64,000 nt of DNA from an uncultured virus (IMG/VR IMGVR_UViG_3300032156_000006). Its lineage: Duplodnaviria; Heunggongvirae; Uroviricota; Caudoviricetes. Under the pieces are notes generated by a model. That model was not told the DNA's origin, ran no database searches, and worked only from the letters and a program-made list of their open reading frames with translations. Shown in pieces: positions 1-64,000 of the stretch. Location of the stretch: IMG/VR virus record IMGVR_UViG_3300032156_000006; one strand, written 5' to 3'. The first letter of the stretch is position 1. Each line of letters opens with the position of its first letter. Position numbers and translations under genes: made by a program.

Positions 1-576
1 GTAATCGATTTGAATCTTCCAAGCAAAGTCCGTCTTTTCGCCAACTGTTGTCGGAGATGCACTCATGATTACATAGAAATAATGATCTACTGCCGCACCT
101 TGGTCTGCCAAAGTAACTGCAGCGGCAGAACCCCCGCAAGCTGTCCATGTAGTATCAGCTTGTTCCGCACCTTTAGCGGTCACTTCAACAGGAGGAGTAA
201 CATCTGTCGCAGCATCATAACTCCAGAATATTCCATTTTCAGTCGAAACAGATGTTGCACCATCTGTAAAGTGAATACGGATAGATTCCAGTGTTGTTAC
301 AGTATTCAGATCAACGGTTGTACCTCCATTAACTTTGCAAGTCCCAGCGGCAACATATTGAATACCTGTCATATGGTTTGCAGCGCATGCATCCGTGTCT
401 GTGCCGATCGCAGTCCGAAGATGCATACCAACATTGTAAGCGGCTACTTGCACCTTTGAAGCGTATGTAGTAGTGCCATAAAAGCCTATCAGGTTCCCTG
501 CGCTAAAATTAACCCACGCAGGAGTTCCTGCTGTGTTGTACCACGCCCAGACAAATGAAAATGCAATATTAATCAC
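1..576 (-). CDS. putative virion structural protein (runs off window edge; not in supplied ORF track)
   Basis: Open minus-strand frame (V)INIAFSFVWAWYNTAG...HYFYVIMSASPTTVGEKTDFAWKIQIDY; beta-rich A/T/G composition; start is GTG or ATT near GGTGA. Confidence 0.6.
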   Translation of the reverse strand, partial: MINIAFSFVWAWYNTAGTPAWVNFSAGNLIGFYGTTTYASKVQVAAYNVGMHLRTAIGTDTDACAANHMTGIQYVAAGTCKVNGGTTVDLNTVTTLESIRIHFTDGATSVSTENGIFWSYDAATDVTPPVEVTAKGAEQADTTWTACGGSAAAVTLADQGAAVDHYFYVIMSASPTTVGEKTDFAWKIQIDY

Positions 577-648
577 CCTTTTAACACATTGTTTATTTTC
601 CTACTTATCTCATCCGTGCTTCTCTTATAAAGTTGCGGGTTCGTTTTT

Positions 649-1107
649 TCACCGCTCCCCTCCTTCAAATTTTCCTTTCTTATTCGAATACTCTCCAAAT
701 TCAACTAAATCACGCTTACCTTCATTAGTTCCTTCCTTTCTATAGACAGAGAATTGTGTATCCCCAAATTCTACAATTAAATCCGGATCTCCTTTTGTTA
801 ACTTGCTCGCAAACTCAAGCAAACGTTTTTCTTCGGCCGGAGAAATGCGCGTATCGCGAACGCTTGGTCTTTGAAATTCGTCTTTGCTGAATTTTAAAAA
901 TCCTGAGCCTTCAAACACTTTACGCAAATGTTCATCCGTCGCACCTGCATCGCTTGCAAACATTTTTCGATCTTCCTTCGCTTTCAAAATTTTATCATTT
1001 ATATAAGTCATATCTGCTAGTTCTACCTGAGTGTCATCCGAATCACCCATACGTATTCTACGCCGCTGCTTTGCTTTCAAAATATCATCTCTGCTTTCAA
1101 TTTTCAT
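649..1107 (-). CDS. hypothetical protein, possibly head-associated
   Basis: 152-aa ORF in operon downstream of terminase; two DxILKAK motifs. Confidence 0.6.
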   Translation of the reverse strand: MKIESRDDILKAKQRRRIRMGDSDDTQVELADMTYINDKILKAKEDRKMFASDAGATDEHLRKVFEGSGFLKFSKDEFQRPSVRDTRISPAEEKRLLEFASKLTKGDPDLIVEFGDTQFSVYRKEGTNEGKRDLVEFGEYSNKKGKFEGGER

Positions 1108-1678
1108 GTTCCGCCTCCTGTCCCTGAATACCTACAATCCGATAATAATAATCCATAATCTGACGCGGCAGATAATTAAAAACCTTTGAGCCACTGACAT
1201 AGGCTTGTTGCAAGTTTTTGGTTCCGATATACTTGCTCGCCAACGACAAAAATACCCGGGCAATACTCTTGCGCTCTTCATGTGAAAGTTTGGCTAACTG
1301 GGCATCAGTAAGGACTAACATCTCTGGAGTCACCACTGGTGCGTTAACATTCAAAGCCATGCGCATAGGCGCATCAGCCGCATAACGTTGTTGGATTGCG
1401 ATTAGCCAATCTGCCTGAGGAGGAATATCAACCTTTGCCGCTTTGGGTTGAGGAGGCATTGCAGACGAAACAGAACTTGGTTGCGGCGTTGGACCGGTAA
1501 CATCAGAATAACCAGACTCTTTGCGCTCTTCCCCCTGTTTTCCTGTGATATATCTCTGATGATCTTCTTGAGACTGATGTGGATTAGAATACACAATTCT
1601 CGCAACCCCATTTCGGTCAATGATCATCCGGCGTTCACCACCTTGCCACGGGCGCTGTGGTAATGTTGGATCTACCAT
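1097..1678 (-). CDS. hypothetical protein
   Basis: 193-aa ORF overlapping its neighbours in the same operon. Confidence 0.6.
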   Translation of the reverse strand: MVDPTLPQRPWQGGERRMIIDRNGVARIVYSNPHQSQEDHQRYITGKQGEERKESGYSDVTGPTPQPSSVSSAMPPQPKAAKVDIPPQADWLIAIQQRYAADAPMRMALNVNAPVVTPEMLVLTDAQLAKLSHEERKSIARVFLSLASKYIGTKNLQQAYVSGSKVFNYLPRQIMDYYYRIVGIQGQEAEHEN

Positions 1679-1878
1679 TCAAGAGCCTCTTCGATTTTTA
1701 TTTCCTTTCCATCTTTATCAAAGTATTTCCCGCAATAAATGCACCGTGCAAAATAACGCAAATCGATTGGTACGAGTGCCATTGTCGACAGAAATTTGTT
1801 TTTTAACTGAATTTCCGAGAGTGTTTTTTTCTCAAAAAACCTGCATCCGCAACTACAAACTAGCATATCTTCATCCAT
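1672..1878 (-). CDS. small zinc-ribbon protein
   Basis: CSCG...CIYCG motifs. Confidence 0.55.
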   Translation of the reverse strand: MDEDMLVCSCGCRFFEKKTLSEIQLKNKFLSTMALVPIDLRYFARCIYCGKYFDKDGKEIKIEEALEW

Positions 1879-1880
1879 AT

Positions 1881-2609
1881 CTATTCCCTCTTTTCCTCGT
1901 CTAATTGTCCATCCCAGCTCATCGTGCGAACTCGCCGTTTGGTACCAATAGGTTCATTATTTGTAAATCCGGTTTCATTGCTTTTAATACTTGCTATCCC
2001 AGGCACGCCACCAATTGAAATAGGCGTGCCTGAATATGCTTCTGTCACATCAATTGGCAACAGAATATCCAACTCCTCGCCATTAAGCCTAATTGTGCAA
2101 TTACCCATCCGCCTCCTCAACTCATCATAATTTTTAGTAACACTAAACCCTTTCGAATCCGCCTGCCCTGGCGCTAGTAACGAACTCTTGCTCAGTGGAT
2201 TTGTTGAAGTCCACGGATTTATGAAAGGCTGTGACTCCGGAACTCCTGCGCCTCCTTCAATTACGCGAATCTTCGGACCACCTGCTTGCCGAATGTCAAC
2301 CTTGTCAACCGAAATCAACGGTTGTGTCGTCAGTCCCGGAGACATGACACGCACAATATGACCTATCCCTTCAGGATGTTCACCTGTCAATTTCTTGAAT
2401 TGGCGCGCGGAAATTGTCCTGATAATAGTAACTGGATCTCTATTTTGAGTTCGAACATTATATTTGCGAGCTTGCCCCGGCTGATTTGGATCGTCCATGC
2501 GGTTATCCGGATACTCAAACGGATTCACCACAATTTCCTTATGCTCGACCTTCTGCCGTTTAGGCCTTTGCTTGGAAAGCCAATTTTTGAGAACATCTTG
2601 GGATGGCAT
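1881..2609 (-). CDS. hypothetical protein with DVLKNWLSKQ motif
   Basis: 242-aa ORF, GTGA SD-like site upstream, tight operon packing. Confidence 0.65.
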   Translation of the reverse strand: MPSQDVLKNWLSKQRPKRQKVEHKEIVVNPFEYPDNRMDDPNQPGQARKYNVRTQNRDPVTIIRTISARQFKKLTGEHPEGIGHIVRVMSPGLTTQPLISVDKVDIRQAGGPKIRVIEGGAGVPESQPFINPWTSTNPLSKSSLLAPGQADSKGFSVTKNYDELRRRMGNCTIRLNGEELDILLPIDVTEAYSGTPISIGGVPGIASIKSNETGFTNNEPIGTKRRVRTMSWDGQLDEEKRE

Positions 2610-2614
2610 TCAAA

Positions 2615-4768
2615 TCACTCATTAACTATTTCCTGCTGAGGTTCAGGAGGTTCTTCTGTTTGCGGTGGTTTTGCTTTTACTTCTTGTTGCATCGGCTTTG
2701 GTGCATTTCTCGCGCGCCATACTGCTTCTTGTTCAGGAGTTAACTGAGGTGCCCCTTCAGTCTGGACAGGCTGTTGGACCTGCGGAGAAACTTGCTGTTG
2801 CGCAGGTGCCTCTTTTGAAGGAGTTTCAAAAGCTTTTAATGTAGTTTGCCCTGCAGGTGGTTCTTTTTCTTTATCTTCCTCACTCGTTGGTGCAGTTTCT
2901 ACTTTTTGCGGTTCTTCCTCTGCAGGTGCGACTGGCACTTCCGGCTTTGCTTGCACAGGAGGAGCCGCCGGCGCTGCTTCTGCAGTCGGTTGAGCAGTTA
3001 CTACTGGTGTAGCAAGCGGAGCCGCCGGTTGCGCCGCAGGCATCTTTATTTTTTCCAGTCCCCCTTGGCTTTTCACATACTCGTCAAACTGTGCTGCATA
3101 TTTAGGTCCTGCTTGGGATTTCAAAGTTTCCAAAATCTGTGCTTTTTCCTCAGGAGTTGACGCCTTCTGAATTGAAACCTTTACAGCTTTTGCTGCTGCC
3201 GGATTGATTTGCATGTAACGCGAAACAGACAAATCAGTGCTTGAGACATAATCACCCATATCTTCAACCTTTGCCAGCAGCACATTAGGATCTATCCCGC
3301 GCCTCTGTGCAATATTTGTTATTCGCTCAACAAAGTTTTTGTCATAAGGAGAAACATCTTGTTCATCCATCTTCATTTTTCCATTAATTCCTATATGAAT
3401 GCCTCCCTTGCCTAGTATGTCTAACGCCTGAGGATCCCAACTCGGGGGCGTTGGCTCTTCCTGTCCTTCAGCAGCTGGCTGCTCAGGTGGAGATACTGGG
3501 CGCCCAGATTCGTCAAGCTGGGCGCCTGTTTCTGGATGCTTGTTAGACATAATATTTTCAGCACGTTTCGCCCGCTTCTGCTCGTGTTCAGTCCATATCT
3601 GTTGTTCTTCGGGAGGCAAATCTTTGGTATTTATGACCTCCCTTGGCACCCGCTCTTGCGTTTTCTTAACAACATCTTGAAGCACCTGATCAGGATTAGC
3701 TTTTCCAGCGCCAAAATTCGCTTCGTGCACAGTTTTCACTTGCATCCAAGGTTCGACAACTTCATTTTTTAGATAAGCATATATTGCATTGTGCCGCTCA
3801 TTTGGATCAGGCCCGAAAACCGGAGCTAGTTGCCTATTCGTATACGCAATGCGCTCTGCAGCATTCTGATATGCCTTGCGCATTTGCATCCGTTCATATC
3901 CAGAAAGTGTCGTATCGGGAAACTCACGCTTGACTACTTCATTAATTACATTATCAACTTCAGAAGGTCCGAATGTGCCATCAGGATTTTTACTTGGAGC
4001 GGCCAATTGTTGATATTCGTTAGCCAAGCGCGACTGGGTAGTTTGAATAGAGCGTGCCGCTTCTGTGCGCGTATTTAGGTTATTCCTGTCATACAGTGCT
4101 TCAGGATTGCTCTTTGAAGTTTGCAAAATTTTGTCGATCTGATTTTTATAGTCTTCCAACCCTCGCGTTGCCATTTCACCAGGTATAATATATTGATTTA
4201 GCATATCCTTATAGCGGTACCATTTTTCCCGCTCACCTATATTTTGAAGCACTTTGCCGTGCGTTTGCAAATACTGTTGAATCGCCTCCGGTTTGTCAAC
4301 AGCCAACTCTGGCGCAATATTCATGACAGCATCCGGATCGCTGACGCCATATTTCTGCTTGATTTGCTGAATCGCTTCATATCGCTTCCTTAATGGTTCC
4401 GCCTGCGTTCTTTCCCAATTGTCAACTTGAACATCAAAAGTATTCGGATTCGTATACCACTCCATCAACTCTGGATTTGAAATAGGATCATGCTGCGCAA
4501 AATTCCTAAACTCAGGATAGCGCGCGTCAAATTCCTCTTTTGGCAAACTTTGCTTTGCTCGATACAGCTCAAGAAGATGCGGATTATTCGTATAAAACTT
4601 GTAGAGCTTCTCGTAGCGCTTCATTCGCTGTTTCAGTTCCTGCACAGTAGTTTTCTGGGCAAATGCCTGGCTTTTTGCCTTGGCGCGCAAATAATCAGCA
4701 AGCCATGCTTTTAGCAATTGCTCCGAAAGACTCGGACCTCTCAGATATGATGCAGTATCAGCTGGCAT
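2615..4768 (-). CDS. large helical protein with P/Q/A/E-rich tail, possible internal virion/ejection protein
   Basis: 717-aa ORF, GAGGT SD; function inferred from context only. Confidence 0.6.
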   Translation of the reverse strand: MPADTASYLRGPSLSEQLLKAWLADYLRAKAKSQAFAQKTTVQELKQRMKRYEKLYKFYTNNPHLLELYRAKQSLPKEEFDARYPEFRNFAQHDPISNPELMEWYTNPNTFDVQVDNWERTQAEPLRKRYEAIQQIKQKYGVSDPDAVMNIAPELAVDKPEAIQQYLQTHGKVLQNIGEREKWYRYKDMLNQYIIPGEMATRGLEDYKNQIDKILQTSKSNPEALYDRNNLNTRTEAARSIQTTQSRLANEYQQLAAPSKNPDGTFGPSEVDNVINEVVKREFPDTTLSGYERMQMRKAYQNAAERIAYTNRQLAPVFGPDPNERHNAIYAYLKNEVVEPWMQVKTVHEANFGAGKANPDQVLQDVVKKTQERVPREVINTKDLPPEEQQIWTEHEQKRAKRAENIMSNKHPETGAQLDESGRPVSPPEQPAAEGQEEPTPPSWDPQALDILGKGGIHIGINGKMKMDEQDVSPYDKNFVERITNIAQRRGIDPNVLLAKVEDMGDYVSSTDLSVSRYMQINPAAAKAVKVSIQKASTPEEKAQILETLKSQAGPKYAAQFDEYVKSQGGLEKIKMPAAQPAAPLATPVVTAQPTAEAAPAAPPVQAKPEVPVAPAEEEPQKVETAPTSEEDKEKEPPAGQTTLKAFETPSKEAPAQQQVSPQVQQPVQTEGAPQLTPEQEAVWRARNAPKPMQQEVKAKPPQTEEPPEPQQEIVNE

Positions 4769-4777
4769 GTGTTACCT

Positions 4778-5407
4778 CTAAAATCTACAATTTCCACTCA
4801 TAAGCATTTGTTTGTCTGTGGTCGGATCTTCGGGAGGCGGACCTTTTTGTTTAACGAGCCAAGATTTGAGCTTATCCTCTGACGAAGAATCCACATCTGA
4901 CATTGCACCTACTACACCACCACCAAGCAGTCCTAAACCTGCTCCTACAGGACCACCAAGTAGTCCTCCAGCCAAACCACCTACTCCAGCGCCAAGAGCA
5001 GTTTTTCCAATTTTCTCCCCCGTTTGAGCACCCCCAATACTTCCAGATTGAGCAGTAGCAACCTTTGCATCGCTTACATCTCCCCCAGCAAGTTGCCCTA
5101 TTGGCCCAAAAGGTGCTCTAACTATAGATCCTAGTGGATCTTCTTTAAGTTTCTCGGGTGACATGCTTTCGACTTTTTTCTGAATGCCTTCCGTTAACAT
5201 TGAAGCAAGTTGAGCTTGGGCAGTTTCGAATTGTTCATCAGAAAGTGCTAATGCCTCCGCTTGGGTTCCCGCTCCCCGTTTGCGGCGTGTTGCGTGAGCT
5301 GGTCCTGCAGCCAATTGCCCCATATCTGCTGTTACTAGAGCAGACTTCTGCACTATTTGACCACCCAACTCCCGTGATCTTCCATCATCCAACTTTGCCA
5401 CATACAT
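4778..5407 (-). CDS. glycine-zipper protein
   Basis: GAGVGGLAGGLLGGPVGAGLGLLGGGVVG membrane-active motif; GGAGG SD. Confidence 0.65.
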   Translation of the reverse strand: MYVAKLDDGRSRELGGQIVQKSALVTADMGQLAAGPAHATRRKRGAGTQAEALALSDEQFETAQAQLASMLTEGIQKKVESMSPEKLKEDPLGSIVRAPFGPIGQLAGGDVSDAKVATAQSGSIGGAQTGEKIGKTALGAGVGGLAGGLLGGPVGAGLGLLGGGVVGAMSDVDSSSEDKLKSWLVKQKGPPPEDPTTDKQMLMSGNCRF

Positions 5408-5408
5408 G

Positions 5409-6155
5409 TTATCCCTCCATTAATATTTTCCTAAAATGATCATCAATAATCTGATTTATCGTCGCCTCATCCAATGTTGGATGCTCTTCGCGCTCGTCTT
5501 CATACATCTGTTTTTTCAAAAATCTTTTCAGCACATCAGAATCCTCCGGAGTTTCGCTAATCGAATCAGGTGCATCACCAGAAACATCTTGGCTGGTCAT
5601 CTGCCCAGATATCCATTTTCGCAAAACATCCGCACTTTTTTTTCGTTCCAAATTAATTTCTTCTCTGGTCGGAGATTTTGAAGTAAAACGCCCCAATGTT
5701 GTTTGCTCTTGATCGACAAATTCTTTTTTCACTTCCTCTGGTCCACCTATCATCGCACCCCCAGCACCACCAATTAAAGTTCCCTCTGGGCCGAATCGAC
5801 TTCCAGCAACCGCACCTTTTACAGCAGTAGGAATTGCCCCTTTTATCCATCCGCCAGCGCCTTTTACGAAACCTCCCAGCGGATCTTTTGGACTCTTCAT
5901 AGCTCCATACACTCCCGCGTGAGAAGGTCCAAGCAAAGGTAGCCAACCCGGAGGTCCCTTTTTTTCATTCCCTTCTGCAAAATTGGTAGCAGTATGTTGG
6001 ACATCAACCAAGTGCGGAGCTTGAACACCAACGAATTTTTCTGGGCGCGTTGGCACAATAATTGGTTCATCTGTATGCTGCTCCAGCCAATGACGCAATC
6101 TGTCCATAAAATCTACCTCAGAACGACCAACGATCCTGCTTCCGCTTGTTTGCAC
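5409..6155 (-). CDS. glycine-zipper protein with repeated LxxWL motifs
   Basis: GAVAGSRFGPEGTLIGGAGGAMIGG; C-terminal EEHP...IIDDH segment. Confidence 0.6.
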   Translation of the reverse strand: MQTSGSRIVGRSEVDFMDRLRHWLEQHTDEPIIVPTRPEKFVGVQAPHLVDVQHTATNFAEGNEKKGPPGWLPLLGPSHAGVYGAMKSPKDPLGGFVKGAGGWIKGAIPTAVKGAVAGSRFGPEGTLIGGAGGAMIGGPEEVKKEFVDQEQTTLGRFTSKSPTREEINLERKKSADVLRKWISGQMTSQDVSGDAPDSISETPEDSDVLKRFLKKQMYEDEREEHPTLDEATINQIIDDHFRKILMEG

Positions 6156-7698
6156 CGGTTCCTCCGGTTGCCAAGCAGTCTATGAAATCGTCAGGTGACG
6201 CATCCTTATTTTGATTGTTCAAAAATGCCTTTATAATCGTAGCGTCCCGTTCTCGGAGAGTTTGCCCGAATTCGGTGTGCCCCAGAGGAACTGGAGCGTG
6301 CATCACATCTTCCGGATTGCCGCCGAGAACGGGATCCCAGCCGCTGACATCGATAGTTAGTGCCATTGCAGCCATGCATGTCGCCCAAAGATAATCATCA
6401 TGTTCGTCTTGAGAATGGAAAAATTTTTTTCTCCCGTATATTGTTGTTTCCTGCTGTTGATGCACACACTGCATATAAAGTATTTCACATGAACGCGGCA
6501 ATTGGAGAAGTTTTTTTTCAAAAAGGACACGAAGATTACTTATCATATTTTCTTTCTCTGCCAAGTTGAAGTTTATAGGATTAATGCCAATGCCAACCTC
6601 TGCAGCCAAATCACCCCAGCCTTTTTCAGTCGTTTGATCAACATTAATTGTGCCAGCATTGAAAGCATCCGACAATATTTTGAGTCTCCCCATAATAGAA
6701 GTATATGGTACATGAAGATAAGATTCGATATGCGCAATTCGATACGGTATTTGATCACGCCGCAATACTATAATAACAGTCGAATCCCTTTCACGACCTA
6801 AGTCAACTCCTATAACATAGTCGCCTTTAATTGGCTCTTTAAAAACAGTTGTCTCGTCTGTAAAAGAATATCTTTCCAGACAAGGTTGCACTAAAGATGG
6901 AGGCAATGGAGTTGACTCCATAGCAAGGAATACACATTCGTATTGTTGCTGCCAGAGAGAAATCGGCATTGTCCCTCCTTTATCAGAGCGTTGCTTTTCA
7001 ATTTCTTTAGGATCAACAAATGGACATTTTGTGTAGGGTTGAATTATCACATGAGCAGACGGATCCTCGTAGGCACTCAAATAAAAATGATTACGAAAAC
7101 TTGGTGTGCCCGCCTTGGTAATAGATGCACGTGTTGTCTTGGTCATTGGCAGGATTGCACCATAAAATACGTCGTCAGAAATGTCTTGGCTCTCGTCTAA
7201 AAAAACTCTCGTAGGACTGTATCCTCGAATCTGGGCATTGATTCCAGCAGAAATCATCCTGCAGATATTTCCGTTTTTAAGCGTTATTTTTTCTAATGTC
7301 ATGTCGCCTAGGACATATGAACGCAGCAATTCATTTCTATTAATATGACCGCGTACTTTATCATAGATAAGTTTTGCCTGTGGTAAGGAAGGCGCAGTTA
7401 CAAGTATATCTTCACCTTGGTGAGTTTCATTGATTATTATTCCTTTTCCAAAATATAAACACCAGACGATAAATGCAGCTACTGCCGTTGTTTTTCCAAT
7501 CTGGCGAGCAAATACGGCCACAGTCAATGGGTTGTCATGCATAGATTCTACTAACTCTTTTTGTCCATCAGACAAGTTCAACTTTAAAACAGTCTTGATA
7601 AAAAACACGGGGTCATCTTCGCATTGCTGAGCAAACGCAGTAATGTCTTCTTCGTCAATCTGCGGAAGTGGCTCATTGTGTTTGTCCATTTTTTTCAT
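6118..7698 (-). CDS. terL: terminase large subunit
   Basis: Walker A ARQIGKTT, Walker B VFLDESQ, coupling motif AGTP, nuclease motifs IGVDLG and HDDY. Confidence 0.93.
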   Translation of the reverse strand: MKKMDKHNEPLPQIDEEDITAFAQQCEDDPVFFIKTVLKLNLSDGQKELVESMHDNPLTVAVFARQIGKTTAVAAFIVWCLYFGKGIIINETHQGEDILVTAPSLPQAKLIYDKVRGHINRNELLRSYVLGDMTLEKITLKNGNICRMISAGINAQIRGYSPTRVFLDESQDISDDVFYGAILPMTKTTRASITKAGTPSFRNHFYLSAYEDPSAHVIIQPYTKCPFVDPKEIEKQRSDKGGTMPISLWQQQYECVFLAMESTPLPPSLVQPCLERYSFTDETTVFKEPIKGDYVIGVDLGRERDSTVIIVLRRDQIPYRIAHIESYLHVPYTSIMGRLKILSDAFNAGTINVDQTTEKGWGDLAAEVGIGINPINFNLAEKENMISNLRVLFEKKLLQLPRSCEILYMQCVHQQQETTIYGRKKFFHSQDEHDDYLWATCMAAMALTIDVSGWDPVLGGNPEDVMHAPVPLGHTEFGQTLRERDATIIKAFLNNQNKDASPDDFIDCLATGGTGANKRKQDRWSF

Positions 7699-8314
7699 CC
7701 ACGGCTTTCAGCGCCAGCGCGAGTTCCTTGCCAACAGGAATCGATAAATGTATAGTAGAATTATTCAAAAGTTTAGGTATCGCATCTTCTTGCTGAGGAT
7801 TCATAGTAATCACCGTGCGCTTTGCCACTTGCTTTACGCCCCGGCTATCCTTAACGCTCGCCATGAGTTGATCAACCATCATAGATTTGAAATCGGTGCT
7901 GACTTCCACCCGCTGAGCGAATGCCCCATCAAACTTGCCTTTTAGCTCGAGCAATGACTTGAGCAATTCGGATTTTTTCGTATATTCTGGAGTTTCCGTG
8001 TCCTGGGCCTCTTCAAAGCGCTTCAGTTGTGCACGCAATGCCGATATCATGTCCGCCAAAATCTCGGAAGCTGGCGCTTCCTTTGGGATGTCAATTTCCT
8101 TGTGAATGTAAATATGTTTTGACCTATGAATTTCAAATTCCCGTTGGGGGATTGTAAACCCGAGCTTGTTGGCATGGATACTAAATTCTTGATGATTTAT
8201 TCTGAAATAAAAGATATCAGAATCAAATTTATTTAGAGCATCCACATTACAAATAACGCAACGAGGATGTTTGCAATTCCGGACTTCTGGAGGGGCAACC
8301 TGCGGACTAGCCAT
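7673..8314 (-). CDS. probable terminase small subunit
   Basis: Directly upstream of and overlapping terL; N-terminal CxxC...H motif and helical oligomerisation-like segment. Confidence 0.55.
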   Translation of the reverse strand: MASPQVAPPEVRNCKHPRCVICNVDALNKFDSDIFYFRINHQEFSIHANKLGFTIPQREFEIHRSKHIYIHKEIDIPKEAPASEILADMISALRAQLKRFEEAQDTETPEYTKKSELLKSLLELKGKFDGAFAQRVEVSTDFKSMMVDQLMASVKDSRGVKQVAKRTVITMNPQQEDAIPKLLNNSTIHLSIPVGKELALALKAVDEKNGQTQ

Positions 8315-8940
8315 AAGAAGGATGTTTTATAGGAAATATAAAAGACTATTGTATGGTTCAAATCACAAAGACACAAAAAAACTCCTCCCGTTTTTATCAA
8401 TAAAGCGAAGTTCGCCCCATCCCTTCGCTCTGTAGATATCGGCAGCCAGGATGGTTGATAGTTAAACGCCTCCATTTTCAACTATTTCATCAAATCTTTC
8501 CACGGCTGGATCATGTCATCCGTAACATGTCCACGTACAATAACAATGACTTTTCCCGGGAATGTGGGATTAGACGAATCTCCTGTCCGTCGTGGCTGAT
8601 AAAACATCCGCCGTTCAAGAGGATAACTAACCGGCCCAGCCATCGGATTGGAAGCGCTTTGCTGGGCCGGGACGGTAATCTCGAGGTCACGCGTGACTGC
8701 TTCGCGCCGGGTTTCTTGAGGATCTTCCACAGGCATATTATATACACCCCAAGTTGTTTTTTAACATTTCTGGTTCGTTATCATGGTGCTGCGCGTATCG
8801 CCAGCAGCGCACTATTGCACGCGCAGCACCGAAAGGTGCCATCGAGAGCTGGATGAAGCGCATCAACTATCTGTTCTGCACCACAATCCGTGCATTTTGA
8901 TAGTTTTCGCATCTGTTTGAAGATGTGTTCTTCCATTTTG

Positions 8941-8975
8941 TGAATTACCACACGCTTTAGCGGTGGGTTATTGAC
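8941..8975. mobile_element. degenerate IS200/IS605 end remnant
   Basis: ccac(a)cgc-ttta-gcggtgg hairpin followed by gttattgac, resembling the ends of the intact elements in this window. Confidence 0.4.
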
Positions 8976-9137
8976 CTCTCAAATTTATCTCAGATTCTCT
9001 GTCTCGTCAAGCAACCGCGCAATCACATCATTGTAGCTCTCCCGTTTCACTCGCTTGTGCTCATCAAGCCGCCGCTTGGTTGAAAACTTAATGCCGAGTG
9101 ATGTCAGTTTATCGTCATCATCCATGTCGTTTGCCAT
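8968..9137 (-). CDS. small RHH-like DNA-binding protein
   Basis: MANDMDDDKLTSLGIKFSTKRRLDEHKRVKRESYNDVIARLLD; GAGGT SD; similar to 45268-45402. Confidence 0.55.
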
Positions 9138-9637
9138 GTTTTTTACCTCGTTTCAAATGAATGTCATTCCAAGAATACTCTTTATTGATATCAAAAAACA
9201 ATGTATCGAATGCACGATATATATCGCAACAAGGGCATCCTGGAAAAAATGACTTGCAACGTTTCCCATAGGACTTTTCCAGCCATCCTAAAGCTATCTT
9301 TCGTGTGCGCATGCGCATGTCTTGCATTTTCTTCCAAGCCTTTTTAGGTGCATTTGCTTCTTTTTTAGTTTCAACTTTCATCCAATCGCCCAATCAATAA
9401 TTGCACGTGTGGCGTGCATTTACATTTCCATATATATTTTGATTTGCACTTTTTTATTTTATCATATCCCATTTTCATCCTGTTTCCGCAGGCAACGCAA
9501 ATTGGAGGTAATATAAAGCCAATTTCGCATCCATCCTTATCGCAGCAATTAAAAGAGTGTTGTATATCTCTTCCTTTCGCTGTTATGTCTTGAACTCCTA
9601 CTTTGTTATGAGTCTTGCACCAACCATAGCCTTTCAT

Positions 9638-9973
9638 TTATTTCACCAAGTCCATCGCTTTTTTCCTAATCTCGCTGTTTGCCCACTCGGACAGATAGAA
9701 AGTCTCGAATCGATTCCTGTGCTTGAACAGCGACTTGCAGAACCACCCATTTTTGATCAAGTCATTAAGTATCCTACGTTTTGAAGGTAGCACATAACCA
9801 CACGCGGTTAGTTCCGTAATTTTTGTGAAGGTATTTGCAGGCTGGTCAAACATCGACAGTACCATCTCCCGATAGCGAATTGGCAGGGATTCGGATGGCG
9901 CTTTAGTGTGCAATCTTGCCACTTTTGCACTTGATCCGAACCCTTGGCGTGCTCCACTACTCATTTCATGCAC
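9638..9973 (-). CDS. possible winged-helix protein
   Basis: RILNDLIKNGWF...ETFYLSEW wing-like pattern. Confidence 0.4.
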   Translation of the reverse strand: MHEMSSGARQGFGSSAKVARLHTKAPSESLPIRYREMVLSMFDQPANTFTKITELTACGYVLPSKRRILNDLIKNGWFCKSLFKHRNRFETFYLSEWANSEIRKKAMDLVK

Positions 9974-9981
9974 CGTTTTAT

Positions 9982-11135
9982 AGATTCCTGCTCGTGAAGA
10001 CCACTGGCTTTAGCCAGTGGATGAAACGAGCCAATACCTTTAAAACCTCTTTTCCCATATTAACACCTATGCGATTGACTATCCGCTGCGGCATAGTTTT
10101 GCCGACGAAGCGCAAGCTCAAACTGCTTGACGCCGAATACCAAAATCTTCAGCTTTTCCTTAAAGGCAAAAATGTTCCTCTCTACTCCGCCAATAAACAA
10201 CAGGCACTCCGCTTTTACCAGAAAATCAAAATGAAGGAATATCCTTTGAGTTTGCGAAACGACCTGATTGATGTGCAGAAGTCCAAGTCGTTCTATTTTC
10301 TGAAGGTTCCTATTCACGGCATTCGTGATGGCTTGCGTTTGCCTTTCAAGCCACATAGGAACATTCCTGAGAATGGAAAGCTCTGTGAAAGCAAGCTCTT
10401 CAAAAAGAACGGACGGTTCTTTGTCAATCTCACTTACGAAATTCCAACATCCCTTAGCACTCGTTTTTCTTCTGTCCTTGCCATAGATTTGGGTGAACGC
10501 ACCCCTGCAACTGCGGTGCTTTTGCAGGATGGTGCTGTAATGAAGCCCATGTTTCTTGGCAGGGAAATAAGAGGAATACGAAGGCACTATGCTTGGCTCA
10601 GGAAGAGATTGCAGGAAAAACATCTGCGAAAGGACGTAGAAAGGATTGGTAACGTTGAGAGCCGAAAAGTAAATGAAGTTCTCCACGGAATCAGCAAACG
10701 GATAGTCAACGCTGCTGCTTCTGCCAATTCCTGCATTGTCCTTGGCAGATTGCATAACATACGGAAATCCGCAAGAAAGAAGGGAAAACGATTCAATAGA
10801 ATTGTTTCCTCCATGCCTTTCTATAAACTGCAATCTATGATTCAATACAAAGCCGAAGCGTTGGGAATCCCGGTTGTCTTTACCCCTGAAGACATGACAA
10901 GCAAAACTTGCCATATCTGCGGGATGGAAGGAAAGCGAAGAACCCAAGGCTGCTTTGTTTGCTTCAGATGTGGGCAATACAACGCCGACCTCAATGGTGC
11001 TATTAACATAGGAAAGAGGCTTCTGCCCTATATGGACGGAAGCGGGGCTACTTGTGGACTCGCCCCTAACTGTGGAATGACGACCAATCATGGTTTAACC
11101 TCAGAAGCCACCGCCTTTAGGCGGTGGTAGTTCAC
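9982..11135 (+). mobile_element. IS200/IS605-family non-autonomous (tnpB-only) element 1
   Basis: Left-end (LE) hairpin ccactggc-ttta-gccagtgg 19 nt after TTAT; right-end (RE) hairpin ccaccgcc-ttta-ggcggtgg followed by tagtTCAC. Confidence 0.85.
10069..11130 (+). CDS. tnpB: TnpB RNA-guided nuclease (RuvC-II Glu replaced by Gly)
   Basis: LAIDLG, IVLGRL, TSKTCHICG/CFRCG zinc finger, NADLNGA. Confidence 0.9.
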   Translation: MRLTIRCGIVLPTKRKLKLLDAEYQNLQLFLKGKNVPLYSANKQQALRFYQKIKMKEYPLSLRNDLIDVQKSKSFYFLKVPIHGIRDGLRLPFKPHRNIPENGKLCESKLFKKNGRFFVNLTYEIPTSLSTRFSSVLAIDLGERTPATAVLLQDGAVMKPMFLGREIRGIRRHYAWLRKRLQEKHLRKDVERIGNVESRKVNEVLHGISKRIVNAAASANSCIVLGRLHNIRKSARKKGKRFNRIVSSMPFYKLQSMIQYKAEALGIPVVFTPEDMTSKTCHICGMEGKRRTQGCFVCFRCGQYNADLNGAINIGKRLLPYMDGSGATCGLAPNCGMTTNHGLTSEATAFRRW

Positions 11136-11344
11136 GTTTTCCATAAATTATTATATCTTGCACATGTATTACCATTATACCAAGTTACCATCGTGATAAT
11201 CAATCCCATACCAAAAGCTAGCCAGCCATATGTAGAAAACAGCCACAGCATACTCCATAACCACACAACACAAAAAGAGGCTACAGCAAATCGCAACATA
11301 TTAATCACATTTTGATTGCCTGGCTTCACATTTACATAAGACAT
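11132..11344 (-). CDS. small membrane protein
   Basis: Two hydrophobic segments; stop codon supplied by the IS right end. Confidence 0.5.
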   Translation of the reverse strand: MSYVNVKPGNQNVINMLRFAVASFCVVWLWSMLWLFSTYGWLAFGMGLIITMVTWYNGNTCARYNNLWKT

Positions 11345-11552
11345 TCAAATCACTTCAACCTTTTTTTCCGCAAGCACCTTTTCTGCATCCTCTTTCAACT
11401 GTTTCATTTCCTCCATCATAACGTGCTGTATGTTCACATTGATTTTTGCAATAGCGCGATACACGCTTTCAACTTCTTCCTGGTGCGCTTCGTAATAGCG
11501 CACAAAGGTTTTCATGCTCTCATATTCTTCTATCGACATGTGTGCCATAATT

Positions 11553-12149
11553 TCAACCCTCCTTTTTCTGTTTTGTATATCCTTCTATCTCTGCGTATTC
11601 GAATATACACTCTTCCACGTATTTTCTGTTTGCCACTTTCTCTTCAAAACTCGTAAACTGGGTTTCGTTTGAAAGAATGAAATCAATCTCGTTCATGATA
11701 TGCTCCTTTGTTCTCATTCTGCCTTTAAGCGGCAACTCCCCTGTCTCTGGAGTATCGCTTCCGCGCAGAGCGGTTGCACTCGTCACAGGATTAACATTGC
11801 CTTTGCCTAGCGAGTTTTCATTTATTTCTTTATCCGGATTCTTGTTCGGATGCCTCGATTCAATAGCTCCGACCAATGGACTAAGGTCATATGCTGCAGT
11901 TTTCTTAATTTTTCTCAAAATAACATCCCACTCCCACTCACCTTCGCAGCCATTTCCCCATTGTCCGTTTCCCATTTCTTTGAGAAAGTCATAAAGTTTT
12001 TCTAGTGAATCAAACTCAATGGAAATTTTCATGCTCAGTGTAGGTTCGAGTGGATATTTTTTACAGCTACAGTACACCAAACCTTCTATAGAGGTATCCA
12101 ACTCGTGTGTCCTGAACTTTATTTCGGTTTTTTCTTCCATGTTTATCAT
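11553..12149 (-). CDS. hypothetical protein
   Basis: 198-aa ORF in a tightly packed minus-strand early block. Confidence 0.5.
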   Translation of the reverse strand: MINMEEKTEIKFRTHELDTSIEGLVYCSCKKYPLEPTLSMKISIEFDSLEKLYDFLKEMGNGQWGNGCEGEWEWDVILRKIKKTAAYDLSPLVGAIESRHPNKNPDKEINENSLGKGNVNPVTSATALRGSDTPETGELPLKGRMRTKEHIMNEIDFILSNETQFTSFEEKVANRKYVEECIFEYAEIEGYTKQKKEG

Positions 12150-13415
12150 TCCTCTTTTTTCATCTGTTTGCTCGCAAATATTTGATAAATTGTCGGAAGT
12201 GCGTTTTCATTCTGGTAGCTCACTCGCAGTTCAAGGCAATCCACATGAAAGCAATCAGCTTCCATTATATGTCCTTCTTCCGTCCCGTCTATTCCAATCA
12301 AAACGCCCGGTTTGTTTTCGTTTGTGCCACATATTGGGCACACCTTATTTTCTGGGAATTTCTCAAATACTCTCATCTTTTCAGTCCTCCAAGAATATCC
12401 AAATTGAACTTTACCGCGTCATCTTCCAGGAGTTTGTCTACCTCCTTGAGATGCCGCTCATTTACGGTTTTTCCCTTTAGTTTCGGCTCCGGCCAATTAC
12501 AATTGCACCCTTTAACTGCGCAAGTTGCCGCGCGGGCATCTTCCTCGTAGTTTTCCCTTCTATGCTCCCACCAGCCAACATACTTACATCCAAATTCAGG
12601 AGTTTTCCAAATCACAGCATGACCACAATACCTGCAAGTCTGAGGTTTTTCATGGATGTACATGGTTTCAATCCTCTTTCGCAATCAAATCAATCTCGGT
12701 TATTTCACCCAGTTTGCATGCGTCATCATCTCTCTTTTTCAAGAGTGCTTCTTTGATTGCTGACACAACATCTTTTGCATTTACAACTACTATACTCAGA
12801 TAGGATCCGAACTTCACACGCCACAGTTTTGCTTTGGTCATACGGTTTCACCTCACATTTTCATCCTCACCTAATTTTTTTTCTTCTTTTCTTTCGCTCC
12901 CATATTTTATGCAAGCAATTATAGCAAGTATCATGACCCTTCAATGAAGGAACATTCGATATTCTAGTTTCGCAGCCTTTCTTTTTGCATTTTCTAGATC
13001 CTAAAGACTCAAACGTGCATGACTGGTACTTTTGAACAGATTTCTTCAATTTTTTCCGTTTCGTGCGCATCTTTACCATCCGATTTTTCTCCTTAATAAT
13101 TTTGAAATGACTATGTAAAATGGAAGCAAATACCATCCTGCAGCATTTCGCAGAACGTCATACCAAGACATGTTATTTATCTCTGCCGCAAATGCTGATA
13201 CTTTGTTATATCCGAATATATTTACCCTGAAACTGAAACACTCGGTATCCTCATTTTCCTTAATCGCGCTTCCCAGAACGGTTACTTTTTTATTCTCAAT
13301 TCCCATCAAATCACCTCATATTGTTTTTTCAACCTCATACCCACAATCGTTGCAGTGCGCAATGTAGGTAGGAGGATGATAAACCAGAGTTGCTTCCTCT
13401 TCTGTTTTTTTCCAT

Positions 13416-14755
13416 AAAATCACCGCAAGGGGACTACTGGCTTTAGCCAGTAGAGGAATTGCGGTCTTGCCGTATTCCTTATAAATCCTTGCGAATATAA
13501 GTCAGTTGGTATCTCTGTGAAGCGTTCAGTGACGTTGAATATCTGCCCCACTGTCTTGAAAGCATCAAGGCTTGAGGAGTTTTCCAAGTCCTCAGTTGAA
13601 CTGGCAAACCTCTTGCTTTCAAAGAGGCAAAGTCGTGGAATGATGGAATTGTATCGCAACGAATATTCATCCTGCAAGAAAAACACCTCGTTTCAGAACT
13701 GTGTCATTTTGGATATTCTGCGTCAGGTTGCCCGAAAGCCAGAAAGCTGCAAGGCAGTCTCCAACATCACTGTCAAATTCAACGCTGGAAAGAGCTATGC
13801 CAAATTCTTCAAAACTAAATCGCTTGAGTTTGTTGAGCTTGCCCTTTATCCCAAAGGCAGGCTTGCAGTCCCTATCAAAAAGGACAGGAGCTATCAAAGA
13901 TTTCAAACTCTCATTCTTGGAGGCTGGCAATGCACAACTGTTGGATATTCTACACAGGGGCATCTGGTCGCCTATTTGAACAAGGAAGACGTTATCCTCC
14001 AACCTCGCAAAAACCTTCTCGGAGTTGATGTGAATAGTAAGTGCTTTGCAGTTTCCGTTCTTACTCCTGATGGAAAAGTCCTGCATCAATCCTACCTCGG
14101 AAAAGACATCTGGCATAAGAGAAAGAAGATTATGGCAAGACGTTCCAAGCTCTGCTCGCTTGCCGATAAAGGAGATGGCAAAGCTGCCAAATATCTTGCT
14201 CGCCTCAAATACCGTGAAAACTGTTTTATCAAGAACAGGTTGGGTGAGATAGTGCGTGACATCACCAATCTTGCACTCAAGTTTGATGCAGACATTTCTA
14301 TTGAGAAGCTCAGACGGTTCAGCCGTAAAAGCAAGAGCTTCAACAGGCAGGTATTCAGGATTCCTTTTTGCAAATTCAAAGAGATATTGCAAAGTCGTTG
14401 TTTTGACAAGGGAATTATCTTGGATGTAATCAATCCCTACCACACCTCTAAATGGTGTAGCCACTGCGGTGCTGTGGCAAAGGTAGGGCATTGCTCTTCC
14501 AATTATTCCCTGTTCAAATGCAGTGAATGTGGGCAAGTGGTCAACTCCGATAGAAAGGCGAGTTTGGCTGTCGTCCTCAAATCCCTGCTGTCGCGGATGA
14601 AGCACAGAGATACCAATCTTGTTTCGTTCCAGCTTGGCAGTAGGCGAGTGCCAGTAAACGCACTCTTTTGTCCGAATGAAGGATTTGGTGTCAGTGCCGT
14701 GCATGATACATCAACTCTTACGGAAAGCCACCGTCTTTAGACGGTGGTAGTTTAC
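13416..14755 (+). mobile_element. IS200/IS605-family tnpB-only element 2
   Basis: LE hairpin ctactggc-ttta-gccagtag after CCAT; RE hairpin ccaccgtc-ttta-gacggtgg then tagtTTAC; excision restores the host ORF. Confidence 0.88.
13517..14740 (+). CDS. tnpB: TnpB nuclease
   Basis: LGVDVN, ISIEKL, TSKWCSHCG/CSECG, NSDRKAS. Confidence 0.9.
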   Translation: MKRSVTLNICPTVLKASRLEEFSKSSVELANLLLSKRQSRGMMELYRNEYSSCKKNTSFQNCVILDILRQVARKPESCKAVSNITVKFNAGKSYAKFFKTKSLEFVELALYPKGRLAVPIKKDRSYQRFQTLILGGWQCTTVGYSTQGHLVAYLNKEDVILQPRKNLLGVDVNSKCFAVSVLTPDGKVLHQSYLGKDIWHKRKKIMARRSKLCSLADKGDGKAAKYLARLKYRENCFIKNRLGEIVRDITNLALKFDADISIEKLRRFSRKSKSFNRQVFRIPFCKFKEILQSRCFDKGIILDVINPYHTSKWCSHCGAVAKVGHCSSNYSLFKCSECGQVVNSDRKASLAVVLKSLLSRMKHRDTNLVSFQLGSRRVPVNALFCPNEGFGVSAVHDTSTLTESHRL

Positions 14756-15328
14756 TCATCCATAGACAATCGCATAGGTTTTGCTTTTGGATACTGAATA
14801 GACTCCTCACTGACCTTAACGTTCTTGCTTTTGCACTTCGGGCAATAAAGTTCATATACCATATTCACCACCTCTTTACAATCCATAGCATCAAGTTCTT
14901 TCCCACAGCAACAGTTTGTATAATCCATATTTATCCCTTCGCTTTTTTATTTCCCCCTCAACACTAATTCCCTTTTCACCTGCAGGGTATCCAATAAAAA
15001 TTCCCCGCTAAGAAACGCCTCGCGGGGATAGTCATTTGGGCGCGGCTTGACAGACAGAGCCTGGGAAATCGCATGGCACAAGTCCAAGGTCCTTGACAGG
15101 CCAAACTCGAAGTCCGTCTTGTCGTTCTTGATGCAGCGCTTGAAGAATTCGACGAAATCACAAGCATCCTGGAGATTTTGGCGCTTGCATTCGTGCGTTT
15201 GTGCAAGCGCACGATAGTTGCGGATGGCAACTCTGAAGAGTTGCAATAATTGGATTTGCACCCTTACCGGAATAGAAACCGTGATTTTTTTGTCCCTGTC
15301 GATAGATTCTTTTTTCATATGTATCATC

Positions 15329-15571
15329 TTATCCTTTTCTCCTTTCTTTGCATGCTAACTGCCTCCTTTTTTCTTGGCAAATCACTACCCCAACATGATT
15401 TTTAGTTTTACCAAGAATTTTTGCTATATCTTTTGGCTTAAATCCAAATTTATGCAAAAATTTTATTTGCTCAGAGATGCATATTCCCATGTCATCTAAC
15501 ATGCGTTTGGCATATAGTTTGATGATAATATCCAACCTCTTACAAATTTCTTTTTGTTGCCGCTCATTCAT
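15329..15571 (-). CDS. HTH DNA-binding protein
   Basis: GFKPKDIAKILGKTKNHVGV helix-turn-helix pattern. Confidence 0.6.
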   Translation of the reverse strand: MNERQQKEICKRLDIIIKLYAKRMLDDMGICISEQIKFLHKFGFKPKDIAKILGKTKNHVGVVICQEKRRQLACKERRKG

Positions 15572-15870
15572 TTTTTTACCTCGTCTTCACCATTTTCCTC
15601 AGTGCTTCCTTATGGCAAAATGCTTCTTCGCGGACGCGCTCAAGCAAATTTCTATCCCTCCAATAGCCTGCATTATACCTTTTTGCGTGGCAGACTTCGT
15701 GGTTTACGACATAACTCCATAGGGGCTGGCGCAGATTCACATCCACATACGCAACCGATCCTATTTGCCAGCCGGGGCCACATAGTCCACTTGCGGACTG
15801 GAAAAAGGATACGTTGACGCCTTGGAGCATGAAAGACCATATTATGATAGTTGTGCATTCAAACATCCTT

Positions 15871-16500
15871 TCACTCCTTTTTTCCCGCATCTATGGAGAT
15901 TACCGCCGGATTTATCGTGCCCTCTTCCTCACCAGTCCCGCCGCAATCTTTGTTGTACTCTTTCTTCACACGCTTGGCATTCTCCTTATTTTTAGCCGTT
16001 GAAAATCCAATATGAAACGCCAAGCCCCAGGTATTTCCGCTGTGGCATTTGTTCATATGCCCATTAATATACGCAAAGTCTTTGCCCTGGTCAATCATTT
16101 CGGCAACCTTCCCGCCCTCTTCAATCGTGAACTTTGCATGGCGGTCAGCCGCATCTTCGCTTTCAGCAAGGCTGCCAAAATCATTGCCTCTTCTCCAAAC
16201 AGTATGCCATTCTTTGGCATGCCAAACATCAAGTTGAAGCGGCTGAGGACAGCCATGGAAAGCAAGATACAAAGGCCTTGTCTCCAAAAGCACTTTCTTC
16301 CAGTCCTCATCCCTAAATAAATCTTTTACCAGCGCACCAGCGAAAATACGCCCACTTTCAGCAGAACCATTTTCTTCATAAATCTCAGCAATCTCCAAGC
16401 GCCCGTCTTCATGCTCGCTGTCCTTGACCAGCTTGCAAGTGGCTTCCCACACGTCAATATCTATCGGTTCTGGTTTGCACGGTTTCATCTTCATCTTCAT
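15871..16500 (-). CDS. hypothetical protein, first gene of leftward early block
   Basis: 209-aa ORF with a TATA-like tttataag ~25 nt upstream (leaderless arrangement). Confidence 0.55.
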   Translation of the reverse strand: MKMKMKPCKPEPIDIDVWEATCKLVKDSEHEDGRLEIAEIYEENGSAESGRIFAGALVKDLFRDEDWKKVLLETRPLYLAFHGCPQPLQLDVWHAKEWHTVWRRGNDFGSLAESEDAADRHAKFTIEEGGKVAEMIDQGKDFAYINGHMNKCHSGNTWGLAFHIGFSTAKNKENAKRVKKEYNKDCGGTGEEEGTINPAVISIDAGKKE

Positions 16501-16519
16501 ATGTTGTAAGTGGTTATGA

Positions 16520-16600
16520 AAGCTTATAAATACACCAAATACTGTGGTAGAGAATGCGACACCCGGTAGTATATATAAAGAATATAAATAGTAAGATTAT
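16520..16600. promoter_or_regulatory. divergent archaeal TATA promoters at the strand switch
   Basis: cttataaata, tatatataaag and tataaata boxes between oppositely oriented gene blocks. Confidence 0.5.
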
Positions 16601-16894
16601 AACCACGGTCGTGGACAAACAGGTGAGTAAATGAACAGAAAGATTATGATAAGCATAGACGAAAAAACAATACTTCTAATAATCAAATTCGTACTCGTCT
16701 TTCTGTTCGGAATCGTCATTGGCATTGGATTGTTCAGTATAATCTATATTTTGGCAAGGTGATTTCCATGAAAATAGTAATAGGAAAAGAAACAGAAATC
16801 TACAGGCTCAGCAGAAGCCCGTATTTCAAAGCCCGCCCGGGCGGCAGGCCCTCACTAGGCTTCGAGCTCTGCTTAGAAAGAATCTGCTAAATTA

Positions 16895-16973
16895 CGTCTG
16901 CGTAAGCGTGAGCAGGGGATCAAATCCCTAGCAGACGCCTTCAATCAGCTTGACAAAAAAATGAGCTGATTGG
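16895..16973 (+). promoter_or_regulatory. structured leader motif, copy 1 (junction module + GACAAAAAAAT-loop hairpin)
   Basis: cgtctgc/gcagacg and gggat/atccc stems; caatcagctt-GACAAAAAAAT-gagctgattg hairpin; stems covary with copy 2. Confidence 0.6.
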
Positions 16974-17294
16974 GAGTTGATGAAATGAAAACAAACGAAA
17001 GACTAGAGTATCTGGCCCACAGAACCGGCTATGACCGTGGCTTTGAAGCCGGCTATCGCCGAGCGCTTATGCACTTCGGTGAAACTCTCAATGATATGCG
17101 CAAATCAGATTGCGCAGAACTGAGAGACTACAAACTCGCGTTGTTTCAGATGAATACACGCCATGAAGAACTTGTGAGATTCATCAACAGAAACAAAGTA
17201 TCTGATATTCTTTTGAAAGAACTGAAACCAAGAGAAGAAGGAGCAGACGAGCACGCCACTGAAGGTCTTGCAAGCCTATTTGGATAAGTATAGC

Positions 17295-17373
17295 GTATCC
17301 GCTCAAGCGTGATGCATAGGATCAGATCCTTAGCGGATGCTTTGTCCAACCTGACAAAAAAATAGGTTGGACA
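17295..17373 (+). promoter_or_regulatory. structured leader motif, copy 2
   Basis: gtatccgct/agcggatgc and aggat/atcct stems; tgtccaacct-GACAAAAAAAT-aggttggaca hairpin. Confidence 0.6.
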
Positions 17374-18100
17374 GGAAGTGAGAAAATGGAAGTAAAGCAA
17401 AGCCTCGGCGCGAAAGCCGAGATAAAAAAAGATTGGTCTGGTGAGCTGTTCGACCTGCAAGCAAACCTGCAAGTCGCAGACAAGCGTGAACTAGACCAGC
17501 AACGCCAAATCGAGCGCCAGAAACAAAAAGAGGCGTTTGAAGCTATAAGAGCAACGAGGCGATGAAAATGGCATGGCAGAAATTCCTGGTGAAAGTCATC
17601 ACCTTGGGCATCGGATTGATTATCCTCATTGCGGCGCCTCAAGTCGGAATCGGCTTTCTGATTGGGAAGTTTGGTGAGCCACTTTGGGGATGGCTAAACG
17701 AACCCGAGCTGGTTGTCACCAAATCAGAAACTAAATCGCAGTCATAAACCGCGACAAAGAAATGCGGCATGACGGAGTGAGAAAATGGAAATGAATGAAA
17801 GACTAGAAGAAGCCTGCAAAAGGCTAAGCAAAACAGGAATAGTGGATGAAGACCTGTTGCCGAGGTATATCGACTTCAGGGATCCGCCGCCAGATCCTGA
17901 ACTTGTTGCGCGCTTGGAGAGAAGCAGCAAGCACTCTCCGATTTACGAGGTAGTGCGCAACAAGCACGGAGAGATTCTCCAAACAATAATAGTGCCCGCG
18001 AAACTAGCAAGGCGCGAGCCTATTATCATGAATAGAAAGATATAAAAACTATAACATCTATAGTTTTTATATGCCTTGATAAAAAAATGAGGTGGAATAT

Positions 18101-18520
18101 ATGAACGAAGTAAAAGAAACAGAAGGATATGTAAGTTGGATGCGAGGACGCGCTATCAAAGCAAAAGGACAGGAAGTAATCGTAACCGACTTTGAAATAA
18201 ACAAAATAGTAATTGGCACATTCAAGCCCGGCACGATGCAAGTCGGCGACTACGTAAAAGTGGAATACACACAAAACGGCCAGTACAACAACGCGCAGAA
18301 AATTCTAATCCTAGGAAACGCTGCTCCGGGCCAGACAAAGCTTACCGGGCAAAAAGAAGCACCCAAAACCGCAGCGCCAGTGCCAGTTGGCACAAATGAA
18401 GCCATGTCGTTCTGGACAAGCGTGAAGATCGCGGCAATTGCAATGAACGCGAAGGTTTCTGTGTCAGAACTGCTTAAATACGCTGAAGAAATAAGGAAAT
18501 CAGCGCCGGGAAACAGGTGA
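18101..18520 (+). CDS. putative OB-fold ssDNA-binding protein
   Basis: GDYVKVEYTQNGQYNN motif; paralog of 48993-49412 (GDEVTVRFRINGNYKN). Confidence 0.5.
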   Translation: MNEVKETEGYVSWMRGRAIKAKGQEVIVTDFEINKIVIGTFKPGTMQVGDYVKVEYTQNGQYNNAQKILILGNAAPGQTKLTGQKEAPKTAAPVPVGTNEAMSFWTSVKIAAIAMNAKVSVSELLKYAEEIRKSAPGNR

Positions 18521-18524
18521 GAAA

Positions 18525-19100
18525 ATGAACAAAATAAAGATAGATAATATCGAAGAAAATGTCTTCTATCTTCAAAGCAAAGATTGGAAATGTGGCACCG
18601 AACACAAAGAAAACATCCGGTTGGCGCTGGTCTGTGAAATTATAGACATGTGCGAAGTAGATAAAGCATTCGACAAAGAATCTCATCCGTATTTCCTAAA
18701 CACAAACGTTGTGCCACATTTCAGCGAACTAAACAAAGAATTTTTGGCAGAAACTATCAAACCAGACAAAAACAAACTGCAGGGACTCGCCGCGGCAGAA
18801 ATGGCATATGCTTATTCCGGCGGAGTACCAGTAAGGATAACCGGAACATCAAATGCAGAGATTGACAAAAAGGTCAAGTTATACAACGCAAAAACCGCAG
18901 GTGGAAGCTACAAATTCGAAACATTTGAAAACGCTGAGAACTTTGTAAAAAGTACGGTTCCTGAAATTGCAATCTGCATTTTCGGTCTAATAGGCTTCTT
19001 CCTAGACAAGCCATGGAATCAACTAGGCAATGATGGATGGGATGTAATTAAACAGCAAACAGAAAACAAGGAAATACAAATGTTTGGCAAGGTGAAATAA
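18525..19100 (+). CDS. hypothetical protein
   Basis: 191-aa ORF with AGGTGA SD. Confidence 0.55.
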   Translation: MNKIKIDNIEENVFYLQSKDWKCGTEHKENIRLALVCEIIDMCEVDKAFDKESHPYFLNTNVVPHFSELNKEFLAETIKPDKNKLQGLAAAEMAYAYSGGVPVRITGTSNAEIDKKVKLYNAKTAGGSYKFETFENAENFVKSTVPEIAICIFGLIGFFLDKPWNQLGNDGWDVIKQQTENKEIQMFGKVK

Positions 19101-19430
19101 ATGTCAGTCGGAATACAAAAAGTCGAATACACAACCATCGCAGGTGGACAAGAGTTCGCCGAATGGATTGATGATAACTTTGAGGAAATAGACGGCAAAT
19201 CCGGTCATTTCTATATCTCACTCGAAGAGTTTAAACAAAAATGGTTAAAAACAAGCAACGAATTCATGGTGAGATTATGGTATATGTAGTCGAACAGCAA
19301 CCCAACTGCGTCCTGTTGTATTCCAGCACGCCCGCGAACCTGCGCAAGATGAACATCCCGCGCAAGCGCACATTTCGGGAAAGAGAGAATGCTGAAAAGT
19401 ATAAAGAAAGATTGGAGAAGGGGTGAGAAG

Positions 19431-20039
19431 ATGGAAAAACCACTAAAAGAATATGTCTTGCCAAATGGTGAGATTCTGAGAATTTATCCAGATGACGACC
19501 CGCAAAATCCTAGAGAAAATGATAACTTGGGTCACATGTTTTGTGGTCATAAAAACTACAATTTAGGTGATGAACAGTTCAAATACAGACAATTTGACAA
19601 CCGCAGCGACCTAGAGGAATATCTCAAAATAGAAAGAAAAGCAATAGCAATATTACCTCTGTATCTACTAGATCACAGCGGCTTATGGATGCGCACATGC
19701 CGGTTTGAATGTGATGCACAAGGATGGGACACAGGCTTTGTTGGTTTCATCTACTGCACAGAAGAAAACTTGAAGAAGATGGGAACAAAAAGAAAGGACG
19801 TTCAAGAACTCCTCGAAGCAGAAGTAAAAAAATACAGCCAATATCTAGAGGGAAACGTCTATGGCTTTGTTCTGGTAAAAGCCGAAAAATGTGCAGCATG
19901 CGGACATGTTAATGAAGAGATTATTGATTCGCGCGGAAACTTTTACGGCTCAGATCTCAAAACAAACGGGATGCTAGAACAGCTTTCAGATAAAGTAAAG
20001 GAGTTTATTATAGCAGAAAAAACAAAGGTGAATTTATGA
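19431..20039 (+). CDS. conserved mobile-element hypothetical protein
   Basis: DDDPQNPRE.DNLGHM and LPLYLLDHSGL motifs typical of phage/plasmid early genes. Confidence 0.55.
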   Translation: MEKPLKEYVLPNGEILRIYPDDDPQNPRENDNLGHMFCGHKNYNLGDEQFKYRQFDNRSDLEEYLKIERKAIAILPLYLLDHSGLWMRTCRFECDAQGWDTGFVGFIYCTEENLKKMGTKRKDVQELLEAEVKKYSQYLEGNVYGFVLVKAEKCAACGHVNEEIIDSRGNFYGSDLKTNGMLEQLSDKVKEFIIAEKTKVNL

Positions 20040-20983
20040 AAACACTAACATCAATGGATTTGGAAGAAATCAAGAAACAACTTGATGGACTTGCAACCGC
20101 TCGTGAATGTTCAGTCTGCTACGTCGAAAGAGTAGATGGGCAAACTAGGCCAACGGAAGCGGCCAATTATAAAGCAGTCATCAACAACAAAACCAACGAA
20201 GTTGAAACCATCGCGAGCAAAGGTTATGTCATCATCCAGCACAAGGAAGCGTTTAACGCGGTGCTAGACGCAATGGCAGCATCAAGCAAAGGAGCAAAGT
20301 TCAAGGCATCGGTGCTTGAGCAAAACGGTCGCGCGTGGATGACCGTCGTCTTTTCAGACATCAAGGCAGATGACGGACTTAATGGCATTGAGCTTGGCAT
20401 CAGGGTAACAAACAGCTATGACAAGACAAGCGCCCTGAAATATTCAGGCACCACAAGAGAAAACAAGGAAGGCCACTTTGAGTTCTTCGGCTACCGGCTA
20501 GCGTGCATGAATGGCATGACGGTCAAGGTGTCGCTCGGAGATATCAGCAAACTAAACCTCACAGACAAGCTCAGAGATGTGGGAGATGTTGTCCTGAAGA
20601 AAGAGTTTGTTGTTGATAAAGTTGAAGAGCAGACAGTCAAAACTTACATCAGGCACTTTGGCAAGAACACAAAAACCAATCTCGAGCGAGTAAGGGAGAT
20701 GATGCTCGCGCTCCCGGTAGTTGCCAAGCGACTTGAAGAACAAATTGAAACTGTCAAGCACATCAGCTTTACAGCAGAAGAAGCAGAAGCCAAGCTCAAG
20801 GAAATCGGCTTCGGAGAGCGCACAATTGAGAAAATCATGGAGCGCTTCAAAGCAGATGAGATGACGGCTTGGGGACTATACAATGCAACCACAGCCTATG
20901 CAACACATGAAGAGAAAGTCAGCCCGCTCTCAATGGAGAGAATACTCAAGCGCGCAGAAGCAATAATGGAAGTGAGGCGGTGA
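20036..20983 (+). CDS. DUF932/DUF945-like protein
   Basis: Y.IIQH.EAF, NSYD.TSAL, YRLACMNGM, TAWGLYNA.T.YATH motifs. Confidence 0.75.
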   Translation: MKTLTSMDLEEIKKQLDGLATARECSVCYVERVDGQTRPTEAANYKAVINNKTNEVETIASKGYVIIQHKEAFNAVLDAMAASSKGAKFKASVLEQNGRAWMTVVFSDIKADDGLNGIELGIRVTNSYDKTSALKYSGTTRENKEGHFEFFGYRLACMNGMTVKVSLGDISKLNLTDKLRDVGDVVLKKEFVVDKVEEQTVKTYIRHFGKNTKTNLERVREMMLALPVVAKRLEEQIETVKHISFTAEEAEAKLKEIGFGERTIEKIMERFKADEMTAWGLYNATTAYATHEEKVSPLSMERILKRAEAIMEVRR

Positions 20984-22202
20984 AAATGGTAAAATATTTA
21001 TGCCTGAAATGCAGGAGCAAACACTCGGATAAAAATAAACTCTTTATCCCTCATCTGCAATTCAAACACACGAACGGGTATATCTTGGGTTTATGATTTT
21101 TTTAGTGAAGGAGAGGAAAAAAGAAAAATGAGGAGGGGATGAAAATGGAATATAGAAAAATATTCGAGAAAATTCGCGAAGGAAAAGCGAACATGCAAGA
21201 TATAATAGCTGAAGCACGAAAAAGAAGAGAAAATAACAGCGACTACAATATACACGACGACGCTGAATATCAATCTGTTGTGAATGACGCTAGAGCAATC
21301 ATCGCTGAAAAGAAAGCCATCAAGGCAAAAATATTCAATGAAGACAGAAAGTATTTTCTGTCGCAAGAATACCAAGCCGCCGCGAAGATTATCACAAATA
21401 TCGAGCGAAACTTGATTTAAGATGATAAAAATGACAAGCGAATGCAAAACTTTTGAGGACTGTGAAACTAATTTTTTTCCACACCTCCCCCCTAAATTTT
21501 TTTAAAGGAGGGAGGGGAAAAAGAAATAAAATGAAAGGGTGAAAAAAAGAAAAATATGGAGGGGATGAAAATGGAAGAAGAAACAAAACAAAAAATATCA
21601 GAGGAGGTATTGGAAGAACAAGAGAAAATAAAATAAAGTGGTGGTAAATATGGAGCAATCCAAAATCCAAAAAGAAAAATCAACCATCCTTCAAGAGATG
21701 ATCGCAATAGTCATCAACAACATCAAGTGGCGCAACCCGCGCGCCGCGCGCGCGGAGTATGATATCCGCGACGACTTGGATGCGGACCCTAGCGCCATCC
21801 AAGAAGAGATGGAAGAACAGATTAAGGAATACGTAAAATTATTGAAAGGTGATTAAATGTCTACATTCATTTACGCGCACAAAGATAGCAGTGCAACCTT
21901 CACAATTTCAGCAGACGATGAAGCTCATGCACATGATGAAATGTCTGAATTGGTTTGCAACATTAGAGATTGGAGATTAGATTCAATAGAAGGAGATGAT
22001 TAGATGCCCAAGAAACAAACAGAAAAAATGGTTGCAAAAATCAGGTGCACACTCATATACGAACTCAATTTAGATGAGGAACTAAACCAAGAAGGTGCAG
22101 ACCTGATAGAGATTGACGATGTTCTTAGAGATGGAGAACTAGAAGAACAATGGTTTGAATATTATGATAAGAAAGAAAAGAAAATAAATCCGAGGTGAAA
22201 TC

Positions 22203-22646
22203 ATGCATCAATTATATTTTGTATATTTAGAAAAAGAAATGAAAATAAAAACAAGCCAAGAAGCACGCAACGCAGCAATAGAAAACCTCAACGAAAACAA
22301 TTTTGCTGATTGTGATAGTGGTTATTTCGGCTCAAGCAAAGCTGATTGGTTTGTAATCGGAGGAAGATGGAGTGGTATTCTCACAGAAGCATTAGGAGAA
22401 AAACCATCCCCTGACAGAAGTATGCGATATGCCAAGAAGGATCAATGCAAATCGAATGGCTACAAAGACGACGCCATAAAACTCGACAAGAAACTTCTCG
22501 AGGCAATCCAAAACAAGAAAAACAAGTATAAGTATATCAGAACCTGTGAGGTCTTCCTCTCACAAAAAGTTGAAGAAACAAAAATCGCCAACCTCACCGA
22601 GAAAGACTTGGGAAGCTGGCTCGTAGTAGTAGATTATCATTTCTAA
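22203..22646 (+). CDS. conserved phage hypothetical protein
   Basis: DWFVIGGRWSG and C-terminal LVVVDYH motifs. Confidence 0.6.
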   Translation: MHQLYFVYLEKEMKIKTSQEARNAAIENLNENNFADCDSGYFGSSKADWFVIGGRWSGILTEALGEKPSPDRSMRYAKKDQCKSNGYKDDAIKLDKKLLEAIQNKKNKYKYIRTCEVFLSQKVEETKIANLTEKDLGSWLVVVDYHF

Positions 22647-22655
22647 GGTGAGCCT

Positions 22656-22828
22656 ATAATAAAATTTGGAAACCGAAGAGGAGATATCGACAGCCATCGA
22701 TACCTAAAAGTCATGCTGCCAACTGTAGAATCAAAAGGGAAATCGTGCGAAGGCATCTTCATCAAAGTGGTTGCCCTTCATAAAAACAAGAAAAACGCAA
22801 TCGGCATTCTAGACAATATACCATTTAC
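22656..22828 (+). pseudogene. small gene (ATA start) interrupted by IS element 3
   Basis: AGGTGA SD then IIKFGNRR...CEGIFIKV...GILDNIPFT running into the IS left end. Confidence 0.45.
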
Positions 22829-22941
22829 AACACAACCATCGCAGAAAGCCCACGACATTTATTCGTGGGATGAATGCGATGTTCTTATATAGAAGCATAG
22901 GTATATAAATTAGAAGGTATATATAGTATCTAAGGATTGAT

Positions 22942-23334
22942 ATGGACTACAAACACAACAATACGTCGGTGGTGATGATAAACTATCATCTCGTATTTTG
23001 CCCAAAATATAGGCGGAAACTTTTGGTTGACGAAGTTAAAAATCGTCTTTCTGATATTCTTGACGAGGTAGCAAAAGAAAACCATTGGCAGATAATAGCA
23101 AAGGAGATTATGCCCAACCATGTTCATATTTTTGTTTATGCCGACGTTAGGACAAGACCAGAGATAGTCGTCAAGCGGTTCAAAGGAAGGACGTCAAGAT
23201 ATCTCAGAAAGGAATTTCCAGCTCTTCTGAAAATGCCGACACTGTGGACACGCTCATATTTCCTTTCGACGGCTGGCAATGTTTCTTCAGAGACAATCAA
23301 AAAATACATAGAACGGCAATGGGATAAAATATGA
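22942..23334 (+). CDS. tnpA: IS200-family Y1 HUH transposase
   Basis: YHLVFCPKYRR, HUH motif NHVHIF, LWTRSYF, catalytic YIERQ. Confidence 0.95.
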   Translation: MDYKHNNTSVVMINYHLVFCPKYRRKLLVDEVKNRLSDILDEVAKENHWQIIAKEIMPNHVHIFVYADVRTRPEIVVKRFKGRTSRYLRKEFPALLKMPTLWTRSYFLSTAGNVSSETIKKYIERQWDKI

Positions 23335-24344
23335 TATTGACCTACAAGCTCAAACATGGCAAGGACTTCTCCAAGGAACTCAGCCTTGCCAAGAAAGTTG
23401 CCGAATTTGCCATTGTCAACAGGTCGCAGACGAGCAAGGATGTGAAACACATCGGCTTGAAGTCAATGATAGCCAATCAGATTCTTCGGAAATACTCCCG
23501 TAGCAAGATGGTCAAGGAAGCAAGGTCGGTCAATCTTGGGATTCCATCTCAGGGAATAAAAGTCATCAGAAAAGAAATCCACGTTCCCTGTTTGAACTTG
23601 AAGATGCCCATTCGATTTGGTCAGAGGTTTGATGAGATAAACCAGATTGAGATTGGTAAGGAATACGCCTTTGTTTCAGTGACGGTGAAAGAGCCTGAAA
23701 AGTATTCTCCAACCTCAATAATAGGGGTGGATAGAAACACAAGCAAGCACGTTCTTGTCGCAGCCAACATCAACACTGGCAAAGTGCTGAAACTTGGAAA
23801 AGAGTGCCAGCACGTCCATCTCAAATACAAGCACCTGAGGAAACAGTTGCAGAAGAAGGGTAGGTTCTCCCTTCTGAAAAAAATAAAGCATAGGGAGAGC
23901 AACATTATACGCAATATCAACCACCAAATCAGCAAACGGTTGGTTGAGGAGGCAAAAAACAATAAGGCAGTTATCGTCTTGGAAAATCTGAAGGATATTC
24001 GAAAAACGGCAAGAACAAGACGAAAGCAAAGATACTCCTTAAACTCTTGGAGTTTCTATCAGTTAGGAGACATGATAGAATACAAATCCAAAAAGTATGG
24101 AGTGCCTATTGCCTATATCGCACCACAATATACGTCGCAGAGATGTAGTCGTTGCGGTCATATAGAAGCAAAAAACAGAAAATTAAAACAGTTCCACTGC
24201 GCCAAGTGCGGAGTGGTTGAGAATGCCGATGCAAACGCAGGTTTCAACATAGCGAGTTTGTATCGTCAAGGCATTTCTCGATTCAACAAAGAAAGTGATT
24301 TGTTGAAGGGCAGCACTGATACGCCCAAAGGTGCAATTCTATGA
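23331..24344 (+). CDS. tnpB: TnpB nuclease (compact, 337 aa)
   Basis: IGVDRN, IVLENL, TSQRCSRCG/CAKCG, NADANAG. Confidence 0.92.
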   Translation: MILTYKLKHGKDFSKELSLAKKVAEFAIVNRSQTSKDVKHIGLKSMIANQILRKYSRSKMVKEARSVNLGIPSQGIKVIRKEIHVPCLNLKMPIRFGQRFDEINQIEIGKEYAFVSVTVKEPEKYSPTSIIGVDRNTSKHVLVAANINTGKVLKLGKECQHVHLKYKHLRKQLQKKGRFSLLKKIKHRESNIIRNINHQISKRLVEEAKNNKAVIVLENLKDIRKTARTRRKQRYSLNSWSFYQLGDMIEYKSKKYGVPIAYIAPQYTSQRCSRCGHIEAKNRKLKQFHCAKCGVVENADANAGFNIASLYRQGISRFNKESDLLKGSTDTPKGAIL

Positions 24345-24438
24345 AACCAGAAACACCAGAACCCAACGACATTCAGTCGTTGGAGTATGTCAGGCATTCG
24401 TGTTCGGAGAATATTGCAGAAAAGAATAAGGTGATTAA

Positions 24439-25161
24439 ATGGGTGAAAGATTTCAATTCTATGTAATAAGTAAAGACAACCACATAACCGCAATCCATGA
24501 CCAGTGGGTGTGGGGTGTTGCGGCACTAAAATACACCAACCATTTGGTGAATATACTAAAACACACAGATTTTGAAAATAGCATGTGTGAAGAAATGGAT
24601 GAATACATCGCATCAATCCTGCGGGTAAGATGGCACACAGAATCCAACGAGCATTTCTACCATCGCGTCCACATTGAAGACATGAACTATTCTCCAAACA
24701 GGGCGGACACAAATTATGGGTGTGTAATAATCGACGCAAGAAATACTAAAAAAGTCAAGATAGGCTTCTATGACGAAAAAGGAAAATACATGAAATACAT
24801 TGATTGGGTTCAACACTGCCACAAAAACGAAACAGACTACAACAAAGCAGAAATCTTGAAAATGATAAAAGAAACGCTTCCTTCAGATGAAGACTACGAC
24901 AAGCTTGACCAAGACTTTTACGCATGGTTATGCGCAGAAATGGCGCGGCGAGCGCAGAAACAGGAATTTGACAGCATGCGCATAAAATTGAGAGACAATG
25001 AAAAAATAGATGAAGGAAAGAAACTTCTCGCAAAATTTGAAGAGGCAACTGATTGGGCAGAAATACGAGCTTTGAGCAAGCTCTCGCTTGAGCAACCCCT
25101 AGATGACAAGCAATACGAGAGGTTCATGGAATTGGGAAAGAAATTGGGATTGCAAGAATAA
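24439..25161 (+). CDS. hypothetical protein
   Basis: 240-aa ORF with AGGTGA SD. Confidence 0.55.
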   Translation: MGERFQFYVISKDNHITAIHDQWVWGVAALKYTNHLVNILKHTDFENSMCEEMDEYIASILRVRWHTESNEHFYHRVHIEDMNYSPNRADTNYGCVIIDARNTKKVKIGFYDEKGKYMKYIDWVQHCHKNETDYNKAEILKMIKETLPSDEDYDKLDQDFYAWLCAEMARRAQKQEFDSMRIKLRDNEKIDEGKKLLAKFEEATDWAEIRALSKLSLEQPLDDKQYERFMELGKKLGLQE

Positions 25162-26306
25162 GAAAACAGGTGTTCTTATGACAAAAAGCTGGTATATGTG
25201 CCTCGTAAAGGCACCAAAAGAGCCGAAAGGCACGATCGCAAGCGCAGACAACAATTATTTACTGCCAAAAGTTATTATGTGCGCTTGTTTTGCAGAGGCA
25301 TCAGATAGTATTTATCCATTTAGCCCTGAAGGCAAAAAATTGGTTGCAAACTTAAAAAGAATGATATAATTGGTGATAAAATGATATTAAAAACAAAAAC
25401 GATCCGCTACATCCCATTCGAAGTGAAGGGTGGATTTGAGATACACAAAACCCAGCAGCCACAACGCCAGCTGGGGTTCGCAACATTTCGAACCATCAAA
25501 AGCGCATACCACGCAGGGTTGCGGTGGTATGGCGGAAAATTCATGCCAAAAGACCAAGTTGGGTGGGTAAATAGATATCCACGCTAAAAATCTATTGTGA
25601 TGGCTCAACATTAGAGCCTAAGTTTGAGGTGTGTTAAGATGGAAGTTGATATTAAAGAAAGAACAGAGGAACAATATCAATCATGCATAGATTGCCAGGA
25701 AAGTTGGCTCGTATATGACTGCACAAATGGCCTATGCCCAGCTTGCCAGCAAATTGAGGAAATTGTTGAAAGTATCTACGGTGAGAAGAAGCCATAGTAG
25801 TTGAAGGGTGTTAAAATGAACAAAAAACAAATGAAAGAACAAAAAGTTACAATTGATGATGAGCATACAGAGTGCACTGGCAAAACTGCCTACTATCAAG
25901 GACTAGCTGTTGTAAATCTGGATGGAATAGAATATGACGTTCCGTTTGAGTTCACATCCAATTGGCAGGAAGATGACGAGTATGGAGAAGAACATTTCAC
26001 CGGCATCATCAGGAAAAATGTATGCCTCTCGGATGGGAAAGACACTAAGATCGCTCCGAAAACACTCATCAAGCTTGAAAACCTCGTGGAAGAAGAATTC
26101 GAAAGCAGGTAGAGGTGTTGAAATGAAAAAAACCCAAGACAACTACAATAAAAAGAAAATAACAGTCGCTTGGAACAAAAAAGCGGACTTGCCAAACCAA
26201 AGATGCCCGAAATGCGGATCAAACACATACACAGAATTCGCCAACATCGAGCGCGCATACGACATCAGGTTTGAGAAAAGATATTGCGTTGATTATACCG
26301 GCGAAA

Positions 26307-27599
26307 GTAAACTACCCACGATTAAAATCGTGGGCATTCCGTAAAAGTTGATGTATCATGCACCGCAACAACACCAACATTTTCATAGGAACGCATGAGT
26401 CCGTTTACAGGGACTCTCCTATTGGAAATCTGAAAACAAGTCTGGTTAGGATTATGCTTTCGCTCCAACAGGGATTTGATGGCAATAGCCAGACTCGCTT
26501 TTCTATCAGAGTTGACCACTTGCCCACAGTCTTTGCATCTGAACAGGGAATAGTTGGTGGAATGTCCGCTCCCAACAGCACCGCAGTGGGAGCACCATTT
26601 GCTTGTGTGCCAACTATCAATTATGTTCAGAGGAATGTTATTGTCAAAGCAACGCTGCTCAAGGATGGATTTGAACTCTGCAAAAGGAATGCGCATGACG
26701 ATTCTATTGAAAAATTTTCCTTTTGGTTTGAATTTGGAAAGATTTTCAATGGAAATCTCTGCATCAAAACGTCGTGCAAGTTTGATGACCTCCTTAACTA
26801 TCTTCCCAAGATTGGTCTTTACAAAATTACGTTCTGTGGTCTTGAGCTTGGCAAGTTTTCGTTTGGATTTGAAGGATTGCAGTGTTGCCCTGCGAACCAC
26901 GAGTTGCTTCCTTCTTGCCCAGATATGCTTTCCAAAATAGGTTTGGTAGAGAACCTTTCCAGTTGGAGAGAGGATGGAAATGGCGAAATGCTTGGCGTTG
27001 ATGTCAATTCCCAAAACATTCTTTCTTGGCTTAATTTCTTTTTCCTTGGAAAGATAAGCAACAACCTGACCGTCTGGCAACAGTCCATAAGTTTTGCAAA
27101 TCCAGCCGTCAGAAACCAAAGTGGAATATCGCTGGAAATTCCTGTTCTTTTTGATTGGAACTGCAATTCTTTGACGAGGGATAATTCCAAGTTCGACAAA
27201 GAAATTGGATTTTGTCGAGAAGGTCTTGCAGTTGCGGGGGACGTTGAACTTGACGCAGACGGATTTGACGGATTTGGTATTTTTACGCCAAGCATCTAGT
27301 ATGAGAGAGCAGACGACCTGAACATTGAAGGAGGTGTTTTTCTTGCAGGATGAAAGTGTCTTGTGGTGGAACTCCATAAATTTGGAGCAATCTTCACGAG
27401 AAGAAAGAAGTTGGTTATATGCAACAAGTGCGGCAGATGAAAATTTCTCCAGCTTCGCTGACTTGGAAGCTGTTGAAATGGTTTGTAGAACAATGGCACG
27501 TTGCATAATCCTAACCTATATTATAGACAGGGAAAAAAATATAAATACTCCGCAATTCCTCCCACGACTAAAGTCATGGGCTTCCTTGCGGATGAAAAG
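26307..27599 (-). mobile_element. IS200/IS605-family tnpB-only element 4
   Basis: Minus strand: TCAC, 19 nt, LE hairpin cccatgac/gtcgtggg; RE hairpin cccacgat/atcgtggg then tagtTTAC; excision restores the host ORF. Confidence 0.88.
26322..27506 (-). CDS. tnpB: TnpB nuclease, paralog of 13517-14740
   Basis: LGIDIN, ISIENL, TSKWCSHCG, NSDRKAS. Confidence 0.9.
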   Translation of the reverse strand: MQRAIVLQTISTASKSAKLEKFSSAALVAYNQLLSSREDCSKFMEFHHKTLSSCKKNTSFNVQVVCSLILDAWRKNTKSVKSVCVKFNVPRNCKTFSTKSNFFVELGIIPRQRIAVPIKKNRNFQRYSTLVSDGWICKTYGLLPDGQVVAYLSKEKEIKPRKNVLGIDINAKHFAISILSPTGKVLYQTYFGKHIWARRKQLVVRRATLQSFKSKRKLAKLKTTERNFVKTNLGKIVKEVIKLARRFDAEISIENLSKFKPKGKFFNRIVMRIPFAEFKSILEQRCFDNNIPLNIIDSWHTSKWCSHCGAVGSGHSTNYSLFRCKDCGQVVNSDRKASLAIAIKSLLERKHNPNQTCFQISNRRVPVNGLMRSYENVGVVAVHDTSTFTECPRF

Positions 27600-28436
27600 G
27601 TGAAGATCATGCGGACTTACCTGAGCGCATCGAAATCAGGTGTGTAGCGTGCAGCCAGAAAGTAGGTCCAAAACGATAATCTTATAAGCATTATAATGCC
27701 TATATTAAGGAGGCAACCTATGGTAAAATTCTACAAAATCACAGGCCCGCGCGACGCGAGCCTGTTCAACAACCCAAGGATGCAAAACCCGCTCAGGTGG
27801 TGGCAGCAATATCACGAAAGCTTTAAGTCAATAATCGCAAAGGAAACCGACGACCCATCAGACGCGGAATTCGTCACGATTGAAGTAGTCGTGGTGTTCG
27901 GCGCACTCACGACCGCGTTCAGCAAAGTCATGAAGATGTCACTGCCACGCGCATTCTTGGAAGAATGCCCCGGGCCGGACGCCGAGCCGAGGGTGCTGAA
28001 TTTCGAGGGTGATGTGAATGACAAAAAATTCTAAAGGATCTAAAGTAACAAAAACCGACAGAAGAATCAACGAGGTATTCAATGACAAAACACGGGAAGC
28101 ACTCGTAAAACTGCAAAATGAAGAGAACATCATTGTCCTCCAACTCAAGGCAAGATACGAAATTGATTACGTGGCGCTGCCAGACAAAAAATCCGTTCAC
28201 ACGCTGGTGTTCTCAACAATAACAAGACCAGGGACACCACAAGAAAATGAAACGACAAGAGCGGCGGGATAGGAGGTGATGGAAATGACACGTGAAGCGA
28301 AGGTCGAAGTAATCGACAATGGTTATATTGTACGACTCTTTCCGCTCTCTCTCAGAGAAACAGTATTCTACTGCAAAGATCTGGAAGAAGTCAAAGAAAA
28401 ACTCAAATGTATATTTGAGTAAAAGAGTGCGAAATC

Positions 28437-28613
28437 ATGCCCCACCACCCAAACAAAACCAGCTTTAAGCCCGGCTCGGAAGCAGGAAAGGAGTATCGGT
28501 TCAAGAAAGGCCAGCCAAGCTGGAATAAAGGCATCATCTGCCATCTTTCCCCCAAAACAGAGTTCAAGAAAGGTGAGCGCACAGGCAGCAAGCACCCGCA
28601 CTGGAAGGGAGGG
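28437..28613 (+). pseudogene. truncated NUMOD3-like N-terminus of a homing endonuclease
   Basis: FKKGQPSWNKG...FKKGE...HPHWKGG, after which the frame runs into antisense foreign DNA with no HNH domain. Confidence 0.55.
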
Positions 28614-28616
28614 AGT

Positions 28617-28649
28617 GGCCTCCTGCTCTATCCGTTGAGCTACGACCGC
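28617..28649 (-). pseudogene. 5' half of a tRNA (Arg-like D arm)
   Basis: GCGGTCG-TA-GCTC-AACGGATA-GAGC-A-GGAGG-CC; ends at the anticodon loop. Confidence 0.65.
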
Positions 28650-28665
28650 ATATGTTTCTCTTTCA

Positions 28666-29040
28666 TTATTGTTTTTTTGGTGAATATTCATACAACATAT
28701 ATTTGCCCACCTGCCTTTTTTGCAGAAGTCCAATTCCATGGAGCTTTTTCAAAATGAAAAATACAGATATCCTGTTCCATTTAAGGTTTTTAGCGAGGAC
28801 AGTGGCTGTCACCCCCTTTGAATTCTTAACAAATTCGAGTATCTGTTTCTGTTTTTTCGTAAGCGTTTGTTCACTTTTACCCGCGCTTTGCTGTGAGAGC
28901 ATATGGACAATATTTTCATCAATGATTTTAGCATCTGTATCAACTGCATATTCAAGTGCTTTCTTTAGGTACCTAATGAATTCAAGTGGATGCCCCTTGG
29001 TTGCAACTGCAATATACTCAACTGCGTTTTCAGTATAAAC
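28666..29040 (-). pseudogene. C-terminal fragment of an AAA+ ATPase (lid) plus winged helix
   Basis: Frame open upstream of the annotated ATG: YTENAVEYIAVATKGHPLEFIRYLKKALEYA...LTKKQKQILEF...LKKLHGIGLL; no P-loop and no upstream start. Confidence 0.55.
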
Positions 29041-29374
29041 TTAACAGTTATCTTAACATATTATGTTAATTCTCTGCCACAGATTTCTTACAGGCTCTTG
29101 GTGAAAAAATTCCCATCCATAGCCATCCTTAAGGCCTGCCGTCATAACCACCAAACGCCTACTTTAAGGAATCTTAAACTAAAGTGTTGGTAAAAGAGCC
29201 TAGGTACTGTCAAGTCCAAGTTTTACCAGGATTCCTGGTCAAACTCTTGTTTGCGCTTGCTACAACCATCAGGCTCGAGCTGGTCCAAGTCGCGCGCCCC
29301 CACAACCCGCTCACACATGGGCGCGCACATCAATATGATGTATAACTAGTGAGCTGCAGGACTTGTTATACAGC

Positions 29375-29417
29375 AAGAAAAGTTTAATAAAGAAAAGTTT
29401 AATAAAGAAAAGTTTAA
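29375..29417 (+). repeat. 15-bp tandem repeat, ~3 copies
   Basis: aagaaaagtttaata x2 plus aagaaaagtttaa. Confidence 0.85.
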
Positions 29418-29553
29418 ACATCTCTTCACTTATAACATTTAGTTTATATTATTAAAAAGTTTATAGTTTAAAGGACTTATAAGAACACTTCCTATCACAG
29501 GCTCTTTAGGGCGTTTTCACGTCGTTAATGACAACTTTTGTTTATAGAAAAAG

Positions 29554-29945
29554 TGAGATGCATAAAATCGTGTTTTCACGCCATAAGATTAAAATTTTGT
29601 GCATCTCAACGACTTTCTTTTTTGAGAGTTATAAACTGTCCTGCGCAAAACTTTTACGTCGGAGAAACGATGTTTTGCGCAGGAAAATGGATTTTGCGTA
29701 TCTCATTTAGTCTTTAAGACAGAGATAAACTGTTTATAACAGTTTTATATTGTATAATTGTTATAGAAAGATTATACAGTACTAACGACGGAGAAAGAAT
29801 ACGTAAAACCTCACTTCATGCGTAAAACGCCCAAAACTAGACGAAAGCGTTTTACGCATAAACTCATATACTCTACTTTTTTTCCTAATCTTGAGATGCA
29901 TAAAACCCATTTTAACGTCAGCTACTAAGGGTTTTATGCATCTCA
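29554..29945. repeat. mirror-symmetric array of ten TRCRYAAAA-core boxes; candidate replication origin or packaging site
   Basis: Four inverted pairs plus two single boxes flanking an AT-rich core, in non-coding DNA. Confidence 0.7.
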
Positions 29946-30329
29946 TTTTCCTCCTCTCTAACCTCTATCCTCTCTCGTTATCCTTTATAGTCCGTCGTCG
30001 TACAGGCGCCTTCAGGCGCCTGCAAGCGAGCAGTATGTAAGTTATGTAATATATCTAGTATCTCTAGAAGCCAATACAACAGAAATATATTGGCGGGTCC
30101 CCACCCCAATCGTTGCCCGCCAAATCATTGGTCCTGCGGCCATCCTTGGCTGCTACAGCCCGGCTGCAGGCACCTACAGAACGCTGCACTAGCTGTAGAT
30201 TCATTATAATATAATGATTAACAGCATCTGGATGGTTGGGTGTGTGGTTTATGCCTCGGAATTGTTTTTCCTTCAAATAACCTTATTCCTTGCTTGTACA
30301 GCGCGCTTAGAACGCATTCTGGCAGGTAC

Positions 30330-30839
30330 TCACCCAATTTCATCTTTCCTAAAAACCACCACCGCGCTCGGAAAGGTGGCTGGGTAATTGACCAACTCCC
30401 CTTTCGTGTTCCTGCCTTTAAACTTTAGCCTGCCTTTGATAAAACAGATTTCCCCTTTCATGCAATAATCCCACCACCACCGCGTATCCGTCCTTGCCGG
30501 AAGTAGGCAAACCACTAGTGCGCCAGCCTGTGCTTCTTCATATGCTTTCTTTACCCACTTTGAAATTAAAGTTCCGTAAGGCGGATTCATAAATACTCTT
30601 TCACCCGCCCAGCTCTGCTTCAGGCCATCCTCTTTTTCAGTAAAGAACTTTTTGCACTTTGCGTTCTCTGGTGTGCAACAAGGGTCAAGGGTGAAATCAA
30701 ATTCCTTGTTCAACTCGTCGAAAAATGCCTGTGGGGTTTCCCAATCATATTGCCCGGATTTTTGAAAAGTAATCTTACTGTGGCGCTCCTTCTTACCCCG
30801 AATGTAATTTTCATCAGGCTGCATCTTAATATAGTGCAT
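30330..30839 (-). CDS. phage-type DNA N6-adenine methyltransferase (Dam-like)
   Basis: WETPQ.FF..L..EF.F.LDPC, catalytic NPPY, LLPARTDTRWW. Confidence 0.9.
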   Translation of the reverse strand: MHYIKMQPDENYIRGKKERHSKITFQKSGQYDWETPQAFFDELNKEFDFTLDPCCTPENAKCKKFFTEKEDGLKQSWAGERVFMNPPYGTLISKWVKKAYEEAQAGALVVCLLPARTDTRWWWDYCMKGEICFIKGRLKFKGRNTKGELVNYPATFPSAVVVFRKDEIG

Positions 30840-30889
30840 CGATGCGTTTTTAAGCTTTTATATTTATAATTCCTTATGGGTGAGAAGAT

Positions 30890-31417
30890 ATGGGATACAA
30901 CATAAACGAACTCCTTGACAAGCGCAAGCATGACAAGGAAAAGTTGGCCGAGCTTGCGAGAAACGAGCTCGACAATCGGACCTTCTTTGCTGTCAAAGAA
31001 GTTGAATTAGACAAAGACGGCAAGGAGAAGCTGATAAAAGAAGAGAAGCCGGTTGCGGCTAAGGAATTTTTTTCCCAGTTCAGTGAGGTGCTGGACGAAA
31101 TTGCGTCTGCAACGACTGCAATTACCAAATACAATGCAACTGTCCTCAAAGACTTGCTTGCGCACCGGGATGCTGTGCGCGAGAAGATCAGGATTTTGAA
31201 AGTTCTCAAACAACGCGTGCCGATTGACTCTAAGATCGAGCGCTCTATTCTCGCACAATCAAAGGAAGGCGAAATTACACGCTACCTGATGAGAACACAC
31301 ACTCCTCTCTTTGAAAGGAAGGAAGTTGAGAAGATGGCTGACGAGTTTGCAAAAGAGGAGCGCAAACTCAATACAGAAATCCAAAAGCTCAATCTTGAAC
31401 AAAAGATTGAACTTTAG
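30890..31417 (+). CDS. DIP1984/DUF6847-like coiled-coil hairpin protein
   Basis: N-terminal INELL..R, central AITKYNAT, C-terminal LNTEIQKLN pattern recalled for this family; needs HMM confirmation. Confidence 0.6.
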   Translation: MGYNINELLDKRKHDKEKLAELARNELDNRTFFAVKEVELDKDGKEKLIKEEKPVAAKEFFSQFSEVLDEIASATTAITKYNATVLKDLLAHRDAVREKIRILKVLKQRVPIDSKIERSILAQSKEGEITRYLMRTHTPLFERKEVEKMADEFAKEERKLNTEIQKLNLEQKIEL

Positions 31418-31427
31418 GAAATTAATG

Positions 31428-31706
31428 CTCATCGAAAGATGGGGGTGTTCATGGGCCGTGGTGGGGCGCTATGGCTTTCCGCCTGGAAATAGAAAGCCGC
31501 TTCAATTCCCTGAGGGGAATTTAGCTCAACTCTGTAGAGCGCCATATATTGAATATGGAGGTTGTGGGTTTAAATCCCATTATAAAATACCACATACGCC
31601 AAACCGCACAAACAGACAAACTCACAATAGAACGATAGACAAACAAACCATATACAATCTTACGATTAAACCACGCACAACATACTACCGACCACGGCAT
31701 GACACC
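31428..31706 (+). ncRNA. putative structured ncRNA with a permuted tRNA-like domain and a periodic AC-rich tract
   Basis: 16-bp closing helix 31444-31462/31691-31706; cloverleaf arms 31504-31580; repeats 31585-31688. Confidence 0.7.
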
Positions 31707-31960
31707 ATAAGAAGAGGAGATGATGAAGATGAGCACGCTGCCTGAAATGAAGATGGTGTGCGATTGCAAGAGGGAGAGTTTTATAAAGGAGGGTCACATC
31801 TACCATCTTGTTGGGGGATTTATGGATAGGGCGACAGGGAAGTTTACTTATGAATACAGAAGGGGTACTGTTTATTTAAGAAAGCCTACCCCGAGTGGGT
31901 TCTGGTATTGTCCGCATCCAGTAATTATGGCGGTGGATTGAAATAAAGGAGGTTGATATT

Positions 31961-32365
31961 ATGGTGAATGTTCCAGCAACTATAGATTTAATTCAGGAAG
32001 AATCTGCCAAACAAGGCGTGGCTCTTGCCGTTCCGGAAATCCGGGTGTGGCTCCATCCGCATCTTGCCGGGCAGCCTGGAGACGATTATTGCAAAAAATT
32101 TGCATCTTTCCAAGAGGCGCTTGATTTTATTAGAGCCAACAAGCCCGAGGCCGAAGAGCATCCTCTCTTGGCGTTCGCCGGGCGGGAGATGAATCTCTGG
32201 GGTATTCAACCTCCAATAACTCAACCTCCAGAACCCAAAGAAGAAGATAACAAGTCTATCGGTCCGGAATCCCTTGGATTGAAAGAAGGTGAAGGGGCCA
32301 AAAGTGCAGGCGACATCGAAATCAGTTGTTTGGCAAACGGCTATAGTTGGATTCGCCAAAAATGA
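31961..32365 (+). CDS. hypothetical protein
   Basis: 134-aa ORF with strong AGGAGG SD. Confidence 0.55.
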   Translation: MVNVPATIDLIQEESAKQGVALAVPEIRVWLHPHLAGQPGDDYCKKFASFQEALDFIRANKPEAEEHPLLAFAGREMNLWGIQPPITQPPEPKEEDNKSIGPESLGLKEGEGAKSAGDIEISCLANGYSWIRQK

Positions 32366-32384
32366 AAATGAAGTTGTGATACCA

Positions 32385-32573
32385 ATGCCAGATGCAGATA
32401 CCGCTCAACCTAAGTCGGAAACCAAAAAGGAAGACTCCTCCCTGCTCGGCAAGGCCCTTAACCAAGAAGTGAAAGAGCTAGTTGTCTCCTCGCAGGGCAA
32501 GTATCGCTCGATCCGGGAGTTTGCGCGAATTGCAGTGCAGGAAAAAATAGTTAGAGATAAAGGAATGAAATAA
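32385..32573 (+). CDS. RHH-like regulator
   Basis: GKYRSIREFARIAVQEKI ribbon-helix-helix pattern. Confidence 0.5.
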   Translation: MPDADTAQPKSETKKEDSSLLGKALNQEVKELVVSSQGKYRSIREFARIAVQEKIVRDKGMK

Positions 32574-33464
32574 TGCCCAAAAAAATAAAATTCAATTACA
32601 TGCAAAACGAGGATGCCTCTTGGGACAGAAAAACCTTTGACTTGCAAATAACCCTAGGTTTACAATCCTGCAAGACGAAAAAGGATGTGCTGGAATTGCT
32701 GGAAGATGTCCGGGCGCATGAAAGGATACTTGGGAAAAAGACTAGTGCTAAACCAAAACAAACAAAGATTTTGAGTGTTCTGACTGGTTGGGATACACCT
32801 CGAAAGATAACACTTCTAGAGATTTGATCATGCTCCACTACACCTCGTTGCCATTCCATTTGGAGACTCTAAGTATATCGAGAAGGATCAAAATAAATGT
32901 TGGGTGAGACTTGATGCCAAAGAAGAAGAAAAGAAAAAAGACTAATACAATGATAGAGGCAAGCATACCTTCGATTTTGTTAACTCTAGGTTATTTGTAT
33001 TGAGTGTGTAAAGATGGGAGACACCATAGTTGTAATACCCGAGGAATTGCTTCGTTTGAACAAGACCAAAACCGGTTTAGTGTTGCCGCGCGAAATCCCT
33101 CTCGAGTGGTCGTTTGGTGGCTTTGCGTGCGCAGGCTCTTGGAAGGAATTTTTTAAGAAAAAAATTGCTGGGCATATCCGAGATTTATGAGGAATCCTGA
33201 TTCAATTTCCTTAGGTCTTTGATTTCAGTTGGGACACTAATAAAGTGCCTTGCAAAATGATTTAGGTCTTTCCTTAGATACGATGCCCTAGATTTGAACA
33301 TCTTTTTACAGAGCCAATTACCACTAGCGTCTTTCCACCATCCGTCTTTTTTCAATTGTTCTTCTGTTTTTCCCCTTAGCTTCTTTTCCCTATATTGGTC
33401 TTCCCACATTGTCATTCTTTGAAGCAAAACTGCAAATTCAAAATCAATTTCATTCATACAAATA

Positions 33465-34172
33465 TCAACTCTTTTTTGTCATCCACGAATTTACGCACTC
33501 TTTTTTATGCCAGCTTCGCTCTCCTTTTGCCATATCGATTAAATACCATGTTTTTGATTTTGAAAGGCAAAAATCTACTGACCAAAAATCGGGCATAATG
33601 TTCGCAACTTTTTGAGCACAACTAGAAAGAGTAGTAATTTCGGATTGTGTTTCTTTATTCATTTCATTAGATAGCTCCTCCCAGTTCTCTACAGATGGAT
33701 TCGCAATGGCATCTGTAATCCAATATTCATGATGGCAAATAATTTTTCCATCTTTTATAAAATATCTTCTTTCTGGGCAAACAGGCATTTTTCCGTAGAA
33801 TGCCGTGTATTTTGAATCCATCTCAATATATTCCCTAAAGACAAGGGCGGTTGCATCTAACCCCAATATATCTGCCAAAAATCCGAACTCTATGGTCCTC
33901 TCAATATTTGCCATGAGATTTTCTTTGGTTTTTACAAAACATGTTTTTTCCCATCCATGCTTTGCGCTTGCTTGGTCTGTTCTTACAAAGAGCGGATAGT
34001 TAAGTTTGTCTGCTATTTTTTCAATTTCATCTTTGTAATCATTTAGTTTGTTGTTAATGAGAAATTCTGAACTGGTCATCTCATCTCCTATTTCTAAAAT
34101 TTCTGTTTTCGGTTGGGGTATCGGTAAGGATTTTATTTTTGGATACCAGAACAGCATGCTAGTTTCATCCAT
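33465..34172 (-). CDS. ATP-grasp domain protein (R2K/Cdc123-like)
   Basis: FVRTD..SAKH, VFREYI, ERRYFI.DGK, WSVDF...WYLID. Confidence 0.65.
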   Translation of the reverse strand: MDETSMLFWYPKIKSLPIPQPKTEILEIGDEMTSSEFLINNKLNDYKDEIEKIADKLNYPLFVRTDQASAKHGWEKTCFVKTKENLMANIERTIEFGFLADILGLDATALVFREYIEMDSKYTAFYGKMPVCPERRYFIKDGKIICHHEYWITDAIANPSVENWEELSNEMNKETQSEITTLSSCAQKVANIMPDFWSVDFCLSKSKTWYLIDMAKGERSWHKKECVNSWMTKKS

Positions 34173-34232
34173 GAAGCACCTCTATTTTTTGAGGTCGGGG
34201 GCGGGCTTGCACTTCCCGACCATTAGCATTTA

Positions 34233-34994
34233 TCACGATTTTCTGACCCCCTCGCGGAGAGATAAGCGATGGTTTCTAGAGCGCCTAGAAAAAAATCCTA
34301 CCCCGAATTTTTTGGGAGAACCTCTACTTGGAAAAAAATAATAAATTTTGGGGTAAGGATGTTCTTTTCTTGCTTGTTGTGGTTGGATTTTGGCCCTTTT
34401 TTGTTTTTGCCTTATAATAAAGAGTGTACCCAATTCCTTATAAAACTTCTTCAGATCCGCTACTCGTTTAGGTGGATATTTGTATTTTTCGAGTCCCCCA
34501 TCAATCATGGCGCGCCAAACCACCTGTTTTTGCGCGCCATCTAGCCATCTTTCCACATTTTTCATATCCCTTTCAATCATCCAAAATTGGCGGCGATAAA
34601 AGCAACGTCTTGCGTAGTCTAATACTTCTTGTGGATCGGAAGCATAGTTCTCACGGCGCCTAGCGTTAATTTCGTCACGATGGGCATAGTATCTTCGAAG
34701 GCTGTATGTGGAATACCTTTTCCGGCATTTTTGACAGAATATCCGTGTAGATAAATTATATTTCTTTTGATAGGAATAGTATATATCTTTACAAGCAGGA
34801 CAAAGAAGAGAAGACATTAAAGGCATTTTATTCCTCCATTTTATTTCATCAATCTTGCGTGAAAACACCCAGTCAAAATCCACCATAGGATAGCCTGGGA
34901 ACCGTTTCAATACGCCGGAAATTTTTGCAGCAACAACTGTCCGCTGTTTTTCCAAAACACTGCATATATTCAAATCTGGGGTGATTATACTCAT
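34233..34994 (-). CDS. basic hypothetical protein with zinc finger
   Basis: CPAC...CQKC; AGGAG SD. Confidence 0.5.
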   Translation of the reverse strand: MSIITPDLNICSVLEKQRTVVAAKISGVLKRFPGYPMVDFDWVFSRKIDEIKWRNKMPLMSSLLCPACKDIYYSYQKKYNLSTRIFCQKCRKRYSTYSLRRYYAHRDEINARRRENYASDPQEVLDYARRCFYRRQFWMIERDMKNVERWLDGAQKQVVWRAMIDGGLEKYKYPPKRVADLKKFYKELGTLFIIRQKQKRAKIQPQQARKEHPYPKIYYFFPSRGSPKKFGVGFFSRRSRNHRLSLREGVRKS

Positions 34995-34998
34995 TGTC

Positions 34999-36258
34999 TC
35001 ATCTCCTTTTTTCCGAAATATTTTCTATCACCCCTTCCAGCCCCATTTCTTTCTGCTCCCCGCTTTCCAAATTTTTCAATGTAAACTTTCCAGATTCAAT
35101 TTCCTTTTTGCCCAAAAAAAGCGCAAATTTTATTTTGCATGCATTTGCATATTCCAGCTGCCCTTTCATTTTCCTTGCCATCAAATCTGTTTGCACGCAA
35201 ATCCCCGCCTCCCTTAATTTGGAAGCGATTTTCACCCCTGCACCATAGCATTCATCATCAATTGTTATTATCACAACATCTGCAGGCGCAGAATTTTCAA
35301 TCCCTTCTTTTTTCAATGCAAACAATCTTTCAATTCCCAAAGAAATGCCGACAGCAAAATCCCCCTGCCCATAGAGCGAGAGCAAATCGTCATATCTTCC
35401 CCCGCCCGCAACCGAACCTACTCCCCCGCCGGCCTTTATTTCAAATACAGGCCCGGTATAATACCCAAGCCCCCGCGCAAGCGAAAGGTCAACTTTTACA
35501 TTTTCCATTCCATAACCATACTTTAGTATGCAAAGCAAATTCTCAATTTCAGCCGCGCCTTGGGGAGAATATTCTTTTGCGATTTTCAGCGCCTTCTCAT
35601 TTCCCTCATATTTTTGCATTATTATTTCCGTCAGTTTCTCCGCAGCCTCATTCCCAACCCCTGCCCCTTCAAGTTCGCCCATTACTTTTTCCTTTCCTAT
35701 TTTTTCCGATTTGTCAAGCGCGCGCAAAACCGCTCCCTCATATTTTTCGCATTTTAATTTTCTTATAATTTCATTTAGTATTTTCCTGTTATTTACAATT
35801 ATTTCAAATTCCTCAAACCCGAGCGCCTTCAATGCTTCTGATGCCATTGCAAGCAATTCCGCCTCGCACCTCATATCCGCGCTCCCTATTATGTCTGCAT
35901 CTGCCTGCAAAAATTCCCGAAGCCTTCCTTTTTGCGGCTCCTCCCTTCTCCAAACAGGGGCGATGCAATATCTTTTGTAAGGCTTTGGCATGGACGAATT
36001 GGCGGCAAACCTTGCCAAGCCCACAGTCAAATCAAACCTTAGCGCCAAATCGCTTTCTTCAATTTCAAAAAGCTGGCCTGCAATCTCATCCCCTGCTTTT
36101 GCAGCAAGGGTTTTTTTCATTTCAAGCGCCGGCGTGGAAAGAGGCTCATAGCCCCACCTTTGGTAGACTGCCCTTATAGTGTCTGTCATCCTCTCGCGCA
36201 GCATCATTTGCGCGCCCGAGTAGTCCTTCATCCCTTTTGGGGTAATATATTCTGCCAT
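34999..36258 (-). CDS. hisS: histidyl-tRNA synthetase
   Basis: PKGMKD, LRFDLT, WRREEPQKGRLREFLQ.D.D, LARGLGYYTG, GGGRYD.L, GISLGIER, anticodon-binding domain. Confidence 0.96.
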   Translation of the reverse strand: MAEYITPKGMKDYSGAQMMLRERMTDTIRAVYQRWGYEPLSTPALEMKKTLAAKAGDEIAGQLFEIEESDLALRFDLTVGLARFAANSSMPKPYKRYCIAPVWRREEPQKGRLREFLQADADIIGSADMRCEAELLAMASEALKALGFEEFEIIVNNRKILNEIIRKLKCEKYEGAVLRALDKSEKIGKEKVMGELEGAGVGNEAAEKLTEIIMQKYEGNEKALKIAKEYSPQGAAEIENLLCILKYGYGMENVKVDLSLARGLGYYTGPVFEIKAGGGVGSVAGGGRYDDLLSLYGQGDFAVGISLGIERLFALKKEGIENSAPADVVIITIDDECYGAGVKIASKLREAGICVQTDLMARKMKGQLEYANACKIKFALFLGKKEIESGKFTLKNLESGEQKEMGLEGVIENISEKRR

Positions 36259-36289
36259 AAGTAGATTTAGTATTCCTGCTTTATATCTA

Positions 36290-36586
36290 TTACTTTCTCA
36301 TATTCCCCTCAATCCATTGCTTTAATGCAGCTTTTGTCGCAGCCCCTGTTCTCTTCTCAGCAATTCCGCCTTTCTTAAACAATATAAGGGTAGGCACCGC
36401 GCTTACCTCATACTCTGCAGCCAATTCGTTATTCTCGTCAATATTTACCTTCCCTATCTTAACCCCTTTCATTTCGCGCGAGAGTTCTTCAATTGCAGGC
36501 ATCATCATCTGGCACGGGCCGCACCATGGCGCCCAAAAATCAACAAGGGCCAAATCTGATGAAATATGCTGCTTGAAATTTGATTC
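36290..36586 (-). pseudogene. trxA: thioredoxin lacking its native N-terminus and start codon
   Basis: ESNFKQHISSDLALVDFWAPWCGPC; no ATG upstream in frame (only an internal TTG at 36553). Confidence 0.8.
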
Positions 36587-36659
36587 ATATTCAGTCTGGC
36601 TTTCTGATAAGCTTTGTATTTTGGAGTTTGTTGATAAGCTTAGTCTTTTTTTGTTAATT

Positions 36660-37307
36660 TCATTTTTTCACTCCACAAATCTTGCACGTTGTTTCCCATT
36701 CGTGCTTGTGCTTGACGGGCTTTCCTTTTACGCCAAACACCCCGAGACGGCCAGAAGGGAGGTAGCCGCAGAAGACGTACCGGCGGTTGCCGTAGACGAA
36801 GCCGCCGTAGTAGTCGCGGGAGACCAGACCAATATAAGGTGAGTCCCTGCGATACAACCTGCGACGGCTGTTAGCATATTCTTTTTTTTCTCCGATTGGA
36901 AACTCAAAGATAGGGTCTGTATCATACCAATCATCTATTTTTGGCATCTGGATTATCTTTGCAGACTTTCCTAAAGTGATTGTGTTTTCTTTTAGAAAGA
37001 AATCTGGATGATTGCAAAGGATAACCATATTTGACTGTCCCTGAAATTTCTTTGGAATATTTGCAACTAAACCTTCCCATTCTACTGTTTTTCCAAAAGG
37101 CGTATCTTTTGTTTCATAGATGCAAAGAGTTCCAGACCTACAAGGATACATTTCCTTCTCAGATTTCCATAAATCTGAATTAACTAAACGCTCTGAAAGC
37201 TCCTTAGAGCTTGGGATATACAAGCCTTTTCTGTTGGCTTCCCTAATTGCTTCAAGCATAGGCAAGCCTCTGTCGTCATCATATTGGGCTATTTTTTCTA
37301 TACTCAT
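36660..37307 (-). CDS. probable DGR target protein with a C-terminal variable region
   Basis: GLVSRDYYGGFVYGNRRYVFCGYLPSGRLGV encoded by a run of NNC codons (36738-36830). Confidence 0.7.
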   Translation of the reverse strand: MSIEKIAQYDDDRGLPMLEAIREANRKGLYIPSSKELSERLVNSDLWKSEKEMYPCRSGTLCIYETKDTPFGKTVEWEGLVANIPKKFQGQSNMVILCNHPDFFLKENTITLGKSAKIIQMPKIDDWYDTDPIFEFPIGEKKEYANSRRRLYRRDSPYIGLVSRDYYGGFVYGNRRYVFCGYLPSGRLGVFGVKGKPVKHKHEWETTCKICGVKK

Positions 37308-37589
37308 TCTTCCACCCTCTAGAATCGTCTGCACTTTTTGCATAAGTAAACTCGGCAAGGTTTCTCGTTCCAAAATCCACACAGAGACACCTCGTAATTC
37401 GGTTCGTGACTACATCCCTGCGGCGAACTTTTCTTTATAAAATTTTTCTTTATAAAATTGGTTATTTCCATCCTTTTCTTAGGCGTAAGGTCTACAAAAA
37501 CCGCATCAGATTCTTGCAGGTTCTCGAAGTCTTCGCCTACAATACAAAGCGAATCTCCATCTATAAAACATCTTAGAATATCCATAATC

Positions 37590-38168
37590 TCACCTCTGCC
37601 CTCCCGCTTCTTCTGTCCCGGGAGGGCAGAAACCACTTCCGTCATGGCAAACTAATGGCAGACCACAGTGGGGGCAGACAGAAACAGAAGATTTTTTGAT
37701 TTCCCCTCCGGCTTCTATGCCATCTTTCGTAACCGAAACTTCTTTCAAATCGAAGTCCTCAATTGTCCTTTTCACAGGTTCCTCCAAAAGTTTTGGATTT
37801 TCATAGATGTTGCCAATGACCTCAACATGGTAGAAATTGCCCCACCTAAAACGGGTGCTTTCAAGGGGATTTTCTTTTTTCTTCAAAACCATATCAAAAG
37901 TACTGTTGTAATACTCTACAGCCCCAATCATCGACTCCGCTTCTTCTTCGGATGGATAATCCAGCACTCTTAGAATATCTCCTTCATAAATCTCCTTTTC
38001 ATTTTTATCTTTGAGACCCGTGAATTGCATAACTTTCCAAGTATTTGGACGGATGAAAATTGTTTGGTCATGGACCTGTATAGAGAGAGAACAGGAAGAT
38101 GGAATTATTCCAACATTCGTGTGCATTTTCTCTCCATCCCACGCCCTGAATTTTATTTCCCTTGCCAT
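37590..38168 (-). CDS. YopX family protein
   Basis: REIKFRAWD, MQFTGLKDKN.KEIYEGDI, EVIGNIYENP. Confidence 0.9.
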   Translation of the reverse strand: MAREIKFRAWDGEKMHTNVGIIPSSCSLSIQVHDQTIFIRPNTWKVMQFTGLKDKNEKEIYEGDILRVLDYPSEEEAESMIGAVEYYNSTFDMVLKKKENPLESTRFRWGNFYHVEVIGNIYENPKLLEEPVKRTIEDFDLKEVSVTKDGIEAGGEIKKSSVSVCPHCGLPLVCHDGSGFCPPGTEEAGGQR

Positions 38169-38200
38169 AGTTTCCCTCCTTTCTTTCTTGAAATGGTTTA

Positions 38201-39913
38201 TCACTCCAATAATTCCATCAAAATATGGTTATAGACTTGCTCAATTTCCTGTTCTGTTGCACCATGATTTTGGATAAGCTCTTTAATTCTGTCTTTTAAT
38301 CTTGGGAAATGCGCTCCGCCTACATCCTTCTTTATTACCTCTATCGCAACAAGTTCTTTTGCGCAATTTGATACTTTGGTCCTCTGCGTTCCTCCATCAG
38401 ATAACAAAAAGCACTTTGTTACAAGTTCGTTTGTTTTGACACCCTTTCCTTGTGATTCAAGATATTTCAGTATTTGCTTCGAATCCATACGCAAAGTTTG
38501 GATATCGGAAATTATCTTGTTTTTCGCCTCTTCCAAAAAGTCCTTTTTTATTTTCTCGAGCGGAGCGACTTCGTAGGTTATTGCGCCTGCGTGCTTTGGG
38601 ATTCTTGCCAAGACTGCATTGACAATCTCATCTTTGTTAGTCGGAGCGGCGCTCATAGGAACTTTTTGCAAAACCCGCATTACAATTTCGTCCTCGTTGA
38701 ATTGAGGCTGCGAATTTTTGAGCTTGTAAATATCCTGGTAGATTTTTGAGATTGTCGAGTTTATCTCTTCAAATTTGTTGTAGAAATCATTCCTGTTTTG
38801 AATAAAATCTGTCCGCAACTCATTTAGCTTCCTCTCATGGTTTGGATCAACAACCCCTGTTTGTGCCGGAACACCAGGTTGACTTTGAGGAGAAGCAATA
38901 CTCATCCCGCCAACTGTAATAGGCTGCACCACGCTTTTTGCGTCAACTTCTCCTTTAGCTATCTGTATCGCCTTTGTATCATCAAGCCACACAGGCTGTG
39001 CATAAACCTTTTCTGTAAACTCTGAAGTAGCGACATAAAACTGCCCTAGTTTGAGGGTTGCTATATCCTCTGGCTTTGGCTTTGAGCTTTTTGGAAGCGG
39101 AATTTGCGCCAGTGTACGCTCTATTTCATTGATCTCTCGTTGATAACCCAAAATCCAGTTGCTGACTTGCTTCAGGATTGATTTTGAAGTTCCAGTTACA
39201 TCTTGCGAATCGATCCATAGGTAGTTGCCATTTGTTGCTCCCTGTCTGATGAATGCTTCGGATACTCTCTTGACTGGATTTGAATACATCTCCGGTATAA
39301 ACTTCCATGCTTCCGGAATAACAATTATCGTGTTTTTTTCCTTGTTCAAAATCTCATTTATCGCACTTCGAATAATAAGACTTTGAGTTTCCTCCTTGAA
39401 TCGCTCCAAGTCCATGATGTTTATCCCTTCTTGCAAATCAAGAGTATTGGAAAGAGGCGCACACTCAAGTTCTGGCAGGATTTTCCCAAGATAGGCCTGC
39501 AAAGTAATCAGTACACTCTTCTCAAGTTCTCTTAATTTCGTTCCAGCCAGAGCATTGTCTATATTATTCCTAAACTGCAAGAGGCTTGTTGCACCCTTCG
39601 AATATTTGATAATCCAGCTTCGTTCAAATTTCAGTTTCTCCTTCCTGGAAGACTCCAAAAGTTCGCAGGCATATTCCCAATCAAAGTTTTCTTTGTAGAA
39701 TGGAGGAATTATCGTCCCTTCAGTAATCGCCTTCTCGCCTCGTTTTGTCTTGATGATAAGAGCTTTGTAACCGCTTCTTTTGATTAGATTCATGAGAGCG
39801 GTTGTTTTTCCGGCTTCTTGAGTTAGCCCCGTAATTACCATATGCGCCATTGGAATTTTGATTTCTTCCCCTGTTTTTACTTTGTATCCAAATTTTACAT
39901 ATTTTGTTTTCAT
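38201..39913 (-). CDS. HerA/FtsK-like P-loop ATPase with C-terminal coiled coil and wHTH
   Basis: GLTQEAGKTT, IIVIPEAWKF, RQG, DSQ motifs. Confidence 0.65.
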   Translation of the reverse strand: MKTKYVKFGYKVKTGEEIKIPMAHMVITGLTQEAGKTTALMNLIKRSGYKALIIKTKRGEKAITEGTIIPPFYKENFDWEYACELLESSRKEKLKFERSWIIKYSKGATSLLQFRNNIDNALAGTKLRELEKSVLITLQAYLGKILPELECAPLSNTLDLQEGINIMDLERFKEETQSLIIRSAINEILNKEKNTIIVIPEAWKFIPEMYSNPVKRVSEAFIRQGATNGNYLWIDSQDVTGTSKSILKQVSNWILGYQREINEIERTLAQIPLPKSSKPKPEDIATLKLGQFYVATSEFTEKVYAQPVWLDDTKAIQIAKGEVDAKSVVQPITVGGMSIASPQSQPGVPAQTGVVDPNHERKLNELRTDFIQNRNDFYNKFEEINSTISKIYQDIYKLKNSQPQFNEDEIVMRVLQKVPMSAAPTNKDEIVNAVLARIPKHAGAITYEVAPLEKIKKDFLEEAKNKIISDIQTLRMDSKQILKYLESQGKGVKTNELVTKCFLLSDGGTQRTKVSNCAKELVAIEVIKKDVGGAHFPRLKDRIKELIQNHGATEQEIEQVYNHILMELLE

Positions 39914-40049
39914 TCGTTTTCACCCTTTATAAATGGATTTTCACACACCGGTTTTTTCAAACCAACTCTTCCAATCAAACTCTGCTAATTCCATGGTTAG
40001 AATATAGGGCATCAACCTTTATAAGCATTATAGTCCATATAAAATCTAT

Positions 40050-40244
40050 ATGGCAGACAAAAAGAAAGCAAAAAAACAACAAAAGAAATCAAGGATTTAC
40101 GCATGGTTCAACGAGGAACAACTCAAATTGATAGATAGATTGGTTGGAACAACACTTGGAGATGACCGTGCCGAAGTTGTAAAACAAATTACCCTGAATT
40201 ATATCCGTGAAAAATTCCATGCAGATAGCGATTTTAAGGGTTAA
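40050..40244 (+). CDS. RHH/CopG-like regulator
   Basis: Beta-helix-helix pattern; TTTATAAG box ~30 nt upstream. Confidence 0.5.
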   Translation: MADKKKAKKQQKKSRIYAWFNEEQLKLIDRLVGTTLGDDRAEVVKQITLNYIREKFHADSDFKG

Positions 40245-40318
40245 AGAAAAGAGAAAAGGAGCATATTGCGACGAAAAGGAGCAAAACAGAGGAAAGGAGC
40301 AAAGCTGGTTAGGGTAGT

Positions 40319-41311
40319 TCACATTTTCTTCCAAAAGTCATTAATCGCTTGGACTTTTTCAAGCGAGTTTTCTATTTCTCTGCACGCGCCAGCTGCTACT
40401 TGGGTTTGGGCATTAAACGCATCATAGAATTTCGGCTTGACGATACCGGCAAACTTCCAGTTTGACAAACCGGCGTCGATCCAATATCTTGAATTTTTTA
40501 ATGCATATGGAGCATTTGGTAGAAAGTTCAGAGTAGCCTCGAAGATGTACCATCCCGTTGATTTTCCTGCCATAGCAGAGCCGACTTCCGCGATGTCATT
40601 AGACGACAGAAGCACTACCGGAAAAACGTGATATCCAAATGCAGTCGGACCGGTTGCGAGGAAGACTTCGTCTGCTGGAATGCCGGCGGCCCAGCAGGCT
40701 TCTACAAAGAAAATAGTTTTACACTCGCAATCCCCTGCTTTTCTGTACCAAGTGAGCATCCCAGGCTGCCAATTATCCCCATAATCCGCAGAATATTTGA
40801 TGTTAGGGTCTATGGTCCATTCCCAAATCTGCATCAACCGCTGGATCTTTGGCAAATTGGGCCAGTTCGTAGTAATACTTTTTTGCTTTTGGAAGAGTGA
40901 GAGCGTAAAAATGTCGCGCGCATCCTTTATTTCTGCAACATTTATCCGCCCGTTGGTTTCGGTATATTGCATAACTGGGGTGTATGGCGGTTTGCTTTGG
41001 TCAAGAAACTCCGGTTCTGGGATGGGTGGATCACTTGAAGCAACTAGTGTTGCCTTCAGGGTGTCTATGGTTAGTTTATCTTCAGTAACTTGAATGTTTT
41101 GCTGGTCAATTGTTTTCTGATGCGCTTGGATTTGCCTGTTTGCTTCATCTCTCTGCTCTTTGGCTTTATTCAATTCGCTGGTTAATGCAGTAATGCCTTG
41201 TAATGCATCGTTGAGTGCAAGTTGTTTGTTTTGAAGCTGGGTTTGCAATTGCAGTATCTGTGTTTTACCTGTTAAATTGTCTAAAAAGTCTATGAGAAAG
41301 TTTCCCATCAC
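40319..41311 (-). CDS. coiled-coil plus transglutaminase-like cysteine protease
   Basis: GDCECK, AAGIP, GYHVF, IFEAT (C/H/E triad-like). Confidence 0.7.
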   Translation of the reverse strand: MMGNFLIDFLDNLTGKTQILQLQTQLQNKQLALNDALQGITALTSELNKAKEQRDEANRQIQAHQKTIDQQNIQVTEDKLTIDTLKATLVASSDPPIPEPEFLDQSKPPYTPVMQYTETNGRINVAEIKDARDIFTLSLFQKQKSITTNWPNLPKIQRLMQIWEWTIDPNIKYSADYGDNWQPGMLTWYRKAGDCECKTIFFVEACWAAGIPADEVFLATGPTAFGYHVFPVVLLSSNDIAEVGSAMAGKSTGWYIFEATLNFLPNAPYALKNSRYWIDAGLSNWKFAGIVKPKFYDAFNAQTQVAAGACREIENSLEKVQAINDFWKKM

Positions 41312-41407
41312 TAGTTATAACATAGTTATATTTTTGAGCATATCTCCCTGAAAAAACGAGCCAATCGGCTTAAAAAGCCACTTTGCCCATAAAGAAATAG
41401 TGGTTTC

Positions 41408-41995
41408 ATGATTGGGATACAAGATTTGAAAAATATCAGGTTTCCGACGCGAGAAACAATCGCTGTTTTGGGATGCATGCTACTTGTTGTCGGTTTCATT
41501 GCTTTTCTATTGAGTCCTTTTCCGACGTTGATATTAAGTGCTATATCAAACTGTTCGACTTATAGTCCGCTGATTACCGGTGCTAGCGGGGCGACGGCAG
41601 CATGGCCTCCAGGGTACCAAGCCGCACGCGATGATCTTGTTGCCTTCAAATCAAACTCGACGACAAATCAGGCTGCCAATCACAATACCAGTTTAATCGG
41701 CAATAATCAGTCTGGCAGAGTATACTTCGTGACACATTTCAGCGCAGCATCCAATTATTCCACTGTTTTGGCATACTTGGAAACATGCTCTAATTATACT
41801 AATTCAACATGCAATACTAATTGGACAACTGTGAATATGTACTATGTTTCGAATGCATCAGCAATTGTCGTAGACTATATGAGCTCACCTATCCGGGTTG
41901 CCTACAACAGCGGATTTCACGTGAGGTTCCCCAGTGCTGTTGGAAATGACACGGCTGTTATTACCACAGTGGGGTACTTGAATATGCCGCCCTGA
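41408..41995 (+). CDS. membrane-anchored or secreted glycoprotein-like protein
   Basis: N-terminal transmembrane segment and many N-x-S/T sequons. Confidence 0.55.
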   Translation: MIGIQDLKNIRFPTRETIAVLGCMLLVVGFIAFLLSPFPTLILSAISNCSTYSPLITGASGATAAWPPGYQAARDDLVAFKSNSTTNQAANHNTSLIGNNQSGRVYFVTHFSAASNYSTVLAYLETCSNYTNSTCNTNWTTVNMYYVSNASAIVVDYMSSPIRVAYNSGFHVRFPSAVGNDTAVITTVGYLNMPP

Positions 41996-42790
41996 ACGGC
42001 GGCTCTTCTCGGAGATCCCTAATTGATAGTCTGCTTTTTGATTAGATAAGCGCCCAGAATGTGGGAGGTGAAGCAAAGAAGAATGGTGAAGGAGGTGAAG
42101 TTGCTTCATACTATTGCTGAGCGCGCCAATAGCTATTTTGCTTTCGACTTGCAGTTTTATAATTATGTTGTCTCATTTATTTGGGTTGAATAGTTATGAC
42201 AAACTAAGTTTACGAGTCGGTAGTTTAAAAAGCAAAGTTTGTGCAAGGCAATTTGGGTGAGTCCGTGTATACAACCGAATTTGAAAAGAAGCTTGTCGAA
42301 CAAGGGAGGACACTTGATGTAATGACTACATTTCAAGCAGATCCACGTTGGTTCATTGTTCAGCCCCAGTCGTTTTTGGATGAGATTAAAAGAAAAATTG
42401 AATACGAAGGAGAAACAGTCTGGAAATCTGCCTCTTATTCTTCAAATACATACTATTGCCTCGCAAAGGACAGGACAATCCGCACGATTGTTTCGTTCCC
42501 TCCAAAGACCGGCGCAACTTTTTCACTAGGAGATATCTGGAATTGGATAACTGGAAAAAAATGAATGTGGTGGGTATGAACATCTTCATGAGAATTGAAG
42601 AGGCACATAGGCTAACAGAGAAATTCACAAAGTATCTAAAACACAAAGAACGCGTAATGGGCAATGGCTGGTCAACATGGAGATTTTACAAAAATCTCAG
42701 AGGAAGACTTCCGGAGTTCATCCATGAAAAGTTGTTTAAGGAAGAAAAAATGGGAGATAAGAAAAATAACAAAAAAGAAGAGGCGAAAAT

Positions 42791-43897
42791 ATGAATTTTT
42801 TTGACAATTTTATGCGAAACACAATATGTGGAAAATATACTATGGAGTCAACAGCGATACAGAAGCAACTTGATGCCGTCCAAGTAAAATTACTGACGGC
42901 CCAAACGGATTATGTTTTGCTTCAAAATAACTACATGAGAATAAAAAAAGATTATGATGATCTCAAATCTGCAGCCGATGCCACTTCAAATGAAAATCTG
43001 CAAAAAATAGCCGCTTTGCAAGTGCAAATAAGCATGGCACAGGAAGCGCTTGCAAAGCAAGATGAAATTGTCCAAGCGTTGAAGAACAGTTGCCTTTTTT
43101 CTGATATATCCTTTCTTTCGTTACCCGCATCAACGCGCCAATTGCTTATGTACTATTATACAAAGTATCCGCCTGCAACAGTTACCTACAATGGGCGTAG
43201 CCTACCGGGCAAGCCTAGTATGCGCTATGAGATGAACGTGATCAACTGGGCTCAGGCAGGAATTGGCTCGCCCGAGTTGAATGATGTTGTAAAAGCTGCA
43301 AATGGCTATGTTAAAGACATAATGACCAATGAAAGCAAACCATTGCATCAAGCGTGTGATGTTGCAGTTGGCAGGGTTAAAGGCTGGGTGGATGATGATT
43401 TGCCTTATCGTTATACGACTGACAAAGTGACAACGGGGGAGACAGAGTATTGGAAAATGGCGTTGGAGACATATCATTCGATGAAAGACCATGGTGTGGG
43501 CTCGGATTGCGAAGACTGGAGTATGCTATTTTATACTCTGTGGCGCACGGCAGGTGTTCCTGCGGAACTGTTGCGTCTTGACGCTGGGATAACGCGCGGA
43601 GGCGAAGGGCATTGCTCAAACAAATATTTCGCTTCTGACTTGACGTTCCGGCATGTCAATAGCACAACTCCATATTCGTCTGGGATGAATGTTTTGGATT
43701 GCCCGAAAAATAGTGATGCTACCGACAATATGGGATTTGACAGCAGCAATATTTGGTTTTCATGGAATGAACAGCGGGCGTGGTCGCAAGATGGCACGGC
43801 AACAGGTGCGGGTCCAGAGGAATTTATCGAGCCGGAGAAGATCGAAAGGGCCAAGTTTTTGAAGCATGTAAAAATCTATAATTTCACCCAGAAATAG
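42791..43897 (+). CDS. coiled-coil plus transglutaminase-like cysteine protease (paralog of 40319-41311)
   Basis: EYW, SDCEDW, AGVP, GEGHC motifs. Confidence 0.7.
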   Translation: MNFFDNFMRNTICGKYTMESTAIQKQLDAVQVKLLTAQTDYVLLQNNYMRIKKDYDDLKSAADATSNENLQKIAALQVQISMAQEALAKQDEIVQALKNSCLFSDISFLSLPASTRQLLMYYYTKYPPATVTYNGRSLPGKPSMRYEMNVINWAQAGIGSPELNDVVKAANGYVKDIMTNESKPLHQACDVAVGRVKGWVDDDLPYRYTTDKVTTGETEYWKMALETYHSMKDHGVGSDCEDWSMLFYTLWRTAGVPAELLRLDAGITRGGEGHCSNKYFASDLTFRHVNSTTPYSSGMNVLDCPKNSDATDNMGFDSSNIWFSWNEQRAWSQDGTATGAGPEEFIEPEKIERAKFLKHVKIYNFTQK

Positions 43898-44035
43898 GCA
43901 GGCCAAATGGCACATCGATAGGTTACCTTGGTGGCAGTCTCGCCCGTTTCCAAGGGTTTCCCTGTCGCGATGCTAGGTTAGATGCCTCGTTTTTTTTTCA
44001 GATACCTTTATAAAGATTATAAGTTATATAGGAAC

Positions 44036-44380
44036 ATGATGAAGTGGCAATCTGTGCTGGGAGAAATCAAGATACCCAGTGATGTCCGAGAACAGCTGGA
44101 GTGCTTCTATAATAATGGCGTGATTTTGCTGTTATGCTTGCGCCAACCGAATATTATTTGGACAAAAACTCGTCTCGCAGACGTTACTGGCATATCATAC
44201 GTATATGTTCACATTATAATGAGCAAATTTGAAAAATGGGGTTGGATAAAGCTGGAGCATCATAAAAAGAATGGCAGCATTGCTTTGACAAGCGTTGGCA
44301 TGAGCGTATCAAAGCCCCTACAGGAAATGGTGGACGCTGTAAAACAGAATTACGCGTCTCCAACAGCAGTTGTTGGGTGA
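44036..44380 (+). CDS. winged-helix (MarR-like) regulator
   Basis: TRLADVTGISYVYVHIIMSKFEKWGWI...IALTSVG. Confidence 0.65.
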   Translation: MMKWQSVLGEIKIPSDVREQLECFYNNGVILLLCLRQPNIIWTKTRLADVTGISYVYVHIIMSKFEKWGWIKLEHHKKNGSIALTSVGMSVSKPLQEMVDAVKQNYASPTAVVG

Positions 44381-45035
44381 GAAAGTGGATGTGTTTTATC
44401 TTCGCATTGTTGACCGCAATATAGAGGGCTTGCAAGCGGAATACCATATTCCGTGGGCAACCGCCCGTGACAATTTTTTTAAGCCAAAAGAAGCTGCGGA
44501 AGAAGTTCCCCTTTGGCTGGTAGATACTAGTGACTCGAATCTTTGCGAATGTTTGACTACTCAAGTTGCACCTGGGGCCAATACAGTAAATATTTATCTG
44601 CCAGAAGTAAACAGATGGCTTGTCATACCGATTCACCCCGGAAAATATGTTTCCAAACGACTGCAATGCGGATGGAAACCCATCAAGGTTTACATCACAA
44701 GGTATTCACGCGGTAGAAAAAGCAAATTACACTGGTATCTCGCGCTGGTCTTGCGCGCAAAATTTAGGTCTGAAAAAAGCAAGTACGGCCTCTTTACTTT
44801 TCGCGGGCTAAAAGTGAGTTTGCGCCCGAAATCATTAGACGATTTGCGTTATCTATCCGATGAGGATATTGACAAGAAAGCCAAGTTATTGATCATGGGA
44901 TATTACAACAATTATGCAGAAATACCGGACAGGCCAAAAAGCAAACTTCCAGAGAAAAAAGACTTGCGGCCCATAGTTGATGGGCCGCTACCATTGCCAT
45001 ACGGGTCTCCAACTGCGCAATCTGTGGAGGTATAA
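44370..45035 (+). CDS. hypothetical protein, possibly related to the TnpB WED domain
   Basis: WLVIPIHPGKY..KRLQCGW...HWYLALVL resembles the N-terminal half of the TnpBs in this window; no RuvC motifs. Confidence 0.4.
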   Translation: MLGEKVDVFYLRIVDRNIEGLQAEYHIPWATARDNFFKPKEAAEEVPLWLVDTSDSNLCECLTTQVAPGANTVNIYLPEVNRWLVIPIHPGKYVSKRLQCGWKPIKVYITRYSRGRKSKLHWYLALVLRAKFRSEKSKYGLFTFRGLKVSLRPKSLDDLRYLSDEDIDKKAKLLIMGYYNNYAEIPDRPKSKLPEKKDLRPIVDGPLPLPYGSPTAQSVEV

Positions 45036-45098
45036 CGTTTATAAAGGTTAGAAGCATTATAAAAGCAGGAAAAGATTTTGAATTTGAAATAATACACT

Positions 45099-45189
45099 AG
45101 GATGCTCAATTAAAAATTGAGAGGGCGGTATATCCGCTCTGGGTGTGTGCAGGAACGCGAAGCCCGGCGCCCAGAACCTCGGGCATCCT
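45099..45189 (+). ncRNA. candidate structured RNA or leader
   Basis: aggatgctc/gggcatcct closing stem enclosing GC-rich hairpins, downstream of TATA boxes. Confidence 0.4.
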
Positions 45190-45267
45190 GACAGTTTGGA
45201 GGTATCTGAAATAACCTCCAGAATGAAGTGTGGAAAAAGGAGATTTTGAATAGGAAAGGTGATATTG

Positions 45268-45402
45268 ATGGCAGATGATGATTTTACAACAATACGCGTC
45301 AAAAAGTCAACGCATAAAAAAATATGTGACCGCGGCTCGAAAGGTGACAATATGGACGACATTATTTGTCGTGCACTCGCTCGGTCAGAGGAGAAAAAGT
45401 AA
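45268..45402 (+). CDS. small RHH-like protein
   Basis: TTIRVKKSTHKKI...GDNMDDIICR; AGGTGA SD. Confidence 0.55.
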   Translation: MADDDFTTIRVKKSTHKKICDRGSKGDNMDDIICRALARSEEKK

Positions 45403-46157
45403 ACTGAGGTGGCAAAAATGGCAAAAGAAAAAGTTCATCCGAAAGAACCAATTCCTGAACCTACTAATGTCGATGTTAAAACTGAAGACACTAAGCAAGT
45501 AGAAACAGCGGTTCCTGAGAAAGTTGAAACGGTAGTTCCTGAGCAAGCGAAAACAGAGGAAACTCTAGTTGCTGATTCTCGACCTGAGCTTGTCAGAGAA
45601 TTCGCGCCTGGTGTTACAGACGCGGCTGCTGAAAGTCTCGTGGCGAGAATGTTGCGAACCAGACCGATTAAGTATGTTGTTGCCCGATGTTCTCTTTGCC
45701 CGAAAGTTGTAGAAAGCTATCTTGACATTGTTGTCGAGGGTGGCATTCGTATTCGGATTGAAGGGCACTTCACGGCGCTTCCAAAGCCTTGAATTTTTTC
45801 CACAGTATGTAGTTTTTATTAACTTCTTTTTCATTTCTTCATCGTCGTAGTATCTACTACCTTTTTAAGAATATACTATTAAGATAGTATAAAAGTAGGT
45901 GGATATATGTCAAAACAGATCATTCATGAAGAATATTTTGATGCATACACTGCCGGTGGTTCCCTTTTTCTCATTTTAGATCCAACTGCTCGCAAGTTGC
46001 TTTCCCAAGAACTGGGAGAGAATTTTGACAAAGACAAACATCAAATTTTACGTCGTATAGAATTAAGCAAGGATAACAAGATTTATTGTACATACTGGTT
46101 TGTAAAAAGGAACGAGAAAAAGTAGTTATTTGAAAATTGGGAGTTGGGGGAGCTTGC

Positions 46158-48035
46158 ATGCGCTTTGATACGTTGCACGAGAAATTCATCAAGTGCTGGC
46201 GTTCACAAGTAATAAGCAACGAATGGCAAATAGTCCCCCTGCATTTTGTTTTGCTCTCTCAACTGGTCGGTACAGTTCCGTCGATGGATTTGAGCCGGCC
46301 GAGTGAACCAGGCATGCGCTTGGTGCTTAACGGGAAGCCAGTCCACCCCCGTTTGCATTTTTTTGCTATACAAGGAAGCCGCACGGGAAAAGGTGAAGGA
46401 CAGAAAGTCCTCTTGGGCATTCTTCGATATTTTAATATGCGCCATTTTTTGCAGAAGTACAAATTTCCTGATAGTGTTACCGATCCAACTTTGCGGAATT
46501 TTAGCTGCAGCAACCTTGATGATATTCCAAAAGCAATGGAGTTCTTTATACGCTACAGGCGCGAAACCAAAGAAAGATTTAAATCTGACAATACCATAGC
46601 AACCGTTGATGATGCCTCTGAAGACACGTCTGCCGTTTCATCTGATGAAAAAACAGCAGATACAGAAAAGCGGGAAGGATATAAAATGTCGATGAAAGAG
46701 CAATATCGGATTTTGGATGAAATTCACCGCAAAGAAGGCAAGCGGTGGATATTTTTCGAGGATAACACATGTTTGGCGTATCCCATGACAGTTCAAGCGA
46801 GTACCGCTACAAAAGAAAGCCTTATTGGCGGATACGATAACGAGCCACAAGGAACCACCGGAATTATGAAAAAAGTATGGAAACCAGGTATGATGCAAAC
46901 ACAAGCTATTTATGCGTGGGATGAAGCCAGAAATATTGTTTATCAGAAAGGAAGTGAAGGCGAACAGTTAAACTCAATGCTTTGTTCTGCACTTGATCAT
47001 GTTGGTGTTTTAAGAACGAAATCCCGCAAAGATGTTGATGAACACGGAAACCAGAAATCTTATCAGTCATTTGCTTCTGTTATTACCGGAACGATTCGAA
47101 TCGAAGGACTGGATCTAAGTCTTGCGCAGACCGGATTCTTGCAGCGTTTTTTGATTAGTTTTAAAGATATTGATGCTGGTACAGCAGTAGAAATGCGAAA
47201 AAGCATCGCAAAAAACCGTACAACTATTGGCGGAGTTGACAAGTTGCTTGAAGCTTATTTTGATGATTTTTATGCCGCACCCGTTTACCGCGGCATTATA
47301 TCATTCGACGAAGGAGCAGTAGAATATCAGACAAAAAGAATCGATGAAGAAGAAGAAAAATCTCGTCAAATGTTTGGAGTTGGCACGCTTCAGCATAAAT
47401 CACTAAATGGGTTTTTTACTGCGCATGCTGATTATATGAAGAAGATAGCTGCAATTGTAGCTGCTTTGGACAATAAAAGTGTTGTTACCAAGGAATATAT
47501 AAAAAAGGTTTATGATATGTACCAAGAAGACGCACTCGAATCCTTGTTCGCCCTTCTTGATGAGTGCACTGGAAATATTGACGTTAAAATGGAGCACCGC
47601 AATCAGCAATGCGACGAGATAATCAGTCAAACATTCGAAAAATCTATACCCGAGGGGAAATCGTATCTTTCGCATTCCGAACTTGTTGATCGTCTCCGGA
47701 ACAACCCGAGATGGCCACGGCATGGCTTTGCAGCTACAGAGAATTATGTGAAAAAATGGATATTACGGGAAATTTCCCGCTATCGAACAGACATTGTTGA
47801 CAATCAAGTGCGGTATATACTGCGTACTACTACTCTCGAATATGAACAAGAGAAAGCACGAGCGGCTAATATTGAGATTGACGCACTAATGAAGGACCAA
47901 GATATGCATACTGTGGTGAAAGGCTGGAGCAGCCTAATCCAGCCAGTTGTTGAAGAAGCAAGCGAAGCCAAAGATGTAAAAGCCAGTGTTAAAAAAAGCG
48001 ATCAAAAACCAAATGACGGAGGACAGGGGGTATGA
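46158..48035 (+). CDS. MCM-like AAA+ replicative helicase (divergent)
   Basis: QGSRTGKG Walker A, TKESLIG, AWDEA Walker B, GFLQRF arginine finger. Confidence 0.65.
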   Translation: MRFDTLHEKFIKCWRSQVISNEWQIVPLHFVLLSQLVGTVPSMDLSRPSEPGMRLVLNGKPVHPRLHFFAIQGSRTGKGEGQKVLLGILRYFNMRHFLQKYKFPDSVTDPTLRNFSCSNLDDIPKAMEFFIRYRRETKERFKSDNTIATVDDASEDTSAVSSDEKTADTEKREGYKMSMKEQYRILDEIHRKEGKRWIFFEDNTCLAYPMTVQASTATKESLIGGYDNEPQGTTGIMKKVWKPGMMQTQAIYAWDEARNIVYQKGSEGEQLNSMLCSALDHVGVLRTKSRKDVDEHGNQKSYQSFASVITGTIRIEGLDLSLAQTGFLQRFLISFKDIDAGTAVEMRKSIAKNRTTIGGVDKLLEAYFDDFYAAPVYRGIISFDEGAVEYQTKRIDEEEEKSRQMFGVGTLQHKSLNGFFTAHADYMKKIAAIVAALDNKSVVTKEYIKKVYDMYQEDALESLFALLDECTGNIDVKMEHRNQQCDEIISQTFEKSIPEGKSYLSHSELVDRLRNNPRWPRHGFAATENYVKKWILREISRYRTDIVDNQVRYILRTTTLEYEQEKARAANIEIDALMKDQDMHTVVKGWSSLIQPVVEEASEAKDVKASVKKSDQKPNDGGQGV

Positions 48036-48285
48036 AAGAGGAACTGTGTGAGGCTTTCCGCTGTAAGGAAAAAGCAGTCGGAAGCGTTGTTGTCAACGGT
48101 GAAGTTTTTAGCTACTTATGCCGATTGCATTCCCTGCAGGTTCGGGCATTCCTGAACGAGATAAGCGAACCGGAAATAAAAGAAGCATCGGTGACTGGTA
48201 TTTTGACTAAGGACGGATGTTCTGACATTGATGACAATAACATAATTGCATTTGATGGCGGGGGTAACCTGAAAAAGGTGAAAAA

Positions 48286-48717
48286 ATGAAAAAAATTTCT
48301 CTGAAGTTTCTGGGTGAGCCAGTTGCAAAAGGTCGACCTAAGATTTCAAGTTTTGGGGGCTTTGCAAGAGCCTACACGCCGAAAAAAACAAGAATGGCGG
48401 AGGCAGACATCCGAGCCCAACTCATGCCTCAACTACCAGAGGGCTGGAACGCGATGGAAGGTCCAGTTAGTATGACTGCAATCTTTTATCGTACGCGTCC
48501 AAAGAGTACTTCCAAGCGTTTGAATTATCCGATTACAAAACCCGATCTTGATAATCTCCTGAAGCTACTTACTGATTCGCTTAGTGGTATTATTTTCAAA
48601 GATGATGCACAAATAATTCTCTTAACAGCGTGGAAGCAATTCGGAGAGCCTAGTATCGCGGTCGAACTCGAGGAACTTGAAACAATGTCACCAAAACCAG
48701 ATAAAAAAAAGAGGTAG
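48286..48717 (+). CDS. rusA: RusA Holliday junction resolvase
   Basis: GEPVAKGRP, KPDLDNLLK...DSL, DDAQI. Confidence 0.9.
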   Translation: MKKISLKFLGEPVAKGRPKISSFGGFARAYTPKKTRMAEADIRAQLMPQLPEGWNAMEGPVSMTAIFYRTRPKSTSKRLNYPITKPDLDNLLKLLTDSLSGIIFKDDAQIILLTAWKQFGEPSIAVELEELETMSPKPDKKKR

Positions 48718-48992
48718 ATATAAATGGAGCAAGAACCAAATAATCTTAATTTGTCTCTTACAGCCAAGGAGCTGCGAGATTTGGATGAACTATGCTGCTC
48801 AGCAATCGGATTAGGCTCGCCGCTTGGATGGAATACATACGTGATAAAGAAATTACTATATAGTCTGATCCGCAGGTTGCCTAGGGAGCGAACGGTTACC
48901 TTTACGACAGAAAAGCGTTTCGATCGGGAAGCTGATGGGTATGTTTTTTTCGACGTTGAGGATATTACACAAAAAAATGAAGGTGAGGAAAA

Positions 48993-49412
48993 ATGAATGC
49001 GGATGTAAGACCTCTAGGAGAGGCGCAACAAAACGAAGCAAAGGGAGTCGTTAGGGATATCAAAACGAGTACCTTTCAGACAAAGGATGGGCGAACTGTG
49101 CCCAATTTCAAGCTCGAAGTCGGAGACCAAGTTTATTCTGGGATTGGCACTCCTCCGACAGTTACAATGGGAGATGAAGTAACCGTCAGATTCCGCATTA
49201 ATGGCAATTACAAAAACATTACAGATATCTTAAAAGCTGGGGAATCTGTTTTGCCACGCAGGAAATATGGGGGTAATCAGTTGGCCAAGGCCAACCTAGT
49301 GCTGGCCGCGGCGATGATTTGCTGCCATAACAGTCAGATCACAAAGCAACCGGTTATGCTCAAAGATATACAATCAATCTTGCCGGATTTGGAGAAAATG
49401 GCTGGGCTTTAG
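48993..49412 (+). CDS. putative OB-fold ssDNA-binding protein
   Basis: Beta-barrel pattern; paralog of 18101-18520. Confidence 0.5.
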   Translation: MNADVRPLGEAQQNEAKGVVRDIKTSTFQTKDGRTVPNFKLEVGDQVYSGIGTPPTVTMGDEVTVRFRINGNYKNITDILKAGESVLPRRKYGGNQLAKANLVLAAAMICCHNSQITKQPVMLKDIQSILPDLEKMAGL

Positions 49413-49430
49413 ACTAGCTGGGCGAGACAA

Positions 49431-50570
49431 ATGATTGAACTTAAACCACTTCAGCAAGATGCATACAATGCATGGCTAGTCCGCGGGCGGCGGGGTACTA
49501 TCGAGGGGACAACTGGTTGCGGAAAAACAGTAATTGGCTTGAAAGCAATAGAAGAAATACTCTCTTCCGGCGCAAAGATTTTGATAGTTGTACCAACAGT
49601 TGCTTTAGCGGAACAATGGAAAATTGAGGTTAAAAAATTCCTCAACGTAGATGCAAGTCGCTCATTGAGAAAGCCTGCGCAAATCACGATTCAAGTTATA
49701 AATTCTGTGCGCTGGCAGGCATTAGATTATGACTTGGTAATAATAGATGAAGTACATCGCACATCTAGCAAGTGCAACTTCTCATTCCTTCCGATTTCAA
49801 AGTTTGTAGCGATTATGGGTTTGTCTGCAACCGCTGAAAGAGCTGATGGTCTCCATATGAATATGGCAAAATATGCGCCAATCATTTTTCGCATTTCCGC
49901 TCGGGCTGCAGCAAAAGCTGGGCTGATATCCGAGTTTATTGTACGAAATATTGCCGTTCAGCCATCGAATGATGAAGGAGCCCGCTTAGACGAACTTGAT
50001 GAGAATATTGGAAATCTGATGAGCACTATGCTAGTAAAGGATTTTGCGCAAATCCCCCGCTTGGCAAAACATGGCGACCGCGACGCGATGGAGCTTTTGT
50101 CTTTGATACAAAAACGCATCGAAATCATTGCAACTTCAGACACCAAGTTAGCAGTCGCTGAGCGCCTTTTAACCAATGAGCTCAAAGACGAAAAAACAAT
50201 CGTGTTTTGCGAGCGCATTGAAGCGGCGGAGAAACTAATGAAGCCCGGCCGGCTTATGTATCATTCCGCGTCAAATAATGAAGACGATATCAAGGCATTT
50301 ACAGCCAACAAAAGCGGTGGTGCCTTGATAGCTGTAAGGGCCTTGGATGAGGGGTTGAATGTTGTCGATTGCAAACGCGCAATCATAGTTTCAGGTTCGA
50401 GCGTCAAGCGGCAGATTATCCAGCGCGTCGGGCGTATCTTGCGCAAAACGCCCGACGCGAAAAACGCGGTGTTGTATCAGATTTACCTGAAAGGGACGAA
50501 AGACGAGGATTACGTAGAGAAGAGGACACGATATTTGGAGGAATCGGCAACAGATGTGTTTTGGGAATAG
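49431..50570 (+). CDS. superfamily 2 DExH helicase (Rad25/XPB-like)
   Basis: TTGCGKT, DEVH, SAT, DEGLN, QRVGRILR. Confidence 0.92.
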   Translation: MIELKPLQQDAYNAWLVRGRRGTIEGTTGCGKTVIGLKAIEEILSSGAKILIVVPTVALAEQWKIEVKKFLNVDASRSLRKPAQITIQVINSVRWQALDYDLVIIDEVHRTSSKCNFSFLPISKFVAIMGLSATAERADGLHMNMAKYAPIIFRISARAAAKAGLISEFIVRNIAVQPSNDEGARLDELDENIGNLMSTMLVKDFAQIPRLAKHGDRDAMELLSLIQKRIEIIATSDTKLAVAERLLTNELKDEKTIVFCERIEAAEKLMKPGRLMYHSASNNEDDIKAFTANKSGGALIAVRALDEGLNVVDCKRAIIVSGSSVKRQIIQRVGRILRKTPDAKNAVLYQIYLKGTKDEDYVEKRTRYLEESATDVFWE

Positions 50571-50587
50571 ATTTATAAAGTGTATAA

Positions 50588-51175
50588 GTGTTATATATAT
50601 GCATGCAAACGGGGGACTTTATGAAAAAAATAAGGATGCTTAGAAATGCAGTACCAGATGAAATAAGGACAAAGGATGGGCAGTTTGTAGTTCAATTCCA
50701 ATATCAGATTGGGAAATCCTATATTGTTTCAAATGAAAAAGCAAAGACACTATACAAACAAAGGTATGAATTTGACAATGAGAGAATGGAGAAATATGTA
50801 AAAGTCAGATGGGCAAAAGTCGTAAATGATTATGGTCTTTATTTTGGACATTCAAGGCATACTTACAACAGAAATGGGGTAAGCAAACTATATGGCAAAA
50901 AGATTGATAGAATAAGATGGACCCGGGAAGGAATAATTTCTTATCTGGAAAAGAAACCTATGGGAGCTACAATTTCAGATATTAAAAGAGCGACCGGAAT
51001 TTCAGATAAAAATATTTGGGTTTGCTTGACAAGTCAAATAGAAAAAGGAGAAATTACTATGATTGATTATGGCAGCGTGCAGGTTTTCTTGAAAAAGAAG
51101 AAAGAACATAATGAGGATGTTGCAAAAGTAGATGCCGAGATATTTAGGCAGGAATTAGAGAAAAAGGAGGAATGA
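50588..51175 (+). CDS. HTH domain protein
   Basis: GATISDIKRATGISDKNIW. Confidence 0.5.
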   Translation: MLYICMQTGDFMKKIRMLRNAVPDEIRTKDGQFVVQFQYQIGKSYIVSNEKAKTLYKQRYEFDNERMEKYVKVRWAKVVNDYGLYFGHSRHTYNRNGVSKLYGKKIDRIRWTREGIISYLEKKPMGATISDIKRATGISDKNIWVCLTSQIEKGEITMIDYGSVQVFLKKKKEHNEDVAKVDAEIFRQELEKKEE

Positions 51176-51179
51176 AAAA

Positions 51180-51947
51180 ATGGTTAAAGATATGCCAAAA
51201 TTACATAGTCCGTTTGCAAGGAGAATGATAAACAGGCACTATGTTTGCATTCCAGAAATCGAGAAAATATATGACACACCTGAAGGTAAAATAATCGGTA
51301 GCCACTTGGTCGAACTCGGAAAAAATCTTGCGGACTATAAAGTAGTTGGAGACTACTCATGGGTGTTTGAAGATCCGCTAGTTATTGCAACTGAAAAACT
51401 TGACGGAACAGATGTTTCTATAATCATCGAAAACGGAGTTATAACATCCGTTTGGAATAGAACCCAAAGGATTCCTCCGTACAACAAAGGAAAGAAGTTT
51501 ATAACCGAGGCAATATTAAATTCCATCGAACGGGATTACTGTGATCTACCCGATGGGCAGTGGTGGGGGGAAGTCATCGGACCGAAGCTTGCAGGTAATC
51601 CATATACTCTTGATGAGCACTTGTGGATTCCGTTCAAAACGTATGCACAGGAGCATCTGCGATATACTAGCTGGGGGAAACACCCAAAAACATTTGACAG
51701 TATCAGCGGATGGCTTAAGACACTAATGCCAATTTACTCTTTGAGAATTAATGGAAAGGATTCGAAAAACCCTGACATAAATCCAAAAACAGGAAAACCG
51801 CATTATGCTGAAGGCATTGTTTTTGTTCATCCTGATGGCAGAATGGCAAAGTTGAGAAAGGACATGTTTTCGTTCTGGTATGAACAAAATCCTAATGCAA
51901 AAAGCCATAAAGAATTTGAACCAAAAGTTGATCCTGATGGTATCTAG
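51180..51947 (+). CDS. RNA ligase-like nucleotidyltransferase
   Basis: TEKLDGT (motif I KxDG), GEVIGP, EGIVF, MAKLR. Confidence 0.75.
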   Translation: MVKDMPKLHSPFARRMINRHYVCIPEIEKIYDTPEGKIIGSHLVELGKNLADYKVVGDYSWVFEDPLVIATEKLDGTDVSIIIENGVITSVWNRTQRIPPYNKGKKFITEAILNSIERDYCDLPDGQWWGEVIGPKLAGNPYTLDEHLWIPFKTYAQEHLRYTSWGKHPKTFDSISGWLKTLMPIYSLRINGKDSKNPDINPKTGKPHYAEGIVFVHPDGRMAKLRKDMFSFWYEQNPNAKSHKEFEPKVDPDGI

Positions 51948-52137
51948 TAGACGAAGGCGTATAGAGCTCCGGTATGTTTTGGGCAAATGTGAATGGTGCA
52001 AGAAGAAGAAAGAAATCAATCAGCGCAATCGTTGCCGGGATTGTGAACAACATTACCAGAATGCGACGTACCCATTAGAAACGAGAAAAGAACACAAATT
52101 CCACTATTCTCCCATCACATTGCCGTAAGGTGTAAAA

Positions 52138-53043
52138 ATGGATACTGAAAATGAACTTGCAAAGTTGGCATCTGCCTTTAGTGAGCCAATTGACAAAATT
52201 AAGGAAAGGTTCGAAGCCAGCAAGGAGCATGTTGCCAAAAATTCACCTGACGCTTCACAAGAATTAGTCGTCAGTTGCGCCCTAGACGCTGTTTTGGCGC
52301 AACTGCAACGGAAGTATAACTCAAAAGTCCGCGTCTTTGAGGGCATGTTTCTGGCATGTGACGGATATGTTAACACTGCAGCACAAAAGGAGGCTTCTTT
52401 CCTGATTCATGGCATCATAATTGAGCGCAACGTGATAATCGAAATGACATTGTATGTTACCAACACCTCGCTTTTAAACGAGGTGATACTCAACAAGCCT
52501 GTTCGTTTCAATGCATCGCGCAGCATTTACCAGTCGAGCCTTCGGATGCTATTGCGTTCTGAACAAAATACACGATTTGAATATTTTGTTATGGAAGATA
52601 ATCCACCAGATACTGCGATGATGCTGGCATCGTCACGGTTTAATAGACTGCTACCGGCGGATCTGCCAACTTTGCTAAAAACAGAAAAAGATAAAGATGA
52701 CAAAGATATACAAAAACTAGACAAGGGTCCGTGGCTGCTGCAAAATGTTATTATTAGCAATATTCTCAAGCACCGCCGCAATGACCAGACATATATCGAA
52801 ATTACCCATCCGGATTTGCTCGGCTGGGACATTACTGCTATATTTCGCCCAATAAAGAGCGACTACGAATTGGTGCGCGACAAGAGAGCCGATCTTCTGG
52901 TGAAAGTATATAGGCTTGACATTGATAAAAAGCAGGTTGTTATGTACGGATCCGGATATTGGCAGAAAGCTGAATTTAGATTATTGAAACTCGGGAGGGA
53001 TGAAAACAATGGTAAAATACATAGAAAGAACAAAGGAATATGA
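52138..53043 (+). CDS. hypothetical protein, possibly RPA/OB-fold-like
   Basis: Position in the replication operon; helical N-terminus and beta-rich remainder. Confidence 0.35.
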   Translation: MDTENELAKLASAFSEPIDKIKERFEASKEHVAKNSPDASQELVVSCALDAVLAQLQRKYNSKVRVFEGMFLACDGYVNTAAQKEASFLIHGIIIERNVIIEMTLYVTNTSLLNEVILNKPVRFNASRSIYQSSLRMLLRSEQNTRFEYFVMEDNPPDTAMMLASSRFNRLLPADLPTLLKTEKDKDDKDIQKLDKGPWLLQNVIISNILKHRRNDQTYIEITHPDLLGWDITAIFRPIKSDYELVRDKRADLLVKVYRLDIDKKQVVMYGSGYWQKAEFRLLKLGRDENNGKIHRKNKGI

Positions 53044-53786
53044 GAGAAATTTGGAAGATTCTGAACAATATATAGATGAAATTGCTAAGGCATATATAAC
53101 TGGACATGAAGCAATGCACACTGGGTATAAAAAGCATATCGAAATTGAGGAAAAGGAAGTTCCTGTGTTAATAGAAAATTCATTTGGAGTGTATAAAATC
53201 TATGCACTTGTTTATCGAAAGGAATAGAGGAAAGAGGTGAAAACATGAAACTAGTAAAAAGAAAAGATGAACAAAAGATACACTTGATTATGGGTAATCA
53301 AACTATCGACGCTAGTCAAGTGCATTTATATGACATTCCGCCAGCGAATTGCATAGCTGGCTACAAAACAAATATTGTGCATACATGGAATTATTTTTAT
53401 ATCTATAAGGATCAAGAATCCGAAAAAGAGAATGCAAGGATTGCTGAGCAAGAATTTGAATTTGAAATCCCTAATTTACCCATCGAGCAATTACGACTCG
53501 AAGGTCTTGAATGCTTACTGGGCGAAATTGAGTCGATCAAACTACCGAAAATTGTTATAATTAATGATGCCATTCTTGCATTACCACTGTGCGTTTTTGA
53601 AAAATACGAGAGAAAATTTGATATCGTTAACGAAGATTTTGTTCATCATATGCGAGAGTATGACATTCCGGGATTTGCAAAGTTTATGGTACCAGAATTC
53701 TTGACTTTGGAAGAAAAGAAACCTTACGATGAATTTGAGCGGATGGAATATGAAATCGAAAAAAGATTTGAGAGAAAGAAGGTGGG

Positions 53787-54659
53787 TTGATGCCGGGTTG
53801 GATTTCGGATAAACAGACAAATTTGGCGCAAGTATCATTGCCTCCGCAAGCGACAGCAGCATTGCCACCTAAGGCGCGCGTTGAAACAATTATGCTTTTT
53901 GGCTTGCCAAAGTGCGGAAAAAGTTCGGGAGCTTGCAGTCTTATTGAGGAAGTTCTTACAAAAAATCAAGATTGCACTATTCATTATGTCTGCACTGATG
54001 ACGGGCTGGATGATACATTCAACTGGTATTTCCAGAATAGGAGTGATGAGATACGTTCTAAGATGAAAGTGTATTATCCATCTAGGTTTAAGTTGAGCAG
54101 TGAGCCGTTTTTCAATCAAATCGCCAGCATGTTTTACAATATTCGTGATCAAGCCAAAAAAACGGACTGGATAATAGTTGACTTAGCTGGCAAGTTCTGG
54201 AACTGGGCCCAAGATGTTTATGTTGAACAAACATCGCCGCAGAATGTGATTACGACGTACTTATCGGATGCCGCTAAAGACATGAAGCGCTTTTCAGAAA
54301 TGAACCGACTGCAATGGCAGTTCATCAAGCGCCTAGATAATATTGCCACGTTTGATATTATTGAAAACCCGCCTTGCAACCTTTTGTACATATTCGGTGA
54401 AAACGAACTGGATATTGACGACACCGTGGAGGATCAGCAGAAAGAGAATGCTAATGACATTTTTCGGCTTGTCGGATGCAAGCCAGAAGGTCAGAAAAAG
54501 ATGGCTTACGCCTTCTCTACTATTGTTTATTTGGGTGGATTGCAACAACGATCATATATTGTATTGGGTGACCGTGGATATATGAGTAATTACAAGGAAA
54601 TTCCTTATGAGCGAAGTTGGTATAAGGAGTTTTTGAAGAATCGGGGTAAAAGTCAATAG
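53787..54659 (+). CDS. P-loop NTPase (AAA_24/Sak4-like recombinase)
   Basis: LFGLPKCGKS, WIIVD, KPEGQK. Confidence 0.6.
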   Translation: MMPGWISDKQTNLAQVSLPPQATAALPPKARVETIMLFGLPKCGKSSGACSLIEEVLTKNQDCTIHYVCTDDGLDDTFNWYFQNRSDEIRSKMKVYYPSRFKLSSEPFFNQIASMFYNIRDQAKKTDWIIVDLAGKFWNWAQDVYVEQTSPQNVITTYLSDAAKDMKRFSEMNRLQWQFIKRLDNIATFDIIENPPCNLLYIFGENELDIDDTVEDQQKENANDIFRLVGCKPEGQKKMAYAFSTIVYLGGLQQRSYIVLGDRGYMSNYKEIPYERSWYKEFLKNRGKSQ

Positions 54660-55073
54660 GAGGTGATTTGATGAACACAGAAATAAAATTTGAAGAAATT
54701 GCGAAAATGCCAAAAACAAGCGTCTATTCGGTTATAAGCAATCATGACAATTTAGAGTTAGGAAGAATTAGATGGCATGGAGCTTGGAGGCAATATATTT
54801 TCTCGTCGTTTGAAGGTTCTGTTTGGAGTGCTGATTGCTTAGCAGAAGTATCTGAATTTCTTGTAAAACTCAAAAAGAAAAGGAGGATGAAAAAATGAGA
54901 ATTAAACCAGAAATACCTGACATACTCCAACGACTTGGGTTCGGGAAGGTTATCAAGTGTAAAGGTGATTGATGTGAAAATCGGATGTTTTGAAATATGG
55001 ATGCCAAATTGGTTAGCCGGAAAACTAAAATTCCGCCAGACGAAGCTGACGGAGTTTGCGGATGTGATGTCTG

Positions 55074-55781
55074 ATGCAGATTAACGCTAGTGTACTTATG
55101 TCATACCTAAAACAACTCCGTGGACCTAAAGGTGCATCTATTCAAGATGTAGTAATCGATGTGACTCCAACTGGCTTGCATTCATTTGTATTCGAACCCG
55201 GTGGTTTGCGGCAGGTTCGCGTGACATATGATTTTCCAACTGAATGTGCCAATAACGAAACAATGGCGTTGTGCATTCCAAAATTGGACACTTTTATTAT
55301 CGCTCTTATGCGCTTCGATGAAGAAATAATTGATGTTGAAGTCCAAGATAACAAAATTTGCGTGAAAGGCAGAAGGAAACGCTTTAGTGTCCCTATGCTA
55401 AGCGGTGAATACGTAAGACGCGGAAATCCACTCAAGAATGATCTGGCTATCAAGTTCGTTCTTCCGAAACAGGTAATTGACGACATTGTGTCTGACATCA
55501 AACTAGGGAACGGAACAAGAATTGAATTATCGCAGAAAGGTGGTTTGCTCGATGTAACCGTTAGTTCAACAGAGTCATCAATTATATCTGAATCTTCGTT
55601 CGATGTAAATCCGGATACGCCTGCCTTTAGGGTTATTTATAGGTATGTTACTTTTTGCATTTTTGAGATGATAACTGGTGATGCTAGTCTTGCTACGGCA
55701 GACAAGAACCCGTTATATGTTCAATATAAAACAAAGGAAGGAATCAATGTCGAGCACTGGATCGCGCCGGTTATAGATTGA
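55074..55781 (+). CDS. PCNA-like sliding clamp
   Basis: 235 aa, two-domain clamp pattern, C-terminal PLYVQY...EHWIAP. Confidence 0.75.
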   Translation: MQINASVLMSYLKQLRGPKGASIQDVVIDVTPTGLHSFVFEPGGLRQVRVTYDFPTECANNETMALCIPKLDTFIIALMRFDEEIIDVEVQDNKICVKGRRKRFSVPMLSGEYVRRGNPLKNDLAIKFVLPKQVIDDIVSDIKLGNGTRIELSQKGGLLDVTVSSTESSIISESSFDVNPDTPAFRVIYRYVTFCIFEMITGDASLATADKNPLYVQYKTKEGINVEHWIAPVID

Positions 55782-56282
55782 GGCGAAATTATGAAAATTC
55801 ACGGTATTGGATGCCCAAAAGAATGGCAGGAAGCGTGGAATACTTATTTCGCACTTACACCACAGGGAAAGCGTATGCTCGATCGTGTGATTGAGTTGAT
55901 TTATCAGGAACTGAAGAAAGAGGCATCTAATCACGAGGATTTGATTAATATATATTTTACTGATAGCAAGAGCATTCTAAAGAAAGCTCTGTATGGCAAA
56001 TTCCAAGATGACAAAGATTTGCAGAGCCAAGAAGTAGGATTGGTTGAACGAACAGCATACTTCAGGCGGTGGCAAGACTTGCGCCCATACCAAGAAACAC
56101 AGGCAGAAATCAGGTGGGCGAGGAAATAAACTGGAGGTATATCTATATGCCAAGAACAGAAAAAAATGAGGAAAAAGATGCTGCCGCGTGGGCCATGCTA
56201 AAGGAGCAGATTGACATGAGAGGTTGTTGTAAGTTCGGGATGAAATAGGAACGCTAAATCTGAATCAATTGAGGTGGTTTGA

Positions 56283-56594
56283 ATGAATAGAGAAAGAATG
56301 TATCGCCAAGGAGATGTACTCCTTAAAGAAATTGAGAAGTGCGAAGGGGTAGAAATAGCACAAGGCATGAAAATCCTAGCTTATGGCGAAGCGACGGGGC
56401 ATAAGCATATCCTAAAAGGCGAGAAGGTGAGATTTTATGAAACTACAGGAGGTCAGGTGCAAGTTCAAGTAGAAAGAACAGCTCAGCTTGTGCATGATGA
56501 ACATGAGGAAATAGAGATTCCTGCTGGAAATTATCAAGTTGTCTTGCAACGAGAGTTTGATTTGGTGAGCGGTGTAAGGCAAGTGATGGATTAG
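56283..56594 (+). CDS. conserved phage protein (YRQGDV / GEATGHxH family)
   Basis: YRQGDVLL, LAYGEATGHKH, LVHDEH, QREF. Confidence 0.7.
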   Translation: MNRERMYRQGDVLLKEIEKCEGVEIAQGMKILAYGEATGHKHILKGEKVRFYETTGGQVQVQVERTAQLVHDEHEEIEIPAGNYQVVLQREFDLVSGVRQVMD

Positions 56595-56643
56595 GTAAGC
56601 TACCAACGACTAAAGGTCGTTGGCTTCCTTGCCGATTTGCGAT
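56595..56643 (-). mobile_element. 49-bp single-hairpin IS200/IS605 derivative
   Basis: Minus strand: TCAC|20 nt ending GAAG|ccaacgac-cttta-gtcgttgg|tagcTTAC. Confidence 0.7.
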
Positions 56644-56651
56644 GTGATTGT

Positions 56652-56936
56652 GTGGAAAAGGAATTTGTTATCGTGAGAGGTCCACCTGGGGTTTATGCGG
56701 GCTATTTAGAAAAAGAGAATGGCGGAGACATAGAACTGTCAGAGGCGTTTTGTCTCTGGCGATATTCTGGAGCGGCGAGTTTGAATCAACTTTCACAAGA
56801 AGGCGTGAAGTCTCCGCAAAACTGCAAATTTTCTATTTCAGTTCCAAAAATGCGCTTAAAGCAAATATTCCAAGTTTTACCTTGCTCGAAAGAGGCAAAG
56901 GAAAATTTGACTAATGTGAAAAGATGGAAAATTTAA
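56652..56936 (+). CDS. conserved phage protein (DUF6948-like)
   Basis: VIVRG..GVYAGYL, LWRYSGAASLNQLS.EGV. Confidence 0.65.
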   Translation: MEKEFVIVRGPPGVYAGYLEKENGGDIELSEAFCLWRYSGAASLNQLSQEGVKSPQNCKFSISVPKMRLKQIFQVLPCSKEAKENLTNVKRWKI

Positions 56937-57571
56937 TTGACGACTCAAATGGCGATGGCGATGGCAATGGCAATGGCGATGGCAATGGCAATGGCGATGG
57001 CGATGGCAGTGGCGATGGCTATGGCTATGGCTGTGGCGATGGCAATGGCTATAGCGATGGCTATGGCGATGGCGATGGCAATGGCAATGGCGATGGCAAT
57101 GGCGATGGCGATGGCAGTGGCGATGGCGATGGCAATGGCGATGGCTGTGGCTGTGGCTATAGCGATGGCGATGGCAATGGCAATGGCAATCTTTTTGTCA
57201 TTGTGCAAGGTGTCTTTTTTCACAAAATTGCATTTGTAAATGCATTTGTTTTAAAAAATCTCACGGTCGACGACATTCTACTATGCGAAAATACAGAACA
57301 GAAAGCAGTACTCATACGCGAATATGGATATGAAATGATTTTGAAGAAAGCAAATACAAAAATAATTGATGCTGAAGGTAAAAATTCGTTAATAGAATTT
57401 GAACTCGACAATAAGATTAAAGCAAGAGTTGTGTGCGTTGAAGACGCAACATCCAAAAAAAAATATTTCCTTGGAGTTCCTGTTCATAAACAAACCGAAA
57501 CTTGTGCAGGAGCGATTGCGTGGACATTTGGGCAAGATAAAGAAAACTACATCCTTGAAAAAGAAACATGA
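56924..57571 (+). CDS. Gly-X repeat protein with a DUF6745-like C-terminal domain
   Basis: (G[DNYSC])n tract; NTEQK, DATSKKKYFLGVP, AIAWTFG. Confidence 0.7.
   Translation: MENLIDDSNGDGDGNGNGDGNGNGDGDGSGDGYGYGCGDGNGYSDGYGDGDGNGNGDGNGDGDGSGDGDGNGDGCGCGYSDGDGNGNGNLFVIVQGVFFHKIAFVNAFVLKNLTVDDILLCENTEQKAVLIREYGYEMILKKANTKIIDAEGKNSLIEFELDNKIKARVVCVEDATSKKKYFLGVPVHKQTETCAGAIAWTFGQDKENYILEKET
56951..57190 (+). repeat. 6-bp coding tandem repeat, 40 units
   Basis: ggcgat/ggcaat/ggctat/ggcagt/ggctgt units. Confidence 0.9.
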
Positions 57572-57614
57572 TTGAATAAAAAATATTAGCTTGTGGGTTC
57601 GGGAAGGTTATACT

Positions 57615-58340
57615 ATGGCTAGTTTCAGAATATCCAAGTCCGCCTTGCAGGCATTCCGGAATTGCCCGGAGAAATTCATGTGGATATACATAAAAGAAGT
57701 TCCGGATAGCACCGGACCCGAGGCATTGACAGGAAAACATCTGCACCAGATATTTTTTGATTACTACAAGACGCTTGACATAAAAAAGATTAGTGACGAA
57801 TACCTGATTCGGCACGCTATGGATTATGACAACGGGGCTTTGTCTGATCATCTGCAAAACTTCGCAGCTTTCAATTGCTATATATACAGTTCATTAAAGG
57901 ACAAAGCAAAAATCAAACCTGTTCTCATAGAAGAACATCTTTTTTACCCAAAGCTGAACATGAGTGGCTATGTGGATGCTATATTTGAGGATGACGATAA
58001 CAATTGCATGGTTTTGGATTACAAAACCGGAAAATTTGATGAAAAACGCTTGCATGAATATCGCCAAGAATTGTCGATTTATTCCGAATTGGCTAAAGAA
58101 TCCAAGCGGTGCAAACCGACACACTGGGGAATTTCTTTCACGAAGTCCGGTGTATTTTGGAAGGAAAATATCCAGCCAGATTATTTCAAAACAAGTGTGC
58201 TGCCATTGTTTAAGGAGTTGCGTGAAAGCATCGCTAAGCAGCTGTTTCCGCCTAACGTAGGACCGCTTTGTCTATATTGCAGCATGAAGAATAGATGCAG
58301 TGCATGGTCGCGGAGCTCTGGGGCAGTACTCAAAATGTAA
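57615..58340 (+). CDS. Cas4-like PD-(D/E)xK exonuclease
   Basis: ISKS.L.AF..CP, G..LH, GYVD, LDYKTG, CLYC.....C. Confidence 0.85.
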   Translation: MASFRISKSALQAFRNCPEKFMWIYIKEVPDSTGPEALTGKHLHQIFFDYYKTLDIKKISDEYLIRHAMDYDNGALSDHLQNFAAFNCYIYSSLKDKAKIKPVLIEEHLFYPKLNMSGYVDAIFEDDDNNCMVLDYKTGKFDEKRLHEYRQELSIYSELAKESKRCKPTHWGISFTKSGVFWKENIQPDYFKTSVLPLFKELRESIAKQLFPPNVGPLCLYCSMKNRCSAWSRSSGAVLKM

Positions 58341-58575
58341 AAGAGTGAGGTGGTTTTGATGGAACGAGAACTCTGCCAAGTTTGCTCTAAGCCACTGCGT
58401 ATTTTGTGCGAGGTAATCAAGGATGGGAAATGGGTGCCTGTCTTCGGCTGCCGCCGATACTGTGTAGCGCAAAAAGAGCAAGTTAGAAGACCACAGAAGT
58501 TTGGCGGCGGTCGGGGGGCAGTCGGAAGATGGAGGCACAGGAGAGAGAAGCGAAGGTGATGAGCCATGACCGTAG

Positions 58576-58929
58576 TTAATCCTTCTCTTTTGGAGCTGAA
58601 GGTGGAGTGGTTGGAAACGTAAATTTTGCCCCAGCTAAAAGATTTACCGCACGCAGTGCTGTAGTAAGAACAGGCGTGCCCATAAATCCGGCTATAGAAG
58701 TGCATGCCGCTGTCAGTATGTCAGATATGCCGTATTCTTTGCAAATAAAAAATATAACCAATCCGCAAAACATTCCCACAAATGCTTCGGCAGTATAGCG
58801 CCAGAGTGTTTTCTTTCCTTCTTCTTCGCTGGATGTTATCTCCCGAACGATACCGCCCATGCCTGCGAGGATAATGTGGACAATCACTTCAATTGGTGTA
58901 ACATTGTTAAATGACATAGAAATCATCAT
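58576..58929 (-). CDS. putative holin (LydA-like)
   Basis: Three TM segments; GMGGIVR, FVGMFCG, IAGFMG. Confidence 0.6.
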   Translation of the reverse strand: MMISMSFNNVTPIEVIVHIILAGMGGIVREITSSEEEGKKTLWRYTAEAFVGMFCGLVIFFICKEYGISDILTAACTSIAGFMGTPVLTTALRAVNLLAGAKFTFPTTPPSAPKEKD

Positions 58930-59213
58930 TTTAGAGCTTTAGCTAGCGTTTCGTACTGGGTTTTGTAGTATTGCCTCTCTTTGTACAGCCATAGGAGTAT
59001 TATTCCTATGAGTATAATTATCAGTAACTCGCCAACTAAAAACCATTCGACAATTGAAGAATATTGCGTATCACTTGCTAATGACATTCTAGCAATATTT
59101 TTCTTTTCTGACGTATATGCCTCAGCGAAAATAATGCTTAAAAAAAGAATAAACAATACTGCAAACGGAATCATATTCTGTTTGGACAGTATTGGAAGGC
59201 ACACTTTTTTCAC
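58926..59213 (-). CDS. small two-TM membrane protein
   Basis: Two hydrophobic helices; next to the putative holin. Confidence 0.5.
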   Translation of the reverse strand: MKKVCLPILSKQNMIPFAVLFILFLSIIFAEAYTSEKKNIARMSLASDTQYSSIVEWFLVGELLIIILIGIILLWLYKERQYYKTQYETLAKALK

Positions 59214-59217
59214 CTGT

Positions 59218-59550
59218 TTATATCATGCGATGCGCAAGTGTTTTTGGCGCAGCGGTTTTTAGTGCGGCGCCTGTAACTTTAGCTGTCGTTGGTGCCGGTA
59301 CTCCTTGCGGCCTTGGCATTTTTTCAAGCAAATATACAAATACATATTTTGCCGCTTGGTAAAGGCCAACTGTCAGTCCGGCTTTGATAAATGTCATCAA
59401 GGTAGTGCCATCGGTTATAGTGTTAGTCGAGACATACCAGAAGAAACCTAGCATAAATCCCGAAAATGTGTACATTGCCACATCTTTTACAAAATCAGAG
59501 CTGATAATCTTGTTCACCCAATCGGTAATATCTAATGCTGAAATCGGCAT
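59218..59550 (-). CDS. small membrane protein (holin-like)
   Basis: Two hydrophobic segments and a basic C-terminus. Confidence 0.45.
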   Translation of the reverse strand: MPISALDITDWVNKIISSDFVKDVAMYTFSGFMLGFFWYVSTNTITDGTTLMTFIKAGLTVGLYQAAKYVFVYLLEKMPRPQGVPAPTTAKVTGAALKTAAPKTLAHRMI

Positions 59551-59615
59551 TGTTACACCCCTTTTTCATTTAAAATTATAGTTCATTCGTCTTTTTTAAA
59601 GGCTCCGGCTCGTTT

Positions 59616-60698
59616 TCAGACGCCATATGCCTTCTTTTCTACCATCTTCATGCGGCGCTCAAGGTCAGACAAATAAAGGCGTGTATCGATAATTTTTGTG
59701 TTGATTTGTATTGCAGTTCGAATGCCTGTCGAAGGGGACCAAGAATGTTTCATTGTCAAAACCTGATAACCGCCATCTAGATTTATTGTTGGGGCTGAAA
59801 TGTAAATATACTCGCCTGGATCGGTATATGCCAAAAAGAGCGACTCGAGCTCATAAGCATCCAAGGGATCTTTGCGGTTGCCAACCACAGTCTGCGCGAA
59901 GTTTCCTGCTGATGTAGCATCACCGACGTTTCCGACAGTAATTGCTCTGCTAAATGTACCGCGATTAGCTACAGAACTTGCATCAGTTGCCGTTCCAGTT
60001 GTCGATGCTCCAGCCCCCTGGATGACAACATCATTTGTCATAAACTCACTGTTTTTCGTGACTTTGGTCTGCCTAAGAAGATTGTCGCCTTCGGTAATAA
60101 CGTCAGGAGTATAAACAATATTCGCAGCCTGCCGTACATTCATATCACGGGTTGCTGGAGCAATCCAAAAATACACTTTGTACTGGTCACAGATTTGCTT
60201 AATGGCGTTGTATATCATGTCATTCGCAATGTTGGCAGAAACTAGGTATGACATTACTTCAGGCACGCTTTCGTAGGTAAAATCCGTCTGGTTGCTCAAG
60301 ATTGAACGAATCGCAGCACCAAGATCTGCATTAGTAAACGTGCCAGAATACCGTTGTGATGATAAGCGGCTCATGTACTCCTTTCCTTTCAACTCCAGTG
60401 TCTCACCGCTTCCGATGCTAAAGGCAACATCATCAACATACCCCCCCCAAACTTTGACGCCTATGGGGGGGGTTGTTTTGGTGGACATGAAAACTTCTAT
60501 TTCATCCTGTGCCTGGAACAGGTCATAATAGGCACGGTTTGGATCAGACACAGTTATGCTGCAAGTCCCCGAGCCAGTGTTTAGCTCGCGCGAAACCTCA
60601 ATCTTTTGGACACGGTCAAGCGGCAACTTGTTTATGCTGACAACTGCATCACCCCACGACTTAATTACCCACGAACCTGGTATTTCAAGCGAAGGCAT
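59616..60698 (-). CDS. baseplate hub / tail-tip protein
   Basis: WGGYVDDV...LELKGKEYMSRL, I.EGDNL, NDVVIQG, PGEYI.I, coiled C-terminus. Confidence 0.65.
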   Translation of the reverse strand: MPSLEIPGSWVIKSWGDAVVSINKLPLDRVQKIEVSRELNTGSGTCSITVSDPNRAYYDLFQAQDEIEVFMSTKTTPPIGVKVWGGYVDDVAFSIGSGETLELKGKEYMSRLSSQRYSGTFTNADLGAAIRSILSNQTDFTYESVPEVMSYLVSANIANDMIYNAIKQICDQYKVYFWIAPATRDMNVRQAANIVYTPDVITEGDNLLRQTKVTKNSEFMTNDVVIQGAGASTTGTATDASSVANRGTFSRAITVGNVGDATSAGNFAQTVVGNRKDPLDAYELESLFLAYTDPGEYIYISAPTINLDGGYQVLTMKHSWSPSTGIRTAIQINTKIIDTRLYLSDLERRMKMVEKKAYGV

Positions 60699-60699
60699 A

Positions 60700-61260
60700 T
60701 CATTTCCTCGTATTATCGAATTCTAAAGTTGTATTGCCGACCATTATAATTCCTGATGCATTATCAGAGACGAGGATTTCCAAATCGAATGGTTTTCCCT
60801 CGTGATTTTCTGCAGTAAAGGGATTTGTCAATAAGATAGTTGCATTTTCTGTTCCCATTAATTTGGCAACTGGGAACTTCGAAAACTGGTAACTTACTCC
60901 GTCAATCCCTAGTTCATCTGGTGGTGTATCGTTGAGGTTAATCAGCATTCGCGCATTTGGACTTGCAGATGACATTGAAGAAATATCTAACAGATTTGCA
61001 CCGTTTTTAATCCAAATTCGCGGTATGACAGGAATTGCATATCCGTTTGGTTGCACTTCTGTAATTACATATGGATAGATAGCGACTGGTAAAGCAGTTT
61101 CATTTTGTGGCCTGATTTTGAAAGTATAAAGCGTATTGTTCTGATAAGCTTGGATATCGTGTATTCTTACATCAGGGGTAAGAGGCTCTGTTAGCGAAGT
61201 GACTAAAGAGATGAAAGCGACAATGCCAACTACAATTACAAATGCATGTTTATCACTCAT
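60700..61260 (-). CDS. membrane-anchored hypothetical protein
   Basis: N-terminal hydrophobic helix and N-x-T sequons. Confidence 0.5.
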   Translation of the reverse strand: MSDKHAFVIVVGIVAFISLVTSLTEPLTPDVRIHDIQAYQNNTLYTFKIRPQNETALPVAIYPYVITEVQPNGYAIPVIPRIWIKNGANLLDISSMSSASPNARMLINLNDTPPDELGIDGVSYQFSKFPVAKLMGTENATILLTNPFTAENHEGKPFDLEILVSDNASGIIMVGNTTLEFDNTRK

Positions 61261-61264
61261 TTTT

Positions 61265-63838
61265 TCACCCTGTTTGATTTATTTTATAAATTCTGCTGAA
61301 GTTCAGCGTCAGATTTGTTGTATTCAAACAATTTACATATAACCATACATATGCTGTCGCATTGGTACTATTGAGGTTCAAAATAATATTAACAGGAGTT
61401 GTAGTGATGTTTGTCGAATCTGTGGCATTGCCATTCGCGATGGCAGCCGTGTTGTTCCATTTTAATCTGGAAAAAATGGATGTTCCGTTTACTGTTTCAT
61501 TTGTGGCCAAGCTGTAGTTGTGAAGTACGGATGTATTGAGGTTCCTAAACTTGAATATGCCTATACCTGCTGTTTGCCCCCACGGAGTGATGCCGTTAAA
61601 TGTTGGAAACGGGCAAAGGAAACGAACTTCGGTTACACCCCAAGGCAAGTCTACTGTGAATTCTCCATATGTGAAATTTCCAGTTGATGAATTTGTTGGT
61701 TGATAATTCGGTTTCCAACCTATGCATGACCAATTTGACGTACCGCCACCCGGTGCTGATACTTGATGATACCAATACAACTGGCTAGAAATGACAAACG
61801 TTGTCGAATAATTCACTCCGTTGATATTTACATAAACCGGTGCATTATAAACAGATACATTATGGGTAGCATTTAGAACACGCGTGAAATTACAATAGAA
61901 ATCCATTATACTTGATGTAACATTTTCAGTGGATGGGACACGATAGCCCGAAGCAGAGGTATTTGTTGGCGTTGCATTGACATAGACGTACCTCCAACTG
62001 GTGTACATTCCATTATACTGATAACACCCGCGGTAATAGACATACCCTGTGAGCCTATTGAGAGAGACCGAAATGTTGCTTATGTTTGCGCCAGTATATG
62101 TCCACGGAGTAACTACGTAAATTCCTTCCGCGGGAAACCAAGATTTGTTGTCTACGGAAACTTGAATCGTCGTATTGTATGAAGCATCAGGCACACTCCA
62201 AGTTAGAGTCAAATTTGGAACTGTAGGAAGAGAAAGATTATTTGTAGGATATGTAAAACTAAGTGTATACAAAGGGGGTCCTTGTGGAGTGGCATCTTGA
62301 GTAATTGTTGCTCCAGATAGGAAATATAACGAAAGATCGTCTGCGCTTGCATTCCACGCGTAGTGAACAACATGATTTGTTGTTGAACCTACAGAACCTG
62401 GATTTGATGATGGATCTGTACCTGTGTCACATCTGATGGGGCTTCCGGTGCCACCGGCTCCACCAGTATTTGTTATAGTTGCAGCCATAGCTGTCATATT
62501 GTTATGTGTGTGTACTGAACCATAGGCGGTCCCTCCATTCCCTCCTTTATATGTACCGGTTCCGCTACCAAATACATATCTACCTGGTGCAGCACCTCCT
62601 GTTCCTCCTTGTATTACCCATGCGATGCCGTTTGTAATTGCTTTTATATTTATATTTGAAGTAAGAGCTGCGCCACCGGTCCCTCCACACTGGCTGTATC
62701 CATAGCATGTCGTATTTACTGGACCGGCGCCTCCTGTACCGCCCTTCATGTAAACTAAGCCACCGGTAAAGAAGAATCTTCCTCCAGATAGTGCTATTCC
62801 CCCAGACGTTCCACCTGCAGAAGCTTGTCTGCGATAAGGACTACATGTAGTTTCAGTATCAGCTTGTTTCGTTCCATTGCCACCAGTTACATTGATTATT
62901 CCCCCTGCTTGTCTCCAACTATCATAAGCAGTTATCGATATTGTTCCCGCATCGCCTCCCCACCATCCAAAATCTTCACCTGCATATGCAAATTTCCCAG
63001 GATTTCCTCCGAGAGAGAGAATCGAGCCGGTATTAGATCCGTTTTGTACTATTATAGATAATGTCGATGTCGAACCGCCATTGGCACTAGATGTTGTCGA
63101 TGTACATGAATTGTTTCCTAGTCCACCTCGCTCCATTATAGTTCCAGTGTTCGAAAGTTCACGTGCATGTATAGAAAGTGAACCTGAGGCGCCTCCAATG
63201 CAATTGGTACTGCTAACACTGCCACCTCCAATAGCGAGAACAGTTCCAGAATTGTTAAAAAAGTTGTCTGCCTCCAGAATCAGACCAATACCAGCGTTGC
63301 TACTTACATCCATGGGTGCAGTCAGCGTTTGCCCACTGTTTATTATAATATTTAAGTATCTTGATGTTGGAGCAGAACTTGCTGCTGCATACGCTTGACT
63401 TGAAGAAACCGTGCAAACGTCAGTATCGTTGCAACCAGGAATGGGAGTTGTAACTGTGAATGTCTTTGTCAAGGTTGCAAAATTTCCTACAGTATCTGTT
63501 ACTTGAATGCTACAATTAATTGTTCCTTCAGCGTTTGGCGTAATGGTCGTATTAGTGCGCCAGGCTTGTTTATCAGTATCCTGAATCGCACTTTGGTTAA
63601 ATGCAACCCCCGGAGCAGTCACAATCCATTTTGCAAGGAAAATTGACTTGTTGTCAGGCGGATAAACGTCGGCATAACAGCGATATGCCTTATTGATTTT
63701 AGGATAATTGATACTAGCGTTAGTTGAAGAATTTTTTAGATAAATCGAATGAACTTCTAGGGTAGTTTGGTTTAAATTAGCTGCCCAGCTAGTTGCTAGA
63801 AGAGCAAACATTATGATTGCAACAATCAAGTTTTTCAT
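61265..63838 (-). CDS. large Gly-rich adhesin/fibre-like protein with a signal peptide
   Basis: MKNLIVAIIMFALLATSWAA signal peptide; GGxGG repeats; Ig-like segments; many N-x-S/T sequons. Confidence 0.65.
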   Translation of the reverse strand: MKNLIVAIIMFALLATSWAANLNQTTLEVHSIYLKNSSTNASINYPKINKAYRCYADVYPPDNKSIFLAKWIVTAPGVAFNQSAIQDTDKQAWRTNTTITPNAEGTINCSIQVTDTVGNFATLTKTFTVTTPIPGCNDTDVCTVSSSQAYAAASSAPTSRYLNIIINSGQTLTAPMDVSSNAGIGLILEADNFFNNSGTVLAIGGGSVSSTNCIGGASGSLSIHARELSNTGTIMERGGLGNNSCTSTTSSANGGSTSTLSIIVQNGSNTGSILSLGGNPGKFAYAGEDFGWWGGDAGTISITAYDSWRQAGGIINVTGGNGTKQADTETTCSPYRRQASAGGTSGGIALSGGRFFFTGGLVYMKGGTGGAGPVNTTCYGYSQCGGTGGAALTSNINIKAITNGIAWVIQGGTGGAAPGRYVFGSGTGTYKGGNGGTAYGSVHTHNNMTAMAATITNTGGAGGTGSPIRCDTGTDPSSNPGSVGSTTNHVVHYAWNASADDLSLYFLSGATITQDATPQGPPLYTLSFTYPTNNLSLPTVPNLTLTWSVPDASYNTTIQVSVDNKSWFPAEGIYVVTPWTYTGANISNISVSLNRLTGYVYYRGCYQYNGMYTSWRYVYVNATPTNTSASGYRVPSTENVTSSIMDFYCNFTRVLNATHNVSVYNAPVYVNINGVNYSTTFVISSQLYWYHQVSAPGGGTSNWSCIGWKPNYQPTNSSTGNFTYGEFTVDLPWGVTEVRFLCPFPTFNGITPWGQTAGIGIFKFRNLNTSVLHNYSLATNETVNGTSIFSRLKWNNTAAIANGNATDSTNITTTPVNIILNLNSTNATAYVWLYVNCLNTTNLTLNFSRIYKINQTG

Positions 63839-64000
63839 GCAGTATCCCCAACCTTTATTTCTGCCCACACAAGATAGTGATCTGAAATGGATGGAATTAT
63901 TCCTTCTTTGAAAATTCCATGATGGATATATTCATTTTTCATGTCATCATTGAGTATAATTCTATCATAAGCACAGGAACTCGAGGCAACAGTTGTATCT

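Follow-up and report, generated by a model that had tools for sequence, protein, structure and literature searches.

A tRNA-Gln-like element with its 5' acceptor strand closed in an upstream hairpin in a large phage-like contig

The locus and its genomic setting

The window, by which we mean the whole stretch of 64,000 nucleotides analysed here (IMG/VR record IMGVR_UViG_3300032156_000006), is part of a novel, large phage-like contig; in the cluster record of one of its proteins, the longest contig measures 100,644 nt. Its genes include those for a large terminase, a helicase, RusA, a holin, a Dam methylase, a YopX-domain protein and a thioredoxin, and it also codes for an RNA ligase family protein (51180-51947), an ATP-grasp protein and a histidyl-tRNA synthetase (HisRS). 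Mobile-element genes are represented by one transposase of the IS200 (IS200/IS605) type and four TnpB-like genes. The element under study is located in a 300-nt gap between a DUF6847/DIP1984-like gene (30890..31417, 175 aa) and a small ORF starting at 31720-31729, all on the + strand. The upstream gene product is matched by Pfam PF20935 at 2.2e-7 and by NCBIfam DIP1984_fam at 2.2e-6, the latter under the family cut-off. The ORFs that overlap the region, at 31311-31745(+), 31521-31769(-) and 31666-31806(-), matched no family.

A megablast search with 29000-34000 against GenBank phages gave no match, and hence no near relative there. Likewise, no relatives were obtained in IMG/VR with the terminase or with the single DUF6847 protein, in GTDB genomes with a DUF6847 alignment, or by tblastn against phages. 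A collection of 5.8 billion clusters yielded just five relatives of the DUF6847-like protein; its closer homologues are P0002, with 45% identity, and P0003-P0006. Six loci carrying a DUF6847-like gene were recovered, and only L006 was informative; four of the others (L001, L002, L004 and L005) stop 27-151 nt past this gene, and in L003 the next gene adjoins directly. The sequencing runs matching the region comprise one DNA run, probably the source, and no RNA run is listed. A second, independent assembly of this run is identical over 30800-32400 at a depth of ~13, and as it covers the region identically there is no sign of mis-assembly at the element.

Several further features surround the element on the same strand. 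Eleven nucleotides past the stop codon lies the hairpin CTCATC-GAAA-GATGGG (31428..31443), and a second hairpin, GGCTTTC-(12 nt)-GAAAGCC (31473..31498), is found 5 nt ahead of the closed stem described below. A possible long-range helix or inverted repeat would connect a 5' arm at 31444..31462 (GGTGT, CATG, CCGTGGT) with a 3' arm at 31691..31706 (ACCACGG, CATG, ACACC), the latter just 5' of the ribosome-binding site of the next ORF. In a Watson-Crick alignment test 5/200 shuffles reached the score of this pair, which is moderately convincing; the energy test was not convincing, with 22/300 and 56/300 shuffles equally good. Downstream of the element and its trailer extends an A/C-rich, almost G-free spacer with short direct repeats (AGACAAAC...; 31593..31690).

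A tRNA body behind a closed hairpin

The closed hairpin, AATTCCC-TGAG-GGGAATT (31504..31521, + strand), forms a perfect 7-bp stem that was established by direct reading and by a repeat search. The arms AATTCCC (31504-31510) and GGGAATT (31515-31521) are separated by the 4 nt TGAG (31511-31514) and are complementary over 7 nt at 100%, exactly as the original prediction had stated. The hairpin folds alone at -6.8 kcal/mol. Its 3' arm corresponds to tRNA positions 1-7, and its 5' arm is the strand that had been proposed as a relocated 3' acceptor strand. The tRNA body (31522..31580, + strand) starts with TA (U8-A9, 31522-31523) and continues with a 4-bp D arm, GCTC-AACTCTGTA-GAGC (31524-31540), a single G (G26, 31541), and a 5-bp anticodon arm, CCATA-TATTGAA-TATGG (31542-31558), whose loop UAUUGAA holds the anticodon UUG with A33. 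A variable loop AGGTT (AGGUU, 31559-31563) and a 5-bp T arm, GTGGG-TTTAAAT-CCCAT, with the loop UUUAAAU (31564-31580) complete the body. All bases listed for 31504..31580, the cloverleaf spacing and the anticodon TTG were thereby verified one by one. The three stems of the body are fully paired (4/4, 5/5 and 5/5, with one G-U).

Most positions expected for tertiary contacts or as tRNA signatures are present, namely U8, A14, A21, A15-U48, G26, G53-C61, U54-A58 and U55. The deviations are A33 instead of U33, a base that is near-universal in tRNAs, U56 instead of C56, and a D loop, AACUCUGUA, that lacks GG and thus G18-G19, so that the canonical combination of U33, G18-G19 and T54-Psi55-C56 is not present. 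A33 is indeed non-canonical, as had been claimed. The T loop TTTAAAT had been placed in the same category, and here the assessment is milder: this 17-nt T arm is found unchanged at 13 places in IMG/VR, and in three cases it sits inside a phage tRNA-Glu gene called by ARAGORN. The loop is unusual but not disqualifying.

The body is followed by the trailer TATAAAATACCA (31581..31592), which contains no complement to GGGAATT. Directly 3' of the T arm, TATAAAA can pair with GGGAATT at ≤2/7 positions, in keeping with the earlier statement that it cannot close the acceptor stem, and the ACCA of the trailer lies one base farther from the T stem than a standard 3' end. A search for a downstream 3' strand in 31581-32000 yielded no 7/7 candidate, G-U pairs allowed, and the 6/7 candidates fall inside the next ORFs. 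Taken as a canonical tRNA, the element thus has the D, anticodon and T arms at standard spacing and lacks the 5'/3' acceptor stem of one chain. Because no such stem can form, the element is predicted not to be chargeable as transcribed, and in this respect the view of it as a non-aminoacylated RNA holds.

The corresponding behaviour was observed in automated detection. The Rfam tRNA model RF00005 matches 31519-31583 with 32.4 bits (gathering threshold 29), the alignment covering model positions 5-66 of 71 only and including 1/3 non-standard pairs among the aligned acceptor pairs; this is the sole tRNA match in the 64 kb, even at E<=5. In the native sequence ARAGORN reports 0 tRNAs and 0 tmRNAs in the window, and on 31400-31720 it finds none at default, -ps or -ps80 settings (thresholds down to 80%). 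Its metazoan-mitochondrial mode forces a 5/7 acceptor stem with AAATACC (31585-31591). Conversely, a re-permuted construct in which 31515-31580 is followed by 31504-31510 is called by default as a tRNA-Gln(ttg) of 74 nt. The comparison of native and re-permuted sequence that had been proposed as a check thus gave no call in the former and a call in the latter.

The hairpin was further evaluated against chance. Perfect 7-bp hairpins with loops of 3-8 nt are frequent in the window, with 75 found vs 22.6 in block shuffles, and the chance that the 3' arm of such a hairpin ends exactly at the base before U8 is about 1.2 per 1000 (~1/850). The heptamer AATTCCC itself is not enriched (13 matches in the window, 13.46 expected). 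The minimum free energy structure of 31500-31584 is the four-hairpin fold, with z = -1.48 and 16/200 shuffles as stable; the thermodynamic stability of the element is unremarkable.

Searches for copies in other genomes gave little. Exact 26-mers and 21-mers of the element have 0 matches in IMG/VR, where no canonical tRNA carrying its anticodon arm was found either. The anticodon-arm pattern had 46 matches in one genome each of 185,579 species, all coding-like and none of them a tRNA. A blastn search with 31495-31595 against phages returned only short or weak tRNA-like matches, the best being the tRNA-His of Bacillus phage G (74% over 62 nt). The literature search found no paper describing this layout, nor one on a phage tRNA pseudogene with a focus on the acceptor stem.

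Two comparators in other phages

L006 is a locus on the 115.8-kb IMG/VR contig G001, from a distant phage whose proteins in common with the window are limited to Dam, the DUF6847-like gene and the YopX protein. The DUF6847-like gene provides the synteny anchor, its homologue in L006 showing 40% identity over residues 57-175. At ~100 nt past the stop codon of this homologue, the same offset as that of the window element, lies a canonical tRNA-Gln(CUG) (55.8 bits), which is the sole tRNA on G001. The comparison indicates that the window locus is a tRNA-Gln locus and that the element descends from a real one; a Gln anticodon arising in it by chance appears unlikely.

The two intergenic regions also have a series of features in the same order. 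A tetraloop hairpin stands directly behind the stop codon; next come a stretch rich in G and a hairpin of 6-7 bp whose loop has 12-14 nt, then GCTTCA and the perfect hairpin of 7 bp, and finally the tRNA or tRNA-like body and an A/C-rich spacer. The positional counterpart of the hairpin at 31428..31443 is CTCAC-TTCG-GTGAG, with 6 pairs in common, one of them through changes on both sides, and that of the hairpin at 31473..31498 has 6 bp and a 14-nt loop at the matching place. An analogous long-range pair of different sequence is present (3/200 shuffles reach its score), and the tRNA-Gln is likewise followed by a spacer of similar composition. The perfect 7-bp hairpin of L006, GTTGCAT-GGA-ATGCAAC, ends 3 nt before tRNA position 1 and thus lies outside the acceptor stem. 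It is found 81 nt from the stop codon, vs 87 nt in the window, behind GCTTCA in both cases, and MAFFT aligns the two 7-bp hairpins on each other. The acceptor stem of the L006 tRNA is A/U-rich, with discriminator U.

The pairing of an upstream strand with the acceptor is not conserved in L006. The original prediction had held that the element is not the result of simple decay of a tRNA gene, and had named a normal tRNA-Gln in a relative, together with non-conservation of the AATTCCC pairing, as the observation that would speak against it. This is largely what G001 displays: L006 carries a normal tRNA-Gln(CUG) with the hairpin apart from the acceptor, and the exclusion of simple decay is not established. 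In favour of the earlier view it can be noted that the remaining three stems are perfect and that the closed stem and D arm recur in a second phage, described below. Overall, that interpretation is partly supported.

The second phage, G002 (IMGVR_UViG_3300037125_000003, 34 kb), has no detectable protein similarity to the window. It was found with a pattern consisting of the 5' strand and the D arm (GGGAATTTAGCTCAA, gap, TAGAGC), to which it was the one match in all of IMG/VR. AATTCCC is also present upstream in G002, although it was absent from the search pattern, and a pattern demanding both arms again returned G002 as the only IMG/VR contig. The layout reads GTAGG-TTCAAAT-CCTAC-AATTCCC-G-CCA-TATAAACA-GGGAATT-TA-GCTC-AATGGTA-GAGC-A-TCTGC-ATATCGGA-GCAGA. 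The AATTCCC/GGGAATT arms are identical to those of the window, and so is the TA-GCTC-AA..GTA-GAGC D arm; together the closed stem and the D arm (7 + 15 + 7 nt, 29 nt) are the same in both phages, whereas the anticodon arms are almost completely different. The T arms are similar, GTAGG-TTCAAAT-CCTAC in G002 vs GTGGG-TTTAAAT-CCCAT in the window, with one pair changed on both sides. In contrast to the window, the T arm of G002 lies upstream of the stem, the loop of the stem is 12 nt long and holds G-CCA, and the downstream unit has an 8-nt anticodon loop and is without a T arm; the flanking genes are unrelated. Since the closed stem and D arm recur base for base in G002, a long period of neutral decay is hard to reconcile with the data.

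Read from its sequence, the G002 junction joins the 3' end of one tRNA-like unit, whose CCA is encoded, to the 5' portion of another unit that has the same acceptor stem. Rfam detects two weak tandem tRNA-like units in G002, at 18.4 and 18.2 bits. The own 5' strand of the first unit pairs with AATTCCC at 4/7 positions, vs 7/7 for the inter-unit stem. ARAGORN finds 0 tRNAs in the native G002 sequence; after re-permutation, 157/168 junction choices give a tRNA call, with an anticodon loop of 8 nt. The junction also gives a partial YrlA match, spanning model positions 27-81 and thus the T arm, closed stem and D arm, at 28.9 bits vs a gathering threshold of 69 (E 2.8e-4 in a 451-nt search). The junction is similar to common tandem tRNA junctions in cultured phages, with 75% identity to that of tRNA-Asn/tRNA-Pro in Shigella virus Moo19. 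Genes for a TROVE protein, a tyrosine integrase or a resolvase are absent from both G001 and G002. A remote homology between the protein family upstream of the G002 junction and DUF6847 was not demonstrated, with hhalign probabilities of 0.5% (single) and 2% (profile-profile); PF20935 is matched by 1/36 members of that family, at 5e-4.

Origin of the element and its relation to known RNAs

The best explanation, to which we assign a probability of roughly 0.45, is that the element is a non-decoding derivative of rearranged tandem phage tRNA genes. The element would then be a tRNA-Gln gene derivative that is no longer a conventional tRNA and has retained near-canonical D, anticodon, variable and T parts. 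The hairpin, being transcribed first, would close before the downstream sequence exists, so that the acceptor helix is capped and the RNA lacks a chargeable end. This layout would most likely have come about when phage tRNA genes lying in tandem were rearranged: if two neighbouring copies use the same acceptor stem, the upstream copy's 3' strand is automatically complementary to the downstream copy's 5' strand. The upstream AATTCCC may accordingly represent the 3' acceptor strand of a former upstream unit with the same acceptor stem as the downstream unit. Two losses would be needed for the layout in the window, one in which the body of the upstream copy was lost or replaced and one that removed the downstream copy's own 3' strand, and G002 would reflect a different pair of losses. 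The hairpin would in that case be a by-product of the junction, and the element a young non-decoding remnant in the intergenic leader of the next gene. The anatomy, the failure as a standard tRNA, the syntenic canonical tRNA-Gln of L006 and the identical junction module of G002 are demonstrated, whereas the order of events and a lack of own function are what we infer.

Among 15 tandem junctions in canonical phage tRNA arrays, 2 have ≥6/7 inter-tRNA acceptor pairs, one of them a tRNA-Glu/tRNA-Glu isoacceptor pair, and none has 7/7. Because 2/15 junctions reach this level, complementarity across a junction can arise naturally by duplication. The remnant is further favoured because the translation-critical positions deviate (A33, U56, no G18-G19), because an ordinary tRNA occupies the site in the relative L006, no partner protein was found and the fold is not exceptional, and because neither a closer copy nor a canonical tRNA with the same anticodon arm was found. 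Any such remnant must be young, since the remaining stems are all perfect and the tertiary positions are kept. Conversely, several observations speak against a remnant. The closed stem and D arm are identical in the unrelated G002 while the anticodon arms differ. Neither phage has preserved a unit's own acceptor stem as well as the inter-unit hairpin, a pattern that resembles constraint on the hairpin. At least two deletions or recombinations with precise ends would be needed, and dead sequence is rarely retained in phage genomes. The ordered hairpin set of the intergenic region, moreover, is common to L006.

It is on these points that a functional RNA comes into consideration, a reading that is possible though doubtful. 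The element would be a tRNA mimic with a capped acceptor, YrlA-like in action but outside the YrlA family: the hairpin would replace the acceptor helix and stack on the T arm across a nick, creating an unchargeable tRNA-shaped body. Such an RNA would act via tRNA-binding proteins, either through an RNase P-type cut punctuating the polycistronic transcript or as a decoy for enzymes or defence nucleases recognising tRNA-Gln. The exact U8 register of the perfect 7-bp stem (~1.2 per 1000 by chance), the intact state of the three other stems and of most tertiary-contact positions, and an inter-unit stem that beats each unit's own acceptor pairing in the window and in G002 all argue for this. In G002, moreover, the same closed stem and D arm occur with a T arm directly 5' of the stem and a partial YrlA match. 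The window codes for an RNA ligase family protein, HisRS and an ATP-grasp protein, from which it can be argued that the phage invests in tRNA biology. A precedent is offered by the Mycobacterium smegmatis YrlA, an RNA with a 7-bp closed acceptor stem that is reported in PMC4201824 to undergo cleavage by RNase P and addition of CCA. However, only two sequences are at hand and the stem is identical in both, so that there is no covariation, and the YrlA score of G002 is far under the gathering threshold of 69, with dimeric tRNAs described as known false positives for YrlA in a warning by Chen et al. 2014 (PMC4201824). In addition, no YrlA match at E<=10 is found in 31300-31800, the T arm does not adjoin the 5' arm of the hairpin, upstream of which lie a 5-nt linker and a non-T-like hairpin, the fold is no more stable than shuffles, and the place is taken by an ordinary tRNA in L006. 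Carrying the idea one step further, phages might possess a Ro60-independent class of tRNA mimics derived from tandem tRNA genes, in which the inter-gene acceptor hairpin was kept and the own partner strands were discarded, with a break point varying between the variable loop (G002) and 65/66 (window). The window member, with a full Gln-type anticodon arm and A33, would be an uncharged tRNA-Gln-shaped RNA in a conserved structured leader, serving either as an RNase P punctuation mark or as a decoy that engages host nucleases or modification enzymes directed at tRNA. We consider such a class rather unlikely.

The hairpin could alternatively be an older leader hairpin unrelated to the acceptor, which a deletion of ~10 nt, taking the spacer and the true 5' strand, fused to U8. 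TATAAAA would then be the original 3' strand, still intact, of an acceptor stem rich in A/U, and the discriminator U would come next. A single event is enough here, which suits the intact body, and L006 offers a model with its perfect 7-bp hairpin 3 nt before the tRNA-Gln, at a similar stop distance, behind GCTTCA and aligned by MAFFT, as well as an A/U-rich acceptor stem with discriminator U. Yet the recurrence of AATTCCC...GGGAATT-TA-GCTC in G002 as a tRNA-like junction is left unexplained, the L006 alignment is one of two very divergent sequences, and the exact U8 register becomes a coincidence of roughly 1 in 10; this course of events is improbable. Together with the tandem-junction origin, it brings the explanations by a remnant to a little over one half. 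A circularly permuted or two-piece tRNA-Gln gene might also mature into a working tRNA. RNase P would open the UGAG loop at G31515, and trimming with subsequent CCA addition would create the acceptor end; the 7-bp stem would keep the two chains together, or the phage RNA ligase would link them at 65/66. Each tRNA part occurs a single time, in permuted order, and the re-permuted sequence is acceptable to ARAGORN. In G002 the upstream strand runs into G-CCA, which already constitutes a 3' end, and the window has a gene of the RNA ligase family. Nevertheless such maturation is very improbable, as there is no leader/trailer helix to define cuts at 65/66 (best duplex -3.1 kcal/mol, with 477/500 shuffles as good), U33 is replaced by A33, no CCA follows AATTCCC in the window, a 7-nt chain would bind weakly, and the break points differ, at 65/66 in the window vs the variable loop in G002, unlike a conserved maturation pathway. 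Least probable of all, and hardly to be expected, is an integration scar, in which a mobile element would have left part of a tRNA where it attached. Attachment sites often carry such partial copies and the window contains IS200/IS605-type genes, but there is no intact tRNA in the 64 kb to be copied, no second T-arm copy or displaced 3' end was found, and no integrase or resolvase was found among the 82 window ORFs scanned or in G001 or G002. Moreover, the fragment covers nine-tenths of a tRNA from its 5' end, and it is usually the 3' part that remains in an attachment scar.

If the element is a remnant only, it provides a clear example of tandem tRNA genes decaying into permuted-tRNA-like layouts, and a warning for calling tRNA mimics by sequence alone. 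If the hairpin is under selection, it would constitute a new tRNA-mimic topology, combining a closed acceptor with a complete anticodon arm. It would then also reveal a route by which dimeric tRNA genes give rise to YrlA-like RNAs, and the origin of such mimics would become testable in phages. The question is timely, with tRNA-targeting defences and phage tRNA countermeasures under active study. The route itself is only suggested by Chen et al. (PMC4201824).

With regard to known systems, the closest in position are phage tRNA genes and degenerate array copies, exemplified by the G001 tRNA-Gln(CUG). The element shares with it the place after a DUF6847-like gene, the Gln anticodon family, the orientation along with the flanking genes and cloverleaf arms at standard spacing. 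It differs in having no 3' acceptor strand, a 5' strand locked in the upstream hairpin, A33, U56, a GG-less D loop and no ARAGORN call. Two-piece (permuted) tmRNA genes, in which a permuted tRNA-like domain works as two paired chains, are known from some bacteria; in contrast to these, the element has neither a tag reading frame nor pseudoknots, and an ARAGORN tmRNA search was empty. We know of no splicing endonuclease in bacteria or phages. The permuted tRNA genes described in PMC3978253 and PMC3218864 are from algae and from archaea with a splicing endonuclease, not from bacteria or phages. As in those of Cyanidioschyzon merolae and some Archaea, the 3' acceptor strand is encoded ahead of the 5' strand, and a short linker connects the acceptor ends (AATTCCC-TGAG-GGGAATT). 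In contrast to them, only 7 nt are relocated, the setting is that of a bacterial or phage host range, and no bulge-helix-bulge junction is formed by leader and trailer.

The comparison with the closed acceptor stem of YrlA made in the original prediction is apt as an analogy; YrlA membership fails, and the permuted-junction motif is absent. In the YrlA layout a T arm, a closed acceptor-like stem and a D arm follow each other and the 5' and 3' ends form the Ro60-binding stem, which replaces the anticodon stem, and in the data set of PMC4201824 a Ro60 gene lies within 4 kb on the same strand. An assignment of the element to YrlA (RF02553) was rejected, there being no model match, no Ro60 gene and a different arm order. 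At the gathering threshold or at E<=5 the Rfam model matches nowhere in the window, no TROVE (Ro60) family member was found among the 82 window ORFs scanned against Pfam, and the motif GNCGAAN0-1G is absent by eye from 31418-31520, the nearest being AUCGAAAG in the first hairpin, with A for the first G. The arm order in the window is closed stem, D, anticodon, variable and T, with a hairpin that is non-T-like upstream of the closed stem. Unlike YrlA, the element retains a full anticodon arm, and its chain break falls between T stem and acceptor, not at the anticodon. What the two have in common is a tRNA-like domain with a loop-closed acceptor helix, of 7 bp as in the M. smegmatis YrlA (PMC4201824), that would not be chargeable as transcribed, and a possible descent from tRNA.

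A long-range inverted repeat around the tRNA locus

A long-range inverted repeat of about 16 bp, Watson-Crick paired throughout, was observed both in the window phage (5' arm 31444-31462, 3' arm 31691-31706) and in L006, the locus of the distant phage contig G001 that carries a canonical tRNA-Gln (5' arm 3388-3406, 3' arm 3669-3685). The arms enclose the tRNA-like body in the window, or the tRNA in L006, together with the A/C-rich spacer. In both phages the 5' arm contains a G bulge and the 3' arm is preceded by a common CYACCGACC motif; the sequence of the repeat itself is wholly unlike between the two. Its score was reached by 5 of 200 shuffles for the window and 3 of 200 for L006, with an energy-based test giving weaker support than this score-based one. 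The repeat could represent an RNA processing stem or, alternatively, a DNA-level repeat.

Further RNA-like features of L006

The PreQ1-I riboswitch model weakly matched L006 at 3403-3444 (15.2 bits against a gathering threshold of 39, E 2.1). This stretch forms a hairpin followed by UAAAUAACUAAG, with which the hairpin loop could pair, and the window has no A-rich tail at the corresponding position. Downstream of the tRNA-Gln, a second tRNA-like element spans L006 3702-3852, identified by ARAGORN as tRNA-Met with an intron at relaxed settings only. It displays acceptor strands GGGATGT/TCATCCC, a T arm GCAGG-TTCAATT-CCTGT and an anticodon loop CTCATAA (CAU), albeit with a poor D arm and a 76-nt insert within or next to the anticodon stem.

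Mobile elements and tRNA-related genes of the window

The load of IS200/IS605-type elements is unusually high for 64 kb of phage-like contig: four TnpB-like ORFs, each with a Cas12f1-like TNB domain (9916-11130, 13517-14740 and 23331-24344 on the plus strand, 26322-27506 on the minus strand), and one IS200-type TnpA (22942-23334, plus). Despite genes for a histidyl-tRNA synthetase (34999-36258, minus), an R2K-clade ATP-grasp protein (33465-34172, minus) and an RNA ligase family protein (51180-51947, plus), neither tRNA-His nor another intact tRNA was detected within the 64-kb window.

The tandem element of contig G002

The 212-aa protein encoded upstream of the element in G002, an unrelated phage contig with an identical AATTCCC/GGGAATT closed stem, belongs to a family present in 728 GenBank phage records. 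In both phages examined, Bacillus phage Bcp1 (L080 1504-2612) and Pseudomonas phage phiPsa315 (L081 1495-2539), an unannotated gap of 426-478 nt follows the family gene; in Bcp1 a 10-tRNA array immediately precedes the gene. At the start of the Bcp1 gap, the only one read, lie a hairpin and a stretch rich in A and C that holds CACCGAC. In G002 itself, where neither a TROVE gene nor a canonical tRNA was found in the contig, two degenerate tRNA-like units lie in tandem (L074 1501-1643, corresponding to G002 29329-29471). The anticodon loop of the downstream unit is 8 nt long (AUAUCGGA), and the inter-unit junction matches positions 27-81 of the bacterial Y RNA family YrlA with 28.9 bits.
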